Origin: a virus
DNA: 64,000 nucleotides
Virus record (IMG/VR): IMGVR_UViG_3300019776_000213
Location: 1-64,000 of that record
Direction: 5' to 3' (one strand)
Shown: one piece after another, positions 1 through 64,000 of the stretch
Layout of the letters: the number at the start of each line of letters is the position of its first letter
Numbering within the stretch: the stretch's first letter is position 1
The notes under the pieces: model-generated
The model's input: only the letters and a program-made list of their open reading frames with translations
Database searches by the model: none
What the model was told of the DNA's origin: nothing
Program-made: the position numbers and the translations under genes

Positions 1-176
1 ATAGTCTATAAAAACTTTCAAGGCTCTATAGAATGGTGTAGTGAAGATAACTGCTTTTATGGCAAGATTCTGCATATAGAAGACTTGATAACCTATGAAG
101 GGTTTTATGAGACTGATTTGATTAACAATTTTAAATTAGCAGTTGAGCGTTATTTGCGTCTCTTGGAAAAGAAAGA

Positions 177-557
177 ATGACAAAGTGGATTATCATATTC
201 TATCTCCTCCTTCCACTCTCAGCCAAAGCATCCTCAGATCTCCATTGCAAAGCCTATATGCTTATGAGAGAAACCAATGGCACAAAGAGCATTAAGATGC
301 AAAGAGCTGTGCTAAATGTCTTGCATAATCGTATGAGAAAGTTTAATATGTCAGCTTGTAAAGTAATTCACATGAATGGGCAATTTCCTTATATGGTGAA
401 TGGATTAAAGCCTGTTAGTAATTATTGGTTGACACATGCTGAAAAATTGAGCAGAATGACTCCCTTGCTTGATAGAGACTATTTATACTTCAATACTGTG
501 AAGCATAAGTGGGGAAAAGAGCAATTGAAAGTGGGAACTATGTGGTTTTCTAAGTAA
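177..557 (+). CDS. Secreted SleB/Hydrolase_2-like cell wall hydrolase
   Basis: Signal peptide, then LHCKAYMLMRE..AVLNVLHNR..ACKVIHMNGQF, matching the Hydrolase_2 pattern CLA...E...AV..VI.NR..C.V....QF. Confidence 0.7.
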   Translation: MTKWIIIFYLLLPLSAKASSDLHCKAYMLMRETNGTKSIKMQRAVLNVLHNRMRKFNMSACKVIHMNGQFPYMVNGLKPVSNYWLTHAEKLSRMTPLLDRDYLYFNTVKHKWGKEQLKVGTMWFSK

Positions 558-573
558 TTAATTAAAGGAGAGA

Positions 574-894
574 ATGATGTTAAATGAGTATGTGAAGAAT
601 AATAGGTCTGATAACGGTAAACACAGCGGCTTTCGTTTTGTGAAGAAAGTTGTATGTGCTGATGGATTTACTATGTCTGTACAAGCAAGTGAAATACACT
701 ACTGTGCTCCAAGAGAAAATGACGCTGAATATTATTCAGAAGTTGAAATTGGATTTCCAAGTATGGCAGATCCTCTGATTGAACAATATGCAGAAGACTT
801 AGAAAATTTAACTGATACAGTGTATGGTTATGTTCCAGTAGAGATTGTTGAGCAAGTTATTTTAAAACATGGTGGAATTAAGGAGAATGTATAA
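574..894 (+). CDS. Hypothetical phage protein
   Basis: 106-aa ORF with AAGGAGA SD. Confidence 0.7.
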   Translation: MMLNEYVKNNRSDNGKHSGFRFVKKVVCADGFTMSVQASEIHYCAPRENDAEYYSEVEIGFPSMADPLIEQYAEDLENLTDTVYGYVPVEIVEQVILKHGGIKENV

Positions 895-1115
895 TGCAAA
901 AATTTACTAAAGAGCAAGCTATTGTCATTACAGGACTTACTGGAGTCACTGCTTGTGACTTCTCAAGTTTTCATGAAGATGTTGAAAAACGTTTAGGTTA
1001 TCCTATTTGGACTCATCAGTTTGCTGATGAAGCATTTGTAGAGAAAGTGAAACAAGCTTACAAGGATGATTTTATTGCCATGTGCTACTCAGAAAAGGAG
1101 AATGAAAATGTTTAA
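894..1115 (+). CDS. Hypothetical phage protein
   Basis: TAATG coupling, AAGGAGA SD. Confidence 0.7.
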   Translation: MQKFTKEQAIVITGLTGVTACDFSSFHEDVEKRLGYPIWTHQFADEAFVEKVKQAYKDDFIAMCYSEKENENV

Positions 1116-1434
1116 AGTTGGAGATTTAGTGAAGTGGAAAGGTACTTCTGGATTACTTACAGAGGATGGTAAATACTCTAAAGAATATGCATACGAAGTA
1201 ATAGACGCCGCTGATGATGATACTATTCTTTTAGTAGATGTTAATGGAGATGAACTTTGGGTTAATAATGAGGACTTTGAACTTGCAACAAGTAAAACAA
1301 CTGAATCTATTGTAGCAACCCCTCAAGAATCTACCTATGAACTAGCTATCTACGGGGTTGGCTTATCAGTAAATGGTAAAGTAAGTCGCTCCGCTGTTAA
1401 TAAAATATTAGAAGTGCTTGCTAAAGGGGAGTGA
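1108..1434 (+). CDS. Hypothetical protein with FKVGD (SH3-like) N-terminus
   Basis: AAGGAGA SD before ATG 1108; MFKVGDLVKW. Confidence 0.6.
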   Translation: MFKVGDLVKWKGTSGLLTEDGKYSKEYAYEVIDAADDDTILLVDVNGDELWVNNEDFELATSKTTESIVATPQESTYELAIYGVGLSVNGKVSRSAVNKILEVLAKGE

Positions 1435-1637
1435 TGTGGAAAAGTCAATGTATATAGATGCTATTATGGTACATGGTTGGAAATCTTGGGATTTTGCAGA
1501 AAAGTATCAAAGACTTGGGTTAATGGTAAATTTAGGCAATCAAATGGGTGCAGAGTTTAAATGGCTCAGGTTTAAGCTAGAGACTCTTTCAGAAGACCAA
1601 TTGAAAGATATTTATAAAGAACTTAAAGGAGAATAAT

Positions 1638-2090
1638 ATGAATGTATTTAAATATGTATTTCTGAAGTTGAAAGAGTTGTTTTCTGATAAGGATGAAACA
1701 GTCGAGTATAAATATCTTAATGACACTACTAAAGAAGTAAACACAACGGCATATCTGTTATCATCAGAGGCTAACAAAGAACGTTTGCTTAAGTCTGTAA
1801 GTCAATTGAAAGATACTAAACAACACAATGGAAAGTGTAGTCGTATACACTATTCACCTATCGGTTCAACTGTCCACATTCCGATTGAAGAAACCGTAGA
1901 CGTATATCCAGCTTCTCTGGCAGAGAATGACAAAAAGCCTAAACGAGAGTACAACCGAGCTACAAAGCAACAAGTATCACGAATTAAAGTATTAGTAGGA
2001 CGTGGAAAGAATACAAAAGCTATTGCAAAAGATGTAGGATTGCCGTATGATAATGTGAATTATTATGTGAAGAAGTTTTCTGAGGAATAA
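1638..2090 (+). CDS. Protein with YefM-like antitoxin segment and C-terminal HTH
   Basis: TAYLLSSEANKERLLKSVSQLK resembles the YefM C-terminus; GKNTKAIAKDVGLPYDNVNYYVK is HTH-like. Confidence 0.6.
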   Translation: MNVFKYVFLKLKELFSDKDETVEYKYLNDTTKEVNTTAYLLSSEANKERLLKSVSQLKDTKQHNGKCSRIHYSPIGSTVHIPIEETVDVYPASLAENDKKPKREYNRATKQQVSRIKVLVGRGKNTKAIAKDVGLPYDNVNYYVKKFSEE

Positions 2091-2112
2091 TTATTTAATT
2101 AAGGAGAAGATT

Positions 2113-2499
2113 ATGTTTGATAGAATAAAACTTTCAACCGAAGTATCACAACACCCATCACATATAGATGTATATGAACATAGAGCACCTACAGCAGATA
2201 CTGCAAAGTTTCTAAAAGAATTAGAAGATAAGGCTAAAGATAATATTCTAAAATCTATACGTATTGAGAATAATTCTTTTAACTGCGTAGTTCACTATCA
2301 GATGTCCTCACTGATGCTGGATCATATTTTTATAATCATATTTAAACTTAATAACGTAGAGTCAAGAGTAGAAGTAGTTTTCAGGGATTTTGAAATTACA
2401 CAAGAGAAAATTATAAAAGGAATCCGTGATGCAGTAGCTGAAGAAATTTCAAATAAGATGTTGTGTAGTATATATAAGGAATTAAATAGAATATTTTAA
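2113..2499 (+). CDS. Hypothetical phage protein
   Basis: 128-aa ORF, TAAGGAGA SD. Confidence 0.7.
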   Translation: MFDRIKLSTEVSQHPSHIDVYEHRAPTADTAKFLKELEDKAKDNILKSIRIENNSFNCVVHYQMSSLMLDHIFIIIFKLNNVESRVEVVFRDFEITQEKIIKGIRDAVAEEISNKMLCSIYKELNRIF

Positions 2500-2760
2500 G
2501 GGGAATAATTATGGGAACTATTGAACAATTTTGCTTGAGTAAAGACTTTGCAAGAAGCACTACAAACTATAAAGACTTGCTTATTCATAACTTCAGTGGT
2601 ATTTTCTATATTAATTATAAAATCTTTAATCAATTAATTTCACATCCTTCAATTAGATGGCACAGAGGGTGTGAGTTTGTTGAAGATGATTATGCTTTAC
2701 ATGTAGGAAATAATTTAACTCTTATTTCTGATTGGAAGCTAAAAGGTAAGGAGAAATAAC

Positions 2761-2952
2761 ATGACAGAAAATGTGTATTATGTTTTACTAGGAGAAGAAG
2801 CCAAATGGTATGATGAAGGTATGATTGCCTTTGACCAAGGACAAGATTATTACTCATGTCCATACGCTGATGGAACAATTGAGAAGAGTTATTGGCAAAC
2901 TGGATATGCTGAAGCTAAGAATGATCCAATTGTAGAACAAATTGGAGTATGA
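2761..2952 (+). CDS. Ribosome modulation factor (Rmf)-like small protein
   Basis: EG..AF..G.....CPY.......W..GY.EA pattern as in Rmf. Confidence 0.5.
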   Translation: MTENVYYVLLGEEAKWYDEGMIAFDQGQDYYSCPYADGTIEKSYWQTGYAEAKNDPIVEQIGV

Positions 2953-3724
2953 TATGACAGCTCTAATAACAATCATAGGAATTGTACTTCTAGCTTATTC
3001 TGTACTAGCGGTAACAATTCTTTGTTATTTGTATTATAAACACAAAGATTCTGTAGGAGTTATTAAGTTTGTAATAGAACCTACTAAAGGTGATAATTAC
3101 AAAGTACGTGGAATAAATAAAGATACTTACACTAGGCCTCCAGCACCTAGCCCACCTCCTCCAAGAGATGCACGAGGAAGGATTAAGAAGGAGCCTTATT
3201 GTTAGAGTGGAAGACCTATGAGTAGATATTTTAAGGAGAAAGTATAATGAATGTTAAACAAGCGATTGATAGGTATGGTAACACTCCGCTAATATTTAAA
3301 GAATACCATAAACTAACTTTCATATTTCAGTCTACGCCAAATGCACAGAATGATTTAATTATTAGTATAGGCGGTGATGAGCTGGATATTTATAGATTCT
3401 CGTTTTGTGATACGTACTCTGTAAATACTTTAAGTGAGATATTAACTACAGAAGGTGAAGGTATTTTACAGCATATTTATGATCTTGGTACTCAAGAGAA
3501 ATTTTGGATAGAAAATAAGGAGGAAGAATGAGAAAACTTAACGACTCAATTGAAAATATACGAGTGATTGATAGTCGATCTGGATTCAGTATTGTTATTA
3601 ACTACGGTGACGGAAACACACAGAAGTGGTTTCTAGATGATGAATATTACAAGGATGATTTGGTTAATGTGTTTAAAGAGCTTGGATTCAATTCTGAGCA
3701 CGAGATTGATAATAGGGAGAAGAA

Positions 3725-4465
3725 ATGACACGAGAAATTAAACGAGAACAGATTAACGTAGAATATATTGATCACATGGGAAGTGATATTCGAGTCAGCA
3801 ACGTAGCTAAAGTAAGCTTTAATAAATGGGATGATGAAGGCATTCCAATTAACAATAAACAGATAGGGCTGTTGAATTACTTAGCAACAGGGCTTCGATC
3901 TGATGAACGGGATGATTGGGAGAAACGTGCTAAAGCTAGTACACATTTTACTCCCTTCGGGCATTGCTTTTTAAGTGTGCGAGTATCTGTACCTTACTTC
4001 TTAGCACGGCAACTTGTGAAGCATCAAATTGGACTCTGCTTGAATGAGGAATCACGACGGTATATTTCAGATGATGTTGCTCTATACATTCCAGAAGTTG
4101 TTCATAGTCGTCCTGATGGGAGTATCAAACAGGGCAGTGGAGAAGTAAATACAGAGAAACATATTCGATGCAACGACGATGATCATTGTACAGCTATTGA
4201 AGCTATTGAGATGAGTTCTGAGCAAGCTGTATTAAATTACTACTCATTGTTAGAAAACAATGTAGCACCAGAAGAAGCTCGTATGGTACTTCCTTTAAAT
4301 GCAATGACACATTATGTTTGGAGTGGAAGTTTGATGGCATTCTTACGTGTAGTGAAGCAACGAGTAGACCCTCATGCTCAATTAGCTGCACAAGAGTTTG
4401 CTAATAAGTTATTGCCAATTCTGCGAGATAAGTTTCCAGAGTCTGTTAAGGCATTTGGATTTTAA
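3725..4465 (+). CDS. thyX: FAD-dependent thymidylate synthase
   Basis: HFTPFGH, ARQLVKHQ...NEESRRY, APEEARMVLP, R...HAQ motifs. Confidence 0.93.
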   Translation: MTREIKREQINVEYIDHMGSDIRVSNVAKVSFNKWDDEGIPINNKQIGLLNYLATGLRSDERDDWEKRAKASTHFTPFGHCFLSVRVSVPYFLARQLVKHQIGLCLNEESRRYISDDVALYIPEVVHSRPDGSIKQGSGEVNTEKHIRCNDDDHCTAIEAIEMSSEQAVLNYYSLLENNVAPEEARMVLPLNAMTHYVWSGSLMAFLRVVKQRVDPHAQLAAQEFANKLLPILRDKFPESVKAFGF

Positions 4466-4877
4466 GGGAGAATAAAATGTTAGTAAAAGAAATGATTGAA
4501 AGGCTTCAACTTATGCCACAAAACTTAGAAGTATTCTCTATGTGTGATCACGGACAAACCCTAGAGAAAAGTATGAATCCAAGCATTTATTACATTGATC
4601 CAAGTGATTATGAAAACTATACTGACGATGAAGAAGCTGCTGAAGAGTATGGTTATACTAAAACTATAGTACTTCTTTAAAGGTATTGTATGAACGTAAA
4701 AGAGCTAGTATTACAACTTCAATCCTTTCCAGAAGATACAGTAGTATTATTTGATGCACCATATTATGGAGATTGTGAAGTGATGCATATAGAATATTTA
4801 AAAGGTTCTATATTTGATGATATTTTACATAAAATAGTATAAAGAGATAAAGAGATTGTAATCCTACGAGGTAACAC

Positions 4878-4906
4878 TTGACAAAAGCCCCAAAGCCTTC
4901 TACAAT
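4878..4906 (+). promoter_or_regulatory. Sigma70-type promoter overlapping an inverted repeat
   Basis: TTGACA-17-TACAAT; AAAGCCCCA/TGGGGCTTT arms. Confidence 0.8.
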
Positions 4907-4953
4907 GTTGGTAATGGGGCTTTGTTTATTAGAGTTAATTAAAGGAGAAGATA

Positions 4954-5160
4954 ATGTATATTAAATTATGAGGTGCAAATGAGAATGGTTTTCCATGTGA
5001 TTGTACTGTTGGCAAAGTTTATGAAATTATTAATATTGATGAAGATGATGATTTCTACTTTATTGATGATATCGGGGAAGAAGACTTTGCATACTGCCCT
5101 ATCAATGGGTGGATTACAGGGAATTGGCAAGTAGTTGATAAGAATGGTGATCCTATATAA
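4954..5160 (+). pseudogene. Small ORF interrupted by in-frame TGA at codon 6
   Basis: AAGGAGA SD, ATG 4954, TGA 4969-4971, frame stays open to TAA 5160. Confidence 0.6.
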
Positions 5161-5174
5161 GGAGAGAGAGAAGA

Positions 5175-5313
5175 ATGATATTTGAAATAGGAATGCCAAT
5201 TGCATTTTTAGTGTACTGGTTTGGGGCTGTGGTTTGTAATTAATAAATATGAACAAGATATTAGAGAGCTTAAAATTGAGAATGGGCTGTTGAGAGAACT
5301 TATTAAAGGATGA
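5175..5313 (+). pseudogene. Frameshifted small membrane/coiled-coil protein
   Basis: MIFEIGMPIAFLV continues as TGLGLWFVINKYEQDIRELK in a shifted frame near 5211-5214. Confidence 0.5.
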
Positions 5314-5316
5314 AAA

Positions 5317-5877
5317 ATGAAACGTATTGACGCATACAAAGAAATATTAAATACTATCAAAGATTGTAAGAGTAAAGTTGATGGAGTTTTGAACAATGAC
5401 ATTAATATTGAACATAATTTAGAGAATCTTATAGTGTTGGAAGAGCTACAAGAGAAATTCAAAATAAATCTACAGAATACTTATAACTATCCTCCTTCAC
5501 ATATTCGGCTGAAAGACGATTTATACCTGACATACTTTGGTAAACACAACAATGCTAAAATATCATTTCCAGATGATGGAAAGCAACCTGATGATGTATG
5601 GCTTCTGCATATACACTATAGCACAGGAGCTTATATGTTTGGAAATGACTACCCGTGTAAAGTTTTTAATGCATTCTTTCAAGAATTAAAGACTTTTAAA
5701 CCATCTCATATTGATTCTGCCAATCATGCACTATATTTTACTGAAGATACTGCTAAAGACTTCTATGATAATTATAAGGATATTGAGAAGAAATACTATG
5801 AGATTGCAAAGCAATCAAGAAAGCAGAGTCAGATTGAAAAGTTAAAAGAAGAACTTAAAGAATTGGAGGGCAATTGA
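5317..5877 (+). CDS. Hypothetical phage protein
   Basis: 186-aa ORF adjacent to ligase. Confidence 0.7.
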   Translation: MKRIDAYKEILNTIKDCKSKVDGVLNNDINIEHNLENLIVLEELQEKFKINLQNTYNYPPSHIRLKDDLYLTYFGKHNNAKISFPDDGKQPDDVWLLHIHYSTGAYMFGNDYPCKVFNAFFQELKTFKPSHIDSANHALYFTEDTAKDFYDNYKDIEKKYYEIAKQSRKQSQIEKLKEELKELEGN

Positions 5878-7224
5878 ATGACACTACATCAAATTATTAA
5901 AGCTTTACAACAAGCTTCTGGAAGTAATGCAAAGCAAGTTATTCTTCAGCAGAATAAAGATAATACGCTTTTGAAGGCTTATTTGAAGGCTGTGTATGAC
6001 CCTGCTATTAGCTATTACCAAACTAAAACATTAACATATAAAAATAACATGGGATATGGCTTTAATAGCGGAACTATTTCTGCTTTAATAAGCACACTGG
6101 CAAACAGAGAGCTAACAGGTATCCAAGCTAAAACTTGGTTAGACAATTTAATGAAGGCTTCTAACGATGAGTCACAAGAGTTAATTCAACTACTTATCAA
6201 ACGTTCTATAGGTGCTGGAGTAGGTGACTCATTAATATTGGGAGTATTTCCAGACTTGTACTTTATTCCGCCCTATCAACGCTGCTCACTACTTGATGAA
6301 AAGATTAAGGCTAAGTTTGAGAAGCTCAATAGTTTTATAATTCAAGAGAAGTTGGATGGAAGCTTTTGCTACCTTGTTAAAGAGGCTGGAAAGGCTCCAG
6401 AAGCGATTACAAGGGCTGGTAGTAAGTATCCTACAGAGTTTTCTGAAAAACTTGCTAAAGGGCTTCCTGATGGGTTTGTAGCTGTTGGAGAGTTACTTGT
6501 GTATAGACCTAACTACTATGAGAGAACTCTAGAACCTTTAAGCAGAAAAGAGGGAAACGGCATATTAAATAGTATTCTAAAAAGGGGAGAAGTAGATGCT
6601 AATTTAACTTTTGAATTGACAGCTTGGGACTGCTTAACTGTTAACGAATGGAAGGAAGGTAAAAGTAGTAAGCCATACCATCAAAGATTGGATAATTTAG
6701 ATGAAGTAATCTCAGATATGAGTAATGTTCGACCTATTACGACTCATTACGTAAGTAAGCTAGAAGAAGCTTATAAAATCTATTCTAAATTTACAGCACA
6801 AGGACTTGAGGGCGCTGTTATAAAAAGTAAAGATTTCAAATGGTCATCAGGTACATCTAAAGATTGTGTAAAGCTAAAGATTGAGTTTGAAATGGACTTG
6901 CAAGTAATTAGTATTACAGAAGGAACAGGAAAAGCTAAAGCGATGATGGGAAGTATTACTTTAAAATCATCGGACGGAATTATTGTGACAGACTGTGGTA
7001 GTGGATTCTCTGATGAAGATCGTGAAGAATGGTGGAATAATCAAGATAACCGAATTGGAAGTATTGTTACAGTTAAAGCAAATGACATTATTACAAAGCG
7101 AGATAGTGAAATAAGAAGCCTGTTTTTACCAATCTATATTGAGCATCGCCTTGACAAGTCAGAAGCCGATAGTTATCATAAGTGCGTTCAACAACTTGAA
7201 GCAGCCAAGAGAGGTAACAAATGA
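5878..7224 (+). CDS. ATP-dependent DNA ligase
   Basis: QEKLDG motif I, GELL, WD, EGAVIK, KLK, CGSGFSD OB domain. Confidence 0.93.
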   Translation: MTLHQIIKALQQASGSNAKQVILQQNKDNTLLKAYLKAVYDPAISYYQTKTLTYKNNMGYGFNSGTISALISTLANRELTGIQAKTWLDNLMKASNDESQELIQLLIKRSIGAGVGDSLILGVFPDLYFIPPYQRCSLLDEKIKAKFEKLNSFIIQEKLDGSFCYLVKEAGKAPEAITRAGSKYPTEFSEKLAKGLPDGFVAVGELLVYRPNYYERTLEPLSRKEGNGILNSILKRGEVDANLTFELTAWDCLTVNEWKEGKSSKPYHQRLDNLDEVISDMSNVRPITTHYVSKLEEAYKIYSKFTAQGLEGAVIKSKDFKWSSGTSKDCVKLKIEFEMDLQVISITEGTGKAKAMMGSITLKSSDGIIVTDCGSGFSDEDREEWWNNQDNRIGSIVTVKANDIITKRDSEIRSLFLPIYIEHRLDKSEADSYHKCVQQLEAAKRGNK

Positions 7225-7625
7225 CCAATCAAAAACTAATAAGCGCATTACAATCTCGTATTGCAAAGCGTAGAAAAGACATCTATACACTATGGTACAT
7301 GAGCGTTGATACTCACCCAGAAGACCGTGAAATGTTTAAGTCTTATGCCATATTTGAAGGAGTTAAACAAAAAGAAGATAAGCTTATTATGAAGGCGTTG
7401 ATAGAAGCTGAAAATAGTCTTCAATATATTAAGAAGTTAAAGAAGTACAATGAGGGAATGTTTGCATATTTGGTATCTAAGCAACAGGGTGAAGATGGTT
7501 GCCGAAGAAAGTTCTGGATGGCAGGAGAAGAAATTTATAAGAACTCTATATTTGAATTGAATAAAGCTGATAATTATAGAGAGTCTATGAGGTTGTCTGG
7601 TATGATTGATAAGGAGAAGTTATGA
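7221..7625 (+). CDS. Hypothetical protein (paralog of 10500-10826)
   Basis: Shared ISALQS.IA N-terminus. Confidence 0.6.
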   Translation: MTNQKLISALQSRIAKRRKDIYTLWYMSVDTHPEDREMFKSYAIFEGVKQKEDKLIMKALIEAENSLQYIKKLKKYNEGMFAYLVSKQQGEDGCRRKFWMAGEEIYKNSIFELNKADNYRESMRLSGMIDKEKL

Positions 7626-7795
7626 ACAACACTGAATATGAATTACTTACAAAGGGGCAGCTTCTTGAGATGGTGGAGAGGTTGCAAGAGGAGAATGAAG
7701 AGCTTACTATTAAGTTAGAAAAAGCAGAATGGAAGAATATTAACAGATATGAGCCTGAGTTGTCAGAAATGAAATCTAACTGGGATTGAGGAAGA

Positions 7796-8164
7796 TTGAT
7801 GAAAACTCTTGAAGAAATGTTTCAATATGCTAAGACTATTGTGGACAATGATGAAAACGCTATTGTGATGTTTTTTGTTGATAATTATGAAATTATCAAG
7901 AGCATAAGCTCAGAACTCAGCAATGGTATAGAGTGTACTTACAAAAGTAAAGGAAGCTTGTATGTAAGAGTTAGTCCTAAGAGTATGGAAGAGTTCTGGC
8001 ACTATTTTTATGGGTTTAACATTACTCACTTATTTATAACAGGACTTCCATTGTCAAATGACCTTTATGCTGCATTGAAGAGTAGAATTAGGTCACACAA
8101 GAAGACTAAAGAACCTTTTGGGATTTATAATAGTTTTCATGTAGAGAGGTGGGAGGAGTATTGA
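7796..8164 (+). CDS. Hypothetical phage protein
   Basis: 122-aa ORF. Confidence 0.6.
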   Translation: MMKTLEEMFQYAKTIVDNDENAIVMFFVDNYEIIKSISSELSNGIECTYKSKGSLYVRVSPKSMEEFWHYFYGFNITHLFITGLPLSNDLYAALKSRIRSHKKTKEPFGIYNSFHVERWEEY

Positions 8165-8196
8165 TGGGATATTGGAAATCAACTAAAGGAGAAGAA

Positions 8197-9813
8197 ATGA
8201 GTTCAGAGAAGTTTGTTCCAAAAGAAACTATGAAGGATGTTGAAGGGTACGGTTATGCAGATATTCCTGACAGGGGAATAAGAAAAGAAACACTAGAACG
8301 CTTTGGTGTTAAAGTAGCCGTATCTACTGAGGATGGAAAAACACCAATTGCAGTATATTTTCCATCATACAATCAAAAGGGAAAGGTAACTGGCTACAAA
8401 GTACAAGACCTTACAAAAGACAAGAGTGAGAAGTTTCACTGGAGTGTTATTGGGAATGTTTCTATTCAAAACAAGTTATTTGCACAAGAGCAAAGTGAAG
8501 CCGTACAACGTAAAAGAAATACTTTGATTCTCACAGAGGGTGAGTGGGATGCAATCTCATGCTGGCAATCAATGACAGACCAAGTTAAAGGTACTAAGTT
8601 TGCAGGATTAGAGCCTTTTGTTTGTTCTATTCCTATGGGGACTGCTAATGCTGTAGAGGCAGTCCTACATAATCAAGACTTTGTACTATCGCATGAAAAT
8701 CTTAACATTTTCTTTGATGATGATTGTTGCACACCAGCAGAGAAACAAAAGAATATTATGAAAGGGCATGAAGCTCGTGAGGCTGTGGCTAATGCACTTA
8801 TTGGTTCTGGGATTACATTATTTACTACGACTACAGGAGGAGATTTTAAAGATGCATCAGACATGGTTCAAGCCAATAAAGCCGATGAACTGGCAAAGTT
8901 AGTACAATTTGGCAAGAGGGCTTTTAGTGCTGAGAAGATTGTTCATGCTGCCGATATCACTTTTGAAGAACTTATTCAGGAGCGGGAAGAAGGGTTATAT
9001 GTAGATTGTTTCCCGAAACTGATGGATAAAATTCACGGATTTCGCAAACGTGAATTAGTGCTACTCACATCTCCTAGTGGAGTTGGGAAGAGTACCGTGA
9101 CCAGTATTTTTGCTAGTGCTTTTATGAAAGCTGGAGAGAAAGTTGGCATGATTTATCTTGAGGAGACAAACAAAGAAACCCTTCAACGGATGGTTGCAGC
9201 AAAGCTTAAAGTAAACTACAACAGATTTAAGAACAAGCCATTATCCTGTGGAAAGAGCCGCGAAGAAGTACAACAAGCATATGATGAAATTGTAAATAAC
9301 GACCAACTTATTATGTTGGGGCATTTTGGTAGCTTACCTATCACAGAACTCATGAGTAAAGTGCGACACATGCATTTAGTAGAAGGATGTTCTTATATTG
9401 TGCTAGATCACTTATCAGTAGTTATATCTGGCTCAGATATTGCAAATGAGCGTAAAGAGCTTGACATGGTAATGACAGAGTTAGCAGCCTTTTGTGCAGC
9501 AAATGATGTTTGTATTATTGCTGTTTCTCATATCAAACGCCTTGACGGTCAAGATTATAAACCACCAAAAGGCAAAGAAAATGAGCCTTTTTGGATTAAG
9601 GTTACTAAAGAATCAATGCGAGGAAGCGCAGCTCTTGAACAACTGTCATTTGTTATCATTGGATTAGAACCTCAAATTCGCCCGGATAGACAGCGAGGGC
9701 TTGTGCGACTGACTTGTCTCAAAAACAGACCTTGGAGCTATTTGGGAGATTGTGATGAGTTCTCGGTTGATGAAGATACTTGGGAAGTAATATTGAATGC
9801 AGTTTCTTTCTAA
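8197..9813 (+). CDS. T7 gp4-like DNA primase-helicase
   Basis: TOPRIM TEGEWDA, FDDD, KDASD; Walker A SPSGVGKS; IVLDHLS, MRGSAALEQLS, LKNR; SD before ATG 8197. Confidence 0.93.
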   Translation: MSSEKFVPKETMKDVEGYGYADIPDRGIRKETLERFGVKVAVSTEDGKTPIAVYFPSYNQKGKVTGYKVQDLTKDKSEKFHWSVIGNVSIQNKLFAQEQSEAVQRKRNTLILTEGEWDAISCWQSMTDQVKGTKFAGLEPFVCSIPMGTANAVEAVLHNQDFVLSHENLNIFFDDDCCTPAEKQKNIMKGHEAREAVANALIGSGITLFTTTTGGDFKDASDMVQANKADELAKLVQFGKRAFSAEKIVHAADITFEELIQEREEGLYVDCFPKLMDKIHGFRKRELVLLTSPSGVGKSTVTSIFASAFMKAGEKVGMIYLEETNKETLQRMVAAKLKVNYNRFKNKPLSCGKSREEVQQAYDEIVNNDQLIMLGHFGSLPITELMSKVRHMHLVEGCSYIVLDHLSVVISGSDIANERKELDMVMTELAAFCAANDVCIIAVSHIKRLDGQDYKPPKGKENEPFWIKVTKESMRGSAALEQLSFVIIGLEPQIRPDRQRGLVRLTCLKNRPWSYLGDCDEFSVDEDTWEVILNAVSF

Positions 9814-9818
9814 GCCCC

Positions 9819-9852
9819 TTGACAAGCCATTTTATTCAAAGTAGAATGGCTT
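9819..9852 (+). promoter_or_regulatory. Sigma70-type promoter overlapping a hairpin
   Basis: TTGACA-17-TAGAAT; arms AAGCCATTTTA/TAGAATGGCTT. Confidence 0.75.
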
Positions 9853-10112
9853 CATTCAATTAACAAACAAGGGGAGAACTATGACAAAGCTTAAAGATGA
9901 ATTTATCGTATTGCACAACCCTTCACGTATGTTCCACAAGTGGGAGCTATTCTGTAAAGGAGAACAGAAGAGTGTTGTAGGAGAAACTGCTGGTGATGTT
10001 CGTATTGAAACTAAAATGGTAACTCGTAATATTGGAAAGTATTCTTCTGAAGAACGTGCTAAAGGGATGAAGATGTATTATGAGAGTTTAAATAAATTTA
10101 AAGGAGAGTAAT

Positions 10113-10313
10113 ATGGAAAAGTTCTTTCAGTTTTTACTTTTGATGTTGTTTATTACAGCCACAAATGCGATGGGATTCTACATTATTACATCAACCATTA
10201 CACAACTATTTCATACTATTTATGCGAGTGGGTGGGGACTCAATGAGTATATATCAGGTGGGTTAAGTATTAGTGTTATACAAGTAATGATTAAGGAGGT
10301 GCGAAATGGATAA
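10113..10313 (+). CDS. Small membrane protein (tandem paralog 1)
   Basis: Hydrophobic; ASGWG..YI.GGL...MIKE shared with the next ORF. Confidence 0.65.
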   Translation: MEKFFQFLLLMLFITATNAMGFYIITSTITQLFHTIYASGWGLNEYISGGLSISVIQVMIKEVRNG

Positions 10314-10503
10314 GTTATTTGAAAGATTATTTGAATTCATTTATAATACCATACTCGGAACAATTTATTTCTCATCTTTGACTGTAGTTACAATAGACCT
10401 ATTCAAACTTAGTTTTGCAAGTGGTTGGGGTATAGGTGATTATATTACAGGAGGACTTGGACTATTTATTGTAAAAGAAATGATTAAGGAGCTAAAGAAA
10501 TGA
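10306..10503 (+). CDS. Small membrane protein (tandem paralog 2)
   Basis: ASGWGIGDYITGGL..MIKE. Confidence 0.65.
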   Translation: MDKLFERLFEFIYNTILGTIYFSSLTVVTIDLFKLSFASGWGIGDYITGGLGLFIVKEMIKELKK

Positions 10504-10826
10504 GTGAATTTATTAGTGCTTTGCAGAGTCAGATTGCTGCTAATAGTAGGGAGATTACTGAGATTGAATATCAAACTAGTATTGCGATTACTTCACGAGG
10601 ATTGCTTAAAGGACTTGTAAATAGCTTATCTTATAAAGATCAATATTGCAAACAACGTATTGATATAATTGTTAAGTACGATGATGTCCTTGATGTTATC
10701 TATGAAAATAAGCAAGAGCTAAAACGCTTAGCAGCTCGTCAGAAAGTGCTGAAGAAGATGTTGAAAGCACTTTATCAGGATGCTTATTATAAGAGGAATT
10801 GCTATGTTACGGGATTAGGAGAATAA
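10500..10826 (+). CDS. Hypothetical coiled-coil protein
   Basis: 108-aa ORF, paralog of 7221-7625. Confidence 0.6.
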   Translation: MSEFISALQSQIAANSREITEIEYQTSIAITSRGLLKGLVNSLSYKDQYCKQRIDIIVKYDDVLDVIYENKQELKRLAARQKVLKKMLKALYQDAYYKRNCYVTGLGE

Positions 10827-11058
10827 CATGGAACTATCTAAAGTAGATATTGCTAAGGCGTTTGGACTAACTCTGCATAAGTGTTGGGATGTGGTACAAA
10901 AAGGAGAGGCTTGTAAAGAATATTGTTTCAAATTAAATGGCCGTGAAATTTGGATTACTGGGAAGTTTGAAGTGTCACAAGCATGGGAGGCTGCTGCTGA
11001 AGAATTCTTGAAGCCATTGGAAGATGTATTGTTTGGGGATTATTGAGGAGGGTGGAGG

Positions 11059-13161
11059 ATGGAATTGCACGGATACTGCTATGATATTGAAGCTGATAAT
11101 CTGTACCTAGAATCATCAAAAATTTGGTATATGAAATTCAAGTCATTGGATGGTTCACGTTCAATGTCCATATACCCATTCAGAGAAACTATTGATGAAG
11201 TTAAATTAAAGTTTTATGAATGGAATAATTCTTTTGATGACGGGTGCTTTGTCGTTGGGCATAATATTCTTGGATACGATAATTGGATGTTATGGAAATT
11301 CTTTGACTTAAATTTTAAAGTAGGTAAAGATTACTTTGGTGGAAAGCCAGTGCAGTTCATTGACACACTTTATTTAAGCATGTTTATTGCACCAGATAAT
11401 CCATCTCATTCACTGGCATACTTGTCTGGTGGAACTGAGACTGAAAAGATCAATTATCGTCAAGGACTCATCGACTTAGGATTACTTGAGAAAACTTCTC
11501 CTAAAGGTGCGGAGTTTAAATTTTTCCATGATTCTATGGTTCCATACTGTGATCAAGACGTTGATGCTAATATTTCAGTATTCAAACGTTTAGTATCGCA
11601 AATGAAAGAGTTATATGGTGCAGAATGGGTTGTACCCTCTCTCCGACTAGGGCAAAAGAGTTTCTATCTGATGAACGCACAAGCATTTACTGGAGTAGCT
11701 TTTGATATTGAAAAGGCTAAATCATTACATACTGATATTGTGAAACGTGTAGAAGAAATCCGTGCTGAAGTAATGCCATTACTCCCTCTTCGTCCATTAA
11801 AGAAAGGTGAAGAGAAAGAATACACCATGCCAAAGAACCCTTATAAAAAGAATGGGGAATTTAGTAGTCACATGGTGAATTTTATAGAGAAGCATAATGG
11901 CATTAAAAACGATGATGGAACAGTTTCATTTTATGGTAAAGATTATTCCATTGTAGGTGGAGCATTGTTAGATATAAAACTTCCTATGGAATTAAAAGAC
12001 CAAGCTGAGTTTAAAGACTTCTTAATATCAGAAGGCTGGGTTCCAACAATGCACAACGTCCAGAAAGATGCTAATGGTAAAGCTGTGCGTGATCCTGTGA
12101 CTAAGCAGTTAATACTAACAAGTCCAAAATTACAAGAACAAGGAAAACTTTGTCCTAACTTGGAAGCAATGGATAATCCAATTATTAAGAAAGTAGTAAT
12201 GTATTTGAGTTTGAGAAATCGACAAGGTACATTAGAAGGTTGGCTAGAAAATCCAAGATTGCTGTGGGATGGTAGATTGAGTGCATCTGCCAGTGGTATT
12301 ACATCTACACATCGCCAGCGTCATGTCTGCGTGTGTAACGTACCTAAAGTTGGAAGTTTATTAGGTGAAGAAATGCGATCACTCTTCAAAGCTGAAGACG
12401 GTATGGCATTTGTGGGAGGGGACAGTGCAGCCCTTGAAAATAGGGTTACTGCAAGCTATACGTTCGATTATGACAATGGTAAGTATGCTGACATTATTCT
12501 CAATGGGGATAGTCATAGTTACAATGCAGTAGCATTCTTCCCAGAAGAAACTAAAGGGTTTGATCCATCATCACCAGACCATGATAAAGATCATCCAAAC
12601 TTTAAGAAATGGCGTGGCAAAGCGAAGAATGGGTTGTATTGTCTACTTTATGGAGGACAAGCCCCAAAACTTGCCCAAACTCTTGGGATACCAGCTAGTA
12701 AAGGGAAACAAGCTTTTGAAGCTTTCTGGAATGCAAATCCTGCCTTGAGGGATTTCAGGGATGCTGTCACTAATTATTGGAAGACAGTTGGAAAATCTAA
12801 GTATCTTCCTGCTATTGATGGGAGGTTGTTAGTGACTCGATCACCACACAGTCTAGTGAACCAGCTTTGCCAGAGTGCTGGGGCAATTGCTACAGATTTA
12901 GCTTTGGTGTTTTTTGATAGTGCTATGGGAGGGATTAAACTTGATGATAAGTTTAGACCATACTATAAGTATAAAGGGTGTATTGTAAAACGCACACTCT
13001 ATCAACACGACGAAGGGCAGTTTGAATGTTCTCCAGAGATTACTGAAGAAGTGGGAAAAGTATTTGTTGAATGCATTAGAAAAGCTGGAGATTATTTAAA
13101 AATGAAAGTAGCACTTGACGGGGAATACAAGATTGATGTAAACTGGATGGGGACACATTAA
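11059..13161 (+). CDS. Family A DNA polymerase with 3'-5' exonuclease (T7 gp5-like)
   Basis: ExoI DIE, ExoII GHNILGYD, ExoIII YCDQD; motif A DSAALENR, B RGKAKNGLYCLLYG, C HDE. Confidence 0.95.
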   Translation: MELHGYCYDIEADNLYLESSKIWYMKFKSLDGSRSMSIYPFRETIDEVKLKFYEWNNSFDDGCFVVGHNILGYDNWMLWKFFDLNFKVGKDYFGGKPVQFIDTLYLSMFIAPDNPSHSLAYLSGGTETEKINYRQGLIDLGLLEKTSPKGAEFKFFHDSMVPYCDQDVDANISVFKRLVSQMKELYGAEWVVPSLRLGQKSFYLMNAQAFTGVAFDIEKAKSLHTDIVKRVEEIRAEVMPLLPLRPLKKGEEKEYTMPKNPYKKNGEFSSHMVNFIEKHNGIKNDDGTVSFYGKDYSIVGGALLDIKLPMELKDQAEFKDFLISEGWVPTMHNVQKDANGKAVRDPVTKQLILTSPKLQEQGKLCPNLEAMDNPIIKKVVMYLSLRNRQGTLEGWLENPRLLWDGRLSASASGITSTHRQRHVCVCNVPKVGSLLGEEMRSLFKAEDGMAFVGGDSAALENRVTASYTFDYDNGKYADIILNGDSHSYNAVAFFPEETKGFDPSSPDHDKDHPNFKKWRGKAKNGLYCLLYGGQAPKLAQTLGIPASKGKQAFEAFWNANPALRDFRDAVTNYWKTVGKSKYLPAIDGRLLVTRSPHSLVNQLCQSAGAIATDLALVFFDSAMGGIKLDDKFRPYYKYKGCIVKRTLYQHDEGQFECSPEITEEVGKVFVECIRKAGDYLKMKVALDGEYKIDVNWMGTH

Positions 13162-13163
13162 TA

Positions 13164-13236
13164 TTGACAAATGAGAACTTTGTGGTATAATAACGTCTAG
13201 AATAAAACATATTTTAGATTAATTTACCACAAAGGA
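13164..13236 (+). promoter_or_regulatory. Promoter plus RBS-sequestering hairpin for homing endonuclease
   Basis: TTGACA-16-TATAAT; CTTTGTGGTA (13178-87) pairs with TACCACAAAG (13225-34), overlapping SD AAAGGA. Confidence 0.7.
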
Positions 13237-13241
13237 AGTAC

Positions 13242-14453
13242 ATGAATATCATTTATTTATTAACTAATAGTAGCAAACAAAGTGGGAAACGCTTTTACAT
13301 AGGGTCAAAACAAGAATGTCAAATAGCAGATGTTGATGGAGTTACAACAATTGTAGACAGAGAAGGAAAGCCATACTACTCATCATCTCAAAGTTTTGAG
13401 TTTAAACAAGATATGTTAAATGGTGATATATTTGTAGCATCAGTGTTGGAGCAGGTATTGGATAGAAATACTCTACTGCAAGAGGAAAATAAACATATTA
13501 CTTTAGCTAATGCTGTTGAATCTGAAGAATACTATAATATATCAAATGCTGTTTTGAACTGTCATAACCAAGATGCACTTGCTAACCTATTTGGAGAAAC
13601 AGTTAAAGACTTAGCAAAGAATAACTCCTCAATAAGCAAACGAGATAATTCAGCCAAAGAATTAGGTTTCAATAACTTCGGAGAGTTGTGTTTTTCAATA
13701 TGGGAGAGATACCAATTAAATCAAAACTGGCAGATGGTTTCAAGTTCTTTCAATAAAGAAAGACACTGGTCAAAGGTAGTTATCAAAGATTTCAATATGG
13801 AAAAGGCTAAAGATGATCTTACTAAAGTTTCAGAAGAACAGATTAGATGGCATATCGCCAGAAAATGTTCATTAGCTAAAGCTTGTGAGTTATTAGGAAT
13901 AGAATTACCAGCAGGAAGAATTTTATTAGGGGATTTCAATAAAGAATCACAAAGAGCCTATTCAGTAGCACTCTTGCTTGGTAAAACACAAGGAGAATTG
14001 GAAGCTGAGGTCACAAAAGATTTTCTGAAAGATTTACCTGTTATTGATATTTGTAAGAAGTACGGTATTAATGAGACTTCAGCAAAGAGATATTTCATGC
14101 GATGTATTAGAAGACATCTTGACCCAGAAGACATTTCATCGGAAATCCTTGAAACTCAAGAAGAAATATTAGAAGCCAAGAAGAAACGTCAGAATAAACA
14201 AACAAGGATTATCCAGTTTAAAGAGAAGTTGAAAACTATGGACAACTTAGTAAGAACAGAAGGCAGGCAATCAAATAATAAATCTGGAGTTGAAGGAATA
14301 TTCAAATCAACAAAAGGTAAATTGACTTATTGGACTGCACAATGGGTTGATAGGAATGGAAAGAAACGGAGTAAAAGCTTTAGTGTCTCGGCTTATGGTG
14401 ATGAAGAAGCTTTTGAAATGGCTGTAAATCATAGGAACGAAATGACGAATTAA
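13242..14453 (+). CDS. Putative GIY-YIG (Seg-like) homing endonuclease with C-terminal AP2 domain
   Basis: IIYLLTN....FYIGSK N-terminus; NKSGVEGI..WTAQW...KSFSVSAYGDEEAFEMA AP2-like; free-standing after polymerase. Confidence 0.65.
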   Translation: MNIIYLLTNSSKQSGKRFYIGSKQECQIADVDGVTTIVDREGKPYYSSSQSFEFKQDMLNGDIFVASVLEQVLDRNTLLQEENKHITLANAVESEEYYNISNAVLNCHNQDALANLFGETVKDLAKNNSSISKRDNSAKELGFNNFGELCFSIWERYQLNQNWQMVSSSFNKERHWSKVVIKDFNMEKAKDDLTKVSEEQIRWHIARKCSLAKACELLGIELPAGRILLGDFNKESQRAYSVALLLGKTQGELEAEVTKDFLKDLPVIDICKKYGINETSAKRYFMRCIRRHLDPEDISSEILETQEEILEAKKKRQNKQTRIIQFKEKLKTMDNLVRTEGRQSNNKSGVEGIFKSTKGKLTYWTAQWVDRNGKKRSKSFSVSAYGDEEAFEMAVNHRNEMTN

Positions 14454-14479
14454 ATTGGGCTACTTGCCATTGATAAAGC

Positions 14480-14508
14480 TTGACAAACCACCCCAACTAA
14501 CCTACAAT
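14480..14508 (+). promoter_or_regulatory. Sigma70-type promoter
   Basis: TTGACA-17-TACAAT. Confidence 0.75.
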
Positions 14509-14538
14509 ACGCATATCAAATAACAAGGAGAGCTATTT

Positions 14539-15168
14539 ATGTCAACTCAAACTATAGAAGCCTACAAGTGGCTATGTGAGAATACATGGTCGTATCAAGA
14601 CTTTATCGAGGCTAGAGATAATGCTAAAATTGACTTGAGTAAAATTAGACCAGAAGATATTAACAGAAAAGGAGGAACTAGTATGACAGTAGGAGATATT
14701 AATAGCACAGAAAAAGGCTCTGGGGCACGATATAACGATGGTAAGCCTGATTATTCATTACTTGTACTAAGTGACTTTGCAGAAACTTTGAAAGTAAATA
14801 CAGCGGAAGATGAAAAGATAATGACAATCATATCACTTCTTGGTATGTTCCAACAAAACCATAATATTATTGCGTTGTATGACATCATTGAGTTAGTTGG
14901 AAATGATGCGGTGAAAGAAGCTACTCATGTGTTTACATATGGTGCTACTAAGTATGCAGCGTGGAATTGGTTGAAAGGCATGAAGTGGAGTATTCCTCTG
15001 AGTTGCGCTGTACGCCATTGCCTTGCAATTCTATCTGGCGAAGATATTGATCCAGAATCAGGTCGTAAGCATGTTGGACACGTTGTATGTAATATATTTA
15101 TGCTTATTCATTATGCGCAACACTATAAAGAAGGAAATGACCTTCCCTCAACGGAGAATTTTAAATGA
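14539..15168 (+). CDS. dATP/dGTP diphosphohydrolase (DUF5664-like)
   Basis: YNDGKPDYSLL, VFTYGATKY..NW.KG, AVRH, GEDIDPESGRKHVGH. Confidence 0.8.
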   Translation: MSTQTIEAYKWLCENTWSYQDFIEARDNAKIDLSKIRPEDINRKGGTSMTVGDINSTEKGSGARYNDGKPDYSLLVLSDFAETLKVNTAEDEKIMTIISLLGMFQQNHNIIALYDIIELVGNDAVKEATHVFTYGATKYAAWNWLKGMKWSIPLSCAVRHCLAILSGEDIDPESGRKHVGHVVCNIFMLIHYAQHYKEGNDLPSTENFK

Positions 15169-15446
15169 TTACTAACCCACCGCTATTATATTTATCAATC
15201 TTCCTAGCATCCTGTGTCTACGTCGCCGCTCGATCAGCACAACAGATCAATGTCAGCAAGAAGCTTTATAGTCTTATTCCGTTATTTTCATTAATTATGG
15301 GCTTTCTCGATGTTTTTATTATGTCTATGATTGTTAAACATGCTACAGGAGAGCTTTGGATGATAGCCACTGCAATGGGACTAGGCGGCGGGTTAGGAAG
15401 TTGCGCAGCAGTATATTTACATGATAAACTTACAAAGGAGAAGTAA
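15165..15446 (+). CDS. Small 3-TM membrane protein
   Basis: Three hydrophobic segments. Confidence 0.65.
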   Translation: MITNPPLLYLSIFLASCVYVAARSAQQINVSKKLYSLIPLFSLIMGFLDVFIMSMIVKHATGELWMIATAMGLGGGLGSCAAVYLHDKLTKEK

Positions 15447-16206
15447 TAGCTATAGTAAACAAAGGATACAACCTAGAGCTACTAAACTCTCATTGGTATG
15501 AAGTAGCAAAAGAAAGATATAAAAGAGCTGGTGTAGAAGCCACTGAAGAAGACCTTCTCATATTAGCAGAAGATATTATTGAAGAACATAAACTGGAGGA
15601 AATGGATGACTGACATCACAAAAGATCAAATTAATTCACAAGCAGATTTAAATATCCGCAATGTACAGCAGAATACAAAGCTAACATCTATCAACAATCA
15701 TAGCTTGAAGGTGCTGGAAGCCTTCTCTGAGTATCCTATGGACTACATCTTATGTGTTCTACAAACCACTGTAGCGACAGCTTTAATAGAGTTCTCAGGA
15801 CATGAAGATTCTGATAAGAATTGGAAATGGAATTTCACAGAAGCTATTGACAATGCTAGTAAATTTGATGAGAATGTGAAAGCACTGATTACAATGAATC
15901 ACCAGAACAATACTGGTCTTGTTATTGTTGAGAAATGAGGAGAAAACTAAATGATTAATGTCAAGATCAACTACGATGCTGCTCAAGAAATCACTACACA
16001 CTTCTTGTTTGATATTCTCAATCCAAATGAACTAAAGCATAACATAGAAGACCCACAAGAGCTTGTAAAGGCTTATGAGCGAGTATTGCGAGATATTACT
16101 ACACATACTGATGAGCGGTTGAAAGTATTTGATACAATATATAAAGAGCTTGACAATACATTGTAATTTGTTGTATAATTATGTTTCACTAAATTAAGGA
16201 GAATGT

Positions 16207-16485
16207 ATGCTATCAATTATTGTTTCACTAGTTTCAATGGCACTTGCAGTATTCACTATTACAAACTTATTCAATTGGTTTGTAGCAGCAACATTTCACA
16301 TTACTGAGCTATCTTATGCAGCAGCTTTTGGTCTTAGTCTTGTTGTAGGGTATTTTACTAAAGTTAGTGTCTTCGCAGCAATAAAAACAGATAAATATGA
16401 TCCTGCTGAACGCATGGTATTCAACTTAACAGGTAATGTAATCTTGCTTACAGTAGGGTGTATTGTAAAGACATTCTTTATTTGA
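16207..16485 (+). CDS. Small membrane protein
   Basis: Hydrophobic 92 aa, TAAGGAGA SD, promoter TTGACA-18-TATAAT at 16150-16179. Confidence 0.65.
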   Translation: MLSIIVSLVSMALAVFTITNLFNWFVAATFHITELSYAAAFGLSLVVGYFTKVSVFAAIKTDKYDPAERMVFNLTGNVILLTVGCIVKTFFI

Positions 16486-16589
16486 TTTGTAAATGTGACA
16501 ACTTCATTTTAAGTTGTGGCTGGCATGGCAGTCTTAGCAAAAGCACCATGTATTAATCTAGAAACAAAATCTATAAAGGAAACTAAACA

Positions 16590-17237
16590 ATGGCAACTAA
16601 ACAATCACAATATGGTTCTGTCGAAGGTACTTTTGTATACGCTAAAGTTGGTCAACCAGATAATAAGTATCAAAGCACAGAAAAGGAATGGAGTATTGAA
16701 GTAATTGTTGATGAAGATACTGCGGATGCTTGGAATGAGCAATTTAAAAAGCAACCTGCTAAGAAGATTAAAACTTCTGAGTTTGAAACTAAATATAAAA
16801 TTCCAGTACCTTTAGCGTTGAAGAATGAGAAGAATGTCTTTGGTATTAAACTAAAACGTCAAGCTACGAATAATGGAATTGCAGTGGATGACCAATTCAG
16901 ACCAAAAGTGTTCATAGATGACTCTGAAGGAAACCGTACAGAAATTGGGCAAAGTCGTTTAATTGCTAATGGCAGTTTTGGCAAAGTGTCTTACTATATC
17001 TCTACTAACGATTTTGGTACGTTTGCTAGGTTGCAAAATGTATTGATGGATGAAGACAACTTCAAGGAATATGAGGCGTCTAACGGTAAAGCAGGAGATG
17101 AATTTGGAGTAAAACCTGTAAAGACGGAAGCACCTCGAAAAGAAGTTCTTGAGGCTCGTCCTGAGAAGGTAACTGCTGCTAAGAAAGATAAAGTCACACG
17201 TGTGGAGGATGACTATAGCGAAGAATCTCCTTTTTAA
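16590..17237 (+). CDS. Single-stranded DNA-binding protein (T7 gp2.5-like)
   Basis: YAKV..PD.KY, IANGS, acidic tail ending DDYSEESPF. Confidence 0.7.
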   Translation: MATKQSQYGSVEGTFVYAKVGQPDNKYQSTEKEWSIEVIVDEDTADAWNEQFKKQPAKKIKTSEFETKYKIPVPLALKNEKNVFGIKLKRQATNNGIAVDDQFRPKVFIDDSEGNRTEIGQSRLIANGSFGKVSYYISTNDFGTFARLQNVLMDEDNFKEYEASNGKAGDEFGVKPVKTEAPRKEVLEARPEKVTAAKKDKVTRVEDDYSEESPF

Positions 17238-17245
17238 TTTAACAT

Positions 17246-17283
17246 TAGAACACACCCCAAAAATAAGCTGGGGTGTGTTCTTT
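17246..17283 (+). terminator. Intrinsic terminator after SSB
   Basis: AGAACACACCCCA..TGGGGTGTGTTCT then TT. Confidence 0.65.
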
Positions 17284-17293
17284 GGAGATATGC

Positions 17294-17896
17294 ATGAGTA
17301 ATATTTTTCCAGATTTTAAATCTAGAGATGGTAGGTGGGTGAAATGCTTTAAATTAGAAAATTCAACAGGATTTACAAAGGCAGGAAGGTTGTGGTCAGA
17401 TGTTGCACACAGATGTAATCCAAAAGGGGCTTTTCAAAATAAGAAGCCTACCTATAAACAATGTGTAATGTCTGATAACTTCAAAAACTTTCAATATTTT
17501 GCAGAGTGGTGTCAAGACCAGATTGGCTACCTTGAAGAAGGATATCACTTAGATAAAGACATATTGTTTGAAGGAAATAAAGTATATTCTGAAGATACTT
17601 GTGTATTTATACCTAAAGATTTAAATGCCTTTTCAAAAAGATATGATAAGCCTAGAATAGGTATACCCACAGGAGTGTACATAACAAAATCAGGTAAATT
17701 TATTGCCAAAGCAGGTGACAAAGCTTTGGGTAACGTAGTCGTCGGGTTATTTAATACCGCCAAAGAGGCTTCTGATGCATACATATTACAAAAAGAGATG
17801 TATGCTGAGATTTGGTATAAACGCCTTTTGTCCAGAGAATTTTATGTTGATCCTAGAGTAATAGATAAGATGCGTGGTTGGAAATATACAGCATAA
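17294..17896 (+). CDS. HNH/AP2-type homing endonuclease
   Basis: W..V..RC, FQYFAEW, LDKDIL..GNKVYSEDTCVFIP, P.GV, LFNTAKEA. Confidence 0.75.
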   Translation: MSNIFPDFKSRDGRWVKCFKLENSTGFTKAGRLWSDVAHRCNPKGAFQNKKPTYKQCVMSDNFKNFQYFAEWCQDQIGYLEEGYHLDKDILFEGNKVYSEDTCVFIPKDLNAFSKRYDKPRIGIPTGVYITKSGKFIAKAGDKALGNVVVGLFNTAKEASDAYILQKEMYAEIWYKRLLSREFYVDPRVIDKMRGWKYTA

Positions 17897-19098
17897 CACC
17901 ACGTCCTGCATTTCTCGAAAGGGACTTGCAGGAATTTGTTTAAGGAGGATAAAATGGAATATGCAGCAGAAATATGGTTTGGGAACGTTGTACTGAAAAT
18001 TGATCTAGAAACTTATAACAGAGCAGACGAAGCAGAAGCTCTGGAAGTTGCTCAGAAGATAGCTAAAAAGCTTGGTGGTGAGGTGGATATGATTTATGCG
18101 CAGGAGTAATAATGACTGATGAAGAAGCTAAAAAGTTCATGTTAGAAGCAGCAAGTAAGTACGGCTTAGAGTATGAAGTAATGTTGTCTTTTAATGGTTA
18201 TATAGAAGCTGGAGATAGTGTTGAAGCTGCTGCGGCATGTGCTCTTTATGACTGGGACATATAATGCAAACAGACTATACATGGCTAGACGGATGGGTGA
18301 GAGTGCCTTCAGGAGCATTTTATGAGGTGAATGATGAATAAGGAGGATAAACAGTTAATTCTATGGATGGCAGCGAAAGAACTTACTAAAGATTTAATTA
18401 CTCAGTATCCTATTTTCCAAAAAGCTTACAATGATATTAAGCGAAGCACATTAAATAAGCGACAAAGATTGAAAGTAGTAGCTATGAGGAAGGGAAGACG
18501 ATGACAACAGCTAAACAAAAAGCTAGGCAAGAGATTAAAGAGCTTCTGCAAAAAGATTTAGAAGTTGCTAAATACAATGTTAGGCAGAATTTATGGGAGT
18601 TCAAAAGACTTGCAGCTAAACAAGAAGTATTGAAACGTAAAGTGGCAGAATCTCAGAGGATTATATCTATGCTGGAGAAATTATGACTAAAGAAGAAGCT
18701 ATTGCAAAGTTAAAAGGCGGATGTTATCTTAATTGTGAATGGGGAAATTGGACAGCGTACCAATTCACATGTAGCTGTACAGACGAAGAATTTGAATGTT
18801 GTAGAGATGATTTTGATTCCATAGAAGCTACAGTAGAACATTTAGAAGACTTCTGCAAAGGGAGATGGGAAAATGTTTATTAAAGGAGAGATGACATGGA
18901 TATAGAACGTTACTATACATTTGAAGAATCGGCTATTAGGCAGATAAGTAAACTGCATAAGAAAAATTACGAAATACGTGCTGCCTTGTCAAATTTATCA
19001 ACTGCTACAAAGTCTTACTGTGGCAACTCAAGTCTACCTACTTATATGCATGAAGCTATGCGCGAGGCTAGAGAATGTTTGCAAAAGGTTGATGAGTT

Positions 19099-20061
19099 AT
19101 GACTAAACGAATCCTATTAGCCGATGGCGACATAATAGCATTCAGGTGTGCAGCAGCTAATGAATCACGAAGCATTAAAGTCACTCACAAAGTTACTGGA
19201 CAAGTTACTTCTCATGCACATAGAACAGCTTTCAAAGAGCATATCCGAGATGAATTTGAAGTGGATGAGTTTGAAATAGAAGATGTAAGAGAAGCTGAAA
19301 ATATTTCGTTTGCTTACAATGCTATCAACACAACAATAGAAGCTCTGAAGAAATCTTGCGAAGCCTCTGAAGTAGAAGTGTTTATGAGTGGCAAGACAAA
19401 CTTCAGAGATAGTCTTCCGTTACCTTCTAAATACAAAGGAACTAGGGAAGGACTTGATAAGCCAGTGCAATTAGAACAGTGTCGAGAATATCTCAAAAAT
19501 AAATACAAAGCTAAAATAGCTGTAAACAAAGAAGCTGACGATGACCTTACAATTCGCGCTCATGAGCTTCGCAAGCAAGGTGATATAGGAATTGTAGCTA
19601 CAATTGATAAAGATGCATACGGCACTGACATATGGCTTTACAACTGGACTAAGATGGACAAGCCTATCAGAATCAAAGGACTAGGATTTCTTGAGTTAGA
19701 TGAGAAGAAAGTGTTGCGTGGACAAGGTAGGTTATGGTACTATGCTCAGTGGGTGAAGGGGGACACCGTAGATGCCTTTAAGCCGTGCGAAGTAGCTGGA
19801 AAGAAGTTTGGGGATACAGGATGCTACAACTTATTAAAAGACTGCAAAACAGACAAAGAAGCTGTACAAGCTGTTTACAACCAATATAAATCGTGGTATC
19901 CTTCTGAACCAATTGTATACAAAGATTGGCAAGGAAATGAACAGTCAAAGACGTTGATAGAGTTCCTAGACTTGTATGCATCTTGTTGTCATATGTTGAG
20001 AGGTGACGATGACAAGTTCGATACGAAATCATTGCTTGAAAAACTCGAAATAGAACTCTAA
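19099..20061 (+). CDS. 5'-3' exonuclease (T7 gp6-like)
   Basis: LADGDIIA, NFR...YKGTR, EADD, IDKD, GDTVD. Confidence 0.88.
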   Translation: MTKRILLADGDIIAFRCAAANESRSIKVTHKVTGQVTSHAHRTAFKEHIRDEFEVDEFEIEDVREAENISFAYNAINTTIEALKKSCEASEVEVFMSGKTNFRDSLPLPSKYKGTREGLDKPVQLEQCREYLKNKYKAKIAVNKEADDDLTIRAHELRKQGDIGIVATIDKDAYGTDIWLYNWTKMDKPIRIKGLGFLELDEKKVLRGQGRLWYYAQWVKGDTVDAFKPCEVAGKKFGDTGCYNLLKDCKTDKEAVQAVYNQYKSWYPSEPIVYKDWQGNEQSKTLIEFLDLYASCCHMLRGDDDKFDTKSLLEKLEIEL

Positions 20062-20071
20062 GGAGAAAATA

Positions 20072-20503
20072 ATGACCCCATGTGAAGAGCTTGGATATAA
20101 AGTAGGCGATAAGTTTAAAGTGGTTTGCTCAGATGATGGAAATTTTAGTAAAAATACGATAGTGTATCTTGTACAGGATGATTGTACAGAGTGTCCTAGG
20201 TTTTCTAAGCTACCACTTACCAATGAAGCATATGACGAGGATGATTGGGGTTATTTGTTTTTATATGATGTAGAAAAAGTAGATATTTTAGATTGTACTA
20301 AATCCTCCGCAACATCGACAAAAGATATGCTTTCAACCTTTCAACAATTTGAAAGCTCTCTTAGAAAAGCTAACGATGTGGGGCTGTCATTCCGAAAAGG
20401 GACTTATACAATCTATTTTGATAATTATGAGTTCAAAGGAGATGAAAGTAAGATTCGTAAGACTATTGAATTGTTGACAGAGTTGTTTATTGAAGGAGAA
20501 TAA
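20072..20503 (+). CDS. Hypothetical protein (YKVGD SH3-like)
   Basis: TPCEELGYKVGDKFKV; SD TAAGGAGAAAA. Confidence 0.6.
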   Translation: MTPCEELGYKVGDKFKVVCSDDGNFSKNTIVYLVQDDCTECPRFSKLPLTNEAYDEDDWGYLFLYDVEKVDILDCTKSSATSTKDMLSTFQQFESSLRKANDVGLSFRKGTYTIYFDNYEFKGDESKIRKTIELLTELFIEGE

Positions 20504-20504
20504 T

Positions 20505-21206
20505 ATGGATAATACTAATAGATTTAAAGTAGGTGACACTATAAAAGTAATTAATGAAGGAAGCACTTACCCTATTTACGAGACTTGGGCAAAGGAATAT
20601 TCACTTGAGTATTGGGTATATAACAACACGCCGGAAAATAATGATGTTGGTATAATTAAAGTGTTAGCCCCTTTAATTTCTCATCCAGACATAATGCTTG
20701 CTGGAGTTTGTATTGATGGAAAGCAATACATCATTGGATTAGATGGAATTGAGCTTGTAGAGGATAACAATACAAAAGAGTTTAATATAGGAGATATGGT
20801 TGAGATAGTAGACCCAGATAATTCCTATTCATTTTATACACAATGGGCAAAGGAACGTGGTTTATCTGGGTTTGAATATGGCAAACGTCCTATTAAAAAT
20901 ATGATCGGACAAATTATTGCTAGAGGATTGCACACTGAGGATATTGATGTAGTATATGGTGTTAAAGTTGGAGACTCACATTTTGTTATGGACGGAGCTG
21001 GCTTGACATTGTTAACTTGTGGAAAAGCAACTCCAGAACAAGAAAAGCGTGTAAATGATTCTCTAGGACTTGGATCAATCACATTGAACATTTCAAAAGA
21101 AGTTCTTGATAAATACAAAATAAAAGCCTACGATAAACAGAGTAACCATGTGTATCTTATGCGTAAAGCTTTGGCAGAATATGTTGGAGTAGATATTGAT
21201 GAGTAA
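20505..21206 (+). CDS. Protein with two SH3-like repeats and C-terminal RHH-like segment
   Basis: FKVGD..Y.TWAKE and FNIGD..YTQWAKE repeats; ITLNISKEV..LMRKALAEYV. Confidence 0.55.
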   Translation: MDNTNRFKVGDTIKVINEGSTYPIYETWAKEYSLEYWVYNNTPENNDVGIIKVLAPLISHPDIMLAGVCIDGKQYIIGLDGIELVEDNNTKEFNIGDMVEIVDPDNSYSFYTQWAKERGLSGFEYGKRPIKNMIGQIIARGLHTEDIDVVYGVKVGDSHFVMDGAGLTLLTCGKATPEQEKRVNDSLGLGSITLNISKEVLDKYKIKAYDKQSNHVYLMRKALAEYVGVDIDE

Positions 21207-21750
21207 CCTTCCTTGGATATCTCATCCGCATGTTTGGAAAACTGAAGCTGAGTTCATTCAATGGGTCAGAGGAGGTCTTCGCAAGCTATGGGCTAATCAT
21301 CCAATCAGGATTGAGTTTAAGAAGAAGATGCAAGTGAAGATGAAGAATACAAATCCAAGAAGTATGAAAAGGTTTCCAGAAGTAAATGCTTGGGAGTGCA
21401 ATATTTGTCATTGTTTGTCTCAATCTCCGCAGATCGACCACAAATCAGATACGGGAGGAACTTTCAGATCAATAGATGACATTCAAGCTTATGCTGAATA
21501 TTTATACTTCGTTGATAACAATTCACTTCAGTGCTTATGCAAGCCATGTCATGATGTTGTTACATATAGTCAAAGACTTGGAATATCCTTTGACGAAGCT
21601 GCCAATGAGAAGTACATCATCAAGATCACTAAAGAAGAACCTGTAAAAGATATTCTTTACTTTCTTGAATGTTATGGGTATAATGATTGTACGTCTGCTG
21701 CAAAGAGGAAGAAAGCTTTGCAAGAGGTATTGAAAGAATATTGTTTATAA
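21196..21750 (+). CDS. HNH endonuclease
   Basis: CNIC...IDH...NSLQCLCKPCH. Confidence 0.75.
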   Translation: MMSNLPWISHPHVWKTEAEFIQWVRGGLRKLWANHPIRIEFKKKMQVKMKNTNPRSMKRFPEVNAWECNICHCLSQSPQIDHKSDTGGTFRSIDDIQAYAEYLYFVDNNSLQCLCKPCHDVVTYSQRLGISFDEAANEKYIIKITKEEPVKDILYFLECYGYNDCTSAAKRKKALQEVLKEYCL

Positions 21751-22372
21751 GGAGAAGATTATGATATTTGTTGATGGCACTATTGATGGTTCGTTTGTTT
21801 ATTATAACAATAACAGAGAAATAGAGGGTGTTCACATAGTTTCTGATGAAATTTTCTTCTGGAGTGGCTCAACTTACACAAGTGTTGATAGAATTTACAT
21901 AGGAGATATCCCTAACATGATTTTAGCTCTTCAAGCAGCTTATGATAACTATAAGAAAGATAACCCATGATATTCTGCTACAAGAAACCCGATGGAACAA
22001 TTGGTCAAGTGGAAGTGGAGCTAGACGAGAATTGTTCTTTTAAAGATGCTGTTGAGTTTATCAAAGATGGGCTTAACTTAAATAAGAAGGCTGTGTTGCT
22101 AGGGCTTGTGCAAGGAGGAAAACTATGCCAATGACAGCAAGAAAGTTGATTCAAACACTCCTTAAATTTGATAATCTTGATGATGAGGTTAAGATTGAGT
22201 ACTGTAAAATAGATTATGTACAGAAAATATATGGTAATGGTGAAGGTATATTCTTGATTCAAACTAAACAGAAATTTTACACTTTTGATGAGATGAATAT
22301 ACTAGTAGGAGAAGCTTATCAAGATGGTATAAATCATGCACTTGCTGGAGTTATAACTAATAAGGAGAAAGT

Positions 22373-23284
22373 ATGAATAAACACGATTGGCATCATCAAG
22401 CTGTAGCTTTAGCAAATACTAAGACGTTGAGCTGGAGGGATATTGCTAAGATGGTAGGTAAGAGTAAATCTACAGTGTCAGATTACTTGCGGAAGTATTA
22501 TAAGGAGTTGAGTGACGATACCGTTATGGATTGTTTGCAAATATTGAAAGAGAATATTCAAGATACTGTAAAAGATTTAAAAGGTATTGGATTGGTAAAA
22601 TATGAGAAAGTACCTGACAACTCTCGAATTCTATTTATCAGTGACATGCATATTCCATATCATCATAAAAACTTGATTCCATTTTTAAGATCGTTGAAAG
22701 AACGCTACAATCCAACACGTATTATTTGCTTGGGTGATGATTTAGATAAGCACGCTTTATCTTTCCATGACAGTGACCCAGATCTTATGAGTGCAGGTGA
22801 CGAACTTCGTGCAGCACTCCCAGTTATTAAAGAACTACATACATTGTTTCCTGAAATGGACTTGATTGACTCCAATCATGGAAGTATGGTATGGCGAAAA
22901 GCAAAGCATCACGGTATTCCTCGTCATTATATCAAAAGCTATAATGAAGTGCTTAACGTGGGCGATGGTTGGGTATGGCACAATGACCTTGTGATTGATT
23001 TACCAAATGGACAACAAGTGTATGTGCATCATGGTAAAACTAAGGACGCATTGAAGGTGTCTCAATCTATGGGAATGTCATTTGTGTGTGGGCACTTTCA
23101 TGAGGATTTTAGTATTAAATATTGGGCAAACCCAAATGGATTGTATTTCGCAATGAATAGTGGATGTTTGATTGATGATGAAAGCTACGCATTTGCTTAT
23201 AATAATGTGAACTTAAATCGCCCAATTATCGGCACAACATTGATTATTGACGGAGTACCAATCTTAGAGGCAATGCCTTTGTGA
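22373..23284 (+). CDS. Calcineurin-like metallophosphoesterase with N-terminal HTH
   Basis: SDMH, GDDLD, SNH, HHG, GHFH; WRDIAKMVGKSKSTVSDYLR. Confidence 0.85.
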   Translation: MNKHDWHHQAVALANTKTLSWRDIAKMVGKSKSTVSDYLRKYYKELSDDTVMDCLQILKENIQDTVKDLKGIGLVKYEKVPDNSRILFISDMHIPYHHKNLIPFLRSLKERYNPTRIICLGDDLDKHALSFHDSDPDLMSAGDELRAALPVIKELHTLFPEMDLIDSNHGSMVWRKAKHHGIPRHYIKSYNEVLNVGDGWVWHNDLVIDLPNGQQVYVHHGKTKDALKVSQSMGMSFVCGHFHEDFSIKYWANPNGLYFAMNSGCLIDDESYAFAYNNVNLNRPIIGTTLIIDGVPILEAMPL

Positions 23285-23772
23285 AAGGAAATAAAATGAC
23301 TGCTGAAGTTACTTTTGTAAGACGATGGGATTATTTTTGGGAGGCTGTTTATGTCAATGGTGTCTGCAAAACTCAAGGAGAAGGATTAGATGCTGAAACC
23401 GTATTAGAAGAATTATCAAAACTTGGAATTATCAATTTAAAAACTTTGATATCTACTCCGTCAACAGCAGGCTTGTACCCAAATAATGTAGAAGATGTAA
23501 TAGAGCATAAGTGGAAGTAATATGAACACCACTCAATTCCAGCATTACAGCCTTCCATTGATCATAGGCTTGAGAAGTAATGGTCAGGTAGGCTTAGTAC
23601 CTACCAACCAATTTAAAACGATTATAGACGATTCTGGAGGCTTTACAAGCATGTTTGACATTGAAGGATTTACTATCAATAGTATTGATTATGAGTATCA
23701 AGTATGGTATAATTGCGATTCAGACTTGGAGACTTGGTTGAAGGCTCAGAATATTAGTTTAGGAGGATTTAT

Positions 23773-24261
23773 ATGAGTAAAGTAGTGGGTTATGCAGAGA
23801 AAAGTATGTCACGAATTAAAATGTTTAATGAGCTTTGTGGCAACTTAGAGAATGTTGATCGTAATGTTATTGCTGGACAACTGGATCGTATTCAAGAAGA
23901 ATATATCGAACTTGTTGAAGAACTTGACTTACTCAGAGATGAAGCAATGCTAAAAGAGACTATAGATTTACATGTTGCTGTAGGAGGATTGTTAGTGATG
24001 TTTGAAGCGGCAGGGTTTAAAGTGGCAGAAGCTATGGAACGTGTAGATTTAAACAACCTAAGCAAGTACCCTAAGTTTGGTGACCCAACCCTTCCAATCA
24101 TTGTAGCTGATGCAGAAAGTAAAGGATACACTGTAACAGCCCATAGTGGGTATGGTGTATATTCATTAAAAGATAGCAATAATAAAGTACGCAAGCCAAT
24201 CACATATAAATCAGTAGAAATTAGTGATTGTGCTGTAGCAGGATTCTTGGAGGCATCATGA
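23773..24261 (+). CDS. MazG/NTP-PPase-like pyrophosphohydrolase
   Basis: IQEEYIEL..KETID..ERVDLNNLSK..KVRKP. Confidence 0.75.
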   Translation: MSKVVGYAEKSMSRIKMFNELCGNLENVDRNVIAGQLDRIQEEYIELVEELDLLRDEAMLKETIDLHVAVGGLLVMFEAAGFKVAEAMERVDLNNLSKYPKFGDPTLPIIVADAESKGYTVTAHSGYGVYSLKDSNNKVRKPITYKSVEISDCAVAGFLEAS

Positions 24262-24436
24262 ACCATTATATTTATAAAGTATACATTCGAGCAGGTAAGT
24301 TTGAAGATCACAAAGCAGCTATGGCACACATTGAAGATGCCTTATCTCGACTAGTAGACGATGAATGGATAGGAGATTATGAAGTATTAGCAATGTATGA
24401 AGATGAATATAAAGAATTTGATTAAGGAGACAATGT

Positions 24437-24970
24437 ATGATTAGTATTTCATTTTCAGATATGCTGTTAGTGGATGAGTTTAAAGGACTACGAGAGATTG
24501 ATCTTTTACCAGTAGAGATAGATAGTAAAGTATTGCCATATTTATATGAAGTTGGTATGGATACTAATAAAGGTTATCAAGTAGTAGTTAATAAGCATCG
24601 TAATAAGCAGAATAAGATTGTCATAGGATTCTTGTGGGCTGGAGAGATTCGTATTGACAGTGCTTTTAGAGAGAGTCCTTTCTGTTCAGCAACAGATAGA
24701 ATCATTATGAGTAGTAAGAAAGACTTCTCATTAACACAAGAGCTATGTCAATTACAAGGTGGAGGGTTGAATTATTCTAAGTTTAGCTCAGAAGAAGATG
24801 AACGTGATGAGAAGGATTATTTAGAACTTGAATTGTATGAGAAGGACTATGTAGAAGTTAGCAGCTATTTGAAGACTTTAGAAGATGTTATCTTTAATGT
24901 CCGAGGAAGCCCTTATAACGAGTGGGGAAGTTTGAAGACTTTAGAGCAATATTTAGAAAGCGTTAAATAG
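24437..24970 (+). CDS. Hypothetical phage protein
   Basis: 177-aa ORF with TAAGGAGA SD. Confidence 0.7.
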   Translation: MISISFSDMLLVDEFKGLREIDLLPVEIDSKVLPYLYEVGMDTNKGYQVVVNKHRNKQNKIVIGFLWAGEIRIDSAFRESPFCSATDRIIMSSKKDFSLTQELCQLQGGGLNYSKFSSEEDERDEKDYLELELYEKDYVEVSSYLKTLEDVIFNVRGSPYNEWGSLKTLEQYLESVK

Positions 24971-25036
24971 TTATTGATTTATTTGGAAAAGGTGATATAA
25001 TAGTTGCCTTTTCTAACTTATAATAAGAGAGGTAAT

Positions 25037-26029
25037 ATGGCAAAGTTACGAGAACCTACAGAAAGTTTTACAATTAAGTACCCTAAGCTGGTTGAGTATG
25101 CTGATCTACAACTAAATGAATTTTACTGGAAATGGGCTGAGATACAAGTACATAAAGATAAACACCAGTTTATGACAGAACTTACAGAAGCTGAGAAACA
25201 TGCTATTCTTACAGCAGCTAAGTTATTTGTAAAGTATGAAAGCTTTGTTGGCAATGAATTCTGGATGAATCGGGTGATGAAGATGTTTCCACGACCAGAA
25301 GTCGAGCGTTTATCAGCAACATTTGGTATGGTTGAATTGTCAATTCATAGTCCATTTTATCAAGCCTTGAATACACAACTTGGATTAGATACGGATGAGT
25401 TTTGGGAAAGCTATATTGATGACCCCGTATTGAAAGAACGTATGGAGTTTCTAAATAGCTTTGTTGATAGTAATGATGACAGATTATCACTTGCTGTGTT
25501 TAGTATGATGGAAGGAGCTATTCTATTTTCAAGTTTTGCATTGTTTAAATCATTTAATAGCAATGGTCATAACTTGTTAGTAAACTTTGGTGCAGGGATT
25601 AATCAATCCGCCTTAGATGAGAATTTACATCATGAAGCTGGGGCATTTCTATTCCGTCAAGATTTGAAAGAGTCAAAGTTGAGTAAAGAGCAGAAAGATA
25701 GACTGTTTGCTAGAATTAAAGATGCTGCACTGATGTTATATAAGCATGAAGATGCAATCATTGAGAAGTTTCATGAGAAAGGCAATTTGCGAGGAATCAC
25801 TAAAGAACAATTTAAAACATTCATTAAGTCACGTATCAATCTTTGTTTGAATAACTTTGGAATTGAAAGTATATTTGATATAGCTGGTGAAGATAATCCT
25901 GTTGAGAAATGGTTTGGTGACAAGATTAAGGGATATATTGCTAACGATTTCTTTGCGTCTCTTGGAAGAGAATACAGTACACGGTTTGCAGAAAATAAGT
26001 ATGGCTGGACAGTAAAGGAGCAAGCATGA
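25037..26029 (+). CDS. nrdB: Ribonucleotide reductase class I beta subunit
   Basis: W..AEI, ELSIHSPFY, EGAILFSSF, DENLH, DFF; promoter TTGATT-16-TATAAT at 24974-25001. Confidence 0.92.
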   Translation: MAKLREPTESFTIKYPKLVEYADLQLNEFYWKWAEIQVHKDKHQFMTELTEAEKHAILTAAKLFVKYESFVGNEFWMNRVMKMFPRPEVERLSATFGMVELSIHSPFYQALNTQLGLDTDEFWESYIDDPVLKERMEFLNSFVDSNDDRLSLAVFSMMEGAILFSSFALFKSFNSNGHNLLVNFGAGINQSALDENLHHEAGAFLFRQDLKESKLSKEQKDRLFARIKDAALMLYKHEDAIIEKFHEKGNLRGITKEQFKTFIKSRINLCLNNFGIESIFDIAGEDNPVEKWFGDKIKGYIANDFFASLGREYSTRFAENKYGWTVKEQA

Positions 26030-27801
26030 GTAAAAAGAAAGAATTAGATTACGAAGACTATTCAGAACTACGGAAGCAAGGTCATAAAGATGGAACAATC
26101 CCTGAATGGATGCAAAGTGCTGGAGTCCAAATGTTTATGAAGAAGTATTTGTATCAAGCTGGCACTCCTAAAGAGCAGTTTGAGCGTATTGCTAAAACAT
26201 TGTCTAGTTATGCCCCTATCATGGCAAGTCCTAGTGATACAGTATGGTTAATGAAAGATAAACAAAGTTTTAAAGATTATTGGTACAGTAAATTCTTTGA
26301 TGTATTGTGGAAAGGATATTTAGCTTGCTCTACACCATTACTTGCCAATACTGGAACAGATCGTGGATTGCCTGTGTCATGCTCAGGCGGTATTCCTGTA
26401 GAAGACAGTGTGTTGGGATTTAGTAAGGCAGCGAAAGAAGTAGCAATGCTTACTAAACACGGATTTGGCTGTGCTGTTGATCTAAGTAACATTCGTCCTC
26501 GTGGAAGTGAATTTAAAGGTGGTGGTAAGGCTGGAGGTGTTCTTCCTGTTGCTGAGTGGATGGATTTTGTAACTACTAATGTTTCTCAGGGCGCAGCGCG
26601 CAGAGGCGCAGTAGCGGTGTATTTGGACATACATCATAAAGATTTCTACGAACTAGCCGAGTATTTACAACATAACCCAGACAAGCTTAATGTTGGATGG
26701 AAGGTAAATGCAAAGTTCATTGAGAAGTTAGAAGCTGGTAACAAGGAAGCTAATAAACGGTTTGCTAAAGCCTTATATGTAAAATCTGTCACAGGTAAAG
26801 GTTATTTCAGCTTTACAGATAAAGCAGAGAAACTTAAACCTGAAGCATACGTAAAAAATAATTTATCAGTGTCTGCTCCTCAGCTCTGCAATGAGGTTTT
26901 CCTACATTCAGATAAAGACCATACTTACACTTGCGTATTAGCTTGGATGAATTTGAGCAAGTACAATGAATGGAAAGATACTGATGCTGTGTTTGTTGCA
27001 ACAGTGTTATTAGATTGTGTTGTATCTTATTTCTTAGATCAAGCCAAGAATATTGAAGGGCTTGAAAAAGCTGTTAGAATGACTGAAAAAGGTCGTGCTA
27101 TTGGCTTAGGTGCTGGAGGATTACACACTCTCTTTCAACAAGAAGGATTAGCGTTTGAGTCTCCTGAAGCTTACCTGTTGAATAAATATATTTTCGAGAA
27201 GATTGATAAAGAGTCTTTAGAAGCGTCTAAAGCATTAGCCGAAGTAGAAGGTGAACCAGAATGGTGTAAAGGTCTTGGTATTCGATTTACTCACCGTATG
27301 GCAATAGCACCAACAAAGAGTACAGCACTTATTTATGGAGGTATTTCTGAAGGTATCAATCCTGATGTTGCTTATAGCTTCACACAAAGTACAGCAGCAG
27401 GAGAAGTAGCTCGTGTTATGCCAACATTACTAAGTTTAATTAAGAGTAAAGGTTTGAATGTTGAAGCTTGCATTGCTGATGTTGAGAAAGCTAAAGGGTC
27501 AGTTCAAGGAGTTTCTTGGTTGACTTCTGAAGAAAAGGTTGTATTTAAAACTGGCTTTGAAATTCCTCAAGAGGCTATTCTTCGTTTAGCAGGTAGCCGT
27601 CAGCGTTATATTGACCAAGGACAATCACTTAACTTGTTTATTGACAAGCGACATAATGAAGAGTATATTTCATATATTCATCAGATTGCTTTCAGAGACC
27701 CATATATCAAAGGATTGTACTATATGATTGGTAAGCGTGAAGGTGATGCAGAGGAATCCTCAGTAGTTGATGAACCAGTACAGTGCGACTCATGCCAGTA
27801 A
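26026..27801 (+). CDS. nrdA: Ribonucleotide reductase class I alpha subunit (no ATP cone)
   Basis: STPLLAN, PVSC, RRGA, LCNE, CVL, RAIGLG, APTKST, DQGQSLNL, GLYY, C-terminal CDSC. Confidence 0.93.
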   Translation: MSKKKELDYEDYSELRKQGHKDGTIPEWMQSAGVQMFMKKYLYQAGTPKEQFERIAKTLSSYAPIMASPSDTVWLMKDKQSFKDYWYSKFFDVLWKGYLACSTPLLANTGTDRGLPVSCSGGIPVEDSVLGFSKAAKEVAMLTKHGFGCAVDLSNIRPRGSEFKGGGKAGGVLPVAEWMDFVTTNVSQGAARRGAVAVYLDIHHKDFYELAEYLQHNPDKLNVGWKVNAKFIEKLEAGNKEANKRFAKALYVKSVTGKGYFSFTDKAEKLKPEAYVKNNLSVSAPQLCNEVFLHSDKDHTYTCVLAWMNLSKYNEWKDTDAVFVATVLLDCVVSYFLDQAKNIEGLEKAVRMTEKGRAIGLGAGGLHTLFQQEGLAFESPEAYLLNKYIFEKIDKESLEASKALAEVEGEPEWCKGLGIRFTHRMAIAPTKSTALIYGGISEGINPDVAYSFTQSTAAGEVARVMPTLLSLIKSKGLNVEACIADVEKAKGSVQGVSWLTSEEKVVFKTGFEIPQEAILRLAGSRQRYIDQGQSLNLFIDKRHNEEYISYIHQIAFRDPYIKGLYYMIGKREGDAEESSVVDEPVQCDSCQ

Positions 27802-27815
27802 CTTAAAGGAGAATT

Positions 27816-28043
27816 ATGTTAACAGTATTCAGTAAGAACAATTGTAGTGCTTGTGAATCTGCAAAAGCTTTGTTAAAATCTAGAGGTATTGAGTTTGAAG
27901 TTCGTAATGTTGATGAAGACTTTGATGCTTTTGACTTCATTGTTGAACAAGGTCTAAGGTCATTTCCACAGATATTTGAAGGTAACAAACTGTATGTAAT
28001 GGGTGGTTTTAAAGGACTACAAGAAAAGCTTAGTAATAATTAA
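27816..28043 (+). CDS. Glutaredoxin/NrdH-like redoxin
   Basis: CSAC, RSFPQIF, GGF; follows nrdA. Confidence 0.88.
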   Translation: MLTVFSKNNCSACESAKALLKSRGIEFEVRNVDEDFDAFDFIVEQGLRSFPQIFEGNKLYVMGGFKGLQEKLSNN

Positions 28044-28046
28044 AGC

Positions 28047-28090
28047 TTGACAAACAAAGTGTAGAGGTCTAATATAGAGGCTTCTACACT
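28047..28090 (+). promoter_or_regulatory. Sigma70-type promoter with -10 in a hairpin loop
   Basis: TTGACA-17-TAATAT; arms AGTGTAGAGGTCT/AGGCTTCTACACT. Confidence 0.7.
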
Positions 28091-29058
28091 ATTTAAGGAG
28101 AGAACCATGTGGACATTGGTATTTGTATTTGCTAATTCTGTGTCTAATGTAGCAGCACCTTCAACAATCATTATTCCAGCTTTCAAGAGTAAAGAAGCTT
28201 GTATGTCAGCACAACAATCATTGATAGATCAAGCTAAGGTTCGACAGCATGTTATAAGAATGAACCTATGTGTAAAAGGCGACTAACATGAAATGGCATG
28301 GACGCTTCATAAACACTAAAGAATACCGTAAAAGTAAGCATTCAAAGCGAACTATTTACAGGTGGGAATTGTCAGAGTGTGGACAATGGGTTATTATCTC
28401 TACAAATGATATTGACTCAGCTAAAGTAGTAATGCATCAAAGTGAGTTTGCAAGAAATGTAAACTTGAAGTTATTTAGGTACACTGATAAAGATATGCCT
28501 AGATATGTTTTTAAATAACAAGGAGAGAATTATGAAAACTTTACGAGAATTGTTAATTGAGTATAACCAAGCTGAAGATTATGATATTGACGATGGTAGC
28601 CTAGAAGAAACACTGCGAGAGTGTTTTGATGTTGCATGGGAAGGAAGTGATAGAGAACATCGCTGGCGTATTGATTACGATGTTGTAGTGAAAATTCCAG
28701 ACGGATGTTTATCACGCTTCTTTAAATTTACATCTTGTAAAGGTACTAATGATAATAGTTGGGAAGATGCTGGGTATGTTTTTGAAGGAATTGATAATGT
28801 TGTAGAAGTTTACCCTAAGGCCGTAACAAAGATTATCTATACAACAGAGGAGGAATAGACATGAAATACTATAAAATCAGTGAAGATGAATTGTTGAGTT
28901 TGCTTAAAGAATCTCGACAGTTGTACTCATTAGAGCGTGCTGGAGTAGATAATTGGGAAGGGTACGATGAGAGATGGGAGTATCTTGAAGATTACGAAGA
29001 ACCAAGTCTTGAAAGCATTGCAGAAGAATATGAAGAAATTAATCAATAAGGAGAAAGC

Positions 29059-29436
29059 ATGACAACAAACATTAAATCAGCAGCAAATGAAATTGAATCT
29101 AAAGTACGAGTAATTAATCAGAAGCAAGAACTCTTGAAAGATTATATTGAGCAACTAGAAGCTGTGCAATCTATTGATGAACAAATTAAAGAGCTTCAAG
29201 AGAAACGTAAGGCAGTAGTAGCTGCTGATGTAGAATGTGCAGCTTTAGCAGAGGAGATTAAAGCTCTTGGTAAGGAGCTTACTCAAGCTGCTAAGTTTGC
29301 TGCTAAGAACACATCATTCAAACCTGCTGTAGTGAAGGCTTTCTTTAAAGCTAAAGTGGAGAGTGATGATAAGGTGGAAGCTGTGAAGAAAAAAGGTGCA
29401 GATTTTGCATTCTTAGAATCAGAAGTACAATCTTAA
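29059..29436 (+). CDS. Coiled-coil protein, possibly GapR/T4 DsbA-like DNA-binding protein
   Basis: Long helix then AKNTSFKPAVVKAFFKAK. Confidence 0.35.
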   Translation: MTTNIKSAANEIESKVRVINQKQELLKDYIEQLEAVQSIDEQIKELQEKRKAVVAADVECAALAEEIKALGKELTQAAKFAAKNTSFKPAVVKAFFKAKVESDDKVEAVKKKGADFAFLESEVQS

Positions 29437-29460
29437 TTAACAACCCTGAAAGGAAACAAC

Positions 29461-29715
29461 ATGAACTATCTTACAATTTTGAAACTTATCATTCAACTTC
29501 TCCCACTTGTATTAGATACCGTGAAAGCAGCAGAAGCTGCAATCCCCCAATCTGGTGCAGGAGCTGCTAAACTCTTGTTTGTTAAAGAGCTGTTGACAAG
29601 CACTGTAGAGATTAGCACAGACATTGACAAAGCAGCATATTCTTCAGCCATTGAGAAAGTTATCAGCCTTGCTGTAGCTTTGTTTAATAAGACTGGTGTG
29701 TTTGCCAAAGCATAG
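29461..29715 (+). CDS. Hypothetical amphipathic protein
   Basis: 84 aa, AAGGAAA SD. Confidence 0.6.
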   Translation: MNYLTILKLIIQLLPLVLDTVKAAEAAIPQSGAGAAKLLFVKELLTSTVEISTDIDKAAYSSAIEKVISLAVALFNKTGVFAKA

Positions 29716-29736
29716 CATTCTATAAAGCATAATAAC

Positions 29737-29771
29737 AAAAAGAGGGAGACTACCATTAAAGTAGCTCCCTC
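29737..29771 (-). terminator. Terminator at convergence of plus and minus gene blocks
   Basis: GAGGGAGCTAC..GTAGTCTCCCTC followed by T-run on minus strand. Confidence 0.75.
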
Positions 29772-29864
29772 ATAAAAGCGGATTATTCCGCTGCATGTCA
29801 GCTCTCTCAGAGCTAATTGATACAAGTGTATTGGTATTGTAATATCACTCGTGTTCTTAAATAC

Positions 29865-30290
29865 TCAATGGTCTGTAAATAGCTTACGTCTTGATTCCAT
29901 GTCTGCCAAAGCTGATTCCAACTGTTCTTTTGTGTAGGCTGGAGCGTTAGGGTCTGTTTGCAAGCTTCCTTTTGCAGACTCATTGAGTAGTGTAGGTTGT
30001 ATTGCTGGCAAAGCTTCTGATACGTCTGATTTTGCTGGCAATCCCACTTTCTTGCTTGTGGTGATAGTGAGGATGACATTGACAATGGTGATAAAACCAC
30101 CGCCAATAGAAATAGCCATATCTTGATCAATTGGAAGGTCATAACCAAAAGCCTTTGCAAGAGCTACAATGGAAAGGATAATACCTGCTAAGATGTTAGC
30201 TGTAATCTGCTTATTCTTCCAGCTATCAGGGTTAGCTACTTCTTGTCCTTTGCGGAATAAATCATAAAATAGTTTTAGTTTCTCAAACAT
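29865..30290 (-). CDS. Putative holin-like 2-TM protein
   Basis: Two TM helices, next to endolysin. Confidence 0.5.
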   Translation of the reverse strand: MFEKLKLFYDLFRKGQEVANPDSWKNKQITANILAGIILSIVALAKAFGYDLPIDQDMAISIGGGFITIVNVILTITTSKKVGLPAKSDVSEALPAIQPTLLNESAKGSLQTDPNAPAYTKEQLESALADMESRRKLFTDH

Positions 30291-30299
30291 AATAGTTCC

Positions 30300-30743
30300 T
30301 TATTTTAATCCTTTAGAGTATGAAGCAACTCCGTTAGTGAATGTTGCTGTCAATACTTCCCTTCTTTGAGGCTTATCTGTACACAAGCCTAAGTGAATCC
30401 AATTTCCTTCGTAGATTATTTGGTGGAATTGAATATCACTCTCCACAATAGCTTTTACAATATCTTTTAACTGTAACGATGGTATTGTAAAGTCTGCTGC
30501 CAATCCAAGCTTATGAGCGCTGTTTTCAGCCCCTCCAACAGCTTTATTCAACATAGGACATCTATACCCACTAGAGATTACCAAAGGCTTGTTAAACAGC
30601 TTTCTGACGGCTTCTAGGGTATTTGCAAGAACATATAGATTACCAAGAACACTCGGACTTGGTGTGTTGTCAATGTTGTGACGTGTTGCATACTGAGATG
30701 CTGTAAGTTCTTCAAGTGTAAAGTGTTCTGATAATTTAGTCAT
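30300..30743 (-). CDS. Endolysin, peptidase M15A family
   Basis: LSEHFTLEEL, SSGYRC..LN..VGG..NSAH..GLAAD, WIH. Confidence 0.9.
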   Translation of the reverse strand: MTKLSEHFTLEELTASQYATRHNIDNTPSPSVLGNLYVLANTLEAVRKLFNKPLVISSGYRCPMLNKAVGGAENSAHKLGLAADFTIPSLQLKDIVKAIVESDIQFHQIIYEGNWIHLGLCTDKPQRREVLTATFTNGVASYSKGLK

Positions 30744-31087
30744 TTCTTTATATTCTCCAACATCTTAATAATGATAGTCATCTGCTGAGTAACATTCTGC
30801 TCAAGCTTCTCCATCTTGTCACTAAGACGCTTTTCCATTGTTTCTAATTCGTGTTGATGGCGAGCTTCTATCTTAGATACTAACTTCTCATTATCTGCTC
30901 GGAGATATGTGAGTTCGTTGCTCCAGCGTTGCTCAGTTTCTTTCACACGCTCCGTATCAGCTTTAAGCTTGATAGCGTCTGATTGAGCCTTGCTCTCTTC
31001 ACGTAATAATTTCCACACTACTCCTAACAGCGAACCTAGTAGTCCTAAGAAGCCTGTTAGTAGCCACATCCAAACTTCTGTAGGCAT
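30740..31087 (-). CDS. Single-TM coiled-coil lysis-cassette protein
   Basis: N-terminal TM then coiled coil; SD AAAGGAAAG before ATG 31087. Confidence 0.55.
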   Translation of the reverse strand: MPTEVWMWLLTGFLGLLGSLLGVVWKLLREESKAQSDAIKLKADTERVKETEQRWSNELTYLRADNEKLVSKIEARHQHELETMEKRLSDKMEKLEQNVTQQMTIIIKMLENIKK

Positions 31088-31461
31088 AACTTTACTTTCC
31101 TTTTTAAATAGTTTATAATTATTGGTGATACGAGAACAAAGCAAATGATCTGCATGTATTCTAAATACTGTGCTACAATGTAATAGGAGTCAAATCTTGG
31201 ATGTATTATATTTATTATGTGGCTTATTCCAAGCATAGATGTTATACATAATAATGGAATGCTGACGATGCTAGTCTGGTATGCGCAAATTATAACCATT
31301 GTCAGTTCAGAAGATATGCAGACAAAATTCCATAAGTAATAATTAGTTATGTAGTCAGTGGGCAGATACCGTGTTAATGCTATTAAGAGTGCTAACATTA
31401 TTGTAACAGAATCTGCCCTATTTAGATACAATGCAGCTAGAAGGATAGCTGCATAAATCAT
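31057..31461 (-). CDS. 4-TM membrane protein
   Basis: Four hydrophobic segments; starts 1 nt after the upstream stop. Confidence 0.65.
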   Translation of the reverse strand: MIYAAILLAALYLNRADSVTIMLALLIALTRYLPTDYITNYYLWNFVCISSELTMVIICAYQTSIVSIPLLCITSMLGISHIINIIHPRFDSYYIVAQYLEYMQIICFVLVSPIIINYLKRKVKLCLQKFGCGY

Positions 31462-31462
31462 A

Positions 31463-31570
31463 TTAGTTAGCTACTGGAGTTGGCGGAGGCGATTTTCCTC
31501 CTCCTGTTTGTGGCGGAGTTGGGTTTGTGATCGGATCACCTTCCGGAGCAGACATATTAAGTTTCAGCAT
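31463..31570 (-). CDS. 35-aa Pro/Gly-rich peptide nested in-frame at the end of the HNH gene
   Basis: AAGGAAAATCAAATT-ATG; MLKLNMSAPEGDPITNPTPPQTGGGKSPPPTPVAN. Confidence 0.55.
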   Translation of the reverse strand: MLKLNMSAPEGDPITNPTPPQTGGGKSPPPTPVAN

Positions 31571-32158
31571 AATTTGATTTTCCTTCTCTATATAATCACT
31601 CTCTGAAAGAGTGTGGTTGACATCTTCGATATTAAAGATGTTTGATTTCCTGATGTTATCAACAGCAGGTAAAATTTGTAAATTAAACTCGTTGTGAAGT
31701 CCACAAACTAAGTCATTAGTAATAGGCACAATATGATCTACGTGATAAGAAACACCAAGCCAAGCTTCAAACCTTTTAGCTTTACCATATACGGAATTAA
31801 TATGCTCTTGATTAGCCCAACAAACCGAAGCATTTCTTTTAAGTGCTTTTCTTCTGGCATGAGCAGCATTGCAAACGTGTCTATTCTGTTTCTTGTAAAG
31901 ACTCTTCTTTAACTTTATAGACTCTTTATTCTTTTCTCGGTACTTCTTAGACCTTATCTTGACATCAGCTATATTTCTGTAGTATCTTTCTTTATCCTTT
32001 TGACGTATTGTTTCTGCATTTTCAGTACGTCTGTCTCGTTCTTTTTGAGCTAAACACTCTTTACACTCAGACCGATGTTTTCCAGATTCTTTTCTTATGC
32101 GATATTCACTCAGTTCCTTAACCCTGTGACAAATCCTACACTCCTTACAATCCCTCAT
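31463..32158 (-). CDS. HNH homing endonuclease
   Basis: CRIC..CKEC zinc finger; HVDHIVP..VCGLHNEFNLQILPAVDNIRKSN. Confidence 0.85.
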   Translation of the reverse strand: MRDCKECRICHRVKELSEYRIRKESGKHRSECKECLAQKERDRRTENAETIRQKDKERYYRNIADVKIRSKKYREKNKESIKLKKSLYKKQNRHVCNAAHARRKALKRNASVCWANQEHINSVYGKAKRFEAWLGVSYHVDHIVPITNDLVCGLHNEFNLQILPAVDNIRKSNIFNIEDVNHTLSESDYIEKENQIMLKLNMSAPEGDPITNPTPPQTGGGKSPPPTPVAN

Positions 32159-32592
32159 ACTCCACCACTACCTTCATGCATAGTAGACAATGTAGCGTGT
32201 AAAGTATTAGGAGTAAATCTCCAAGGCTCTTTCATTCCCAAGGATGCTGCCACAGCTTCTGAGCAGAACCATTTCTTCTTGTTATCACCAATAAACCCAA
32301 TAACAAAATGAAGATTGCCTTTCAGATCATAACCTTGTCCTTGGTGAGTTGTAAACCATTTTCTAGCAACTTCTTCATTGACATTTCCAACATCTACAAA
32401 ATCCCAATTATCACTGGAATATGTGATATTCTTAAATCTTACCCCACCATCAATGAAGCTGGCAGAAGCTGATATGTTGTCGCTAAAAATAAGTTCACAG
32501 TGGGAATATGTACCTCTGTCCCATGCTCTTACAATAACATTGTACAATCCTGAAATACCTGTATGTGTTCCCTTATAGAAAGCGACAACCAT
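32155..32592 (-). CDS. Permuted papain-like (NlpC/P60-YiiX type) amidase
   Basis: YSHCEL ... GYD ... WFCSE (His before Cys). Confidence 0.7.
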   Translation of the reverse strand: MVVAFYKGTHTGISGLYNVIVRAWDRGTYSHCELIFSDNISASASFIDGGVRFKNITYSSDNWDFVDVGNVNEEVARKWFTTHQGQGYDLKGNLHFVIGFIGDNKKKWFCSEAVAASLGMKEPWRFTPNTLHATLSTMHEGSGGV

Positions 32593-32593
32593 A

Positions 32594-32914
32594 TTAACCT
32601 CCGAAATAAAGTTTTCTTAAAGATAAGTTTTCTAGGTTACTAACAGGGCGATAAATAATCGCTTGTATGAGTTCTAGAGTAACTAAGTTACAAACTGTTG
32701 CAATATAATTCAGAGCTGTTAGCACATCTGGTCTGCGCAGGTCTATCCATTTACGAACAGATACATCTAACAATAGTGCCTTTACACCAGCATCTGTTGA
32801 TGTAATCACTTGCATCTTAGCAGCACCAAATCTATCAAAGAATGCACCAACGTCTATAAGATTAGTGTATTCTGGTAGGTCTGAATTTACTTCGCATGAG
32901 ATATATTCTTGCAT
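32594..32914 (-). CDS. Putative tail fibre assembly protein
   Basis: Directly follows the fibre gene; AFFDRF..IDL motif. Confidence 0.45.
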   Translation of the reverse strand: MQEYISCEVNSDLPEYTNLIDVGAFFDRFGAAKMQVITSTDAGVKALLLDVSVRKWIDLRRPDVLTALNYIATVCNLVTLELIQAIIYRPVSNLENLSLRKLYFGG

Positions 32915-34185
32915 TATTTCACCCTTACATAGCCGAAGTTAGGTCTTGATGGGACATTGCTTAAAGCTGCCAATGGTTGTACAAATGGAGCAGAAGACCC
33001 CGTGTACTCACTCGAAGTGAACCAGTTGTTTGCATATATCATCCTGTTACCAGCCGTACCAGTACCATTCTGAACGAATATCATCCCTGTTCCTGCTGGA
33101 ATACATGCCAAGCCAACATTAGTATTTGGTATGGTATTAGGGATAATTTGCCGAGTAGTAAACTTTTGAAAGTCTGTGGTGTATGCGAACTGGAAGGCAC
33201 TGCCAGTGGTAGCTTGCCCAGTTCCTGTCCCTATAATAAATCTTGTACCGTCAAAATGGATACTAACTTCATTCAAGAATGCAAAACTTGCAGTACTTGT
33301 ACTACTTGAAGCATATAATCCCGAAGGAGTAATATTTGTCCAGCTACCAGTTGCACCCGTAGTAGATGTATAAATCTGTGATGTAGTAGTAGCTACAAAC
33401 ATACCAAGACCTACTGAAAAACTTGTACATATTGCTGGCATAGTCACTGATGTCCAAGCTGTACCTACTGCATTAGTACTCTGCAAAGCAACTGTAGAGC
33501 CTGTGCAAGTTATTAGCCAGCGTGAAGCTCCTAATGATGGTAGGTTAAGAATAATTGGCAAACCTGTTAAAGTTGTTAAGGGAACTGTTTGGGCTGTTAA
33601 AGTAACACCATCGGATGTTGTAGCTATTTGAGTGAAACCAGAATTATATCCTGATACGATAACCGCAGTAGTGCCATCCCAAGCTATTCTTGCCAAGTTA
33701 GCAGTATTCTCTGCCAAAGTTACCGTACCACCAGCAGTAAATGATGTCCCTGTTGTTGAATATGAACATCTAATTGTTGTAGACCCTGAACCTGCTGCAA
33801 GAATGAATCTGGAACCGTTCCAGATAACAGAATAACCATTTAAGCCAGAAAGATTATGTGCTACGGTGCTCCAACTTGCACCACTATTTGTTGATACTAA
33901 CACATTAACAGAATCATTATAACAAAGAACAATAGTACCAGAGCCATTATTAGCACAGCCAGTAATCTTAGCAAATGAGACTGGTAACGTCACTGTGCCA
34001 GCTCCATGCACCATAATTGTTTCAACCCCCGCTGTCAGTGGGTATGTACTAGTAAGTGCAACTACACCACTTCGCAAGAATACACTACCATCTGCACGAT
34101 TAATTGTCGTACCTGAATCTGGAAAATATGTGGCATCACCTATAAGAAATCCACCACCAGACATAAATTGATTAATATTACTCAT
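32914..34185 (-). CDS. Tail fibre/receptor-binding protein (beta-rich, BNR-like repeats)
   Basis: Thr/Ser/Gly-rich with STNSGASW, STTGTSF, SDGVTL repeats. Confidence 0.65.
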   Translation of the reverse strand: MSNINQFMSGGGFLIGDATYFPDSGTTINRADGSVFLRSGVVALTSTYPLTAGVETIMVHGAGTVTLPVSFAKITGCANNGSGTIVLCYNDSVNVLVSTNSGASWSTVAHNLSGLNGYSVIWNGSRFILAAGSGSTTIRCSYSTTGTSFTAGGTVTLAENTANLARIAWDGTTAVIVSGYNSGFTQIATTSDGVTLTAQTVPLTTLTGLPIILNLPSLGASRWLITCTGSTVALQSTNAVGTAWTSVTMPAICTSFSVGLGMFVATTTSQIYTSTTGATGSWTNITPSGLYASSSTSTASFAFLNEVSIHFDGTRFIIGTGTGQATTGSAFQFAYTTDFQKFTTRQIIPNTIPNTNVGLACIPAGTGMIFVQNGTGTAGNRMIYANNWFTSSEYTGSSAPFVQPLAALSNVPSRPNFGYVRVK

Positions 34186-34862
34186 ACTAAAGCCCACCCC
34201 CTTGTTCCACCAACATACAACAACTCAAAAGAGATGTTCTTATTTGGCACTAGCATATTTTCTAAAACACCTTCGATTGGAATACCACCAGAAACATTTA
34301 CTGTTAAATTGGCTGCACCGAAGTTCCCATATAAATCTTTGAAAGCAATCTTTGATTGATTCTGTACCAAGAATGTACTTGGCAGTGTAATAACTACTGC
34401 AACTGAAGTTGTATCAATTAGTAGATTATCACCAGCAACTGCTGTATAATTATTATTCACTACAAACCAAGCGGCATTTACTTGCAATAATGTCCAATTT
34501 GTAGGATCATTCTTAGGGTCAGTGGTAGATGAGCTTGATGCAGTAGTTTTGCGATAAGTTTGAAAATTTATCAAGCTGATTGCATTTGAATATTGAGCAT
34601 ACACTTGCCCACTTACCCAAGGAGCTGCATTGGCTGTAGCTACTACAGTATTCTTAGAGTTTACTGCATCTGTAGCTGCTGCTTGAGCTATACTAGCATT
34701 TGTAGCGGTTGTTGCAGAAGCTGTGTTAATTTCTCCTGCCACTGTATTAATTTGTGTTACCATTGGTGGAAGAGCTGCTACAAATGTATCAGATGTTGTT
34801 ACAAATGTAGGAGCATCCATCGTCCTAGCCGGAGCTGGAGGTAGAGCTGTAATTGTTGTCAT
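34182..34862 (-). CDS. Tail tip/fibre adaptor protein
   Basis: Position; WVSGQVY..DPKNDPTNW CBM-like motif; YTAVAGD..ITLP. Confidence 0.6.
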   Translation of the reverse strand: MTTITALPPAPARTMDAPTFVTTSDTFVAALPPMVTQINTVAGEINTASATTATNASIAQAAATDAVNSKNTVVATANAAPWVSGQVYAQYSNAISLINFQTYRKTTASSSSTTDPKNDPTNWTLLQVNAAWFVVNNNYTAVAGDNLLIDTTSVAVVITLPSTFLVQNQSKIAFKDLYGNFGAANLTVNVSGGIPIEGVLENMLVPNKNISFELLYVGGTRGWALV

Positions 34863-35755
34863 GTAAGTCCTTCAACGTAGAGAGAGCACATAGAATATGT
34901 TGGGTATGGTATTGTTATTGAGAAATCTCTGTAGAACCCATAAATCTTTGTTGCTTCGATGTTATCATCACCGATGTAGTAAATAGGTGTATCCCTGTAC
35001 CCTGTTAATACTCCATGCAATTCATCAATGTAACTATTTGGTAACAAGAAAGTAAATTCACCTTTCTTGCGAAACGTTCTTGGAACAATAGACACATTAC
35101 CAAAAGCATCAACAGTTTTAGTGGAAAAAGAATCTATACCTACTTTTGCTCCAACTTCTGTACTACCCAAATCTTTAAAGTTGCCTAGTAACAATCCACC
35201 AATCTTGGCTGTTCCAGAAGGTGCAGCTACTGTTATAGTGATAGTAGCGTTATTGGTAATTGGTAAATCTGTAAAGCTATCACCAGTATCTCGCTTAATT
35301 GGTTCAAAGAAGTAGCTATACCAATCTGTAATACCAGAATAAGATGTCAAACTTTGAGTTTTATTGTAAACAGTCCCATCCAAGGGGTCGTTCACAAGTA
35401 TAGATATTGAGTTAGCATCAACATTCAAGAATGCAACTGAATTGCACCTTCCTGACATCTGGTATACGTTAACAATTGAAGCTGCATTAGTAGTTTGAGA
35501 CTGGACATATTGATCATGCAACTTCCAACGATTAGTAGCACTTACAAATAACCAATTAACAGTATCTGTAACAGGGTTGTGACCAACATTAGAAGCTGTT
35601 AAGCTTTTGTATATCTTATGTACCCCTGTTGTTACTATTACTTGGTCATTCAGGTTGTAAGTTGTACCAGAGTTGTAGACTGGAAAATCATTCTCTGGTA
35701 CATTTGACGATATTAACGTAGAGTCAGTAATTGTGTACGGTTGTATAAGCTTCAT
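34859..35755 (-). CDS. Distal tail protein with CBM-like motif
   Basis: First gene after tape measure; YNSGTTY..HKIYKSL..NW. Confidence 0.6.
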   Translation of the reverse strand: MKLIQPYTITDSTLISSNVPENDFPVYNSGTTYNLNDQVIVTTGVHKIYKSLTASNVGHNPVTDTVNWLFVSATNRWKLHDQYVQSQTTNAASIVNVYQMSGRCNSVAFLNVDANSISILVNDPLDGTVYNKTQSLTSYSGITDWYSYFFEPIKRDTGDSFTDLPITNNATITITVAAPSGTAKIGGLLLGNFKDLGSTEVGAKVGIDSFSTKTVDAFGNVSIVPRTFRKKGEFTFLLPNSYIDELHGVLTGYRDTPIYYIGDDNIEATKIYGFYRDFSITIPYPTYSMCSLYVEGLT

Positions 35756-35770
35756 AGTTTCCTTTCACAA

Positions 35771-38700
35771 TTAAGCTGTTGGTAGAGATGTAGTAACCCA
35801 GATACCAGCTCCAAAATCATTTCTGGTAAGTACTTTAGCAGTCTTATCAGTAGAAGTGGCAATAGCTTGTTGCTGTGCATTACTTTCTGTACGCATTTTA
35901 CTTACCTCCTCTTTCAATGATTTTATTTCTGTTATAAGTTCTGCATTATTTTTTCCAGTGTATGCTGCTGGAACAATCTCTTCACCTGCGTGAATCTGTG
36001 CTATCATGTCTTTAGGCACACTGTCTGTACCAACATCAAAGCTTGGTAAAGTTACGCCATAGTTTGTAGAGTAGCCAGTTGCAGTTTGAGCCAAGCTATT
36101 AGCTGTCATCGAGCGAATATAAGCTAATTCTTCTGCTGTTCTTGCATTCTTCTCTGCTAAAGTTAACAATGCTTGAGATAATGAAGGAAGCAATTTAGCA
36201 GCTTCTTGGTCACCCGATCTGGCTTGAGCAGTTGCAATAGCAAACTTTGACTGAGCTTCTGCAAACCCCATCCCAGATGCTTCATCTACTAATCCACGAA
36301 TGCGTTTTACTTCGTCCATGATTGTGTTAGTGATAGACTGCCATGCATCTTTTACAGCTTTAGCAGCCTGAGCAGCTTGGTCAGCGGCTTGTTGTGCAGC
36401 CTGAGCAGCAGCTTGATCTGCTTGAGCTTTTGCAGCAGCCGCAGCTTGTTCATCTTGTAATGCCCAAATACGCTTTTGCAACTCTTGGTTAGAAGGGTCT
36501 AACTTATCAAGCTCGCGTTGACGGAGTTCATCAGTCTTACCTTGCAACTGTAACAACTGAGTCTCTAACCCATAACGTTCATCAGCAGCAGCTTTCAATC
36601 TTGCTGTAGAAGCATCCATTGCAGACTTCTCATCTTGCAAAGCATACAATCTTCTCAATAAGGCTTGTGTACTAGCATCAGCACCTTCAAGTTCTTTGGC
36701 GCGTATCTGTTCTGTTGTCATATCAGACTTCAGAAGTGCATCAATTTGATCTTGAATTCCTTTGTTAGTGGTTGCTAATGCTTCTGCAAGAGCTGTTGCA
36801 CTATTAGCGCTAGAATTACTATAGTCTGCCACTTGTTTGAATGTAGGAGCTAATAGCATCAAAGCTGCATACATTGCTCTACCAGAGTCAGTAGAAAGAT
36901 CAATACCTTGAACTAACTTCTTATAATCGTCAATTGTATTGATATTTGTGATATGATACTGGTCAAATATTTTGGCAACTTGATCCTGTGAAGGTTTAAT
37001 CTTCTCTGCTTCTGATAAGAAGTTTTGAGCAAAATAAGCTGACTGAGAGATGAAAGCCTCTAACCCACCAGATGCTTGTACTAAGGCATCCTTCATCTGC
37101 ACAAGTTGTTCAGTAGTATAATTAACAAACTGAGAAAAAGCCGCATCAGCAGTTTGAAATACTTGCATCATACCAGTGCTGAAAGTTAATCCAAAATTCT
37201 TAACAGCAGCATCAACAGTAGTAACTTCAACAGCTAAACGTGTCAATGTTTCAGCAGCAGATTCATTCTCTTTAGCCAACCCTGCATAAGAGCCAATAAT
37301 AGATGTTGCCATCTTATTACCAATATCTTTAAACATATTTGAGATATTGGTATTAGTTTCATCAGCAGTTTTACCAATTGCAAATGACATTTCATCATTA
37401 CGTTTTGAAATATCGTCAGCATTGATTCCAAGAATCTTAGCATAATCTTGTGTAGACGTTTTTAAAGCTGCATAACTATCGTTCAAAGCTTTCAACAAAG
37501 CTTTATCACTTGTAAGGCTTGCTGTGTCTGTATAACCAACACCATCAGCCATTGCAACAGAGTTTGCTAAGTTATAAGACCATGTACCAGACCGATCACT
37601 TCTGAACATACCACCTTGTTGACTCCAGTTAACATTTCTGTTAATATTTTCAGTACCAAGAGTGCCAGATACATTAGAGCCAGTAATTTGCTTCTCGCCC
37701 ATGCTGAAACCAGATTTCAGTACACTATAAACAGCATAGGCTGCTGCAATGTACGGTACAGCTTGTAACACAGGGGCTAACGCACTACCTATTTGCATAC
37801 CAACTGTTGATCCAAGCCCAGACCCTACACCAGCACCATTAATACCACCGCCAACAGATGCTAAGAAATCTGAGCCAATCTTTGTACCTATGCTACCTAA
37901 TGAGGAACCAATCTGACCTGCAAAGTTAGTACCCAGATTCATAAAACTAGAGAACAAATTTCCAACACCACTAACCATACTAGAACCAGTACTAGCAGCA
38001 TTTACACCAGATGCAGAAGCTGCTAATGGATTCAATAGACTAGCTCCCATAGCAGCAATAGGTTGAATGATCGGACTAAGAACAAGTCTAGCAAACCATT
38101 CTTTCATGTCTTTGATAAGTTTCTTAACAAAGCTTGTACCATTGGAAGATAATGCTTCGTATAAGCCATCACCAATTTTCTTGTTAGCGGCTTGCCAATC
38201 TGCTTCGTACTTTTTAGCAGCTTTATCTGTCTCTGCTTGCTCATTCAGTTGCTGACGGAACTTTACTGTACGTTGCAACTGTTCGATGAGTTGAGCATTT
38301 AATACTAACTCTTTTTCTTTGTTAGCTTGGACTGAAAGTAACTCTTGTTCTTCTAAAGCGTATTGAAGATTAACTTCTTCTTTAGATTTAGCTAACTTGC
38401 CATGATTCTTAATAGCTTGCTCTAATACGTCTGCTTCTTTTGTAGCAGTATCTAAAGCTTTCTCTCTTGAAGAAATATCTTCTTGAGTTGCTTTTAGTTC
38501 ATCTTTCTTGGCATTATAAAGTTTTTCAATAGCAATTGTTTCTTGTGTAGTTGCTATTGCACTTCTAATAATAGCTTCTTCTTGCTTTAATTGAACAAGT
38601 GTTCCTTTTTTAGTTGATTCTGCTCTACGAGAGATATTTACTTCTAACTCTTGTTCAAGCTTAACAAGTTGCTTTTCACCAGCAGTGCGTTTATCATCTA

Positions 38701-41089
38701 AACCAGTTTTACTTATTTGCTCATAAGCTTGTTGAATCTCTTTAAGTGCTGCTAAAGCTTTCTGATCGTAATCAAGAGAAGTTTTCTTGAAAGTATTAGT
38801 CTCAGTATATTTCTCTTTGATCTTTGCAACTGCTTTTTCATAATCTGTTGCACTCAGCTTTGCTTTGTCAAGACCTTCAATTTCATCTTTCATCAAAGCT
38901 GCATCATCAAACTTTAATTTCTTATTAAGCTCTGCACGATATTTAATGGACTCATTTTCTTTATTCTTTAAGTCAATTAATCCTTGTACTGCATTTGCTT
39001 GTGCTACTTGTTGTTCTAAAAATGCTTTATCTGTTTTATTTCTACTGATGCTTAATTCCATAGACTCGATAATAGCGGTCTTACCTTTCTTTTCAAGACC
39101 TTCTCGCATTTTACTTAATTCTTGTTCTCCGGCAATAATAGACTTATTCAATTCCTCTATTCTTGTCTTTTCTTTAGCATATTTTTCTTCACCTGAGTCC
39201 ACGGCTTTAGCTTGATTTACTTTATAAATAGTTTCAAGTTGCTTTGTAAGTTCCCTGTTAACTCTGGCAATATTGCCTACTTCAGTTTCTGCATACTCAG
39301 TAGTTTTCTTAACTGCATCACCACCAGCTATTTTGTAGTCAATCCAAGCTGCCGTTGCATATCCAATCGCACCACCAATAGCAAGTAAAGCTGGAATTAC
39401 TGCTGCTAAAGATAAAGCTGTCAATGCTGTTCCTGCTACCGCTATAGCTGCTGCCAGCGCATCAAAAGCTATAGCTGATTTAACAAGCCACTCTGCTAAA
39501 TTTATTGCAATCATAGAACCTATCAAAATTGATATTGGCTTTAAGTTGTCATAAATAGCTATGAAGGTTTTAATTAATATTTCTGCAATTCTTGGAAGGG
39601 ATTGCTCAATGCTGGTTACTGTTTCTGCCAACTTCTCATTAAGTCCTGTACTCTTAGACATCTCACCAATTGCTTTGTACCAAGCATTTTTAAGACGTTG
39701 CATAGCACCATCAACAGTGAGTGGGAGGCTTTCAAAATCCTGTCTCCACTTAGGAAGGGCATTAGCCATAGCATCAGATAATAACTGAGCACCAATCTTG
39801 CCTTCTGACCCCATTTTCTTCAGGGTTTTAGTAGTATTTTCACCCCACTTACCAGTTCTTCTCAGTTCATCTTCAATAGCTCGAAGAATCATTGGCGCGC
39901 CTTCGGCTACAGCATTAAACTCTTGACCTTGTAGCTTTCCAGAGTTCATAGACTGAGAGAATTGAAGCATAACAGAAGAAGCTTCTTGTGCAGTTGCACC
40001 AGAGAGTTTCAAGGCTAAGCCCATTCCTTCTACCATTCCCATAGTATCTTGAGATGACTTACCAAGCTGTTGCAAAGGAACCGACATCCTTATGTATAAC
40101 TTGGATGCATCTTCAAGTGGAATACGAAGCTTTTGAGCTAAATCATATAATCCAGACTGAGTACGTATAGCTTCTTGAGAAGACCCTGTAGCAATTTTTA
40201 ATTTAGATTGCATCATCTGCCAAGCATCGCCTTGCTCAATGATGCCTTTAGCCATGTTCACACCAATATAAGCGGATGCAGCTACAGCCATAGACTTCAG
40301 AGTATTATTCCAGATGGAACCATGACCATTCATATTCTTAATGGTCTCTGTAGCTTCTTGGTGAGCCTTATTAGCGTCTTTTACTTTTGCTGTATACTGC
40401 TCATAATCTCTCTTCTGCTGGATAAGATTTCTCTTATCTTCTTCTGCTTTCATTGCTTTATTCATAGCAATTGCTTCAGCTTGAGTTCTTGCATAGTCTT
40501 TTGCAGAGGCATTGTAAGAATCCATTTGCTGTTTCTGAGCATTGAGATTTCTTCTATTTTCTTCAGCTATGAGAGCTTTATTCATGGAGATAGCTTCAGC
40601 TTGAACACGAGCATATTCTTTCATAGCTGCGTTATAAGCTTCTTGTTTTTGCTTCTCTGCCAATAAATTTCTTCTAGCTTCTTCTGCTATTAAAGCCTTA
40701 TTTATAGCAAGTGCTTCTTGATGAGCCTTAGTATATTCTTTAGCAGAAGCATTATAAGCATCAATATCTCGCTTTTGTTGCAGAAGGTTCCTTCGGTCTT
40801 CCTCAGCAATGAGTGCCTTATTAATGCTTATTGCTTCAGTATGAGCTTGTACATATTGTTTAACAGCTACGTTGTAAAGTTCTGTGTCACGCTTTTGTTG
40901 AATAATAGCTTGCTTATCGGCATCGTTAATAAGCTTTGTGTTACTAGCAGTATTAGCTGTAGCTATAAAAGACTTAGTTTCTTTATCGACACTCTTAGCT
41001 GCTTCCGCTAAGTCTTTTAAGTCGCCAGTAGCTTTTGTAATACCTTCCGACTTAATTTGAATTGCCAAGCTGGAAATGTCGATTGCCAT
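35771..41089 (-). CDS. Tape measure protein
   Basis: 1772 aa, Ala-rich helical; tape-measure domain QFSQSMNSGKLQGQEFNAVAE; C-terminal FDVGT..IAQIHAGE. Confidence 0.95.
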   Translation of the reverse strand: MAIDISSLAIQIKSEGITKATGDLKDLAEAAKSVDKETKSFIATANTASNTKLINDADKQAIIQQKRDTELYNVAVKQYVQAHTEAISINKALIAEEDRRNLLQQKRDIDAYNASAKEYTKAHQEALAINKALIAEEARRNLLAEKQKQEAYNAAMKEYARVQAEAISMNKALIAEENRRNLNAQKQQMDSYNASAKDYARTQAEAIAMNKAMKAEEDKRNLIQQKRDYEQYTAKVKDANKAHQEATETIKNMNGHGSIWNNTLKSMAVAASAYIGVNMAKGIIEQGDAWQMMQSKLKIATGSSQEAIRTQSGLYDLAQKLRIPLEDASKLYIRMSVPLQQLGKSSQDTMGMVEGMGLALKLSGATAQEASSVMLQFSQSMNSGKLQGQEFNAVAEGAPMILRAIEDELRRTGKWGENTTKTLKKMGSEGKIGAQLLSDAMANALPKWRQDFESLPLTVDGAMQRLKNAWYKAIGEMSKSTGLNEKLAETVTSIEQSLPRIAEILIKTFIAIYDNLKPISILIGSMIAINLAEWLVKSAIAFDALAAAIAVAGTALTALSLAAVIPALLAIGGAIGYATAAWIDYKIAGGDAVKKTTEYAETEVGNIARVNRELTKQLETIYKVNQAKAVDSGEEKYAKEKTRIEELNKSIIAGEQELSKMREGLEKKGKTAIIESMELSISRNKTDKAFLEQQVAQANAVQGLIDLKNKENESIKYRAELNKKLKFDDAALMKDEIEGLDKAKLSATDYEKAVAKIKEKYTETNTFKKTSLDYDQKALAALKEIQQAYEQISKTGLDDKRTAGEKQLVKLEQELEVNISRRAESTKKGTLVQLKQEEAIIRSAIATTQETIAIEKLYNAKKDELKATQEDISSREKALDTATKEADVLEQAIKNHGKLAKSKEEVNLQYALEEQELLSVQANKEKELVLNAQLIEQLQRTVKFRQQLNEQAETDKAAKKYEADWQAANKKIGDGLYEALSSNGTSFVKKLIKDMKEWFARLVLSPIIQPIAAMGASLLNPLAASASGVNAASTGSSMVSGVGNLFSSFMNLGTNFAGQIGSSLGSIGTKIGSDFLASVGGGINGAGVGSGLGSTVGMQIGSALAPVLQAVPYIAAAYAVYSVLKSGFSMGEKQITGSNVSGTLGTENINRNVNWSQQGGMFRSDRSGTWSYNLANSVAMADGVGYTDTASLTSDKALLKALNDSYAALKTSTQDYAKILGINADDISKRNDEMSFAIGKTADETNTNISNMFKDIGNKMATSIIGSYAGLAKENESAAETLTRLAVEVTTVDAAVKNFGLTFSTGMMQVFQTADAAFSQFVNYTTEQLVQMKDALVQASGGLEAFISQSAYFAQNFLSEAEKIKPSQDQVAKIFDQYHITNINTIDDYKKLVQGIDLSTDSGRAMYAALMLLAPTFKQVADYSNSSANSATALAEALATTNKGIQDQIDALLKSDMTTEQIRAKELEGADASTQALLRRLYALQDEKSAMDASTARLKAAADERYGLETQLLQLQGKTDELRQRELDKLDPSNQELQKRIWALQDEQAAAAAKAQADQAAAQAAQQAADQAAQAAKAVKDAWQSITNTIMDEVKRIRGLVDEASGMGFAEAQSKFAIATAQARSGDQEAAKLLPSLSQALLTLAEKNARTAEELAYIRSMTANSLAQTATGYSTNYGVTLPSFDVGTDSVPKDMIAQIHAGEEIVPAAYTGKNNAELITEIKSLKEEVSKMRTESNAQQQAIATSTDKTAKVLTRNDFGAGIWVTTSLPTA
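40350..40920 (-). repeat. About five 40-aa (120-bp) degenerate repeats in TMP N-terminus
   Basis: RRNL..QK....YNA.AK.Y...H.EA...NKALIAEE repeated. Confidence 0.85.
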
Positions 41090-41101
41090 ATTATTCCTTT
41101 A

Positions 41102-41560
41102 TTAATCTTCTTCGCCAAGCTTATCAAAAAGCTTATTCATTTGTTCTTGTACTTTAAGGCGTTGCTGTTCTTTTTCATCAGCAATAGCTCTTGTGATTGG
41201 GTCAAGTACATTAACTTCTTCATTTGCACTTAATCTCTCATTAACATAAGCCTTGCTCATATTCATTATCTGAGAAACTTCCCACACATCTAATTCTCTT
41301 TGTGTTGCTGTTGTCCAAGCGGTTATCTCGCTCCAAGACAACGGTATTACTCCATTCATATTACTTCCACAAATCCCTGCCTCATAAAACAAAAGAACTA
41401 GATACTCAGCAGTTACTTGTGGTAAATTGAGTTCTAGTTCTTGACCTTCTTTTTGTTTTAATTGTGCGAGCCTACTCTTCTTAGCATCTTTAGGAGTACT
41501 GTGATACCATCCTAATTGACTTGCAAATAGAGTAAGCTCTTGAGACAGGGTTAGAAAAAA
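41102..41560 (-). CDS. Tail assembly chaperone GT extension (-1 frame)
   Basis: -1 frame open from the slippery site: FLTLSQELTLFASQLGWYHSTPK..., joining ORF 41102-41392. Confidence 0.8.
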   Translation of the reverse strand, partial: FFLTLSQELTLFASQLGWYHSTPKDAKKSRLAQLKQKEGQELELNLPQVTAEYLVLLFYEAGICGSNMNGVIPLSWSEITAWTTATQRELDVWEVSQIMNMSKAYVNERLSANEEVNVLDPITRAIADEKEQQRLKVQEQMNKLFDKLGEED

Positions 41561-41961
41561 TTTGAATCGTTTTCTACTGCTGCTTTTACTTGTTCAAACA
41601 ACCAGTAAAAGTCTGGATCAGAATATAACTCAAACAGAGCTTCTGGAGTATTAACATCATTGCCTTCATAGACCATATCAATACGGTCTGTACAAGCAAC
41701 TGCAAAATCAACATCATCTTTGCGAAGTTTTCCTACCGTCAATTCCGGAGGTGCAATCTTCTTTGACAACTTCTGTTGATCAAGAACACTCTTCAAGCGA
41801 CTATCATTGAAGTCGCGGTATTGCTTAGATGCCTTACCAAACAAATAAACATTAACTACTTTACCTTGATCATCTACCAAGTCTTCACCTGTTGTAGGGT
41901 GTTTAATAGCGACAGGTACTGAATTTGTTTTAGCTTTTAATTTTGAGATATCGAATGACAT
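41551..41961 (-). CDS. Tail assembly chaperone G
   Basis: Between tail tube and TMP; ends NFF. Confidence 0.85.
   Translation of the reverse strand: MSFDISKLKAKTNSVPVAIKHPTTGEDLVDDQGKVVNVYLFGKASKQYRDFNDSRLKSVLDQQKLSKKIAPPELTVGKLRKDDVDFAVACTDRIDMVYEGNDVNTPEALFELYSDPDFYWLFEQVKAAVENDSNFF
41554..41560 (-). other. Programmed -1 frameshift slippery site T TTT TTC
   Basis: AAT TTT TTC TAA at the end of chaperone G. Confidence 0.8.
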
Positions 41962-42020
41962 GTTATTTCCTTTATGTTAGAATACCTATCTTTGTAGGTT
42001 ATTTCTATTATTAAAATTAA

Positions 42021-42040
42021 GAGGGAGAATTAACTCCCTC
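42021..42040 (-). terminator. Terminator after major tail gene
   Basis: GAGGGAG..CTCCCTC then TTAATTTT. Confidence 0.65.
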
Positions 42041-42056
42041 CATAAGAACTACTTAG

Positions 42057-42509
42057 TTAAGGTGCAGGTACAAATACAATCTTGGAGTCAATTTCCAACT
42101 GGGCAGAACCAGCATGGATACTGTCAGAGTTGCCAATCTTGTCATGCAAGCTCATGATTTTGCATGTAAAATACTTAGTAGAGCCATTTTGATTGATGAT
42201 GCGGAAAGCCCAAGAATCATCAGAAGCTGATGCTGTTGACAATTGAATCTGACCAGCAGAGGTATCAACAATAGCGAAATCCATAGAGATAGAACCTTGA
42301 TCCAAGGAACCACGGAATTTCTTTTTAATACGTGTTGCCAAAGGCAAATGTTCAATTTTATTGTAAGTAGCACCAAAGTCACCAATGGATGTCACTTCAT
42401 CAATGATAACGTAAGTTTTAGCGCTAAAACCAGCAGCATCTTCAGTTGCTACGCCGGATGTTGTTGCAATAGATATACTTGAACCAGCAGAAGAGTTAAT
42501 AGTTGCCAT
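42057..42509 (-). CDS. Major tail (tube) protein
   Basis: EVTSIGDFG..KKFRGSLDQG..GQ..L; position. Confidence 0.85.
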   Translation of the reverse strand: MATINSSAGSSISIATTSGVATEDAAGFSAKTYVIIDEVTSIGDFGATYNKIEHLPLATRIKKKFRGSLDQGSISMDFAIVDTSAGQIQLSTASASDDSWAFRIINQNGSTKYFTCKIMSLHDKIGNSDSIHAGSAQLEIDSKIVFVPAP

Positions 42510-42524
42510 TTCTTATTTCCTTTA

Positions 42525-42878
42525 TTATTTAAATACTGTAACTTTTAAACCTGCTGCGCCAGACAATGTTACAGTGCCATTACCTGCCAAGTATGCAGAA
42601 ATCTTATCTAAGTTTACAAACTTGCAAACACCTGCTGCCAGAGTCACTGACAAACCTGCTGACAAATCCATAGTAGTGCCTGTAGCTGGAACAACATAAG
42701 CTGCACTAGGAGCAGAACCTTTGATAACTACTGTCAAGCTACCTGCTGTTTGATTATCCAATTCAACAAACTGATTAGCACCTGATACATAAGTCAGCGT
42801 ATCAGAAGCTGTAGCAACATTTACAGTTGCTGTACCAACACCATTAATAGTGGTGTCTGTAGATGTTAAGACTGCCAT
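42525..42878 (-). CDS. Small virion structural protein
   Basis: Beta-rich 117 aa before tail tube. Confidence 0.55.
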   Translation of the reverse strand: MAVLTSTDTTINGVGTATVNVATASDTLTYVSGANQFVELDNQTAGSLTVVIKGSAPSAAYVVPATGTTMDLSAGLSVTLAAGVCKFVNLDKISAYLAGNGTVTLSGAAGLKVTVFK

Positions 42879-42922
42879 TTATATTTCCTTTTAATTAATG
42901 CCTTACGGCTAGAATGGTAAAA

Positions 42923-43327
42923 TTATGATCCACTTTCATATCTATACCTGAAACGTATTGGAGTCACACCCCATTGCGCATCAGAAAGCGGGCTTTGTAT
43001 TGTTCCGGTGGATTCAATACTCACCTTCCCAGTTTTAGGAAATACTGGAAACCACTCAATCAAGCTTTGAGCAATCGTCTCAGCTTCTTTCGTACCGTTA
43101 CCATCTTTGTTGTAGATGTTTATCTGCATCGTTCCGTACATAGCGTAACGAACACCATTGATATTTTTGTTGACACTCGCAGAAGGAATGAGATATATTT
43201 CTAAGAATGTATTGTTGGGTTTAGTGAAAGGAACACCTTCAAAAGCTATAGGATATTTATCTCCTTGTGTAGCATTCCAATCTCTTAGTTTTTGCTCTAG
43301 TTCAAGGCGTATAACTCGTTGACTCAT
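42923..43327 (-). CDS. Tail terminator (DUF4128-like)
   Basis: IAFEGVPF..G.MQINI...G.G; position. Confidence 0.7.
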   Translation of the reverse strand: MSQRVIRLELEQKLRDWNATQGDKYPIAFEGVPFTKPNNTFLEIYLIPSASVNKNINGVRYAMYGTMQINIYNKDGNGTKEAETIAQSLIEWFPVFPKTGKVSIESTGTIQSPLSDAQWGVTPIRFRYRYESGS

Positions 43328-43340
43328 GTATTATATTCCT

Positions 43341-43769
43341 TTATAATTTAGCTTTAGCATTTGTCATTGCTTTTGCAACCATGCCGTAAGGAGCTGCATT
43401 TCTCCACCGAGGATCGTCAGTTGTTTTCCAACCAAGCATCTCAGCACGATAGGCATAAGATATATTATTGGTTAGAGTGACATCACCATCTTTGCGGAAA
43501 AAGTATTTAGCATTGACAAGACTATTAATACGGTCTAAGCTGTTAAAGCCGTAGTCATCTTTAGAGTCACCAGACTCGGATGAAAAGCCATTATTAGATG
43601 GATACCAATTATTGACAAGAACACCATCTGCATAAGGGGAGCCTTTAGCAGGGCTAGGAGTTCCATGCACAACATCTCTGAAAGTTTCAACTGCAAGTGT
43701 TGTTAACTTGGTATCAACTTCTGTAAGCAAGGCTTCTGTATTTTTTAATATTTGTTCGTAGAAGTCCAT
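43341..43769 (-). CDS. Neck/tail completion protein (HK97 gp10-like)
   Basis: TP..G.L.NNW..NNISYA.R.E..AP.GMV. Confidence 0.7.
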   Translation of the reverse strand: MDFYEQILKNTEALLTEVDTKLTTLAVETFRDVVHGTPSPAKGSPYADGVLVNNWYPSNNGFSSESGDSKDDYGFNSLDRINSLVNAKYFFRKDGDVTLTNNISYAYRAEMLGWKTTDDPRWRNAAPYGMVAKAMTNAKAKL

Positions 43770-43791
43770 GCTTATTATCTTTCAATGCGTG

Positions 43792-43819
43792 ATTATATCA
43801 GAAATTTCTTATATGTCAA
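43792..43819 (-). promoter_or_regulatory. Internal late-block promoter
   Basis: TTGACA-16-TATAAT with extended TG. Confidence 0.75.
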
Positions 43820-43834
43820 TATGTTTATGATGTT

Positions 43835-45010
43835 TTATGCTACTCGTTTATATAATGTTGTATATCCATAGCCACTATCAAGTTGTTTCCAGTTATCAAT
43901 GATATAAACTGGTATAGATAATGTAGAAGTGGTTGAAGATACTGTCTCAGCATTTGTAACAAGATAACCATTTGTTGATGTAAATGCTGGAGCACTTCCT
44001 ACATTAACTGTTGCACCAAGGTTAAAGGTTGGTACGTTGTCAGTTCCTGTAAAGGTATATAGGCTTGCAGAAGTGTTGGTGTATAGAACACAAGAGCCAT
44101 TAATGACAACTTTAGAACCTGTAGTATCTAATCCTGCAACTGGAAACGAAGCTCCATATTTCAATGTGACAGCTACACTAAAATTTACGGCATTATCTAT
44201 GCTGACTTTATAACTAGTGCCATTTAAGCAATAGAGATTAGTACCATCAGAGTATATCCAATTCCCAAAGTTTGCAGAGCCATTTTGTAATGCCCAAGTA
44301 GCGCCATCAGACGTTACATAAATGAAACCATCAGTTCCTAGTGCGTAAAATGACGTTGTAGGAGCATGATAAGTAATATCTTGGAAATGTATTGGAGTTG
44401 CTACTTCTACCCAACTATTCGCATTAGACGTTACATAAGCCACAGGAGAGTTTGATACAGTTGCCATTGTGACAGCAATACCTTTACCATTTCCTTCTGT
44501 GTATTGCATTCTTGCTATACTACTTGGTTGTGTGGTGTGAGTACCAGATATGAACCATCCAATACCTGTATTAGATACCCATCTTCCATTTGTTCCAAAA
44601 GCTATGTATTTAGAAAATAGCTTAGAATAAAACATTGAATCTGGTTTAGACCAAGTACCACTGTTAGTAGCATTACCTGCTGCAACAATTGTTACACCGC
44701 CGTCATCTGAGTATGAGAATACATTACCAGTTGTTCCTACTATGCGACTTGCAAAGTTTCCAGTTTTCCAAATTGTGTCTGGGCTAGAGCTTAATACGCT
44801 AGTTGTAGGATAGCTTGCAATAGCTGTAGCAGAAGATGGATACACTGCTGCTAAAGTGACTACACCAGTTTTAAGATACTTGTACGTACCTTCTGTAAGC
44901 ATTGGTTGACCGTACAATGACCCTATGATAAAAGAATCAATGGGTGTAGGAGCTGAGCCGGTGTTGCCAACTCCGCCAGAAGAAACTTGCTGCGGGTATA
45001 CATTTATCAT
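43835..45010 (-). CDS. Second beta-rich fibre/adhesin-like structural protein
   Basis: SDDGGVT, TSDGATW, SIDNAVNF repeats; ends resemble 32914-34185. Confidence 0.55.
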   Translation of the reverse strand: MINVYPQQVSSGGVGNTGSAPTPIDSFIIGSLYGQPMLTEGTYKYLKTGVVTLAAVYPSSATAIASYPTTSVLSSSPDTIWKTGNFASRIVGTTGNVFSYSDDGGVTIVAAGNATNSGTWSKPDSMFYSKLFSKYIAFGTNGRWVSNTGIGWFISGTHTTQPSSIARMQYTEGNGKGIAVTMATVSNSPVAYVTSNANSWVEVATPIHFQDITYHAPTTSFYALGTDGFIYVTSDGATWALQNGSANFGNWIYSDGTNLYCLNGTSYKVSIDNAVNFSVAVTLKYGASFPVAGLDTTGSKVVINGSCVLYTNTSASLYTFTGTDNVPTFNLGATVNVGSAPAFTSTNGYLVTNAETVSSTTSTLSIPVYIIDNWKQLDSGYGYTTLYKRVA

Positions 45011-45018
45011 GTTTATCC

Positions 45019-45288
45019 TTATTCTTGCACAAGCACAGAGCCATCTTTGTCATTTAAAGAGTGCGCCCATAATCCTGAAGCTCCTGCATCTACATATACG
45101 GTGGAGAGTGCAACTACTGGCATTCCAAAGGTAGAGTCTGTAGGAGTTGTAGCTTTGATAGCTAGTGTGATTGGCACAGTTCCTTTATTGGTTACTGCAA
45201 CCTTAGTACCTACTACAATAGAGCTTGCAGCATATAAGTCGATCCAAGTTTGTTTAGGAAGTATGATGTCGCTCTTTGTATCTGCCAT
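45019..45288 (-). CDS. Small structural protein
   Basis: 89 aa, beta-rich, precedes second fibre. Confidence 0.5.
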   Translation of the reverse strand: MADTKSDIILPKQTWIDLYAASSIVVGTKVAVTNKGTVPITLAIKATTPTDSTFGMPVVALSTVYVDAGASGLWAHSLNDKDGSVLVQE

Positions 45289-45339
45289 GTATTTATCGCC
45301 TTAATTCTATTATTGTATAAACGTATAACTATTTGTAGA

Positions 45340-45732
45340 CTAGCGTCTGAGGTGCAACTCGTACAGTACGTTATTCGTACCAGAAGGATTAACTTCCTTC
45401 ATGTTCATTATCTTATATTCTGTGTTGCCAACCTGAATCTTATCTATATTAGCTTTTACTTCTGGCGGAACTAAGCCTGAGCCAGTCTTCTCAATAGGCT
45501 GCATGAAACATTGCTTGTCACCAGCTAAGATAAGAGTGTTAAATTCTTGTTTCTCACCAGCACCCATTTGTGGGTACTCTGTGAGCAATACTTTTACATC
45601 AAACAGGAACTCATCAACAATGTTTTCACCATCTATATAAGTTCCATCTGAGTAAGTCTTTAAAGTAGCTAGTCCACCAAACATGGACATCATATTAGCT
45701 ACCACACCGTCAAAGGGAGATAGATAACTCAT
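45340..45732 (-). CDS. Head closure protein
   Basis: LILAGDK..EVNPSG...YELHLRR; position. Confidence 0.7.
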   Translation of the reverse strand: MSYLSPFDGVVANMMSMFGGLATLKTYSDGTYIDGENIVDEFLFDVKVLLTEYPQMGAGEKQEFNTLILAGDKQCFMQPIEKTGSGLVPPEVKANIDKIQVGNTEYKIMNMKEVNPSGTNNVLYELHLRR

Positions 45733-45734
45733 TG

Positions 45735-46151
45735 TTATACTCCGTCAGTGCCAGCAATGATAGCAAGTACTTCATCAGCAGTAAGACCTGCCCATGCACC
45801 TTCCCAATTATCTTTGAATGTAACAATAGGATTGACAGTGTTAGTCCCAGCGCCGTAGGGGATTGGAGACACATCTGACATATTTGGATTCAACATTATA
45901 TTTTTAATGTAATCCATGTAGTTCTTATAACCTTCACTGCCCCAAATTTCGATGAAAGAAAGGCGCTGGTGGGAGCGTTGAGATAAGATAGCTGCAATGT
46001 ACCCTGCACAAACTTTAGCAGACCTATTGATATTATTGTCGTTATCTGTTAAAGTTTGGTTCAATACAGCATCGGAAAGCAATGTTATGTCATTTACATC
46101 TCCAATTTTTAACCTAAGCTTACCTACGTTTGTTGTTGGATCAATGACCAT
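45735..46151 (-). CDS. Head-tail adaptor
   Basis: VGKLRLKIGD..LSD; follows MCP. Confidence 0.7.
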   Translation of the reverse strand: MVIDPTTNVGKLRLKIGDVNDITLLSDAVLNQTLTDNDNNINRSAKVCAGYIAAILSQRSHQRLSFIEIWGSEGYKNYMDYIKNIMLNPNMSDVSPIPYGAGTNTVNPIVTFKDNWEGAWAGLTADEVLAIIAGTDGV

Positions 46152-46248
46152 TGTGTTATCCTTGTGATTAATTATAAATCTCCTCATTAAAGTAACCTCT
46201 TACTTTATGTAAAAAGTTACTTTGTCAAGAGACTATTTTATATTACTT

Positions 46249-47277
46249 TTAGTTAGAAGTAGTCGCTGTAACTACCAAATTTGGTCTCAACAAGCATGAA
46301 ACATGGTTACTTTCGCTCTCAATTTGTATAGCAGTACCATTCAAAGCAGGTTGCTCGAAGTAGTACACTTGCTCACCAAGAGTATTTACCAGACCGAAAC
46401 GTTCTGCTGGTGCAAAGTAAGTCATGAATGCATCTGTACCAGTTGGCAAGAAGTAAGCTTCACCAGCATTCAACAAACGTACGCCGTTATAAGCATCACG
46501 CATTTCGATGAAACGTACACCCATATGGAAGAACTCACGATGGTAAGCTACAGCAGTGTTACCGTTTGCTGTCATACGTTGACGCAGAGGTTCTTGTGTA
46601 GATGTATAGTATTGGTAAGCCTGCTTGATTGTTGGATGGATAATCAGTTTAGAGAACCATTCTGGAGAGCACAAGCAAACAACACCAGTAATTGTAACCA
46701 TACCAGAGTTATCTTGAATAGCTGCAATAGCTTGTTCAATTTTAGCAGTGATTTCAGTTGTTGGCGTACCGAACAAGAAGTCGATAGATGTACGAGTTGC
46801 ACCGAATTCAGTGTTCCAGTCTTGTACCACTGTGCCGTTAGGCGCAAATACTGTACCAGAAACGATAGCTTGGGCACGAGCTTTTTCAAGAGTAGCTGCA
46901 TGAGACAAACGGATACGCTCCATTTTACGCATACGTACTGCTTCCATGCTATCGGCAGCAGACAAGTCTTCATACGCAGATTTACCTTGAATATCTTTTG
47001 GAAGAATTTGATCATCCAATGGGAAGTGAGGCACTGCGAATGTATGAATTTTACGAGAGTAATCTTTGTTTTGGTTAGAACGGTCGCCACGTACACGATC
47101 CAGAACGATACCAAAATCTTTATTGATCTCTTGGAAAGCAACTACTTGCTCTGCAACAGACTGTTCTTGGAAAATACCAAGTTGCCCAATAGTACCCCAT
47201 GTATTAGGGATAATATTAATTGCTCTCGTGTAATCAATTACATTAAAGGGCGAGTTAAAGTCACGAATGATAGACAT
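46249..47277 (-). CDS. Major capsid protein (lambda gpE-like)
   Basis: 342 aa; T.AINIIPN, PHFP..D.I, ESN..C..RP; follows decoration gene. Confidence 0.92.
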   Translation of the reverse strand: MSIIRDFNSPFNVIDYTRAINIIPNTWGTIGQLGIFQEQSVAEQVVAFQEINKDFGIVLDRVRGDRSNQNKDYSRKIHTFAVPHFPLDDQILPKDIQGKSAYEDLSAADSMEAVRMRKMERIRLSHAATLEKARAQAIVSGTVFAPNGTVVQDWNTEFGATRTSIDFLFGTPTTEITAKIEQAIAAIQDNSGMVTITGVVCLCSPEWFSKLIIHPTIKQAYQYYTSTQEPLRQRMTANGNTAVAYHREFFHMGVRFIEMRDAYNGVRLLNAGEAYFLPTGTDAFMTYFAPAERFGLVNTLGEQVYYFEQPALNGTAIQIESESNHVSCLLRPNLVVTATTSN

Positions 47278-47309
47278 TATATGTTTTCCTTTTTAATTGT
47301 TAGTTTATT

Positions 47310-47735
47310 TTAGTTTGTAGCTTCTACTAAAATCCCGACAGATTTCAAGGAAGCATAAGCTGCCAACTTCTGTGCATTAGTACTGAAACTTGCATCCAAC
47401 TTCAATGCCCCTAGACTGAGAACTACTTTACCGCGTGTCAGAGCCAGTACAGGAGTGTCTGTAGTAGCTGCGATAGCTGTATCTTGAGCCAGACCTGTTT
47501 TACCATCACCAATAAACACTGCTACTGGATTCTGAGAGCCATCTGCTGCTGCTTGTTTAGATACGATATATTTACCAGATGCTGTAATCTTGCCCAACAC
47601 TGTACCTACAGAGTATGTGACAGCAGAAGCTTCATTTACTGTCAGAACATCTGTAAATAGTTCTGGGTTATTAGGAGCATCATACTTTTTAACGAGATTA
47701 GATAAGCGGTTGCTATCTGTTGCAATAACTGCCAT
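47310..47735 (-). CDS. Head decoration protein (lambda gpD-like)
   Basis: GTVLGKITASGKY....ADGSQ. Confidence 0.85.
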   Translation of the reverse strand: MAVIATDSNRLSNLVKKYDAPNNPELFTDVLTVNEASAVTYSVGTVLGKITASGKYIVSKQAAADGSQNPVAVFIGDGKTGLAQDTAIAATTDTPVLALTRGKVVLSLGALKLDASFSTNAQKLAAYASLKSVGILVEATN

Positions 47736-47755
47736 TTTATATTTTCCTTTAAAGA

Positions 47756-48250
47756 TTATTTAGAATGATATTTTTCAGCGAGTTTTGCTTCAAGCGAACT
47801 CTGCGTATCTTCTACTTTGGACAAATCCACATCACCAGTGATACCAGCTTCTGTGAACATTGGAGATGCTGCTTCTTTCTCCATCGAGACAGCCATTGCT
47901 CCAACAATAGCTTCAAACTGTGCATCAGCAAGACCTTCAGTAGCTTCCAATAGAGCATCTGCTTTACCAGTGCCAACTGCTGCTACAATCTTTTCTTTAC
48001 GTGCTGCCAACTCTTTTTCTTTTGCTTGTGTTGCAAGCAACTGCTTAGCTTCTTCAGATTTATCTAAAGCTGCTTTGATCACTTCATAATCAGCAGAAAG
48101 TTTTGTGTATTTATCAGAAAGTTCTTGGAAGATACCTACTTGGTCTTCTAAGGATTTCTTGGTAGCTACAAGTTGATCGGAGAGTTCTGCTGCTGACATC
48201 TCTACATCACCTTGGTTGCTTTTCATAAATTTTTGGATGCCTTTAAGCAT
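47756..48250 (-). CDS. Scaffolding protein
   Basis: Coiled coil between protease and decoration genes. Confidence 0.7.
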   Translation of the reverse strand: MLKGIQKFMKSNQGDVEMSAAELSDQLVATKKSLEDQVGIFQELSDKYTKLSADYEVIKAALDKSEEAKQLLATQAKEKELAARKEKIVAAVGTGKADALLEATEGLADAQFEAIVGAMAVSMEKEAASPMFTEAGITGDVDLSKVEDTQSSLEAKLAEKYHSK

Positions 48251-49128
48251 TACATACTCCCTTTATTTTGTGAAACTACATATTTTACAAACTCTCGATT
48301 AGTCATAACCCCACTAACCAATTCATTGCTGAGAGATTGATCAGCATCAAATGTTGCTGCTTCAAAACCTCGAATGATCTTCGCATCAAGTCCAGTGTAC
48401 TTAGCAACATGCTCTACAAAAGAATTGTTCATTTTATCAACACTATCTTGAATTTCTTGCAAGAACTCTTTCTTGAAAGCTCCAGATTCATCGAATGGTA
48501 CTTTGTTAGCGCCAGAGGTAATATAGATACGTTTATATCCTTCTTCTTTATCATGTTCGCTCGTATCTAACAGAGCTACTACACAACCAATGCTTCCTGC
48601 ACAAGCTGTAGGATTGATGTATAATTCGTCGCACACACATGCAATTGCATAAGCTGCTGAGCAGGCAATTTCATCAATGTAGCCAATTAGCTTTACTCCA
48701 GCTTCATCACACATTGCACGAATGTTATTGGCTGTCTCAAAACAGTGTGCCGCCGAGCCGCCGCCAGAACTGAAATTGAGAATGATAGTTGTGTTACCAT
48801 CTTCAATAGCTTCTTCAACGTCTTCTTCAAGTTGCTGATAAGAAGTACCAACTAATCCGCACATCGTCATAACTGGTTTGTACGTCAGACTGCCACAAAC
48901 TTCAATCACTGTAACTGGAAGTGGAGACTCATCAAAGTCATCCATATCATCAGGTTCTTCTTCCTCATCCTCTTGTTCTTGTGGCATATCTGCTTGAGGA
49001 ACTAGGAGTTGAAGTCCTTCATTCCTCTTTTGTAGATAGCTAAGAATAGTTTCAAAAGATTGTGTATCAATCAGTTGTGGTGTGTTATACAAACTTGATG
49101 TAAGCCTTATTAGGCTATGATTTATCAT
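48250..49128 (-). CDS. Prohead protease, S49 family
   Basis: SSGGG, ACSAAYAIA, GSIGCV, SGANK. Confidence 0.9.
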   Translation of the reverse strand: MINHSLIRLTSSLYNTPQLIDTQSFETILSYLQKRNEGLQLLVPQADMPQEQEDEEEEPDDMDDFDESPLPVTVIEVCGSLTYKPVMTMCGLVGTSYQQLEEDVEEAIEDGNTTIILNFSSGGGSAAHCFETANNIRAMCDEAGVKLIGYIDEIACSAAYAIACVCDELYINPTACAGSIGCVVALLDTSEHDKEEGYKRIYITSGANKVPFDESGAFKKEFLQEIQDSVDKMNNSFVEHVAKYTGLDAKIIRGFEAATFDADQSLSNELVSGVMTNREFVKYVVSQNKGSM

Positions 49129-49140
49129 ATTTAAGGCTCC

Positions 49141-50643
49141 TTATGGCGCATTAGATTTATTAGCAACAGAGTTGTCTCGTGTGCTTGTTGAGTTAGAGCC
49201 ACCATTAAGTCCTCCAACATCTGTATTGAAGCTCTTACCTGTCTTAGTTTCTACTTGACCTGTATTGATTGCTTCTAAGTCTGGAGGAGCATTTTTATCT
49301 TTTTCTGATGCACCAATAGATTTACGAACAATATTCAATACTTCACGATCTACTTCTAACAGACCAACAGCTTTAACACGTTGCAGATAAGCTCCAAGAG
49401 AATCTAAATCTGGCTGCTCAATATCACTATAAACAAACTGAGCCATACGTTCGCAAGACCAACCGTTAGCTCTGTAGATATCCCGCATCAAGTCTTGATT
49501 CAAAGTTTCTTGTATTTCTTTTAACTTGGAGTCAATAGCAAGAGATAAGATAGATGTTTTGGATTCTGCAAGACTGTAACTACCACTACCAGAGCTACCA
49601 AGCTGCACAACGTCAACATTGAGAGCAGACAATATATACTGGCGTAATGTGTCGATTGCTTTTTGAGTGTCATATTTTGCTTTACCTTTGGCTTCCATTA
49701 GTTCATACTTGAACATAGGAAGTTTGGAATCAGGATCAATAAAGTTAGGGACTAACAAGCCTCGTTGAGTGCCAGCATTATAGTTATCAATAATTGTCTG
49801 GAAGGCTGCTGCTGTAGCTTTATCTTCAGGACTGGCATCTGGTGAAAGATATTTAGGAGGAATCTCAATTTTAAGAATACCTTGAACATCTTTGGTGATA
49901 CCTAACAGAAGGGACTCTTGCAACAATGTCATCTGCTTATAAGCAAGATAAACATTCTTGTAAATACTATTACCTTCTGGATTACCCTTTGTAGCATTTG
50001 TATTGAATAGAAGAATCTTTGATCTGTCCATTTCAATAAGACCACGATCATTCAATCTATCCATGAACAAATATGCACGTTCCATGTATTGCAGAGATTG
50101 CTGAACATTTAAGATTTCAGAGCCATCTGGAGAAAATTGCCAACGGCGTATTGTCTCAGGGTTACGAGTAGGTAACTTTTTAAGTCCTATTAACCCATCG
50201 TTGAACTTAGAACCATTCTTTAACAAGCGTCTGCGAAAGACTTTCTCATTAATTGCAAAACCATATTCTAAATAAGGAATAACTGATTCTATGAAATAGT
50301 TCCAACTATGTTCCATATCATGCATCATAGATTCTACGATATCTGCACGTTCTTTATCTCTTTCATCTGACTCTGGATGAGCCTCTACTCTCCAATTTAC
50401 CCTTGTCATCATAAACCTATAAACATTCATCGCTGTTCCAACCGTTGGGTTGTTTCGCATTTCGTTAATAGTTTTGATAAAGGCTGGATATCGAAAAGCT
50501 CGTTGCTGTTCTTCAAAGATATGACCATTTGTACTTCGTAGACCAATAAACCCTTGCTCTTTCATTTGGATTCGTGGTATAGTCACACCATCATCAGGAC
50601 TAGCAGCACTGACTACGCCATCTGGCGTGTTAATATCTGGCAT
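49141..50643 (-). CDS. Portal protein
   Basis: 500 aa after terL; YGFAINEKV, GNPEG, GSYSLAE. Confidence 0.88.
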   Translation of the reverse strand: MPDINTPDGVVSAASPDDGVTIPRIQMKEQGFIGLRSTNGHIFEEQQRAFRYPAFIKTINEMRNNPTVGTAMNVYRFMMTRVNWRVEAHPESDERDKERADIVESMMHDMEHSWNYFIESVIPYLEYGFAINEKVFRRRLLKNGSKFNDGLIGLKKLPTRNPETIRRWQFSPDGSEILNVQQSLQYMERAYLFMDRLNDRGLIEMDRSKILLFNTNATKGNPEGNSIYKNVYLAYKQMTLLQESLLLGITKDVQGILKIEIPPKYLSPDASPEDKATAAAFQTIIDNYNAGTQRGLLVPNFIDPDSKLPMFKYELMEAKGKAKYDTQKAIDTLRQYILSALNVDVVQLGSSGSGSYSLAESKTSILSLAIDSKLKEIQETLNQDLMRDIYRANGWSCERMAQFVYSDIEQPDLDSLGAYLQRVKAVGLLEVDREVLNIVRKSIGASEKDKNAPPDLEAINTGQVETKTGKSFNTDVGGLNGGSNSTSTRDNSVANKSNAP

Positions 50644-50720
50644 TGTAGCTCCTTGTTGCTAGTGAACATGAGATTGTTAATTAAAACAGAGTCTCATGTT
50701 ACATTTAATTTATGCTGCGG

Positions 50721-50748
50721 ATTATATCACAACTTTTCCATTTGTCAA
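50721..50748 (-). promoter_or_regulatory. Promoter upstream of portal
   Basis: TTGACA-16-TATAAT with extended TG. Confidence 0.75.
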
Positions 50749-50766
50749 TAGTTTTGTTGTAAATAA

Positions 50767-52218
50767 TTAATAAACTGTTGGAATTGGAGAGGATTGTGAT
50801 AGGTTTGGTATGGCGAATGTGGGGATTGTATAAGATTTTAGCAGTGCTTTCATGGCCGACGCGCAGGAGTCCCATAAATCGTCCTTTTGCTTTCTGTTAC
50901 CATCAATGAAATTTTCAAGTTCTGTAAATAAAAACTCATTCCATTCAGGGTCAACCAATACTTTTACAAACCCTGCTTCAGCTAGAGTAAGGAACGGTTG
51001 CATCCTTTGTAATTTGCTCTTGGTTCCACCTGTCCTATCAACCCTTGCATCTACTCCTGCGTCTACTAGTGTCTTTAAGAAAAACATTGTTGCCGCTTTA
51101 GCTGCTACACCAACGTCCTCTGGTATATATACAGGGCAATTAATTCCCAAACCTTTATCTCTTTTATCTGTTTCAATAATAGTATCAAGAACACCATTTA
51201 TTAGTTTGCGATACTTTTCAGCGTGATGTATAATATAATAACCGTCTTTAGTTTTTGACATCATGACAGATGCAGTCCAGTCTGGGTCTGGATAAGCCTC
51301 AGAAGGTAAACTGCCTGCCAAGTCCATTGCCCTTACCGTACTTACTATGTTATCAGGTAATTCTGTAATCATCTCACACCAAGCTCGTTTAAAGTAGCCT
51401 TGTGTTTCTTGAATAGCGTGCCAGCTTCCTAAGAAAAGACGTTCTCGTTCAGTTCTTTTAAGATTTTGTAAACGGTTCAGGTATGCTGGCTGCTCACGGC
51501 ACAGCACAGGATTGTCAAGAATTGTCGCAGAGATATAAGTGTAGCTTTGAGCATGTATAGTGTCTCCATATAGTGTTTCAAGTTCCTCTTTTGAGTCTGC
51601 TGTTACAGTTTCGCCATTATACGTAGCATACCATCGTTCTTTTCCAGATAATTCAGGTCGTGGAATACCTGTATCCATGTCTAGGTATGCTTGTACAAAC
51701 TTATATAAGTAAGAAGTTCTTGATGGGTTAGCTGTGCAAATTAACTGATGTGGTGCTTTAGCTTTAGACCTGATACGTGATTCAAGGTATTTAATTTGCA
51801 CTTCACTATGCCATTGAGCTTCATCGAATATTACTAATGAGTATTGTCCACCGTCGAAGTTATTAATATCCCTGTCTGCACCACATACTTTAAACTGTAC
51901 TTGCGCGCCAGATGGAAAAGTTGCAGACATCGTAGGGTGAGACTTGAACTTAGCCCCATAATCCCTCCACATATCCTGAGCTTCCATGAACAGACCACCA
52001 GCTTGAGTAAGTTGTGTACTTGTCTCACGAATAAACACTGCCCTAAAAAAGGGGTCATTAACATATTTTAATATTAACATCAGTGCTTGGTGTGACTTGC
52101 CTGATCCAGCACCGCCGCCGAAGATGACGAAGTTAGACTTACAGTTTAAAAACATCTTATGAGCTTCTGAGGAAGGAGCTAATACCTTCCTCTTATTCTC
52201 TTTAACCTCTTTACTCAT
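50767..52218 (-). CDS. terL: Terminase large subunit
   Basis: Walker A GGAGSGKS, Walker B IFDE, TANP, nuclease MDLA..DWTA..DDLWD. Confidence 0.95.
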   Translation of the reverse strand: MSKEVKENKRKVLAPSSEAHKMFLNCKSNFVIFGGGAGSGKSHQALMLILKYVNDPFFRAVFIRETSTQLTQAGGLFMEAQDMWRDYGAKFKSHPTMSATFPSGAQVQFKVCGADRDINNFDGGQYSLVIFDEAQWHSEVQIKYLESRIRSKAKAPHQLICTANPSRTSYLYKFVQAYLDMDTGIPRPELSGKERWYATYNGETVTADSKEELETLYGDTIHAQSYTYISATILDNPVLCREQPAYLNRLQNLKRTERERLFLGSWHAIQETQGYFKRAWCEMITELPDNIVSTVRAMDLAGSLPSEAYPDPDWTASVMMSKTKDGYYIIHHAEKYRKLINGVLDTIIETDKRDKGLGINCPVYIPEDVGVAAKAATMFFLKTLVDAGVDARVDRTGGTKSKLQRMQPFLTLAEAGFVKVLVDPEWNEFLFTELENFIDGNRKQKDDLWDSCASAMKALLKSYTIPTFAIPNLSQSSPIPTVY

Positions 52219-53081
52219 TAATTACCTCCGTTTTATTGTTATCTATATTGACACGGAGGTTTATTTCATCTATAATTAACTGCCTAAGACTGTCAATATC
52301 TACGTCGTAGAAACACTCAGAATACCCATGAAAATATTTTACTGGTTGATCATAATTAGACTTTAGATATTTCAATATTATTTGTTCTATATCCCTGCAA
52401 TAGATACCATTCATGCAGAAGTTATCTATTATTTTAAAGTCTAACTTACTCTTTCTACGAATGTAGGCACAACGCGCACTTCTGACAGCCTAGACTTACA
52501 AGATGAATAGATGGCTTTTGTTTAAACACACCGTGCTTACTACATATAATTTTTACATAAGTAGCAGTATTTACATAATCTACCAAAGAGTAATCATACC
52601 TGTTACCGTGTCTGCTCTTTGCTTTTTCAATAAACTCTTCTGTCGTTAATAACTTGCTCTTGCATAAGTTATAGCAAAATTCTTTACCACATGAAGGACA
52701 ACCTTGTTTCATATTTACATGCGCATAAGGCGACTGAGCGAACTCACCATGTTTTCCACAAATTATCTTGACTTTAGAGTCGCAATCAGTATATTCTATT
52801 AGTGAGTAGTCATACTTATCTCCATGAATTGATTTTGCATTTGCTATAAAACCATCTTTACCTATCTTTTTGTGTTTACTTTTAAGACTATTTCCACACT
52901 TAGTGCAACCATAGCCATTTATATGCCAAGTAGGAGTTTGTAATACGTCACCATGTACAGGACAGCCTATTATTACCTTTTCAGTGCTGCATTTATACAC
53001 TACTTTACTGTAGTTGTACTTAGTTCCATGTTTAGCAATAGCTTTCTTAATAAAATCTTCTGTTGTAACTTTTATTCCCAT
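52211..53081 (-). pseudogene. Degraded homing endonuclease (DUF723-like repeats; nuclease core deleted, frameshifted)
   Basis: Three FI.KA...HG.KYDYS..V.I.C..HG repeats; stop at 52455; C-terminal piece with E..IL..FHGYSECF in another frame. Confidence 0.7.
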
Positions 53082-53320
53082 ATAACCCTTCCAAGGTTGT
53101 TTTCAAATAGTATTATTTCTGACAACTCAACACGTATTGGAAGGGTTTGCCAAGCTGCCAGAAATAATAACACTCAAAAGCAAAAAGCCACTACAGGAAC
53201 CCCTATAGCAGCCTCTTGTATTACTCTATCACAGAAGACTCTCTGCAATATATCTGGCTCACACGCTTCCATTGTCCAGACTTGCTGCAACATTCCTTGC
53301 AGCTTCTCCACAAATATAGA

Positions 53321-53424
53321 CCTACTTATAGGTCGCATTTAAAGCAGCACCCTCAATCGAGGTAAGGAGAGGAGGAGAAAAACCCTCAAAAGAAGATGCT
53401 AGTTTAAATGCACCTTATAATAGG
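53321..53424 (-). ncRNA. Long hairpin RNA with pyrimidine-rich anti-Shine-Dalgarno loop
   Basis: GCAUUUAAA/UUUAAAUGC, AGCAUCUUC/GAGGGUGCU, UUGAGG/CCUCGA; G-U wobbles fit the minus strand; loop GUUUUUCUCCUCCUCUCCUUA. Confidence 0.6.
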
Positions 53425-53502
53425 GGAACTATAAATAGAGATACTATAAATAGTAACGATCCTGCTGATAAGATGACTTTAGCTTGATCAGAGCCTTATA
53501 AC

Positions 53503-53578
53503 TGGAGCGACGTGTCGGAGTCGAACCGACGACATATAGATTGGAAATCTATCGTTCTTCCAACTGAACTAACATCGC
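53503..53578 (-). tRNA. tRNA-Gly(TCC)
   Basis: 76-nt cloverleaf, anticodon arm ATAGA-TTTCCAA-TCTAT, GTTCGA T-loop, encoded CCA. Confidence 0.92.
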
Positions 53579-53586
53579 TTTGAAAC

Positions 53587-53632
53587 TGGCAAACGTGGTA
53601 GGATTTGAACCTACGACTTTCGGTTTTGGAGA
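53587..53632 (-). pseudogene. 3' half of tRNA-Trp(CCA)
   Basis: CTCCAAA loop, ACCGA, T-arm GTAGG-TTCAAAT-CCTAC, CCA end; no matching 5' half. Confidence 0.75.
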
Positions 53633-53636
53633 TCAC

Positions 53637-54010
53637 ATAATATTCGCTATTCGCAAATACAGAATAATTGCCCCGTATTACTCAGTGAGAAAGTGCCGAG
53701 GACTTTAGGAATCGTCATTCCATTTCTTTTATTACAAGGGACATTTCTACACACTTATTCGGATTTCATCATCACCGTATCAAGGCATGTGTCTTCGGTG
53801 AATCGTGTAGAGGGTTTAGTTGCAGTACATAGCGTCAATTCGCACACAGATGCCTACCTGTTTTATCCCAATAACCCATTAGCACGTAAGTGCCACCTCG
53901 AACTGCATTTTACTACATCACTCGCATGGGTAACAACTTCTGTCCATCGCACCAGTGATACAAACTAAACGGTAAGAGCCTTTCTGTTAACAGGATACGA
54001 TCTAGTTTGT
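53637..54010 (-). ncRNA. Candidate ~375-nt structured ncRNA
   Basis: Consecutive helices and a loop-loop pairing; begins at the predicted TSS. Confidence 0.55.
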
Positions 54011-54016
54011 TTTATA

Positions 54017-54046
54017 ATTATACTACATACACCTATGATTTGTCAA
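54017..54046 (-). promoter_or_regulatory. Promoter for ncRNA/tRNA transcript
   Basis: TTGACA-18-TATAAT. Confidence 0.7.
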
Positions 54047-54054
54047 GTGTTATT

Positions 54055-54420
54055 TTATTCCACGTCAACAATATTATCAAAATCAATCAAAGGAGTATTA
54101 TCTTCATCTTCCTCAGTCTCAAACTCGCCATCTGGAACAGAATCTTTAAAGTATTGCAACTGTTTCTCTAGACGATAAATCTTATCCATATTCTCTTCTT
54201 TAAGAACATCAAGATATTTTGTAACAAGAATCTTAGCTGCTGTCACTTTCATACTAGTAGCTTCTTGAGGGTCATTAATAGTGCTTGCAAGAAACTCTAC
54301 AGAATTATTAAAATACTTTGAAAGCTTACGTCTTGCTGAATCTCTGCTCTTATTCTTAGTGATGAAGCCTCGTGCTACTTGGGTTGTAGTCACTTTAGTT
54401 GGTTGATCTGGTAGTGCCAT
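54055..54420 (-). CDS. Putative terminase small subunit
   Basis: First late-strand gene upstream of terL, helical, acidic tail; positional inference only. Confidence 0.4.
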   Translation of the reverse strand: MALPDQPTKVTTTQVARGFITKNKSRDSARRKLSKYFNNSVEFLASTINDPQEATSMKVTAAKILVTKYLDVLKEENMDKIYRLEKQLQYFKDSVPDGEFETEEDEDNTPLIDFDNIVDVE

Positions 54421-54449
54421 TATGTTGCTCCTATTCCTTAATAAGTCGA

Positions 54450-54531
54450 ATTGTATCAGAAAATTCTCATTTGTCAAGTATTATTTGCAATATAAATTAA
54501 CACTTGCATTTTTCAGAAGTTGTGGTATTAT
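54450..54531. promoter_or_regulatory. Divergent promoter pair
   Basis: Minus TTGACA-16-TACAAT (54450-54477); plus TTGCAT-16-TATTAT (54504-54531). Confidence 0.65.
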
Positions 54532-55151
54532 TCGGATTATTGCAAGAAACAAGGAGAAAGTAATGAATATTGACACAGCAACACTTGACGAACTTACAGA
54601 CTTCTTATATGATTGTGACTGCCCACTATTCACAGCACAAGCTCTAAAAGATATGTGCAAAGAAAGTGGCAACACTATTACAATGTATAAGGTACAAATA
54701 GCAGAACAGTCAGTAATTGCAAGATCAGCATTAGAACGTATGGAATATTTGATTTACCAATTAGAACAGGAGCAACAATGATTGACGACACAATGCCAGA
54801 AGATAGTCTTGATAACTTTGATGTCAACAAATATTTAGATGAGTATTATTTACAAGAAGAACTAAAAGAGGAAGATGTTAATATTCCAAATTTAGATTGG
54901 TCAAATTACGATTGAAAGGGCTTACATGGTAAAAGTAACAACATGTACTGAAAATAAAGCCTTTGCTGTAGAGAATACAGAAACAGGCACAGGATACTAT
55001 GGAGGGGAATTTGAATATAATTCAATCTCTTTCAAAGATGGAATTGTAGATTTTCTTCAAGAATACTTAATGCTTGAAATTGAAGAAGCTACTTGCGCAG
55101 CCAAGCAGTTAGAGCTTTGGCACGAATTATTAATTTTACAAGGAGAAAACA

Positions 55152-55580
55152 TTGTCTGATACAATTAACATTATTGAAAAAACGGTGGCTGGATTTGTAA
55201 CTGAAGCTGAAAAACTTATTAAAGATGGTTATGTATTCTTTGAAGAAGGCTTGGAATATCCTACTCAAGGCTTCTTGTACGAAGCTGTTATGAAGAAAGG
55301 TAAAGCAGTTCCTGTAGAAGACAATTCTCCACATGTTACAATTGCATTTGCAAGCTTTGGTGACTTTGCTATGACTATTCAAAAGTATGTAGCTAATAAC
55401 TATGATGTTGATCTTCGGGATGGATATGCGCCTGATCTTACACATCAGTTTATTGCTACTCTACATAAGCGTCCTGAAGAAATTATTCCAACTTCTAAGT
55501 TCGAAGATGTTGAAAAGCAATTTGTGAAACCACGAGCTAAACCTAATAAAGCTAAGACAGGAGGTGACAATGACGTATGA
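55152..55580 (+). CDS. Hypothetical protein
   Basis: 142 aa, AAGGAGA SD, TTG start. Confidence 0.6.
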   Translation: MSDTINIIEKTVAGFVTEAEKLIKDGYVFFEEGLEYPTQGFLYEAVMKKGKAVPVEDNSPHVTIAFASFGDFAMTIQKYVANNYDVDLRDGYAPDLTHQFIATLHKRPEEIIPTSKFEDVEKQFVKPRAKPNKAKTGGDNDV

Positions 55581-55842
55581 AGCACCGAAACGATTCACTG
55601 CTACGAATGACGTTACTGGAGCATTAATTAAGAGTAAAACTGATAACCATGAAGCTTACGCTAATGGGTATGAAATCTTGAAGAATGGTGTTGCACAAGT
55701 AAATAACTATCCTGAAACTAAGTTCCCTATCCGTGGAAGAGTTAGTAAGAAAGTGCTTGCTGACTTAGAACACTATGTTATTGACAACAACACAACTATT
55801 GAAGATGTAGTTGAACTTGCACTAATAGACTATTTTAAATAA
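55570..55842 (+). CDS. Small protein with C-terminal RHH-like segment
   Basis: IRGRVSKKVLADL...TIEDVVELALIDYF. Confidence 0.5.
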   Translation: MTYEAPKRFTATNDVTGALIKSKTDNHEAYANGYEILKNGVAQVNNYPETKFPIRGRVSKKVLADLEHYVIDNNTTIEDVVELALIDYFK

Positions 55843-55907
55843 TTAGCCTATACATAGCCAGTGAAGCAAGCTGGCTATAATAATAATATCTAATGGAGGA
55901 ATAATCC

Positions 55908-56666
55908 ATGTCACGTAATGCACAGCGCAATACCCGTAAGACAAAAGAAGTATTAGGTGCAAAGCCTCAAACTAAAGAGAAGTTTTCTCATAATACTCAG
56001 ACTGAGATAAACGATTTTACACCAACAGAGGCTCAGAAAGTATTAATCAATAAGATAAGAGAGAATACGTTAGTGTTTGTAGACGCTCCTGCTGGTAGTG
56101 GCAAGAGCTCGACTATCATGTGGCACTTTGCTAAAGAATACTTAGTCAATCGTTATAAACAAATCATGGTTGTGAGGACTCCTGTCGAATTTTGTGATGA
56201 TAAGATTGGATTCTTACCAAATGGTCTTGATGATAAACTAGAAGTCCATTTTGCATCTACAAAACAGATACTTGAGCAATTTCTAGGTACTGGTAGAGTA
56301 GCTGCTGATACAGGAAGTCGTATTCATTTTAAAATACCAAACTTCATGCTTGGGTGTACATTAAAAGATACTCTACTTCTTGTAGATGAAGCTCAACAGA
56401 TATCTCCAAAAATCCTAAAGCTTATTCTTGAACGTATAGGTGAAGGATGTAAAGTAGTGGTTGCTGGGTCTTCTGAGCAATTGTTTGATGCTCATAATAA
56501 ACGAGATGGTCTTGCCGATGCAGTAGCTCGATTCTTTGATTATGAAGAAGAAACTGATAGTCTATTACCTCGTTTTAAGAATATCGCTTACCACGAGTTT
56601 GACGTTGAGGATTGTATGCGTGATGAGATTGTTAAAGATGTAATACGTGCCTATAGGGGGGAATAG
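55908..56666 (+). CDS. phoH: PhoH-like ATPase
   Basis: APAGSGKS, IGFLP, LVDEAQ, RIGEGCKVVVAG, R..IV. Confidence 0.9.
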   Translation: MSRNAQRNTRKTKEVLGAKPQTKEKFSHNTQTEINDFTPTEAQKVLINKIRENTLVFVDAPAGSGKSSTIMWHFAKEYLVNRYKQIMVVRTPVEFCDDKIGFLPNGLDDKLEVHFASTKQILEQFLGTGRVAADTGSRIHFKIPNFMLGCTLKDTLLLVDEAQQISPKILKLILERIGEGCKVVVAGSSEQLFDAHNKRDGLADAVARFFDYEEETDSLLPRFKNIAYHEFDVEDCMRDEIVKDVIRAYRGE

Positions 56667-57425
56667 ATGACAAACAAAGAGAAATATGAAGGTGCACGAT
56701 TTGAAAGTAAATCTTATGGATGGTACACTGTTATTGAATATAATAACTCTATCGATATAACAGTTAAATTTGATACAGGCTTTATAAAGAAATGTGCGTT
56801 AAAAGAAATGTTATCTGGTGGTATTAAAGACCCAACTGTCCCAAATGTTTATGGAGTTGGGTTTATTGGAGCTGGTAAATATACTTCACAAATTGTTAGA
56901 GGAAACAATAATCCGTGTTATGACTCTTGGAAGGACATGTTAAAGAGGTGCTATTCAGAAGATACAAGATCAAGAAAGTATTACTTCGGATGTACTGTTG
57001 ACAATGAGTGGTTAAATTATCAGAACTTTGCAGAATGGTATTACTCTAATATTAAATGTAGTGGTAGAGTAGAAGTAGATAAAGACCTATTAATAAAAGG
57101 AAATAAAATATATTCAGCAAAGACATGTTCTCTGGTTCCACAACAAATCAATACATTATTCTCAGGAGCTGGTAAAAAGTACAGAGGTAAGTATCCTTTA
57201 GGGGTACATTTTAGTAAAGAACGCAAACAATTTGCTGCGAGACTGGAGAGAAGAGGAGAAGCAAAAACACATTTAGGGTGGTTCACTACTGCTGAGGATG
57301 CATTTCTGTGTTATAAACATCATAAAGAGATTCATGTAAAAGAAACTGCCAATAAGTTTAAGGATATGATATCTGAAGAAGTTTATGATGCTCTGATGAA
57401 ATATGAAGTTGACATAAATGACTAA
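56667..57425 (+). CDS. HNH/AP2-type homing endonuclease
   Basis: W.DMLKRCY, NFAEW, VDKDLL.KGNKIYS..TC, YPLGV; related to 17294-17896. Confidence 0.75.
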   Translation: MTNKEKYEGARFESKSYGWYTVIEYNNSIDITVKFDTGFIKKCALKEMLSGGIKDPTVPNVYGVGFIGAGKYTSQIVRGNNNPCYDSWKDMLKRCYSEDTRSRKYYFGCTVDNEWLNYQNFAEWYYSNIKCSGRVEVDKDLLIKGNKIYSAKTCSLVPQQINTLFSGAGKKYRGKYPLGVHFSKERKQFAARLERRGEAKTHLGWFTTAEDAFLCYKHHKEIHVKETANKFKDMISEEVYDALMKYEVDIND

Positions 57426-57438
57426 GAGGGAGACCAAT

Positions 57439-58074
57439 ATGAAGAAATACCACTCCGATGAAGAAAACTTTAAAGATGAAAATCTATTTAAAGTTACTGC
57501 AAAGCCAATGACAACATTTTATGAGTGCAATATTGATGATGTTTTTGTTCACTCAAGTCAATTTGATGATATTGTCTATATACTTGAAAATGCAGTAGAT
57601 GGAGATATTATAAAGATGAACTTATCATCTGATGGTGGTTCATTGGTAGCAGTACTTCCTGTACTTGGTGCAATGGAGAAAACTAAAGCTCATGTACATT
57701 GTCATATTGTATCAGATATTGCTTCTGCTTGTACATTTCTACCAATGTATGCTGGTTCTGTAGATATCAATAACTACGTATCAGTAATGTTCCACAATGT
57801 TCACTATGTTACTGCTGGAACAGGTCATACAGTGAAAGATTATGTAGACTACACTGATAAAGCTACTTATAAACTTTTACATGATATGTATCACCACTTC
57901 TTTGATGAGGATGAAATAAGCAGAATTCTGCAAGGAAAGGAATACTGGATGGATTCTGAAGAGTTTATGCTTCGTTACGAAATGATGATGGATGAACGTG
58001 AGAAGGAAATGGCAGAGTTTATGGAGGCTATTTCTGGAAAAGATAAGCCAGATGATGTAGATAAGGAAGTCTAA
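57439..58074 (+). CDS. ClpP-like serine protease
   Basis: SDGGS, IASACT (Ser), MFH (His), EYW. Confidence 0.75.
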   Translation: MKKYHSDEENFKDENLFKVTAKPMTTFYECNIDDVFVHSSQFDDIVYILENAVDGDIIKMNLSSDGGSLVAVLPVLGAMEKTKAHVHCHIVSDIASACTFLPMYAGSVDINNYVSVMFHNVHYVTAGTGHTVKDYVDYTDKATYKLLHDMYHHFFDEDEISRILQGKEYWMDSEEFMLRYEMMMDEREKEMAEFMEAISGKDKPDDVDKEV

Positions 58075-58077
58075 TAG

Positions 58078-58119
58078 AAAAGCCCCTAGTCCAATTAAGG
58101 ATTTAGGGGCTTTGTTTTT
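58078..58119. terminator. Bidirectional terminator
   Basis: AAAGCCCCTA..TAGGGGCTTT flanked by A/T runs between convergent genes. Confidence 0.8.
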
Positions 58120-58188
58120 ACATGTTGAAAAACCATACTTGTGATACGGTGAAACTTCTGCGCTTTCTATAGTGAGGCTGCTTCTGTT

Positions 58189-58464
58189 TTACAATCTTTC
58201 AGTGATTGTTTGCTGCTTATCTATCCACTCACTAAAACCATCTATTAGGAATTTGACATGTACTTTGCCATCTTCAGATGCTAGGAAATCATTAATTTTA
58301 GATATATTTTTAGAAAAGATTACTTGTTGTGATTCATTCATTGCACTCCCTAACAATGTGAAGGTTTTAAACTTCTGTAAAGTGTGCAACACAAGATATG
58401 GGTTATGCTTTACAACTTCCGATATGAACTCAGGAGTCATTTGTTGAAGGAGTGCGGGAATCAT
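58189..58464 (-). CDS. Hypothetical protein, partner of the glycine-zipper protein
   Basis: 91 aa directly downstream of 58471-59649. Confidence 0.6.
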   Translation of the reverse strand: MIPALLQQMTPEFISEVVKHNPYLVLHTLQKFKTFTLLGSAMNESQQVIFSKNISKINDFLASEDGKVHVKFLIDGFSEWIDKQQTITERL

Positions 58465-58470
58465 TATCTA

Positions 58471-59649
58471 TCAACCATTTACGCGTGTATTAGCACTTGT
58501 AGGATTGCCAGAAGCTGTCATTGTACCCAAGTTAACAATACCATTGGAAATATGTTGGTTTTGAGAAAGCAATGTACTCAAGGCAGTTGCTAGAGTTTGG
58601 TACTGCTGCTGTTGCTGAGCTTGCAATTGGTTTTGGTTAACATTCTGCGTAACATTGACTTCAATATCACGGCTACGCGAGATAGCACGTTGTTCCAATA
58701 ATGCAGATTCAGCAGTTGCCAATTGTCGATTCAAAGTTGCTTCGTATTGAGATACGATCAATGCACGAGTACGATCACCGTCATCACGGATTGTGTTAGC
58801 CAAGCTGTAAGTGTTTTGCAGACCTGCTGTTGCTAAGTTAGCAATACCAAGATTTACACTTGCTATGCCATTCTGTACTACATCTTGTGTAGCATTCTCG
58901 GAAGCAATAATTGTAGCAGTGGTTGTCGCAATATCTCGTGCCAAACCAGTCTGGTTACTAAGGATATTAGAAGTTGAAGCATTGATCTGAGCATTGATGT
59001 CATTCTGTGTAGCCGCCAAAGAAAGTTGTACTTGGCTTTCAGCCAGAGGAACGGCTGATTTAATATCACCTAACGTCTGCATAATAGCATTGTTCTGCAC
59101 TTGACTCGTAACAGCATCCAAGCCAGTTTGCAATTGAGTAGGAGTAACAAAGTTACCTACGCCATCACCATTGCCAAGCAAACCGTTGCGGTTCAGCAGA
59201 GTGCCACCTAAGATACCACCTAACAAGCCAGCACCAAGACCTGCTCCAGCTCCTGCACCAACTCCACCACCCATGCCATAAGCTGCTGGCATACCACTGA
59301 AAATATTTAAATCTTCTACTTTGTGCGTCATTTCTTTTTCCTTTAAGGATGTGTTATATTCAGGTACAGCCGCATGAATTTGATCATTAGGTGTAGTGAC
59401 ATATAACGAGGAAGTATTGCCGTTGTAAGTTACTTCGACATTACTAGGGATAGATGATGTAGCACCATCTAGTTTGAAATATAACCTATCGCCAGCTTTT
59501 ACATGCAGATGATGTAATTCTGTTTTGGCATCGTTGATATATGCTGATAAAGTTATATGTTTTGGGTATTTTACTTCTACAATTCCATCCGTTGGGATGG
59601 ATACGGTGTTTGTAATGCCACCAACATTTTCAATATTTGACCACATCAA
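58471..59649 (-). CDS. Glycine-zipper plus long coiled-coil protein with Q/N-rich tail
   Basis: GAGAGLGAGLLGGILGG; heptad region; QNVNQNQLQAQQQQQ; internal SD+ATG at 59331. Confidence 0.7.
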   Translation of the reverse strand: MMWSNIENVGGITNTVSIPTDGIVEVKYPKHITLSAYINDAKTELHHLHVKAGDRLYFKLDGATSSIPSNVEVTYNGNTSSLYVTTPNDQIHAAVPEYNTSLKEKEMTHKVEDLNIFSGMPAAYGMGGGVGAGAGAGLGAGLLGGILGGTLLNRNGLLGNGDGVGNFVTPTQLQTGLDAVTSQVQNNAIMQTLGDIKSAVPLAESQVQLSLAATQNDINAQINASTSNILSNQTGLARDIATTTATIIASENATQDVVQNGIASVNLGIANLATAGLQNTYSLANTIRDDGDRTRALIVSQYEATLNRQLATAESALLEQRAISRSRDIEVNVTQNVNQNQLQAQQQQQYQTLATALSTLLSQNQHISNGIVNLGTMTASGNPTSANTRVNG

Positions 59650-59917
59650 ATACTCCTTGGCGTATATTGTTGTGTTGCTCGATGAGCAGAATAGATATAC
59701 ATGAAATATATCTGAAGGATTATCAGAATAAGCTTCTATTTTGATAACGGCATTATACAGTAATTTATCAGAAAAGCAATAGTATTTTAATAATATTTAT
59801 GTAACATTGTGTGACAATTGGTATTGAGAAGTAAGATTGAAATATTTAAAGATATTACTTGCTTTATTTAGAAATGTGTATATAATACGGACATTAGTAA
59901 ATTTAAGGAGAAATAAA

Positions 59918-60217
59918 ATGGAACAATTGATTGCTAATATAGAAGAAGCTTTGAAAGATCATTCTCGTTGGGAGGAAGTATCAAGTAAAATAGGGGTTGT
60001 TATTAAGGATAATAATACAGGAGTTGAGTTCGGATTACATGTTGTAGGTGCTGTATCGTATAACCCTTACTTTAAATTTGTTTTAATGTACGGTGGAATA
60101 GTAATAGAAGTCAATAATCAATATGTGTCAGATTTGATGAAACATTTTAATAAGAAGAGAGATGAAAAGAGATTAGTACCACTTATGGAAATATATTGCC
60201 CTAAGGAATTTAAATAA
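59918..60217 (+). CDS. Hypothetical protein (paralog family with 61364 and 61675)
   Basis: I...L/FKD..RW motif; promoter TTGCTT-16-TATAAT at 59859-59886. Confidence 0.6.
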   Translation: MEQLIANIEEALKDHSRWEEVSSKIGVVIKDNNTGVEFGLHVVGAVSYNPYFKFVLMYGGIVIEVNNQYVSDLMKHFNKKRDEKRLVPLMEIYCPKEFK

Positions 60218-60570
60218 TGTACAGCATAGTGCTAATCTTATTATTGTTCATATTCCTAATCCCACCTCCATTGTCAGGATTGGTAGTACTATTTATGTTT
60301 CTTATAATAGCTCCATTCTACACATTAGGATTCCTATTTGGAGTGTGGGCTTTGTATTCATTGATGAAGAAGTGGATGGGGAGGTGATATGAATAAAGTA
60401 ATTGTTATTAGGGAAGTTAGTGGAAAAGCTTGTGAAGGGTGTATTGTTAATGGTTGGAGTGATTGCGGAAAGTTTGTAGAGGGTATGGTTGATAATGGAG
60501 TTGGAGATTGTGTTAGTGTTATAGATGGTCAGTTTGTTAATTATATTTACACTGTTGTGAAAGAAGAATC

Positions 60571-60909
60571 ATGATAATCTCAATAGACTACGACGACACA
60601 TACACCAAAGACCCTATCTTGTGGAATAACTTTATTATTCAAGCTAGGAATAGAGGGCATACAGTATACTGTATCACAGCAAGAGATGAAGAATACTCTG
60701 GAGAGGAAGTAAAAGAAGTTTTAAAAGGACTTGTTGATGGGATATTCTTTACGAACCAAGCACCTAAAGAGGCTTATATGCTGAAGTATCATGATATTGT
60801 TATTAATTGTTGGATTGATGATAATCCTAGAAGTATTATAAGTAGGAGTAAGAATAACAAAGATGTATACTACTCTAACAAACTTGGCTACTACGAAGAG
60901 GAGAAATAA
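60571..60909 (+). CDS. HAD-superfamily phosphatase-like protein
   Basis: IDYDDT, ITAR, K, WIDD. Confidence 0.7.
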   Translation: MIISIDYDDTYTKDPILWNNFIIQARNRGHTVYCITARDEEYSGEEVKEVLKGLVDGIFFTNQAPKEAYMLKYHDIVINCWIDDNPRSIISRSKNNKDVYYSNKLGYYEEEK

Positions 60910-60910
60910 A

Positions 60911-61146
60911 ATGTCATTAGAATTTATTGTTGGTTACTTAGTGGTATGCTTTATCTATTATTTGCTAATGCTCTTATTCAGCTATAAAACTAGAGATGAG
61001 ATAACATTAGGGGATGTACTTGGTTGGCTTATTTTCTGCTACCTACCTATTGCAAATATATATATGTATTTCCACTATTAGTTGTGCTTGATAGACTTAG
61101 CGGTGACTGGACTGAAATTGTAGTGTTTTCTAAGGATAAGAAATGA
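60911..61146 (+). pseudogene. Membrane protein frameshifted at an (AT)5 tract
   Basis: Removing one AT at 61056-61065 restores a C-terminus like the downstream paralog. Confidence 0.55.
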
Positions 61147-61364
61147 TGGAAATATTAATTTACATAGCAGTCTGTACAATAATTACTTTAACATCTTTAT
61201 ATTTCTGGGTAGAAGCTTTTGAGGAGTTATCTATAGGAGCTATTCTATTTTGTGCGATATTCTGCTTTATACCAGTACTGAACTACTTTATAGTAATATT
61301 GTGGCTACCATTAGTTTTTATTAAGTTGGATAAGATTGTTATTTTTAGGAAGGAGAAGAAATAA
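61143..61364 (+). CDS. Small membrane protein
   Basis: Hydrophobic; paralog of 60911. Confidence 0.6.
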   Translation: MMEILIYIAVCTIITLTSLYFWVEAFEELSIGAILFCAIFCFIPVLNYFIVILWLPLVFIKLDKIVIFRKEKK

Positions 61365-61687
61365 TGTTATTAAGTAAAGAAACAGAGCAAGCTATTATTG
61401 ATAGCTTTAAAGACTTAGACCGTTGGGAGCTTGTTAAAGGATATGAAGCTAGGGACGGAGGGTCATTAGGTATAATGATGCGATATTGCTATTCTTCCTT
61501 ATGGAGGGATAAGATTACTGGAACTATTATGGAATTTGAATCAGATAAGCTTGTATTTATTGATACATTGGAAATAAAACTAGGTGATAGTAGTATTCCT
61601 CTATACGCAAAGTATATGATTGAAGGTAAAGATTACTTGAAATTACAAGCCGTTGTAGATTCTATCAATAAGAAGTGGAGTATTTAA
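61364..61687 (+). CDS. Hypothetical protein (tandem paralog)
   Basis: AIIDSFKDLDRW..DKITG. Confidence 0.65.
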   Translation: MLLSKETEQAIIDSFKDLDRWELVKGYEARDGGSLGIMMRYCYSSLWRDKITGTIMEFESDKLVFIDTLEIKLGDSSIPLYAKYMIEGKDYLKLQAVVDSINKKWSI

Positions 61688-62010
61688 TGATAAAAGAATT
61701 ACAGCTGGGAGAAGGCCTAGAAGCTATCATTATTGAAAGTTTTAATGATATTAATAGATGGGATAATATATCTAGCTACGAATCAAAAACAAGGAAAGAT
61801 GTATTGTATGAGCCTTTCCATATGCTTTCTACTGTTTATGTTGACAGTGTTACAGGTTCTGTAATAGAGCTTCACCATAGTGGTGTTAAGGTGGATTATA
61901 TAAGTGCTAGTAAGAAGCTTTCAGATGCATTCCATGAGATGATAAATAAGAAATCTATTAGTAAGCAAGAAGAGTTACTTAAGAATTTAAAGAGTAAATG
62001 GAATGCTTAA
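61675..62010 (+). CDS. Hypothetical protein (tandem paralog)
   Basis: AIIIESFNDINRW..DSVTG. Confidence 0.65.
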   Translation: MEYLMIKELQLGEGLEAIIIESFNDINRWDNISSYESKTRKDVLYEPFHMLSTVYVDSVTGSVIELHHSGVKVDYISASKKLSDAFHEMINKKSISKQEELLKNLKSKWNA

Positions 62011-62732
62011 ATTTTAATCAAATAGTGCTGTGGATAACTTTTATTATCTTCAGCTATTTGTAGTCATCTTCAAACCTACTAAAAGCCATTATAATGTTTC
62101 TTTAAAGAATCTTTCTAGGAAATATTATGGTGGCTTATTCTTTATTACTTCTTCAAAATTCTGTTCTGAATTTTATCTTATTTCATATCTGAAACATTCT
62201 ATTCTGTATTGATTTCAATACAGCTTATTAGGTGTTTCTGTCTCAAGATGGTAATATATAATTAATTTTAAGGTCATACTTAGTGCTGTATTTGTTGTAA
62301 GGATATTGACAAAATATCTTAAATATGAGTGCTAATCGAGCCACTTTGGTACTCAATATAATATCATAGTATTAACTATCATCAATTACTATTTCATAGC
62401 TATAATCTATTAAAATATTTCTTCTGAGTAATTTTATTGTAAATTTTAGTGCTGATAGCTGGCAAATATCTATGGTGAAAATACCAGATATTGTGAGTTT
62501 TATTTGCAGAATTTTATTATAAAAATTTTTAGATTGTGACTATGTTTGTTACTATTTGGAAATTATTTGGTTAGAATATCTATAGGATAATGTGCTAGAT
62601 TTAGCTATGAGAGTGCTCGTTTTAGACATTTTAAGTTTGCTATTTGTGTGGCAGTGCTGAGACGTATTGGTGGTTTAACAGGCACCGCCACCCTTCTTAT
62701 CAAAATAATTATAATTTCAAAATATCCTTTAA

Positions 62733-62745
62733 AATCAAATAGTTA
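62733..62745 (+). promoter_or_regulatory. IHF consensus site
   Basis: AATCAAATAGTTA = WATCAANNNNTTR with an upstream A/T tract. Confidence 0.5.
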
Positions 62746-63203
62746 GATATCCTTTAGCACGTAATAAACAAATGTTTTGTTCGTGTTAGACCTACTGCTG
62801 CCTTGATAGTCTCTCCCTATCGCTGGATAGAGCCTCACTAGAACGCTGTATAAGGCGTTGATACTCATCTGGCTACTACCCTATTACCTACCCTTAGAAC
62901 TCGTCTCCTAGAGCCTATACGCAAGCCGCATATGCAGAGTAATGGCATCTGGTAGCTATAAACTGCTACTATCCTGCCAGCGCATAGCAGAATGTTGCTC
63001 ACTCAATAACATTCATGATAGATAATTGCAATCGTGTTGCAGATAATGATAGATTCGCAGTGATAGGGATTCTCAGTTATGCGGGGAGGACCTCGATTGC
63101 CCTCTCGCATTATTATAAAGACTGCGTTTTATATTTTAGGTCACGTGACCTATTATTGCTAAGAAGCAATTTAACATCAAGGTAACCATGCAGGATGATA
63201 GAG

Positions 63204-63288
63204 TTATCCACAGGACACTATAAAGTTATCCACAGCTATCACATACTTATCCACAGATATTACTAAGTTATCCACATAGTTATGCACA
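63204..63288 (+). repeat. Array of DnaA boxes
   Basis: TTATCCACA at 63204, 63226, 63247, 63268; TTATGCACA at 63280. Confidence 0.85.
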
Positions 63289-63632
63289 GGCTACAACATA
63301 ACATACCTGACAGGATACCTTGTCGGTGTCACTGCTATACTCACTTATACATTGCTATACTTTGATATACATCTGTACATATGACATGATAACACAATGC
63401 CTCGTATAAGCCTTTAAATACCCTTTACAGAAGACTTACACCATGCTGCTATGATTCCCTAGCCTATGCTATTTAAATTGATTATAGGCTGTTCTGACAA
63501 GCCATATGATTGATATCCACCGTCATACTAAATGAATTGCATAGATGACTGGAACATTGAGAGATATGCTAAAGCATAAAAGAAAAGCCCACCGATTAGG
63601 GCAGGCTTTATTATGAAGATTGTAGGACTGAA

Positions 63633-63989
63633 TTATTCAGGCAATTTAAAGAAGCATGATGCAGGGATGTCTCGATACTTATCATTGAATATCACTTTAT
63701 AATAAAGCTCCTCGCCATCACTTGATGGGTAATGGGTCTTATACAGCACAGTGTACTTCTTGCCAAGCTCCCCACCATACTTATTATCACATAACACCAC
63801 TTGCAACACTGGCATTCCCATCTCTTCAGGGCTAGCAGGTCTAAACAATGTATGACTAAATGCATTGTGAGTATACCCTTTATCATTCTTGACCACATAA
63901 TGACCAGAAGTTGCATTGACAAATACTTCTTGCATCACTTCATAACACTTACCCAGCGTGAGATAATACCCTGAATCTTCAGTATTCAT
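63633..63989 (-). CDS. Hypothetical protein with two SH3-like repeats
   Basis: LGKCYEV..Y.V.ND and LGKKYTV..YKV..ND. Confidence 0.55.
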   Translation of the reverse strand: MNTEDSGYYLTLGKCYEVMQEVFVNATSGHYVVKNDKGYTHNAFSHTLFRPASPEEMGMPVLQVVLCDNKYGGELGKKYTVLYKTHYPSSDGEELYYKVIFNDKYRDIPASCFFKLPE

Positions 63990-64000
63990 ACACCCTACAT

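Follow-up and report, generated by a model that had tools for sequence, protein, structure and literature searches.

We begin by considering YefM, the antitoxin of the YefM-YoeB and Axe-Txe type II systems (structures: 2A6Q and that of the S. aureus complex), because a part of it provides the closest match to the phage protein that is described here. In the structures of S. aureus YoeB-YefM, YefM's C-terminal domain wraps YoeB. The hydrophobic contacts to the toxin are made by T51, Y53, L54, L64, I68 and L71; E50, which is highly conserved, forms a salt bridge to YoeB, and strand beta4 of YefM (residues 77-83) pairs with strand beta1 of YoeB (PMC7544224). The residue numbering of this complex coincides with that of E. 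coli YefM, for which the toxin interface is said in a review to begin at residue 51 (PMC7354431). The YoeB/Txe family of toxins is widespread in bacteria (PMC11980606).

The phage protein, P0001, shares with YefM an ungapped match of 25 residues in a tail-like disordered region. Unlike YefM, it has no N-terminal dimerisation and DNA-binding domain, no counterpart of E50, P58, G74 or beta4, and no cognate toxin gene. The order of the parts differs as well, since the matching stretch lies in the middle of P0001 and is followed by a C-terminal helix-turn-helix (HTH) as the DNA-binding domain, whereas the DNA-binding domain of YefM is N-terminal.

Phages are known to carry substitutes for antitoxins. 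These include Dmd of T4 (acting against RnlA and LsoA), the AdfN NADAR orphan antitoxins (against DarT1), a DarG mimic of ICP1 and the pseudo-ToxI RNA of phiTE (PMC10286901, PMC11825919, bioRxiv 10.1101/2023.12.14.571748). All four resemble the role that we propose for P0001, in that a replacement antitoxin is supplied by a phage that carries no toxin of its own. They are, however, whole proteins, enzymes or RNAs with demonstrated activity, whereas P0001 holds only a putative 25-residue binding helix of a type II antitoxin inside another protein. In layout, a similar case is V. cholerae HigA2, where a flexible toxin-binding segment is followed by an HTH DNA-binding domain (PMC5416850). Antitoxins of the HigA2 type are encoded beside their toxin, unlike P0001, and between the two we see no sequence relation.

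The gene, its neighbours and its protein family

The window analysed here covers the first 64 kb of an IMG/VR virus record that is complete at 79,766 bp and has direct terminal repeats. The gene for P0001 (Table 1) is located in a long, dense run of small plus-strand genes. The stop codon of the upstream ORF occupies positions 1634-1636, one base before the ATG of P0001, so that the two genes are tightly packed in one plus-strand run. The ATG at 1638 can be fixed as the start because the N-terminus MNVFKY is common to 12/12 homologs. Directly upstream of the gene, neither a sigma-70-like promoter nor a terminator was found. From the position of the gene we infer that P0001 is an early product of the replication-side gene block. 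The GC content is about 31-36% across the region, which is phage-like, and there is no compositional anomaly at the YefM-like segment, so that a recent transfer is unsupported.

Table 1. Positions of the P0001 gene and its parts in the 64-kb window
Feature	Positions (nt)	Strand	Description
Shine-Dalgarno AAGGAG	1626-1631	+	6 nt before ATG 1638; read from the sequence
Whole gene P0001	1638-2090	+	150 aa; stop codon counted in the coordinates
N-terminal amphipathic helix, residues 1-15	1638-1682	+	8-11/15 identical to homologs; AF2 helix 3-15
Hypervariable middle, residues 16-98	1683-1931	+	4-15/83 identical, many gaps; mostly disordered (predicted)
YefM-like stretch	1740-1820	+	residues 35-61 = YefM 49-75: end of alpha3, turn, alpha4 (toxin-binding part)
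Basic stretch and three-helix HTH, residues 99-150	1932-2087	+	40-44/50 identical to homologs

Three of the small genes nearby can be compared with known families. The 63-aa ORF at 2761-2952 (+) matches the Pfam family RMF (ribosome modulation factor) with 28.5 bits against a cut-off of 27.9, and an RMF-like phage protein could hibernate host ribosomes; when 401 genomes from the class to which an E. coli genome belongs are searched with this ORF, only three marginal matches result. In the 126-aa ORF at 177-557 (+) the N-terminus is hydrophobic, and there is a weak likeness to the cell-wall hydrolase family Hydrolase_2 (SleB type; 25.8 bits, cut-off 27); this ORF is located among the small genes of the left end and not among the late genes. 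The 73-aa ORF at 894-1115 (+) clearly belongs to DUF7736 (phrog_13999; E 2.7e-16 and 1.2e-32), a conserved phage protein without known function.

Among 5.8 billion protein clusters we find 12 homologs of P0001 (P0002-P0013), all from metagenome assemblies and one of them on a 79.5-kb contig. Together with P0001 they are a small unnamed phage family, in which a helix conserved at the N-terminus is followed by a hypervariable middle, with a length of about 33 to 95 residues, and by a conserved C-terminal HTH. The AF2 model of P0001 with the family alignment (mean pLDDT 64) follows the same division. The N-terminal part has a pLDDT of about 79 for residues 1-10 and of 64 for residues 11-20, the middle falls to about 40-54, and residues 61-109 are disordered. 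In the middle, the YefM-like stretch is drawn as one continuous low-confidence helix from residue 35 to 60 (pLDDT 43-54), not as a helix-turn-helix. The three helices of the C-terminal domain (110-121, 126-133 and 137-148) have pLDDT values of 91-96, and this bundle bears out the HTH-like tail noted in the preliminary description. Its scores stay below the cut-offs of the HTH families (GerE 11.9 versus 23.5 bits, MerR_1 15.7 versus 21.6, HTH_24 14.0 versus 21.9), and a Foldseek search returns matches of the NarL/GerE, IstA and Cbp1 types with a best E of 0.34. The C-terminal domain, as modelled, is a three-helix HTH without an assignable subfamily.

Does the YefM likeness belong to the family or to P0001? 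Between the middle of P0001 and the middle of each homolog there is no significant local alignment (shuffle p 0.2-0.97, above 0.19 in every case), a YefM profile scores none of the 12 homologs above -0.7 bits, and no other antitoxin family is matched in them. An ancestral YefM likeness in the family is rejected, as the middle of P0001 is not detectably homologous to those of the others. With a linker that is hypervariable throughout the family, the YefM-like stretch is best described as a private insertion or replacement in the linker of P0001. The middles of P0002-P0013 fall into a few unrelated cassette types, which mostly end in a proline-rich LPPKEKDP...RW motif before the HTH; this motif is absent from P0001. 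The linker of the family appears to be exchanged as a block.

The virus itself stands apart. No close DNA relatives were found among cultured phages, a tblastn search of P0001 against phages gave only noise (E 3), and the IMG/VR and JGI metagenomes gave pattern matches without a true relative of the family, nor one of the downstream neighbour. By its terminase, the nearest IMG/VR relative is a 77.9-kb phage with 56% identity, which carries no homolog of the P0001 family; the closest cultured phages by the large terminase are Pseudomonas Pakpunaviruses, at 38% identity only. For the stretch alone, a word-based search with residues 26-70 among the 5.8 billion clusters returned only the query itself, and an exhaustive HMMER search with residues 24-80 among 1.84 billion representatives returned nothing beyond the query and some repeat-rich proteins that have no relation to YefM. 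As a singleton, present in one genome only, the stretch provides no evidence of purifying selection.

The YefM-like stretch

The letters of residues 37-58 (nt 1746-1811) are as the preliminary description gave them, and the E. coli motif that it named is exact, corresponding to residues 51-72 of K-12 YefM. With yefM taken from NC_000913.3 and translated, residues 37-61 of P0001 align without gaps to residues 51-75 of E. coli K-12 YefM, with 14/25 identities and a pairwise BLASTP E of 3e-6. The best match of the whole protein is NF008499, the NCBIfam equivalog model for YoeB-partnered YefM, with E 2.8e-4 for the whole of P0001 and 3.3e-5 for the excised segment, covering profile positions 47-77 of 83. 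The phage family phrog_10078, which is recognised as the YefM family from its match to E. coli YefM (E 2e-32), matches residues 34-63 with E 1e-3. A custom YefM HMM, built from 65 distinct YefM sequences of bacterial genomes that are 48-100% identical to E. coli YefM, gives 22.5 bits and aligns profile positions 48-78 with residues 34-64, and hhalign against a 26-sequence YefM alignment gives a probability of 91% with E 1e-6 over 26 columns.

The question that comes with a match of this length is whether an amphipathic helix could resemble YefM by chance, with no shared origin. Just 25-30 residues match. A single-sequence search of the PDB places YefM (2A6Q) at E 0.59, behind two unrelated ribosomal proteins that match the same stretch; the generic Pfam model PF02604, scanned with the segment alone, gives E 0.077 (13.2 bits against a cut-off of 29.8). 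A look-elsewhere correction for all families and all of the roughly 100 proteins of the window leaves the YefM match at about E 0.03 per window, and very many windows were scanned. A search of the ESM Atlas with residues 28-70 returned no usable feature match, and its structure matches are single helices to which we give no weight. Against a chance origin, the 22.5 bits of the custom HMM stand well apart from the highest score among 20,000 shuffles of P0001 (11.6 bits). When the window is cut from stop to stop in all six frames into 914 pieces of at least 30 aa, this stretch is the sole match (22.3 bits, E 4e-6), with the runner-up at 3.5. Besides the hhalign probability, three YefM profiles that were built independently of one another place the stretch in the same register, and the identities sit on near-invariant columns of YefM. 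We regard a chance likeness as improbable, and it is quite likely that P0001 and YefM are truly related, by descent or by close mimicry. Judged by the profiles, the likeness is specific to the YoeB-partnered type of YefM, as NF008499 gives far lower E values than PF02604 with its 0.077.

The match includes the toxin-binding motif of the Phd/YefM family (YefM 51-75) and starts at YefM residue 51, where the toxin interface starts. All six hydrophobic YoeB-contact positions are kept in P0001 (T51, Y53, L54, L64, I68 and L71, with V in place of I68). In comparison with the 65 YefM sequences, the kept columns are T51, A52, Y53, L54, L55, S57, A59, N60, R63, L64, S67, L71, K72 and K75. On the side of the losses, 4 of the roughly 14 invariant or near-invariant columns are changed in the stretch (E50, P58, A61 and G74), with T36, E44 and T60 standing in place of E50 (65/65 sequences), P58 (65/65) and G74 (62/65). 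The YefM flanks 41-50 and 76-83 have, in the column map of the 65 sequences, no recognisable likeness in P0001, and nothing similar to beta4 is present, the corresponding part of P0001 falling in the disordered region of the AF2 model; a strand-forming stretch of another sequence is conceivable. The putative binding helix, as read from the alignment, has an intact hydrophobic face and is missing the salt-bridge residue, the proline of the alpha3/alpha4 turn and beta4. Either a binder that is weaker or altered or a fragment in decay would fit this pattern.

A decaying fragment would be expected if the linker of an HTH regulator had taken up a piece of yefM by illegitimate recombination, and the piece were now a functionless relic in a spacer of a protein that only binds DNA. 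The losses just listed and the unrecognisable flanks favour such a relic, and so does the singleton status of the stretch. The family middles, which differ fully in length and sequence between conserved ends, also suggest a weakly constrained spacer. On the other side, the part that survives is exactly the toxin-contact helix, with every hydrophobic contact position in place. The phage-like GC content indicates that the piece was probably not captured recently, and even so its identity to YefM is 56%. We consider a relic somewhat unlikely.

As a whole, P0001 is not a bona fide Phd/YefM antitoxin, and this assignment is rejected. The beta-alpha-alpha-beta-beta dimerisation and DNA-binding domain of YefM (residues 1-40) is absent; in agreement with the preliminary description, which had reported this N-terminus missing, no profile position before 47 is matched, and where the domain would be expected the AF2 model has the helix 3-15 followed by disorder. 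The NF008499 score of 20.9-23.9 bits is far from the cut-off of 121, the invariant residues are incomplete and there is no toxin neighbour. P0001 may still work like a YefM tail.

The preliminary description had also stated that no toxin gene is adjacent. This holds for the ten neighbouring ORFs, none of which matches a toxin family, and it extends to the complete 79.8-kb genome, in which we find no match to PF06769 (YoeB), PF05016 (ParE/RelE) or the full PF02604 (Phd/YefM). P0001 is an antitoxin-like element in a phage without a toxin gene, as is characteristic of orphan antitoxins. Could the partner be a phage toxin that escapes recognition, for example a neighbouring small ORF, so that the HTH autoregulates a hybrid type II module in which the DNA-binding domain has been swapped? 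MqsA is an antitoxin of the same layout, with the toxin-binding part ahead of a C-terminal HTH. HigA2 of V. cholerae (PMC5416850) likewise represents the antitoxins in which a disordered toxin-binding part precedes such a domain. P0001 is tightly packed with small ORFs without known function. Arguing the other way, a RelE/ParE/YoeB-like gene is found nowhere in the genome, the neighbours match no toxin family, and other members of the family keep the same ends without a YefM-like stretch. To our knowledge, YefM-type tails bind only toxins of the YoeB/Txe/RelK type. A partner encoded by the phage is very unlikely.

YefM tails without a toxin in Pakpunaviruses

Is there a YefM tail of this kind in other phages? 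A tblastn search with residues 48-83 of E. coli YefM against 50,697 phage records matched 100 records of Pseudomonas phages. Among the matches listed, the top one is an annotated YefM and the rest are lytic phages of about 88-95 kb, including named Pakpunaviruses. In phage PAK_P2 the match lies inside gp045 (YP_008857085.1; NC_022967.1, 30211-30867), a hypothetical protein of 218 aa that occurs in about 99 phage records and corresponds to phrog_7101, a group of unknown function. Its residues 114-145 correspond to YefM 50-81, which comprises alpha4 and beta4, with P58 and G74 kept; the BLASTP E against E. coli YefM is 1e-8 and the custom HMM gives 29.5 bits. No Pfam domain and no N-terminal domain of YefM are found in gp045, and the PAK_P2 genome is without YoeB. 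Our literature search found no paper on a protein of the gp045 type.

Like P0001, gp045, which comes from a lytic phage, is a phage protein without the toxin, and it contains an internal segment that resembles only the tail of YefM. Its gene is part of a row of small genes that lie upstream of the primase/helicase gene, a setting comparable to that of P0001. Within the motif the two proteins have 11/20 residues identical. The copy in gp045 is the fuller one, as it keeps a beta4-like strand and, besides P58 and G74, an acidic residue at position 50, unlike P0001. Outside this segment gp045 shows no relation to P0001, and an HTH cannot be recognised in it. At least one further lineage of lytic phages has segments of this kind, in which the YefM tail alone, without the toxin, is embedded in a larger protein. 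This recurrence speaks against a functionless relic in P0001. The Pakpunavirus precedent raises the prior for a function of P0001 and proves nothing about P0001 itself.

A candidate orphan binder of YoeB-type toxins

The explanation that we prefer, with a probability of roughly 35-40%, is that the YefM-derived helix makes P0001 an orphan binder that neutralises a YoeB-type toxin of the host. The middle of P0001 would hold a piece that is descended from, or closely copies, YefM 51-75, that is, the last turn of alpha3 together with alpha4. After production of the protein from the replication-side gene block, the disordered YefM-like helix would fold onto the concave face of the beta-sheet of a host ribosome-dependent mRNA interferase of the YoeB/Txe/RelK type. 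The contacts to the toxin would be those of the YefM hydrophobic positions T51, Y53, L54, L64, I68 and L71. Once the labile antitoxin of the host decays after infection, P0001 would cover the active site, and translation would continue for the phage. In favour of toxin binding, the region that contains the stretch is predicted to be disordered, like the tail of YefM before it binds the toxin, and S57, N60, R63 and S67 are kept besides the hydrophobic contacts. The preliminary description had interpreted the segment as an orphan antitoxin mimic that neutralises host YoeB/Txe-type RNases as anti-defence. Its observation is confirmed and its descriptive parts are all right; its interpretation is partly supported, with the action against YoeB a putative one that is drawn from the likeness of the two sequences.

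A protein that carries a YefM-like tail could act in a different manner, as a decoy that mimics the Lon-labile part of the antitoxin, competes for the protease and slows the decay of antitoxins generally. A phage protein that inhibits Lon is known in Gp4.5 of T7. A review describes YefM as Lon-labile and its tail as disordered (PMC4803016). There is no evidence, however, for YefM 51-75 as a Lon degron, and we regard a protease decoy as highly improbable.

The binding of a host YoeB-type toxin by P0001, which we favour, can be extended to a broader proposal. Short toxin-binding peptides of type II antitoxins would be cut out by phages and grafted into unrelated proteins, at places that are disordered. 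The hypervariable middle of the HTH protein in this clade of phages of about 80 kb would then be a display site, in P0001 for YefM alpha4 against YoeB/Txe, and the Pakpunavirus proteins of the gp045 type would be an independent and experimentally tractable case of the same strategy. As a general rule for phages this grafting is doubtful at present. The tails through which type II antitoxins act are short and disordered, and they are difficult to recognise in sequence searches (PMC11825919). Our literature search found no report of a phage mimic of the YefM tail and none that YefM-YoeB protects against phage.

If a tail fragment of 25 residues suffices to block a YoeB-type RNase, antitoxin mimicry of the size of a peptide could be common in phage genomes and overlooked. 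The neutralisation of a YoeB-type toxin by such a phage protein, if true, would support, indirectly, an anti-phage role of YefM-YoeB modules. For mimicry of the YefM tail, the Pakpunavirus protein provides a cultured system, with laboratory strains of P. aeruginosa and phages such as PAK_P2 and PaP1.

Follow-up and report, generated by a model that had tools for sequence, protein, structure and literature searches.

A long imperfect hairpin lies among the tRNA genes of an IMG/VR phage, and the question it raises is whether it encodes a small RNA and, if so, what the C/U-rich loop of that RNA is for. The original prediction was of an anti-Shine-Dalgarno (anti-SD) RNA that would be made from the late strand and would silence messages with GGAGA-type ribosome binding sites (RBSs) while virion genes escape. 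We followed this prediction with folding, searches of related phages, covariance models, and an analysis of start regions.

The locus and its gene layout

The DNA analyzed here (the window) is 64,000 nucleotides long and starts at the first position of a phage record that is complete at 79,766 bp. The ends of this genome are direct terminal repeats, which lie away from the hairpin. Genes of the plus strand (1-29.4 kb) serve replication and nucleotide metabolism (primase/helicase, DNA polymerase, ribonucleotide reductase), and genes of the minus strand (29.5-53.1 kb) encode the virion (tape measure, major head protein, portal, TerL). The closest cultured phages belong to the Pseudomonas Pakpunavirus and Nankokuvirus groups, with a TerL identity of just 38%, and their tRNA genes are likewise placed just upstream of TerL. 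The features that define the locus are:

50767-52218, minus strand: TerL gene
52455-53081, minus strand: HNH endonuclease gene
53321-53424, minus strand: long imperfect hairpin RNA of 104 nt, seen by folding; core of the family covariance model at 53335-53411
53363-53383, minus strand: 21-nt unpaired C/U-rich loop of this hairpin, GUUUUUCUCCUCCUCUCCUUA, in MFE and centroid folds
53503-53578, minus strand: tRNA-Gly(UCC), called by ARAGORN and by Rfam (tRNA, 67.5 bits), upstream of the hairpin in the same transcription unit
53586-53650, minus strand: degenerate tRNA-Trp(CCA) remnant, seen by alignment to the intact tRNA-Trp of relatives L015 and L005

The hairpin lies downstream of tRNA-Gly(UCC) on the minus strand, as originally described, with the tRNA 79 nt upstream. 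The spacer between them holds a tandem direct repeat, CUAUUUAUAGU in two copies (53425-53460, minus strand). The tRNA-Trp remnant keeps the T arm, the 3' strand of the acceptor, and the anticodon loop but has lost the D arm and the anticodon stem, and neither ARAGORN nor Rfam calls it. A tRNA split by a group I intron was ruled out, as the search for introns had no match here and the anticodon stem is disrupted, which makes the remnant a pseudogene. At its breakpoint, a 19-nt stretch (53642-53660) is identical to positions 3973-3991 of L004, which suggests a common insertion or recombination junction. Between the remnant and the promoter described below, some 375 nt (53636-54010, minus strand) contain no ORF and no Rfam match. 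The first bases of this segment (CAAAC) could pair with GUUUG in the acceptor 3' strand of the remnant, a hint of a possible large tRNA-ended RNA; ARAGORN found no tmRNA. The TerL gene of the window is intact, unlike that of several relatives, in which it is split by group I introns (Rfam RF00028, 52-86 bits; L003 5077-5278, L005 1304-1521, L025 5067-5276, L028 5049-5266, and L046 5431-5650).

A stable hairpin on the tRNA strand

The minus-strand RNA of positions 53315-53430 folds with -44.0 kcal/mol (z -6.06), a value reached by none of 200 shuffled sequences. This confirms the proposed minus-strand hairpin with its 21-nt C/U loop at 53363-53383, and also the claim that the minus-strand RNA is the better folder, since the plus strand of the same region reaches just -34.4 kcal/mol (z -4.45). 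When the 79.8-kb genome was scanned on both strands in 10,620 windows of 116 nt (mean -18.5, sd 6.1), this hairpin and its neighbor (53097-53218) held ranks 1 to 4. The strand argument had been built on three G-U pairs; the count was wrong, as the minus-strand fold contains five, and the argument itself stood. It extends to relatives, where the tRNA strand gave the better fold in 19 of 20 hairpins (mean difference -6.9 kcal/mol) and where one U-G pair is retained in 10 of the 12 sequences of alignment A7 (see below).

The loop contains overlapping UCUCC and CCUCC motifs and ends in CUCCUUA, like the 3' end of 16S rRNA. An intrinsic terminator or U-tail is the usual 3' module of Hfq-type small RNAs. 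No U-tract follows the stem of the window hairpin, where a terminator search flagged just a weak 6-bp sub-stem with UAUAUUUGUG; the nearest terminator-like site is 100 nt downstream. Hairpins of relatives have no U-tract either, and tRNAs come directly after them. We also considered a boxA-like UGCUGCUUUAAAU in the 3' arm, and took it as a coincidence because it is paired and is common only to the closest hairpin (L015), not to other relatives.

A conserved RNA family upstream of the terminase gene

A hairpin of 70-105 nt that directly adjoins tRNA genes is present on the tRNA/TerL strand of 27 or more related uncultured phages, whose TerL proteins are 55-76% identical, with one copy per genome. 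Every loop of the family has CCUCC or UCUCC, and the loop was unpaired in at least 20 homologues; the opposite strand of these loci showed no comparably strong hairpins. Two forms can be distinguished. The short form is about 75 nt long, has the loop GCCCCUCCUC, and lies 6-12 nt before tRNA-Thr. The long form, present in the closest relatives of the window (L002-L005 and L023), is a single stem with three unpaired motifs, UUCUCCU, CCCUCCUC or UUCUCCUCCUUC, and again UUCUCCU; a small apical stem is missing in the window and L015, so the motifs are there merged in one large loop. The hairpins of L006 and L021 carry CCUCCUUA, which is exactly the 3' end of 16S rRNA of the E. coli type. The position of the hairpin is variable: it follows a tRNA by 0-4 nt in L002, L023, and L033, and TerL may start as little as about 80 nt or as much as about 3 kb further on, with tRNAs, ORFs, and more promoters between. 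In L002, L003, L005, and L036, just 80-180 nt separate the two.

A covariance model (R1) built from five relatives only, with the window left out, matched the window hairpin with 23.9 bits (E 6e-4, in a search of 2 x 626 kb). Model R2 matched it with 51 bits, also picked up L015, L033, L028, L005, L036, and L026, and gave zero false matches in 689 kb of unrelated viral contigs chosen for a loop-like pattern. A loose pattern, GCCCCTCCTC...ATTGAG, matched more than 115 unrelated viral contigs; only the three contigs that were already known passed R2. In alignment A7, which was fitted to the covariance model and therefore leans towards structure, 97.7% of cells were paired against 39-48% with partners slid; double-sided changes occurred at 17 of 22 stem pairs (equaled in none of 500 shuffles), and the CUCCUC loop core was invariant. 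The same CUCCUC core in the window loop aligns with it. Alignment A9, which covers the long form in the closest relatives of the window and was made with MAFFT and no fitting to a model, had 95.6% of cells paired against 35-47% when slid, with compensatory pairs at 13 of 27. For ten short-form hairpins, a consensus from MAFFT and RNAalifold was mis-registered, and the covariance-model alignment was used instead. The search among relatives, which had been set as a test of the prediction, thus found the loop kept and the stems covarying (A7 and A9).

The conservation is one of structure and loop. Matches in a blastn search of the hairpin region against 64 TerL-related loci were to tRNAs only, indicating no primary-sequence conservation of the hairpin, and the exact 20-nt loop pattern had no match in viral contigs. 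A single TerL protein query recovered no related loci; they were obtained with a TerL alignment as the query. Among Rfam 15 models, only tRNA reached threshold in the window, the best score of the hairpin being a spurious 15.6-bit NEAT1_2 match, and loci of 13 relatives yielded only tRNAs and group I introns. Overall, the hairpin is very probably a genuine, conserved, strand-specific structured RNA gene and belongs to a new family. The family is that of a clade of tailed phages with genomes of 80-90 kb, in which each hairpin forms an independent module of the tRNA cluster that precedes the terminase gene.

Probable transcription and maturation of the hairpin RNA

Two further elements were located on the strand of the hairpin:

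54017-54046, minus strand: perfect sigma-70-type promoter, TTGACA-18-TATAAT, which would drive the non-coding region, the tRNAs, and the hairpin
53181-53218, minus strand: terminator-like stem-loop with a U-rich tail, downstream of the hairpin

The stem-loop is the probable end of the tRNA/sRNA unit. An ORF of 54 codons (53174-53338, minus strand) begins within the base of the hairpin and crosses this stem-loop; it has no Pfam match, and relatives with a hairpin near TerL have no room for it, so it is probably not a gene.

The description of the hairpin as a late-strand RNA was not supported. The unit stands behind a perfect TTGACA-18-TATAAT promoter, and all of the relatives checked (20 of 20) have a sigma-70-type promoter of 11-12/12 at 110-1100 nt upstream on the same strand. 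Host RNA polymerase probably transcribes the RNA already at an early stage. Perfect or near-perfect sigma-70 promoters were also seen before the portal gene (50721-50748, minus strand), before a head or tail gene (43792-43819, minus strand), and elsewhere. Such promoters before virion genes imply that the phage may rely on host RNA polymerase throughout, which would leave room for post-transcriptional timing; since similar consensus promoters also precede late genes, timing is unreadable from sequence.

The hairpin abuts tRNAs on either side, from which we infer an independent gene-like module of the tRNA operon, with ends that would be set by tRNA processing. This behavior argues against a role as leader, terminator, or DNA site and against late-only expression. 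The hairpin RNA would be co-transcribed with the tRNAs from the strong sigma-70-type promoter. Given that hairpins directly abut tRNAs, its release by tRNA-processing enzymes (RNase P, RNase E or Z) is probable, and it probably accumulates as a stable species.

Ribosome binding sites of late and non-late genes

RBSs were counted on our own simple ORF calls, with starts chosen partly by SD strength. The coordinates that had been quoted as examples of RBSs (2100, 3232, and 20059) were correct: TAAGGAGA is present at all three, and AGGAGAAAA at 20061. Non-late genes of the window genome mostly have UAAGGAGAA and late structural genes AAAGGAA(A). The top upstream 7-mers were AAGGAGA (30) and AGGAGAA (25) in the former and AAAGGAA (9) and AAGGAAA (7) in the latter.

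The proposed contrast between GGAGA-type non-late genes and GGAG-less late genes was recovered in the window genome (G000), where GGAG is present in the start region of 8/28 late and 71/105 other genes (Fisher p = 4e-4), counts that are inflated in both classes by the choice of starts partly by SD strength. Late genes of three relatives showed the same avoidance of GGAG (G001, p = 2e-6; G002, p = 4e-6; G008, p = 1e-4). The contrast was non-significant in seven other hairpin-bearing genomes (G004, G005, G006, G007, G009, G010, and G017), with G005 marginal (p = 0.03) and the pattern absent in G017 (13/28 vs 43/108). A weak GGAG trend was also seen in genomes without the hairpin. Consequently, with a significant contrast in four genomes only, the function of the family cannot simply be that of an early-to-late switch; this part of the prediction agrees with G000, G001, G002, and G008 and not with the seven others.

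Complementarity of the loop to ribosome binding sites

Pairing of the loop with start regions, proposed originally as a check, was evaluated computationally. Predicted duplexes were stronger for non-late genes, with a mean of -10.3 vs -7.6 kcal/mol for late genes (Mann-Whitney p 6e-5), and the loop outdid 96% of composition-preserving shuffled loops (p ~0.04). The claimed complementarity between the loop and the GGAGA-type RBSs found at non-late genes was borne out: a perfect complement of at least 8 nt was found in 27/105 non-late start regions and in 0/28 late ones. The tail of 16S rRNA has such a complement in only 6/105 non-late start regions. UCUCCUUA fits UAAGGAGA; the canonical CCUCCUUA would leave an A-C mismatch there. 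Two points count against the pairing model: C/U-rich loops of any kind pair with purine-rich RBSs, and no conserved specific target gene emerged, the best predicted targets not being orthologous across genomes.

We compared loop type with RBS type in ten hairpin-bearing genomes. Those with a UCUCC loop prefer GGAGA (42:18, 45:28, 46:19, 45:8, and 32:14) and those with a CCCCUCC loop lean to GGAGG (18:28, 21:25, 12:22, 16:19, and 19:22), a link that is confounded with G+C content (0.36-0.42 vs 0.45-0.46). The portal tree requires a minimum of two to three switches of loop type. The nested UCUCC case is G010, and there part of the motif is taken up by pairing in the MFE fold. Counts of GGAGGGG RBSs are too small to show an excess that would match CCCCUCC loops.

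A second hairpin beside the HNH gene

The neighboring hairpin that shares the top ranks of the fold scan lies immediately upstream of the HNH endonuclease gene:

53097-53183, minus strand: second long, very stable hairpin with a 15-nt loop, seen by folding
53084-53094, minus strand: RBS region of the HNH endonuclease gene, UUGGAAGGGUU, target of the loop of the second hairpin

Eleven nucleotides of this loop (AACCCUUCCAA, 53137-53147) match the HNH RBS 40 nt downstream as a perfect complement, and a pattern search gave 3 matches in the window vs 0.04 expected. The loop probably represses translation of the HNH homing endonuclease in cis. To judge from its sequence, the second hairpin is a local cis instance of the same design (a long stem with an anti-RBS loop), 140 nt from the first.

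A proposed anti-Shine-Dalgarno mimic and its alternatives

The explanation that we prefer, tentatively and with somewhat less than even confidence, is that the anti-SD-like motifs of the hairpin base-pair with RBSs of the GGAG type and that the RNA acts in this way. The long stem would display one to three single-stranded C/U motifs (CCUCC or UCUCC, and the full CCUCCUUA in some relatives) that act as a free anti-SD mimic. These motifs would pair with GGAG-type RBSs (UAAGGAGA and AGGAGAAAA in the window phage) and compete with 30S binding, and the long duplex might also recruit RNase III. In the window phage and its closest relatives, the GGAG-less AAAGGAA sites of structural genes would pair poorly with the loop, and the effect would fall on non-late, possibly host, messages as the RNA builds up. 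The hairpin has no conserved position relative to genes and no adjacent cognate gene, and would therefore have to act in trans. Two stronger forms of this model appear doubtful to us. One makes the hairpin the agent of an RBS-class-specific translational switch in the subclade of the window. The other, which we hold to be just as unlikely, describes a free-standing RNA copy of the anti-SD with tRNA-like maturation that, with its accumulation, globally out-competes the 30S subunit at GGAG-type RBSs of host and non-late phage messages, the AAAGGAA sites of structural genes having evolved immunity. Titration of RBSs needs near-stoichiometric RNA, which counts against pairing, and a consensus sigma-70 promoter implies synthesis from the start of infection, a poor fit with sparing early genes early.

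The C/U motifs could instead titrate a pyrimidine-binding protein in the manner of CsrB or CrcZ, rather than pair with mRNA. Candidates for such a decoy would be ribosomal protein S1, Hfq, a cold-shock protein, Rho, or a phage RNA-binding protein. Repeated short motifs are a hallmark of protein sponges, and the closest relatives of the window present three separate unpaired CU motifs (UUCUCCU, CCCUCCUC, UUCUCCU) on each stem; the loop sequence is kept while stems drift, and predictions gave no specific conserved mRNA target. Phage manipulation of S1 is moreover known from T4 (PMC3014915, PMC9409239). We nevertheless consider a decoy unlikely. The conserved core is exactly the anti-SD core CCUCC, extended to CCUCCUUA in L006 and L021, and loop type tracks the RBS type of the phage itself, which the binding site of a host protein would not need. 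Neighboring genes encode no RNA-binding domain, and sequestration of S1 is expected to hurt the weak-SD late genes most.

Somewhat less probable again is a cis element of the tRNA/late transcript that directs RNase III or RNase E processing or stability, or that acts as a put-like, polymerase-modifying antiterminator for read-through from the sigma-70 promoter into the terminase and structural genes. In every case the hairpin shares the strand of TerL and stands between a strong promoter and TerL itself (80-180 nt before TerL in L002, L003, L005, and L036), and in the window a terminator-like hairpin stands between it and the HNH and TerL genes. A long near-perfect duplex of 25-35 bp is a substrate for RNase III, and the stem fits this description. 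However, the position before or after a tRNA flips and the spacing to TerL varies between about 80 nt and about 3 kb, which argues for a module complete in itself; an invariant CCUCC loop would be superfluous in a site that served processing only, and the two-hairpin architecture of put is absent. The hairpin is no terminator, since in most relatives a tRNA comes 6-12 nt after it. A reading at the level of DNA, with the inverted repeat serving as a packaging, replication, or recombination site or as the target of a homing endonuclease and the RNA fold being incidental, is very improbable. It could appeal to the nearby TerL and HNH endonuclease genes and to a polypurine/polypyrimidine center with a flanking inverted repeat that could bind protein. 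It conflicts with the asymmetry of the strands (what is a G-U pair on the tRNA strand would be an A-C mismatch on its complement, and the tRNA strand is the better folder in 19 of 20 hairpins), with stems that covary without sequence conservation, with the tight packing against tRNA genes, and with genome ends that are direct terminal repeats elsewhere.

Relation to known systems

Base-pairing small RNAs with C/U-rich loops that occlude Shine-Dalgarno sites, such as S. aureus RNAIII and RsaE/RoxS, share with the preferred anti-SD mimic a single-stranded C/U seed that is located in a hairpin loop, is SD-complementary, and is kept across homologues. They differ in that the RNA of the window is phage-encoded, is located in a tRNA operon, has no terminator tail of its own, and has a much longer stem; Rfam revealed no sequence or model similarity between them and the hairpin. 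As the seed in the window is the generic 16S anti-SD core, the predicted targets are a whole RBS class and not a few mRNAs. The cis anti-SD hairpin that holds down translation of the homing endonuclease I-TevI in T4 resembles our second hairpin, whose loop is an 11-nt perfect complement of the adjacent HNH RBS; the hairpin at 53321-53424 differs in having no adjacent cognate gene.

The statement that no phage system like this had been described overlooked the T4 endoribonuclease RegB, which inactivates early mRNAs by cutting their GGAG Shine-Dalgarno sites with S1 as cofactor (PMC3014915). In both cases RBSs of the GGAG type are a mark of non-late messages and are shunned by late genes (here in G000, G001, G002, and G008), and the common early RBS of the window phage, GGAGAAUAAUA, resembles the consensus of strong RegB/S1 sites, GGAGRAYARAA (PMC3014915). 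A six-frame search of the whole genome with PF10715 (E <= 1) found no RegB homologue, so the GGAG pattern is not otherwise explained by RegB. The candidate agent in the window is an RNA that would pair with the site, as opposed to a nuclease that cuts it, and inactivation of mRNA is here hypothetical.

Stable RNAs are also known from the tRNA clusters of T4 (band C and band D, or rnaC and rnaD) and Pseudomonas phage PAK_P3 (sRNA2/ncRNA2); the PAK_P3 RNAs are abundant late, and ncRNA2 has no start site of its own and appears to derive from processing (PMC4933390, PMC10914365). Like the window hairpin, T4 rnaC and rnaD and PAK_P3 sRNA2 lie among phage tRNA genes; T4 band C/D adjoin a homing endonuclease gene, and the PAK_P3 RNAs lie just upstream of TerL. 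We rejected all three as homologues, since T4 rnaC and PAK_P3 sRNA2 resemble tRNAs, T arm included, and a C/U loop is missing from the fold of each of the three; R2 had no match in the PAK_P3 locus. Small hairpins with UUCCUCCUCCUU loops were noted at positions 84,640-84,700 of the PAK_P3 record and, in PA10/PAK_P1, between the last tRNA and TerL. The hairpins with loops of 13-15 nt (UUUCCUCCUCCUUUC, UUCCUCCUCCUUC) in these cultured Pakpunavirus and Nankokuvirus phages are found in PA10 (L259, 2760-2802), between the tRNA cluster and TerL, and in PAK_P3 (L066, 652-684), just after annotated promoter_16. The short hairpins of PA10 and PAK_P3 are possible distant analogues in cultured phages.

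For very few small RNAs encoded by virulent phages is the function known, and T4 band C/D and the PAK_P3 sRNAs have stayed unexplained after decades and years, respectively. In the new family, an invariant anti-SD motif on a covarying stem constitutes an unusually explicit functional clue, since the RBS motif complementary to it is precisely the one that separates the gene classes of these genomes. Should the pairing model be true, RBS-class-specific translational control, which in T4 is the work of a protein nuclease, would also be achievable by an RNA that mimics 16S rRNA. The hairpin would then be the functional counterpart, in the form of RNA, of T4 RegB, as well as a new viral way to re-program translation by RBS class, would explain why late genes avoid strong SDs, and would offer a compact, programmable tool for RBS-selective repression. 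Even with another mechanism, the family adds solidly to the catalogue of phage non-coding RNAs.

Follow-up and report, generated by a model that had tools for sequence, protein, structure and literature searches.

The window analysed here is a stretch of 64,000 nucleotides, bases 1-64000 of a complete virus record of 79,766 bp with direct terminal repeats (IMGVR_UViG_3300019776_000213), and the part of it under discussion is an interval at 53637-54010 that lies on the minus strand between a 140-aa ORF and, in this order, half of a tRNA-Trp gene, an intact tRNA-Gly gene, an HNH endonuclease gene and the large terminase gene (Table 1). Some 420 nt devoid of ORFs separate tRNA-Gly from the HNH endonuclease. 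PhoH was also identified in the window, and beside it and a ClpP-like protease stands a second HNH endonuclease gene (56667-57425, plus strand), less than 5 kb from the first (52455-53081, minus strand). A resolvase-type serine recombinase of 212 aa is encoded in the same genome outside the window (78014-78436, plus strand; Pfam PF00239, 114 bits), and no tyrosine integrase (no Phage_integrase domain) was found in the complete genome.

Table 1. Features at and around the non-coding interval, listed in the direction of the predicted transcript.
Feature	Position	Strand	Remarks
140-aa ORF	54055-54477	-	from the ORF list; directly upstream of the promoter
Sigma-70-type promoter, TTGACA-18-TATAAT	54017-54046	-	12/12 match to consensus; predicted start near 54010
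5'-terminal stem-loop, 11-bp outer stem	53957-54010	-	MFE -12.9 vs -6.5 +/- 2.3 kcal/mol in shuffles, z -2.83
Lineage-specific leader with central helices and proposed pseudoknot	53735-53956	-	stems at chance level
Motif E, three-helix RNA, 78 nt	53657-53734	-	model R1, 61.9 bits, E 1.5e-13
Motif E, P1	53721-53717/53712-53708	-	hairpin with invariant GACG loop; the 53708-21 helix of the initial annotation
Motif E, P2	53701-53697/53675-53671	-	CYUCG/CGRRG; encloses P3 and the variable distal part
Motif E, P3	53691-53687/53683-53679	-	minimal in this phage: 4/5 pairs, 3-nt loop
Motif M, palindromic 25-mer, core GCGAATAGCGAAT	53642-53666	.	in the place of the missing tRNA-Trp 5' half
tRNA-Trp(CCA), 3' part	53585-53632	-	position 31 to encoded CCA; 5' half absent
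tRNA-Gly(UCC), intact	53503-53578	-	ARAGORN; Rfam 67.5 bits; 6 nt downstream of the half tRNA-Trp
HNH endonuclease	52455-53081	-	gene identified; adjoins terminase
Large terminase	50767-52218	-	gene identified

The closest homologue of the terminase among 5.8 billion proteins is only 77% identical, so no near relatives of this phage are on record, and a scan of IMG/VR with TerL as a single protein returned no match; when the IMG/VR scan was instead based on an alignment, it yielded 62 related loci, which carry L numbers below. The 140-aa ORF, whose real start is probably about 20 codons inside the annotated frame, shares 26-29% identity with the small ORFs that precede the tRNA region in L031, L003, L005 and L006, as well as a common C-terminal P-L-x-D-F-D-N-I, and by this sequence comparison it corresponds in synteny to the small protein with an acidic tail found at that place in relatives; it belongs to no Pfam or PHROG family, and a metagenome scan with it found no relative. 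In many relatives the small ORF is followed at once by a consensus promoter and then by a non-coding leader of 200-400 nt, and loci L007-L031 repeat the layout of small ORF, promoter (TTGACA-17-TAnAAT), long leader and tRNAs. Among phage tRNA operons, a leader built in this way is nothing unusual. The tRNA cluster also sits at the same position in relatives, typically as Thr(UGU)-(Ser)-(Trp)-Gly(UCC), and L031 can serve as the example, with tRNA-Thr, 182 nt, an intact tRNA-Trp, 6 nt and tRNA-Gly. The family layout is thus kept in the window, but its tRNA-Thr is gone and its tRNA-Trp is truncated.

Several features of these relatives deserve a record of their own. Their tRNA-Thr(UGU) genes are 83-93 nt in length and possess a long extra arm, an unusual feature in a tRNA-Thr (L033 5856-5948; L010 3847-3934; L008 3089-3172; L025 5229-5311), and the leaders upstream of tRNA-Thr share a block of about 130 nt with the invariant, anti-Shine-Dalgarno-like CCCCUCCUC and no Rfam match (L008, L010, L012, L018, L020, L025, L028 and L031). 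The window and its three closest relatives have, instead of this block, a hairpin displaying CCUCCUC downstream of the tRNAs (window 53321-53424; L003 6740-6810; L005 5870-5950; L006 960-1050). Finally, L033 holds an insertion of about 260 nt between motif E and tRNA-Gly (6190-6490); an inverted repeat of 22 bp (TTGAAGTAGTATTTAGCAGGAG and its complement) delimits the insertion, which may be a small mobile element or a further structured RNA.

The initial annotation presented the interval as one pseudoknotted RNA of approximately 375 nt at the head of the tRNA transcript, and of this the non-coding leader running into the tRNAs stands, while the single pseudoknotted RNA is not supported, its folding being at chance level. 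All eight pairings that had been named were found in a base-by-base check: the helices 53960-67/54003-10 (8 bp), 53917-22/53954-59, 53821-26/53902-07, 53746-52/53805-11 (7 bp) and 53772-77/53796-801, the hairpins 53881-94 and 53708-21, and the long-range pairing of AGGCAT..GTGT (53783-92) with ACAC/ATGCCT (53844-55). It was also correct that the first helix begins soon after a -10 box (the promoter ends about 7 nt before it) and that the minus strand has no credible ORF, the longest being 30-35 aa with GTG starts. However, the folding statistics give a different picture of what these pairings mean. The minus strand of 54010-53585 (426 nt) has a minimum free energy (MFE) of -107.4 kcal/mol, compared to -104.05 +/- 5.9 kcal/mol in dinucleotide shuffles (z -0.57), and the plus strand scores z -0.80; the lower stability of the plus strand is mirrored in its own shuffles, hence the minus strand's advantage of 8 kcal/mol, and with it the argument that G-U pairs favour that strand, is an effect of composition. 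Perfect Watson-Crick stems of at least 6 bp number 17, where shuffled sequence gives 12.7 +/- 3.2 and 24 of 200 shuffles equal or exceed the observed count, and the longest of them (8 bp) compares with a shuffle mean of 7.7. The pseudoknot that was to link two domains fares no better, given that a bulged helix of at least 10 bp arises in 42 of 100 shuffles and that the domains themselves fold at z -0.29 (53960-53815) and z -0.40 (53860-53740). Among the helices listed at the outset, independent support exists only for the 5'-terminal hairpin, through its z-score (4 of 200 shuffles fold as well), and for 53708-21, through covariation in relatives, and two further helices of motif E and the truncated tRNA-Trp at the end of the interval had been overlooked. 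The lesson is a general one: lists of 6-8-bp helices read off the raw sequence need a shuffle control.

Motifs E and M are the only pieces of the interval that blastn and nhmmer recovered elsewhere, and outside them the sequence of the leader is peculiar to this lineage. Neither blastn nor nhmmer found a homologue of its 5' 278 nt (54012-53735) in the relatives, in five whole related genomes, in INPHARED or in metagenome loci, nhmmer with this query reported nothing at E values up to 10 across all of the relatives' loci, and INPHARED blastn with the region gave matches at the level of tRNA only. Contigs from four public runs were also compared with the window, and one related Logan contig of 1,227 nt spans the region: it is 79-89% identical to pieces of the small ORF and 97% identical (111/114) to 53636-53523, which covers the half-tRNA, the spacer and tRNA-Gly, and between these aligned flanks it has 436 nt that cannot be aligned at 80% identity or above where the window has 431 nt, so that the length of the leader is kept and its sequence is not. 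The leader does share 11 9-mers with tRNAs of relatives (6.8 expected, a difference within the shuffle range), nearly all of them with tRNA-Thr(UGU) and clustered at 53760-53728, a segment which, by this resemblance, may hold scraps of the lost tRNA-Thr.

These data bear directly on the reading closest to the original one, namely that the approximately 375 nt (perhaps 425 nt if the tRNA-like 3' end is counted) form, as a whole, one multi-domain pseudoknotted RNA that is specific to the lineage and has a function of its own, with motif E as a domain and the half-tRNA as its tail. The strength of the promoter and the presence of a helix directly at +1, the lack of an ORF, the significant 5' hairpin, the real structured domain that is motif E and the 97% conservation of the half-tRNA in the related contig are all in keeping with it, and the similar length of the two leaders fits a length-constrained RNA as well as it fits neutral drift; large tertiary-folded RNAs can, moreover, show unremarkable MFE z-scores. 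Yet the z-scores of the whole region and of its central domains, the helix counts and the pseudoknot helix are all at chance level, the leader has diverged more quickly in sequence than pieces of the ORF next to it, and motif E occurs in relatives directly after tRNAs with no counterpart of the 5' 278 nt, and I therefore regard a single large RNA as improbable.

Known families were examined in parallel. Rfam 15 models at gathering thresholds returned only tRNA in the whole window, and a permissive scan of 53300-54200 at E values up to 10 added nothing to tRNA except noise at 14-20 bits. GOLLD and ROOL are large structured RNAs often found beside tRNA genes in phages and prophages, and they had been offered as a precedent for the interval. 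The leader resembles them in being non-coding, phage-borne, tRNA-adjacent and without known function, but those RNAs are 500-800 nt in length with extensive covariation, whereas only 78 nt are conserved here and the rest has no homologue and folds at chance level, and neither GOLLD (RF01998) nor ROOL (RF03087) nor any other Rfam 15 family reached its gathering threshold. The view that the interval is not tmRNA, RNase P RNA or an intron held: ARAGORN reports no tmRNA, no 5' strand complementary to CACGUUU lies near the transcript start, Rfam gave no RNase P match, and the group I intron model RF00028 finds nothing in the region at E values up to 10. As a positive control, the same model scores 62-79 bits on introns that it recognises inside relatives' terminase genes, which makes the negative result for the leader informative. 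These introns lie in the large terminase genes of L005 (7088-7352), L025 (7067-7276), L029 (2841-3057) and L006 (1304-1521); the terminase gene of the window has no group I intron, yet an HNH endonuclease gene lies directly upstream of it.

The structured functional RNA of this stretch is, on comparative sequence evidence, motif E, which comprises a hairpin (P1) with an invariant GACG loop, a linker with a conserved AAGYC and a second helix (P2) that encloses a third (P3), all of which are present in the window on the tRNA strand. A covariance model (R1) was built from six aligned copies, and a search with it together with a fixed-spacing pattern scan of IMG/VR (22 stretches) brought the collection to 23 copies, 19 of them distinct. 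Among the 19 distinct sequences, 98.9% of the cells are paired and 11 of the 15 base pairs show compensatory substitutions with changes on both sides, leading to a covariation score of 0.694 compared to 0.199 in shuffles, a value that none of 500 shuffles reach and that slid controls (0.175 or less) do not approach; RNAalifold on an unfitted MAFFT alignment returns the same three helices. Homologue covariation thus supports the part of the interval that includes the 53708-21 helix, while for the 5' 278 nt there were no homologues to align. An invariant U-G pair in P2, which would be A-C on the other strand, places the RNA on the tRNA strand, and every copy lies on the same strand as the adjacent tRNA genes.

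Motif E has no match among Rfam 15 families and appears to be undescribed. Each of 5 complete genomes carries it as a single copy, among them that of the cultured Burkholderia phage vB_BpP_HN01 (Schitoviridae), where it is unannotated and lies 106 nt after tRNA-Asn (L216 2496-2591, equivalent to OM687511.1 70030-70125), and blastn also finds it in phages HN02-HN05. Downstream of it there is either a tRNA about 10 nt later or, directly, a ribosome-binding site and an ORF. The copy in the window is without the distal internal loop and hairpin present in most others and could be a decaying one. The stems vary in sequence and the unpaired nucleotides do not (AGAAAUG, the loop GACG, AAGUC and ACGG-GCA are invariant), a pattern that suggests a surface to which a protein, a ligand or RNA polymerase could bind, and the position of the motif suggests that it would act in cis on the tRNA/late transcript, through processing, stability or read-through. 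A catalogue of 8,495 candidate structured RNAs of DNA viruses has been drawn from IMG/VR (PMC10690425), and, as far as its main text goes, it is similar in resting on the same data source and on covariation in intergenic regions of phages, some of which lie close to tRNAs and ahead of terminase genes; motif E is not described in that main text, its supplementary tables aside, and would appear to be an added member of the growing set of structured RNA motifs from phages.

Between motif E and the half-tRNA, and overlapping the former, lies the palindromic motif M, which fills the roughly 37 nt where L031 has the 5' half of tRNA-Trp and a short spacer. It is identical at 24 of 25 positions in L005 and is also found in L003 (as two inverted copies), in L006 and in the genome that holds L051, upstream of HNH or terminase genes, and it folds into a hairpin as RNA. 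Motif M sites (L003 6883-6990; L005 5967-5991; L006 1113-1148; L066 about 1490-1525) are kept at 96-100% near terminase genes in intergenic DNA that is otherwise unalignable, and are sometimes repeated or inverted. When metagenomes were scanned with the 16-nt core, 120 stretches came back; almost all were chance or unrelated matches, and none contained motif E or the leader. Motif M is a candidate protein-binding or packaging site, and this invites the broader thought that the region works mainly at the level of DNA, in packaging (pac/cos) or regulation, with its inverted repeats and motif M as protein-binding sites. The location between the small syntenic (terminase-like) ORF and the HNH/TerL genes would suit such a role, as would a palindrome so well conserved just upstream of the terminase/HNH gene, but the compensatory changes and the invariant U-G pair of motif E speak for an RNA on the tRNA strand and the other inverted repeats are at chance level, so that I consider a mainly DNA-level function unlikely.

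The truncated tRNA-Trp raises questions of a different kind. What remains of it comprises the anticodon loop CUCCAAA, the variable loop, the T arm, the acceptor strand CACGUUU, G73 and CCA; the Rfam tRNA model aligns to it at positions 43-63 only (14.9 bits), positions 27-30 do not pair with 40-43, and no complete cloverleaf can be formed, while the side of the variable loop can pair with the acceptor 3' strand to make an imperfect T-arm hairpin of 13 bp with CCA at its end. Over 53598-53632 the window is about 89% identical to bacterial tRNA-Trp contigs (the best with 3-4 mismatches in 35 nt), and these contigs continue with an ordinary 5' half from the point of divergence, which sets the breakpoint at tRNA position 31. 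Since relatives have an intact phage tRNA-Trp at the same position beside tRNA-Gly, the fragment is best understood as a truncated phage tRNA gene. Together with the spacer it is as conserved as the intact tRNA-Gly in the related contig, in which the flanking leader is less than 80% identical, and from this comparison the half-tRNA appears to be under selection or to have been recently exchanged.

Two other origins for the fragment can be weighed. One is an attP-type relic, with the 3' part of a host tRNA-Trp as the integration core and arm sites in the upstream DNA. Many tRNA-targeting integration sites span the edge of the anticodon loop to the 3' end of the tRNA, exactly the extent of this fragment, and the similarity to bacterial tRNA-Trp genes would be expected of such a core. 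Against this, the complete genome has no tyrosine integrase and its only recombinase is the resolvase-type protein 24 kb away, which argues against integration; an exact 20-mer from the half-tRNA has no match in IMG/VR; and the relatives' phage-encoded tRNA-Trp occupies precisely this position, making an attP relic very unlikely. The other is that tRNA-Trp is interrupted by an intron or mobile insertion and that the flagged RNA is the intron, a notion encouraged by the end of tRNA homology at the edge of the anticodon loop, by the group I introns in relatives' terminase genes and by the two HNH endonuclease genes nearby. However, neither the DNA from the promoter to the fragment nor the rest of the 79.8-kb genome contains a strand complementary to the fragment, and thus a 5' half or 5' exon is absent; the predicted transcript starts only about 375 nt upstream; and the group I model, which detects the relatives' introns, is negative here at E values up to 10. 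An intron-interrupted gene is accordingly without support and hardly to be credited, and a split or permuted tRNA was rejected for the same missing 5' half.

Still less credible is a small protein gene on the plus strand, where an ORF of 91 aa with a GTG start (53693-53968) is the longest open frame in the interval; all of the neighbouring genes lie on the opposite strand to it, no convincing ribosome-binding site precedes it, it matches no PHROG family and no homologue among 5.8 billion proteins, and its start overlaps motif E.

In my view, with moderate confidence, the interval is a composite, mosaic non-coding operon leader and not a single pseudoknotted RNA of 375 nt. The phage would be of the virulent type, with a genome of about 80 kb, and host RNA polymerase would start at the sigma-70 promoter after the small syntenic ORF, giving an RNA that begins at approximately 54010 and runs through the leader, the truncated tRNA-Trp and tRNA-Gly in the direction of the genes for the HNH endonuclease and the terminase. 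The first piece of this predicted leader would be the 5'-terminal hairpin, probably a stabiliser that protects the 5' end of the transcript; the second, a lineage-specific and rapidly diverging spacer of about 220 nt with helices such as occur in random sequence of the same composition, possibly including debris of the tRNA-Thr gene that relatives carry there; the third, motif E, which is single-copy and always on the tRNA strand and which several phage lineages carry beside tRNA genes or immediately ahead of an ORF; and the fourth, motif M, the conserved palindrome that would have taken the place of the 5' half of tRNA-Trp.

Two groups of known RNAs offer comparisons for a leader of this kind. 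Spacers of bacterial tRNA operons can yield functional RNAs, as in E. coli, where the 3' external transcribed spacer of leuZ is an sRNA sponge, and motif E is similar in lying within the transcribed spacer of a predicted polycistronic tRNA unit, where its 3' side would, in many relatives, be set by RNase P cutting the tRNA about 10 nt further on. It differs from such spacer RNAs in being a conserved structure with covarying stems and not a linear pairing sequence, and in preceding an ORF rather than a tRNA in some phages. The second group consists of the cis-acting antitermination RNAs of lambdoid phages, the put sites of HK022 and the boxB hairpins of the lambda and P22 nut sites. By analogy of position and function, the leader has two stem-loops soon after a strong promoter and before late genes, with terminator-like hairpins at 53334-53319 and 53218-53181, downstream of these stem-loop elements, and P1 of motif E recalls boxB in that its 5-bp stem varies and its purine-rich loop does not; this loop is, however, the 4-nt GACG and not a GNRA-like pentaloop, and no boxA and no N-like or Q-like protein were identified in this phage. 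It is tempting to go further and propose that motif E represents a class of regulatory phage RNAs not described before, one that binds a ligand, a protein or a polymerase to control the processing or read-through of tRNA/late transcripts in unrelated phage families, including N4-like Burkholderia phages, and that in this phage the 5' hairpin, the orphan leader, motif E, motif M and the half-tRNA act as one RNA of about 430 nt with a tRNA-like 3' tail. This is speculation on my part, and the odds are against it.

A giant RNA of the GOLLD or ROOL type would have been notable, and the evidence does not carry such a reading. What it offers is an illustration of how a phage tRNA cluster decays and is rebuilt, with tRNA-Thr lost and half of tRNA-Trp replaced by a conserved palindrome, and yet with a remaining half whose 97% identity in a relative is hard to reconcile with junk. 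Motif E, which spans a group of uncultured freshwater phages with genomes of about 80-90 kb and a cultured Schitoviridae phage, also gives a testable handle on how phages organise and regulate their tRNA/late transcripts, and phages HN01-HN05 provide a cultivable system in which to test it.
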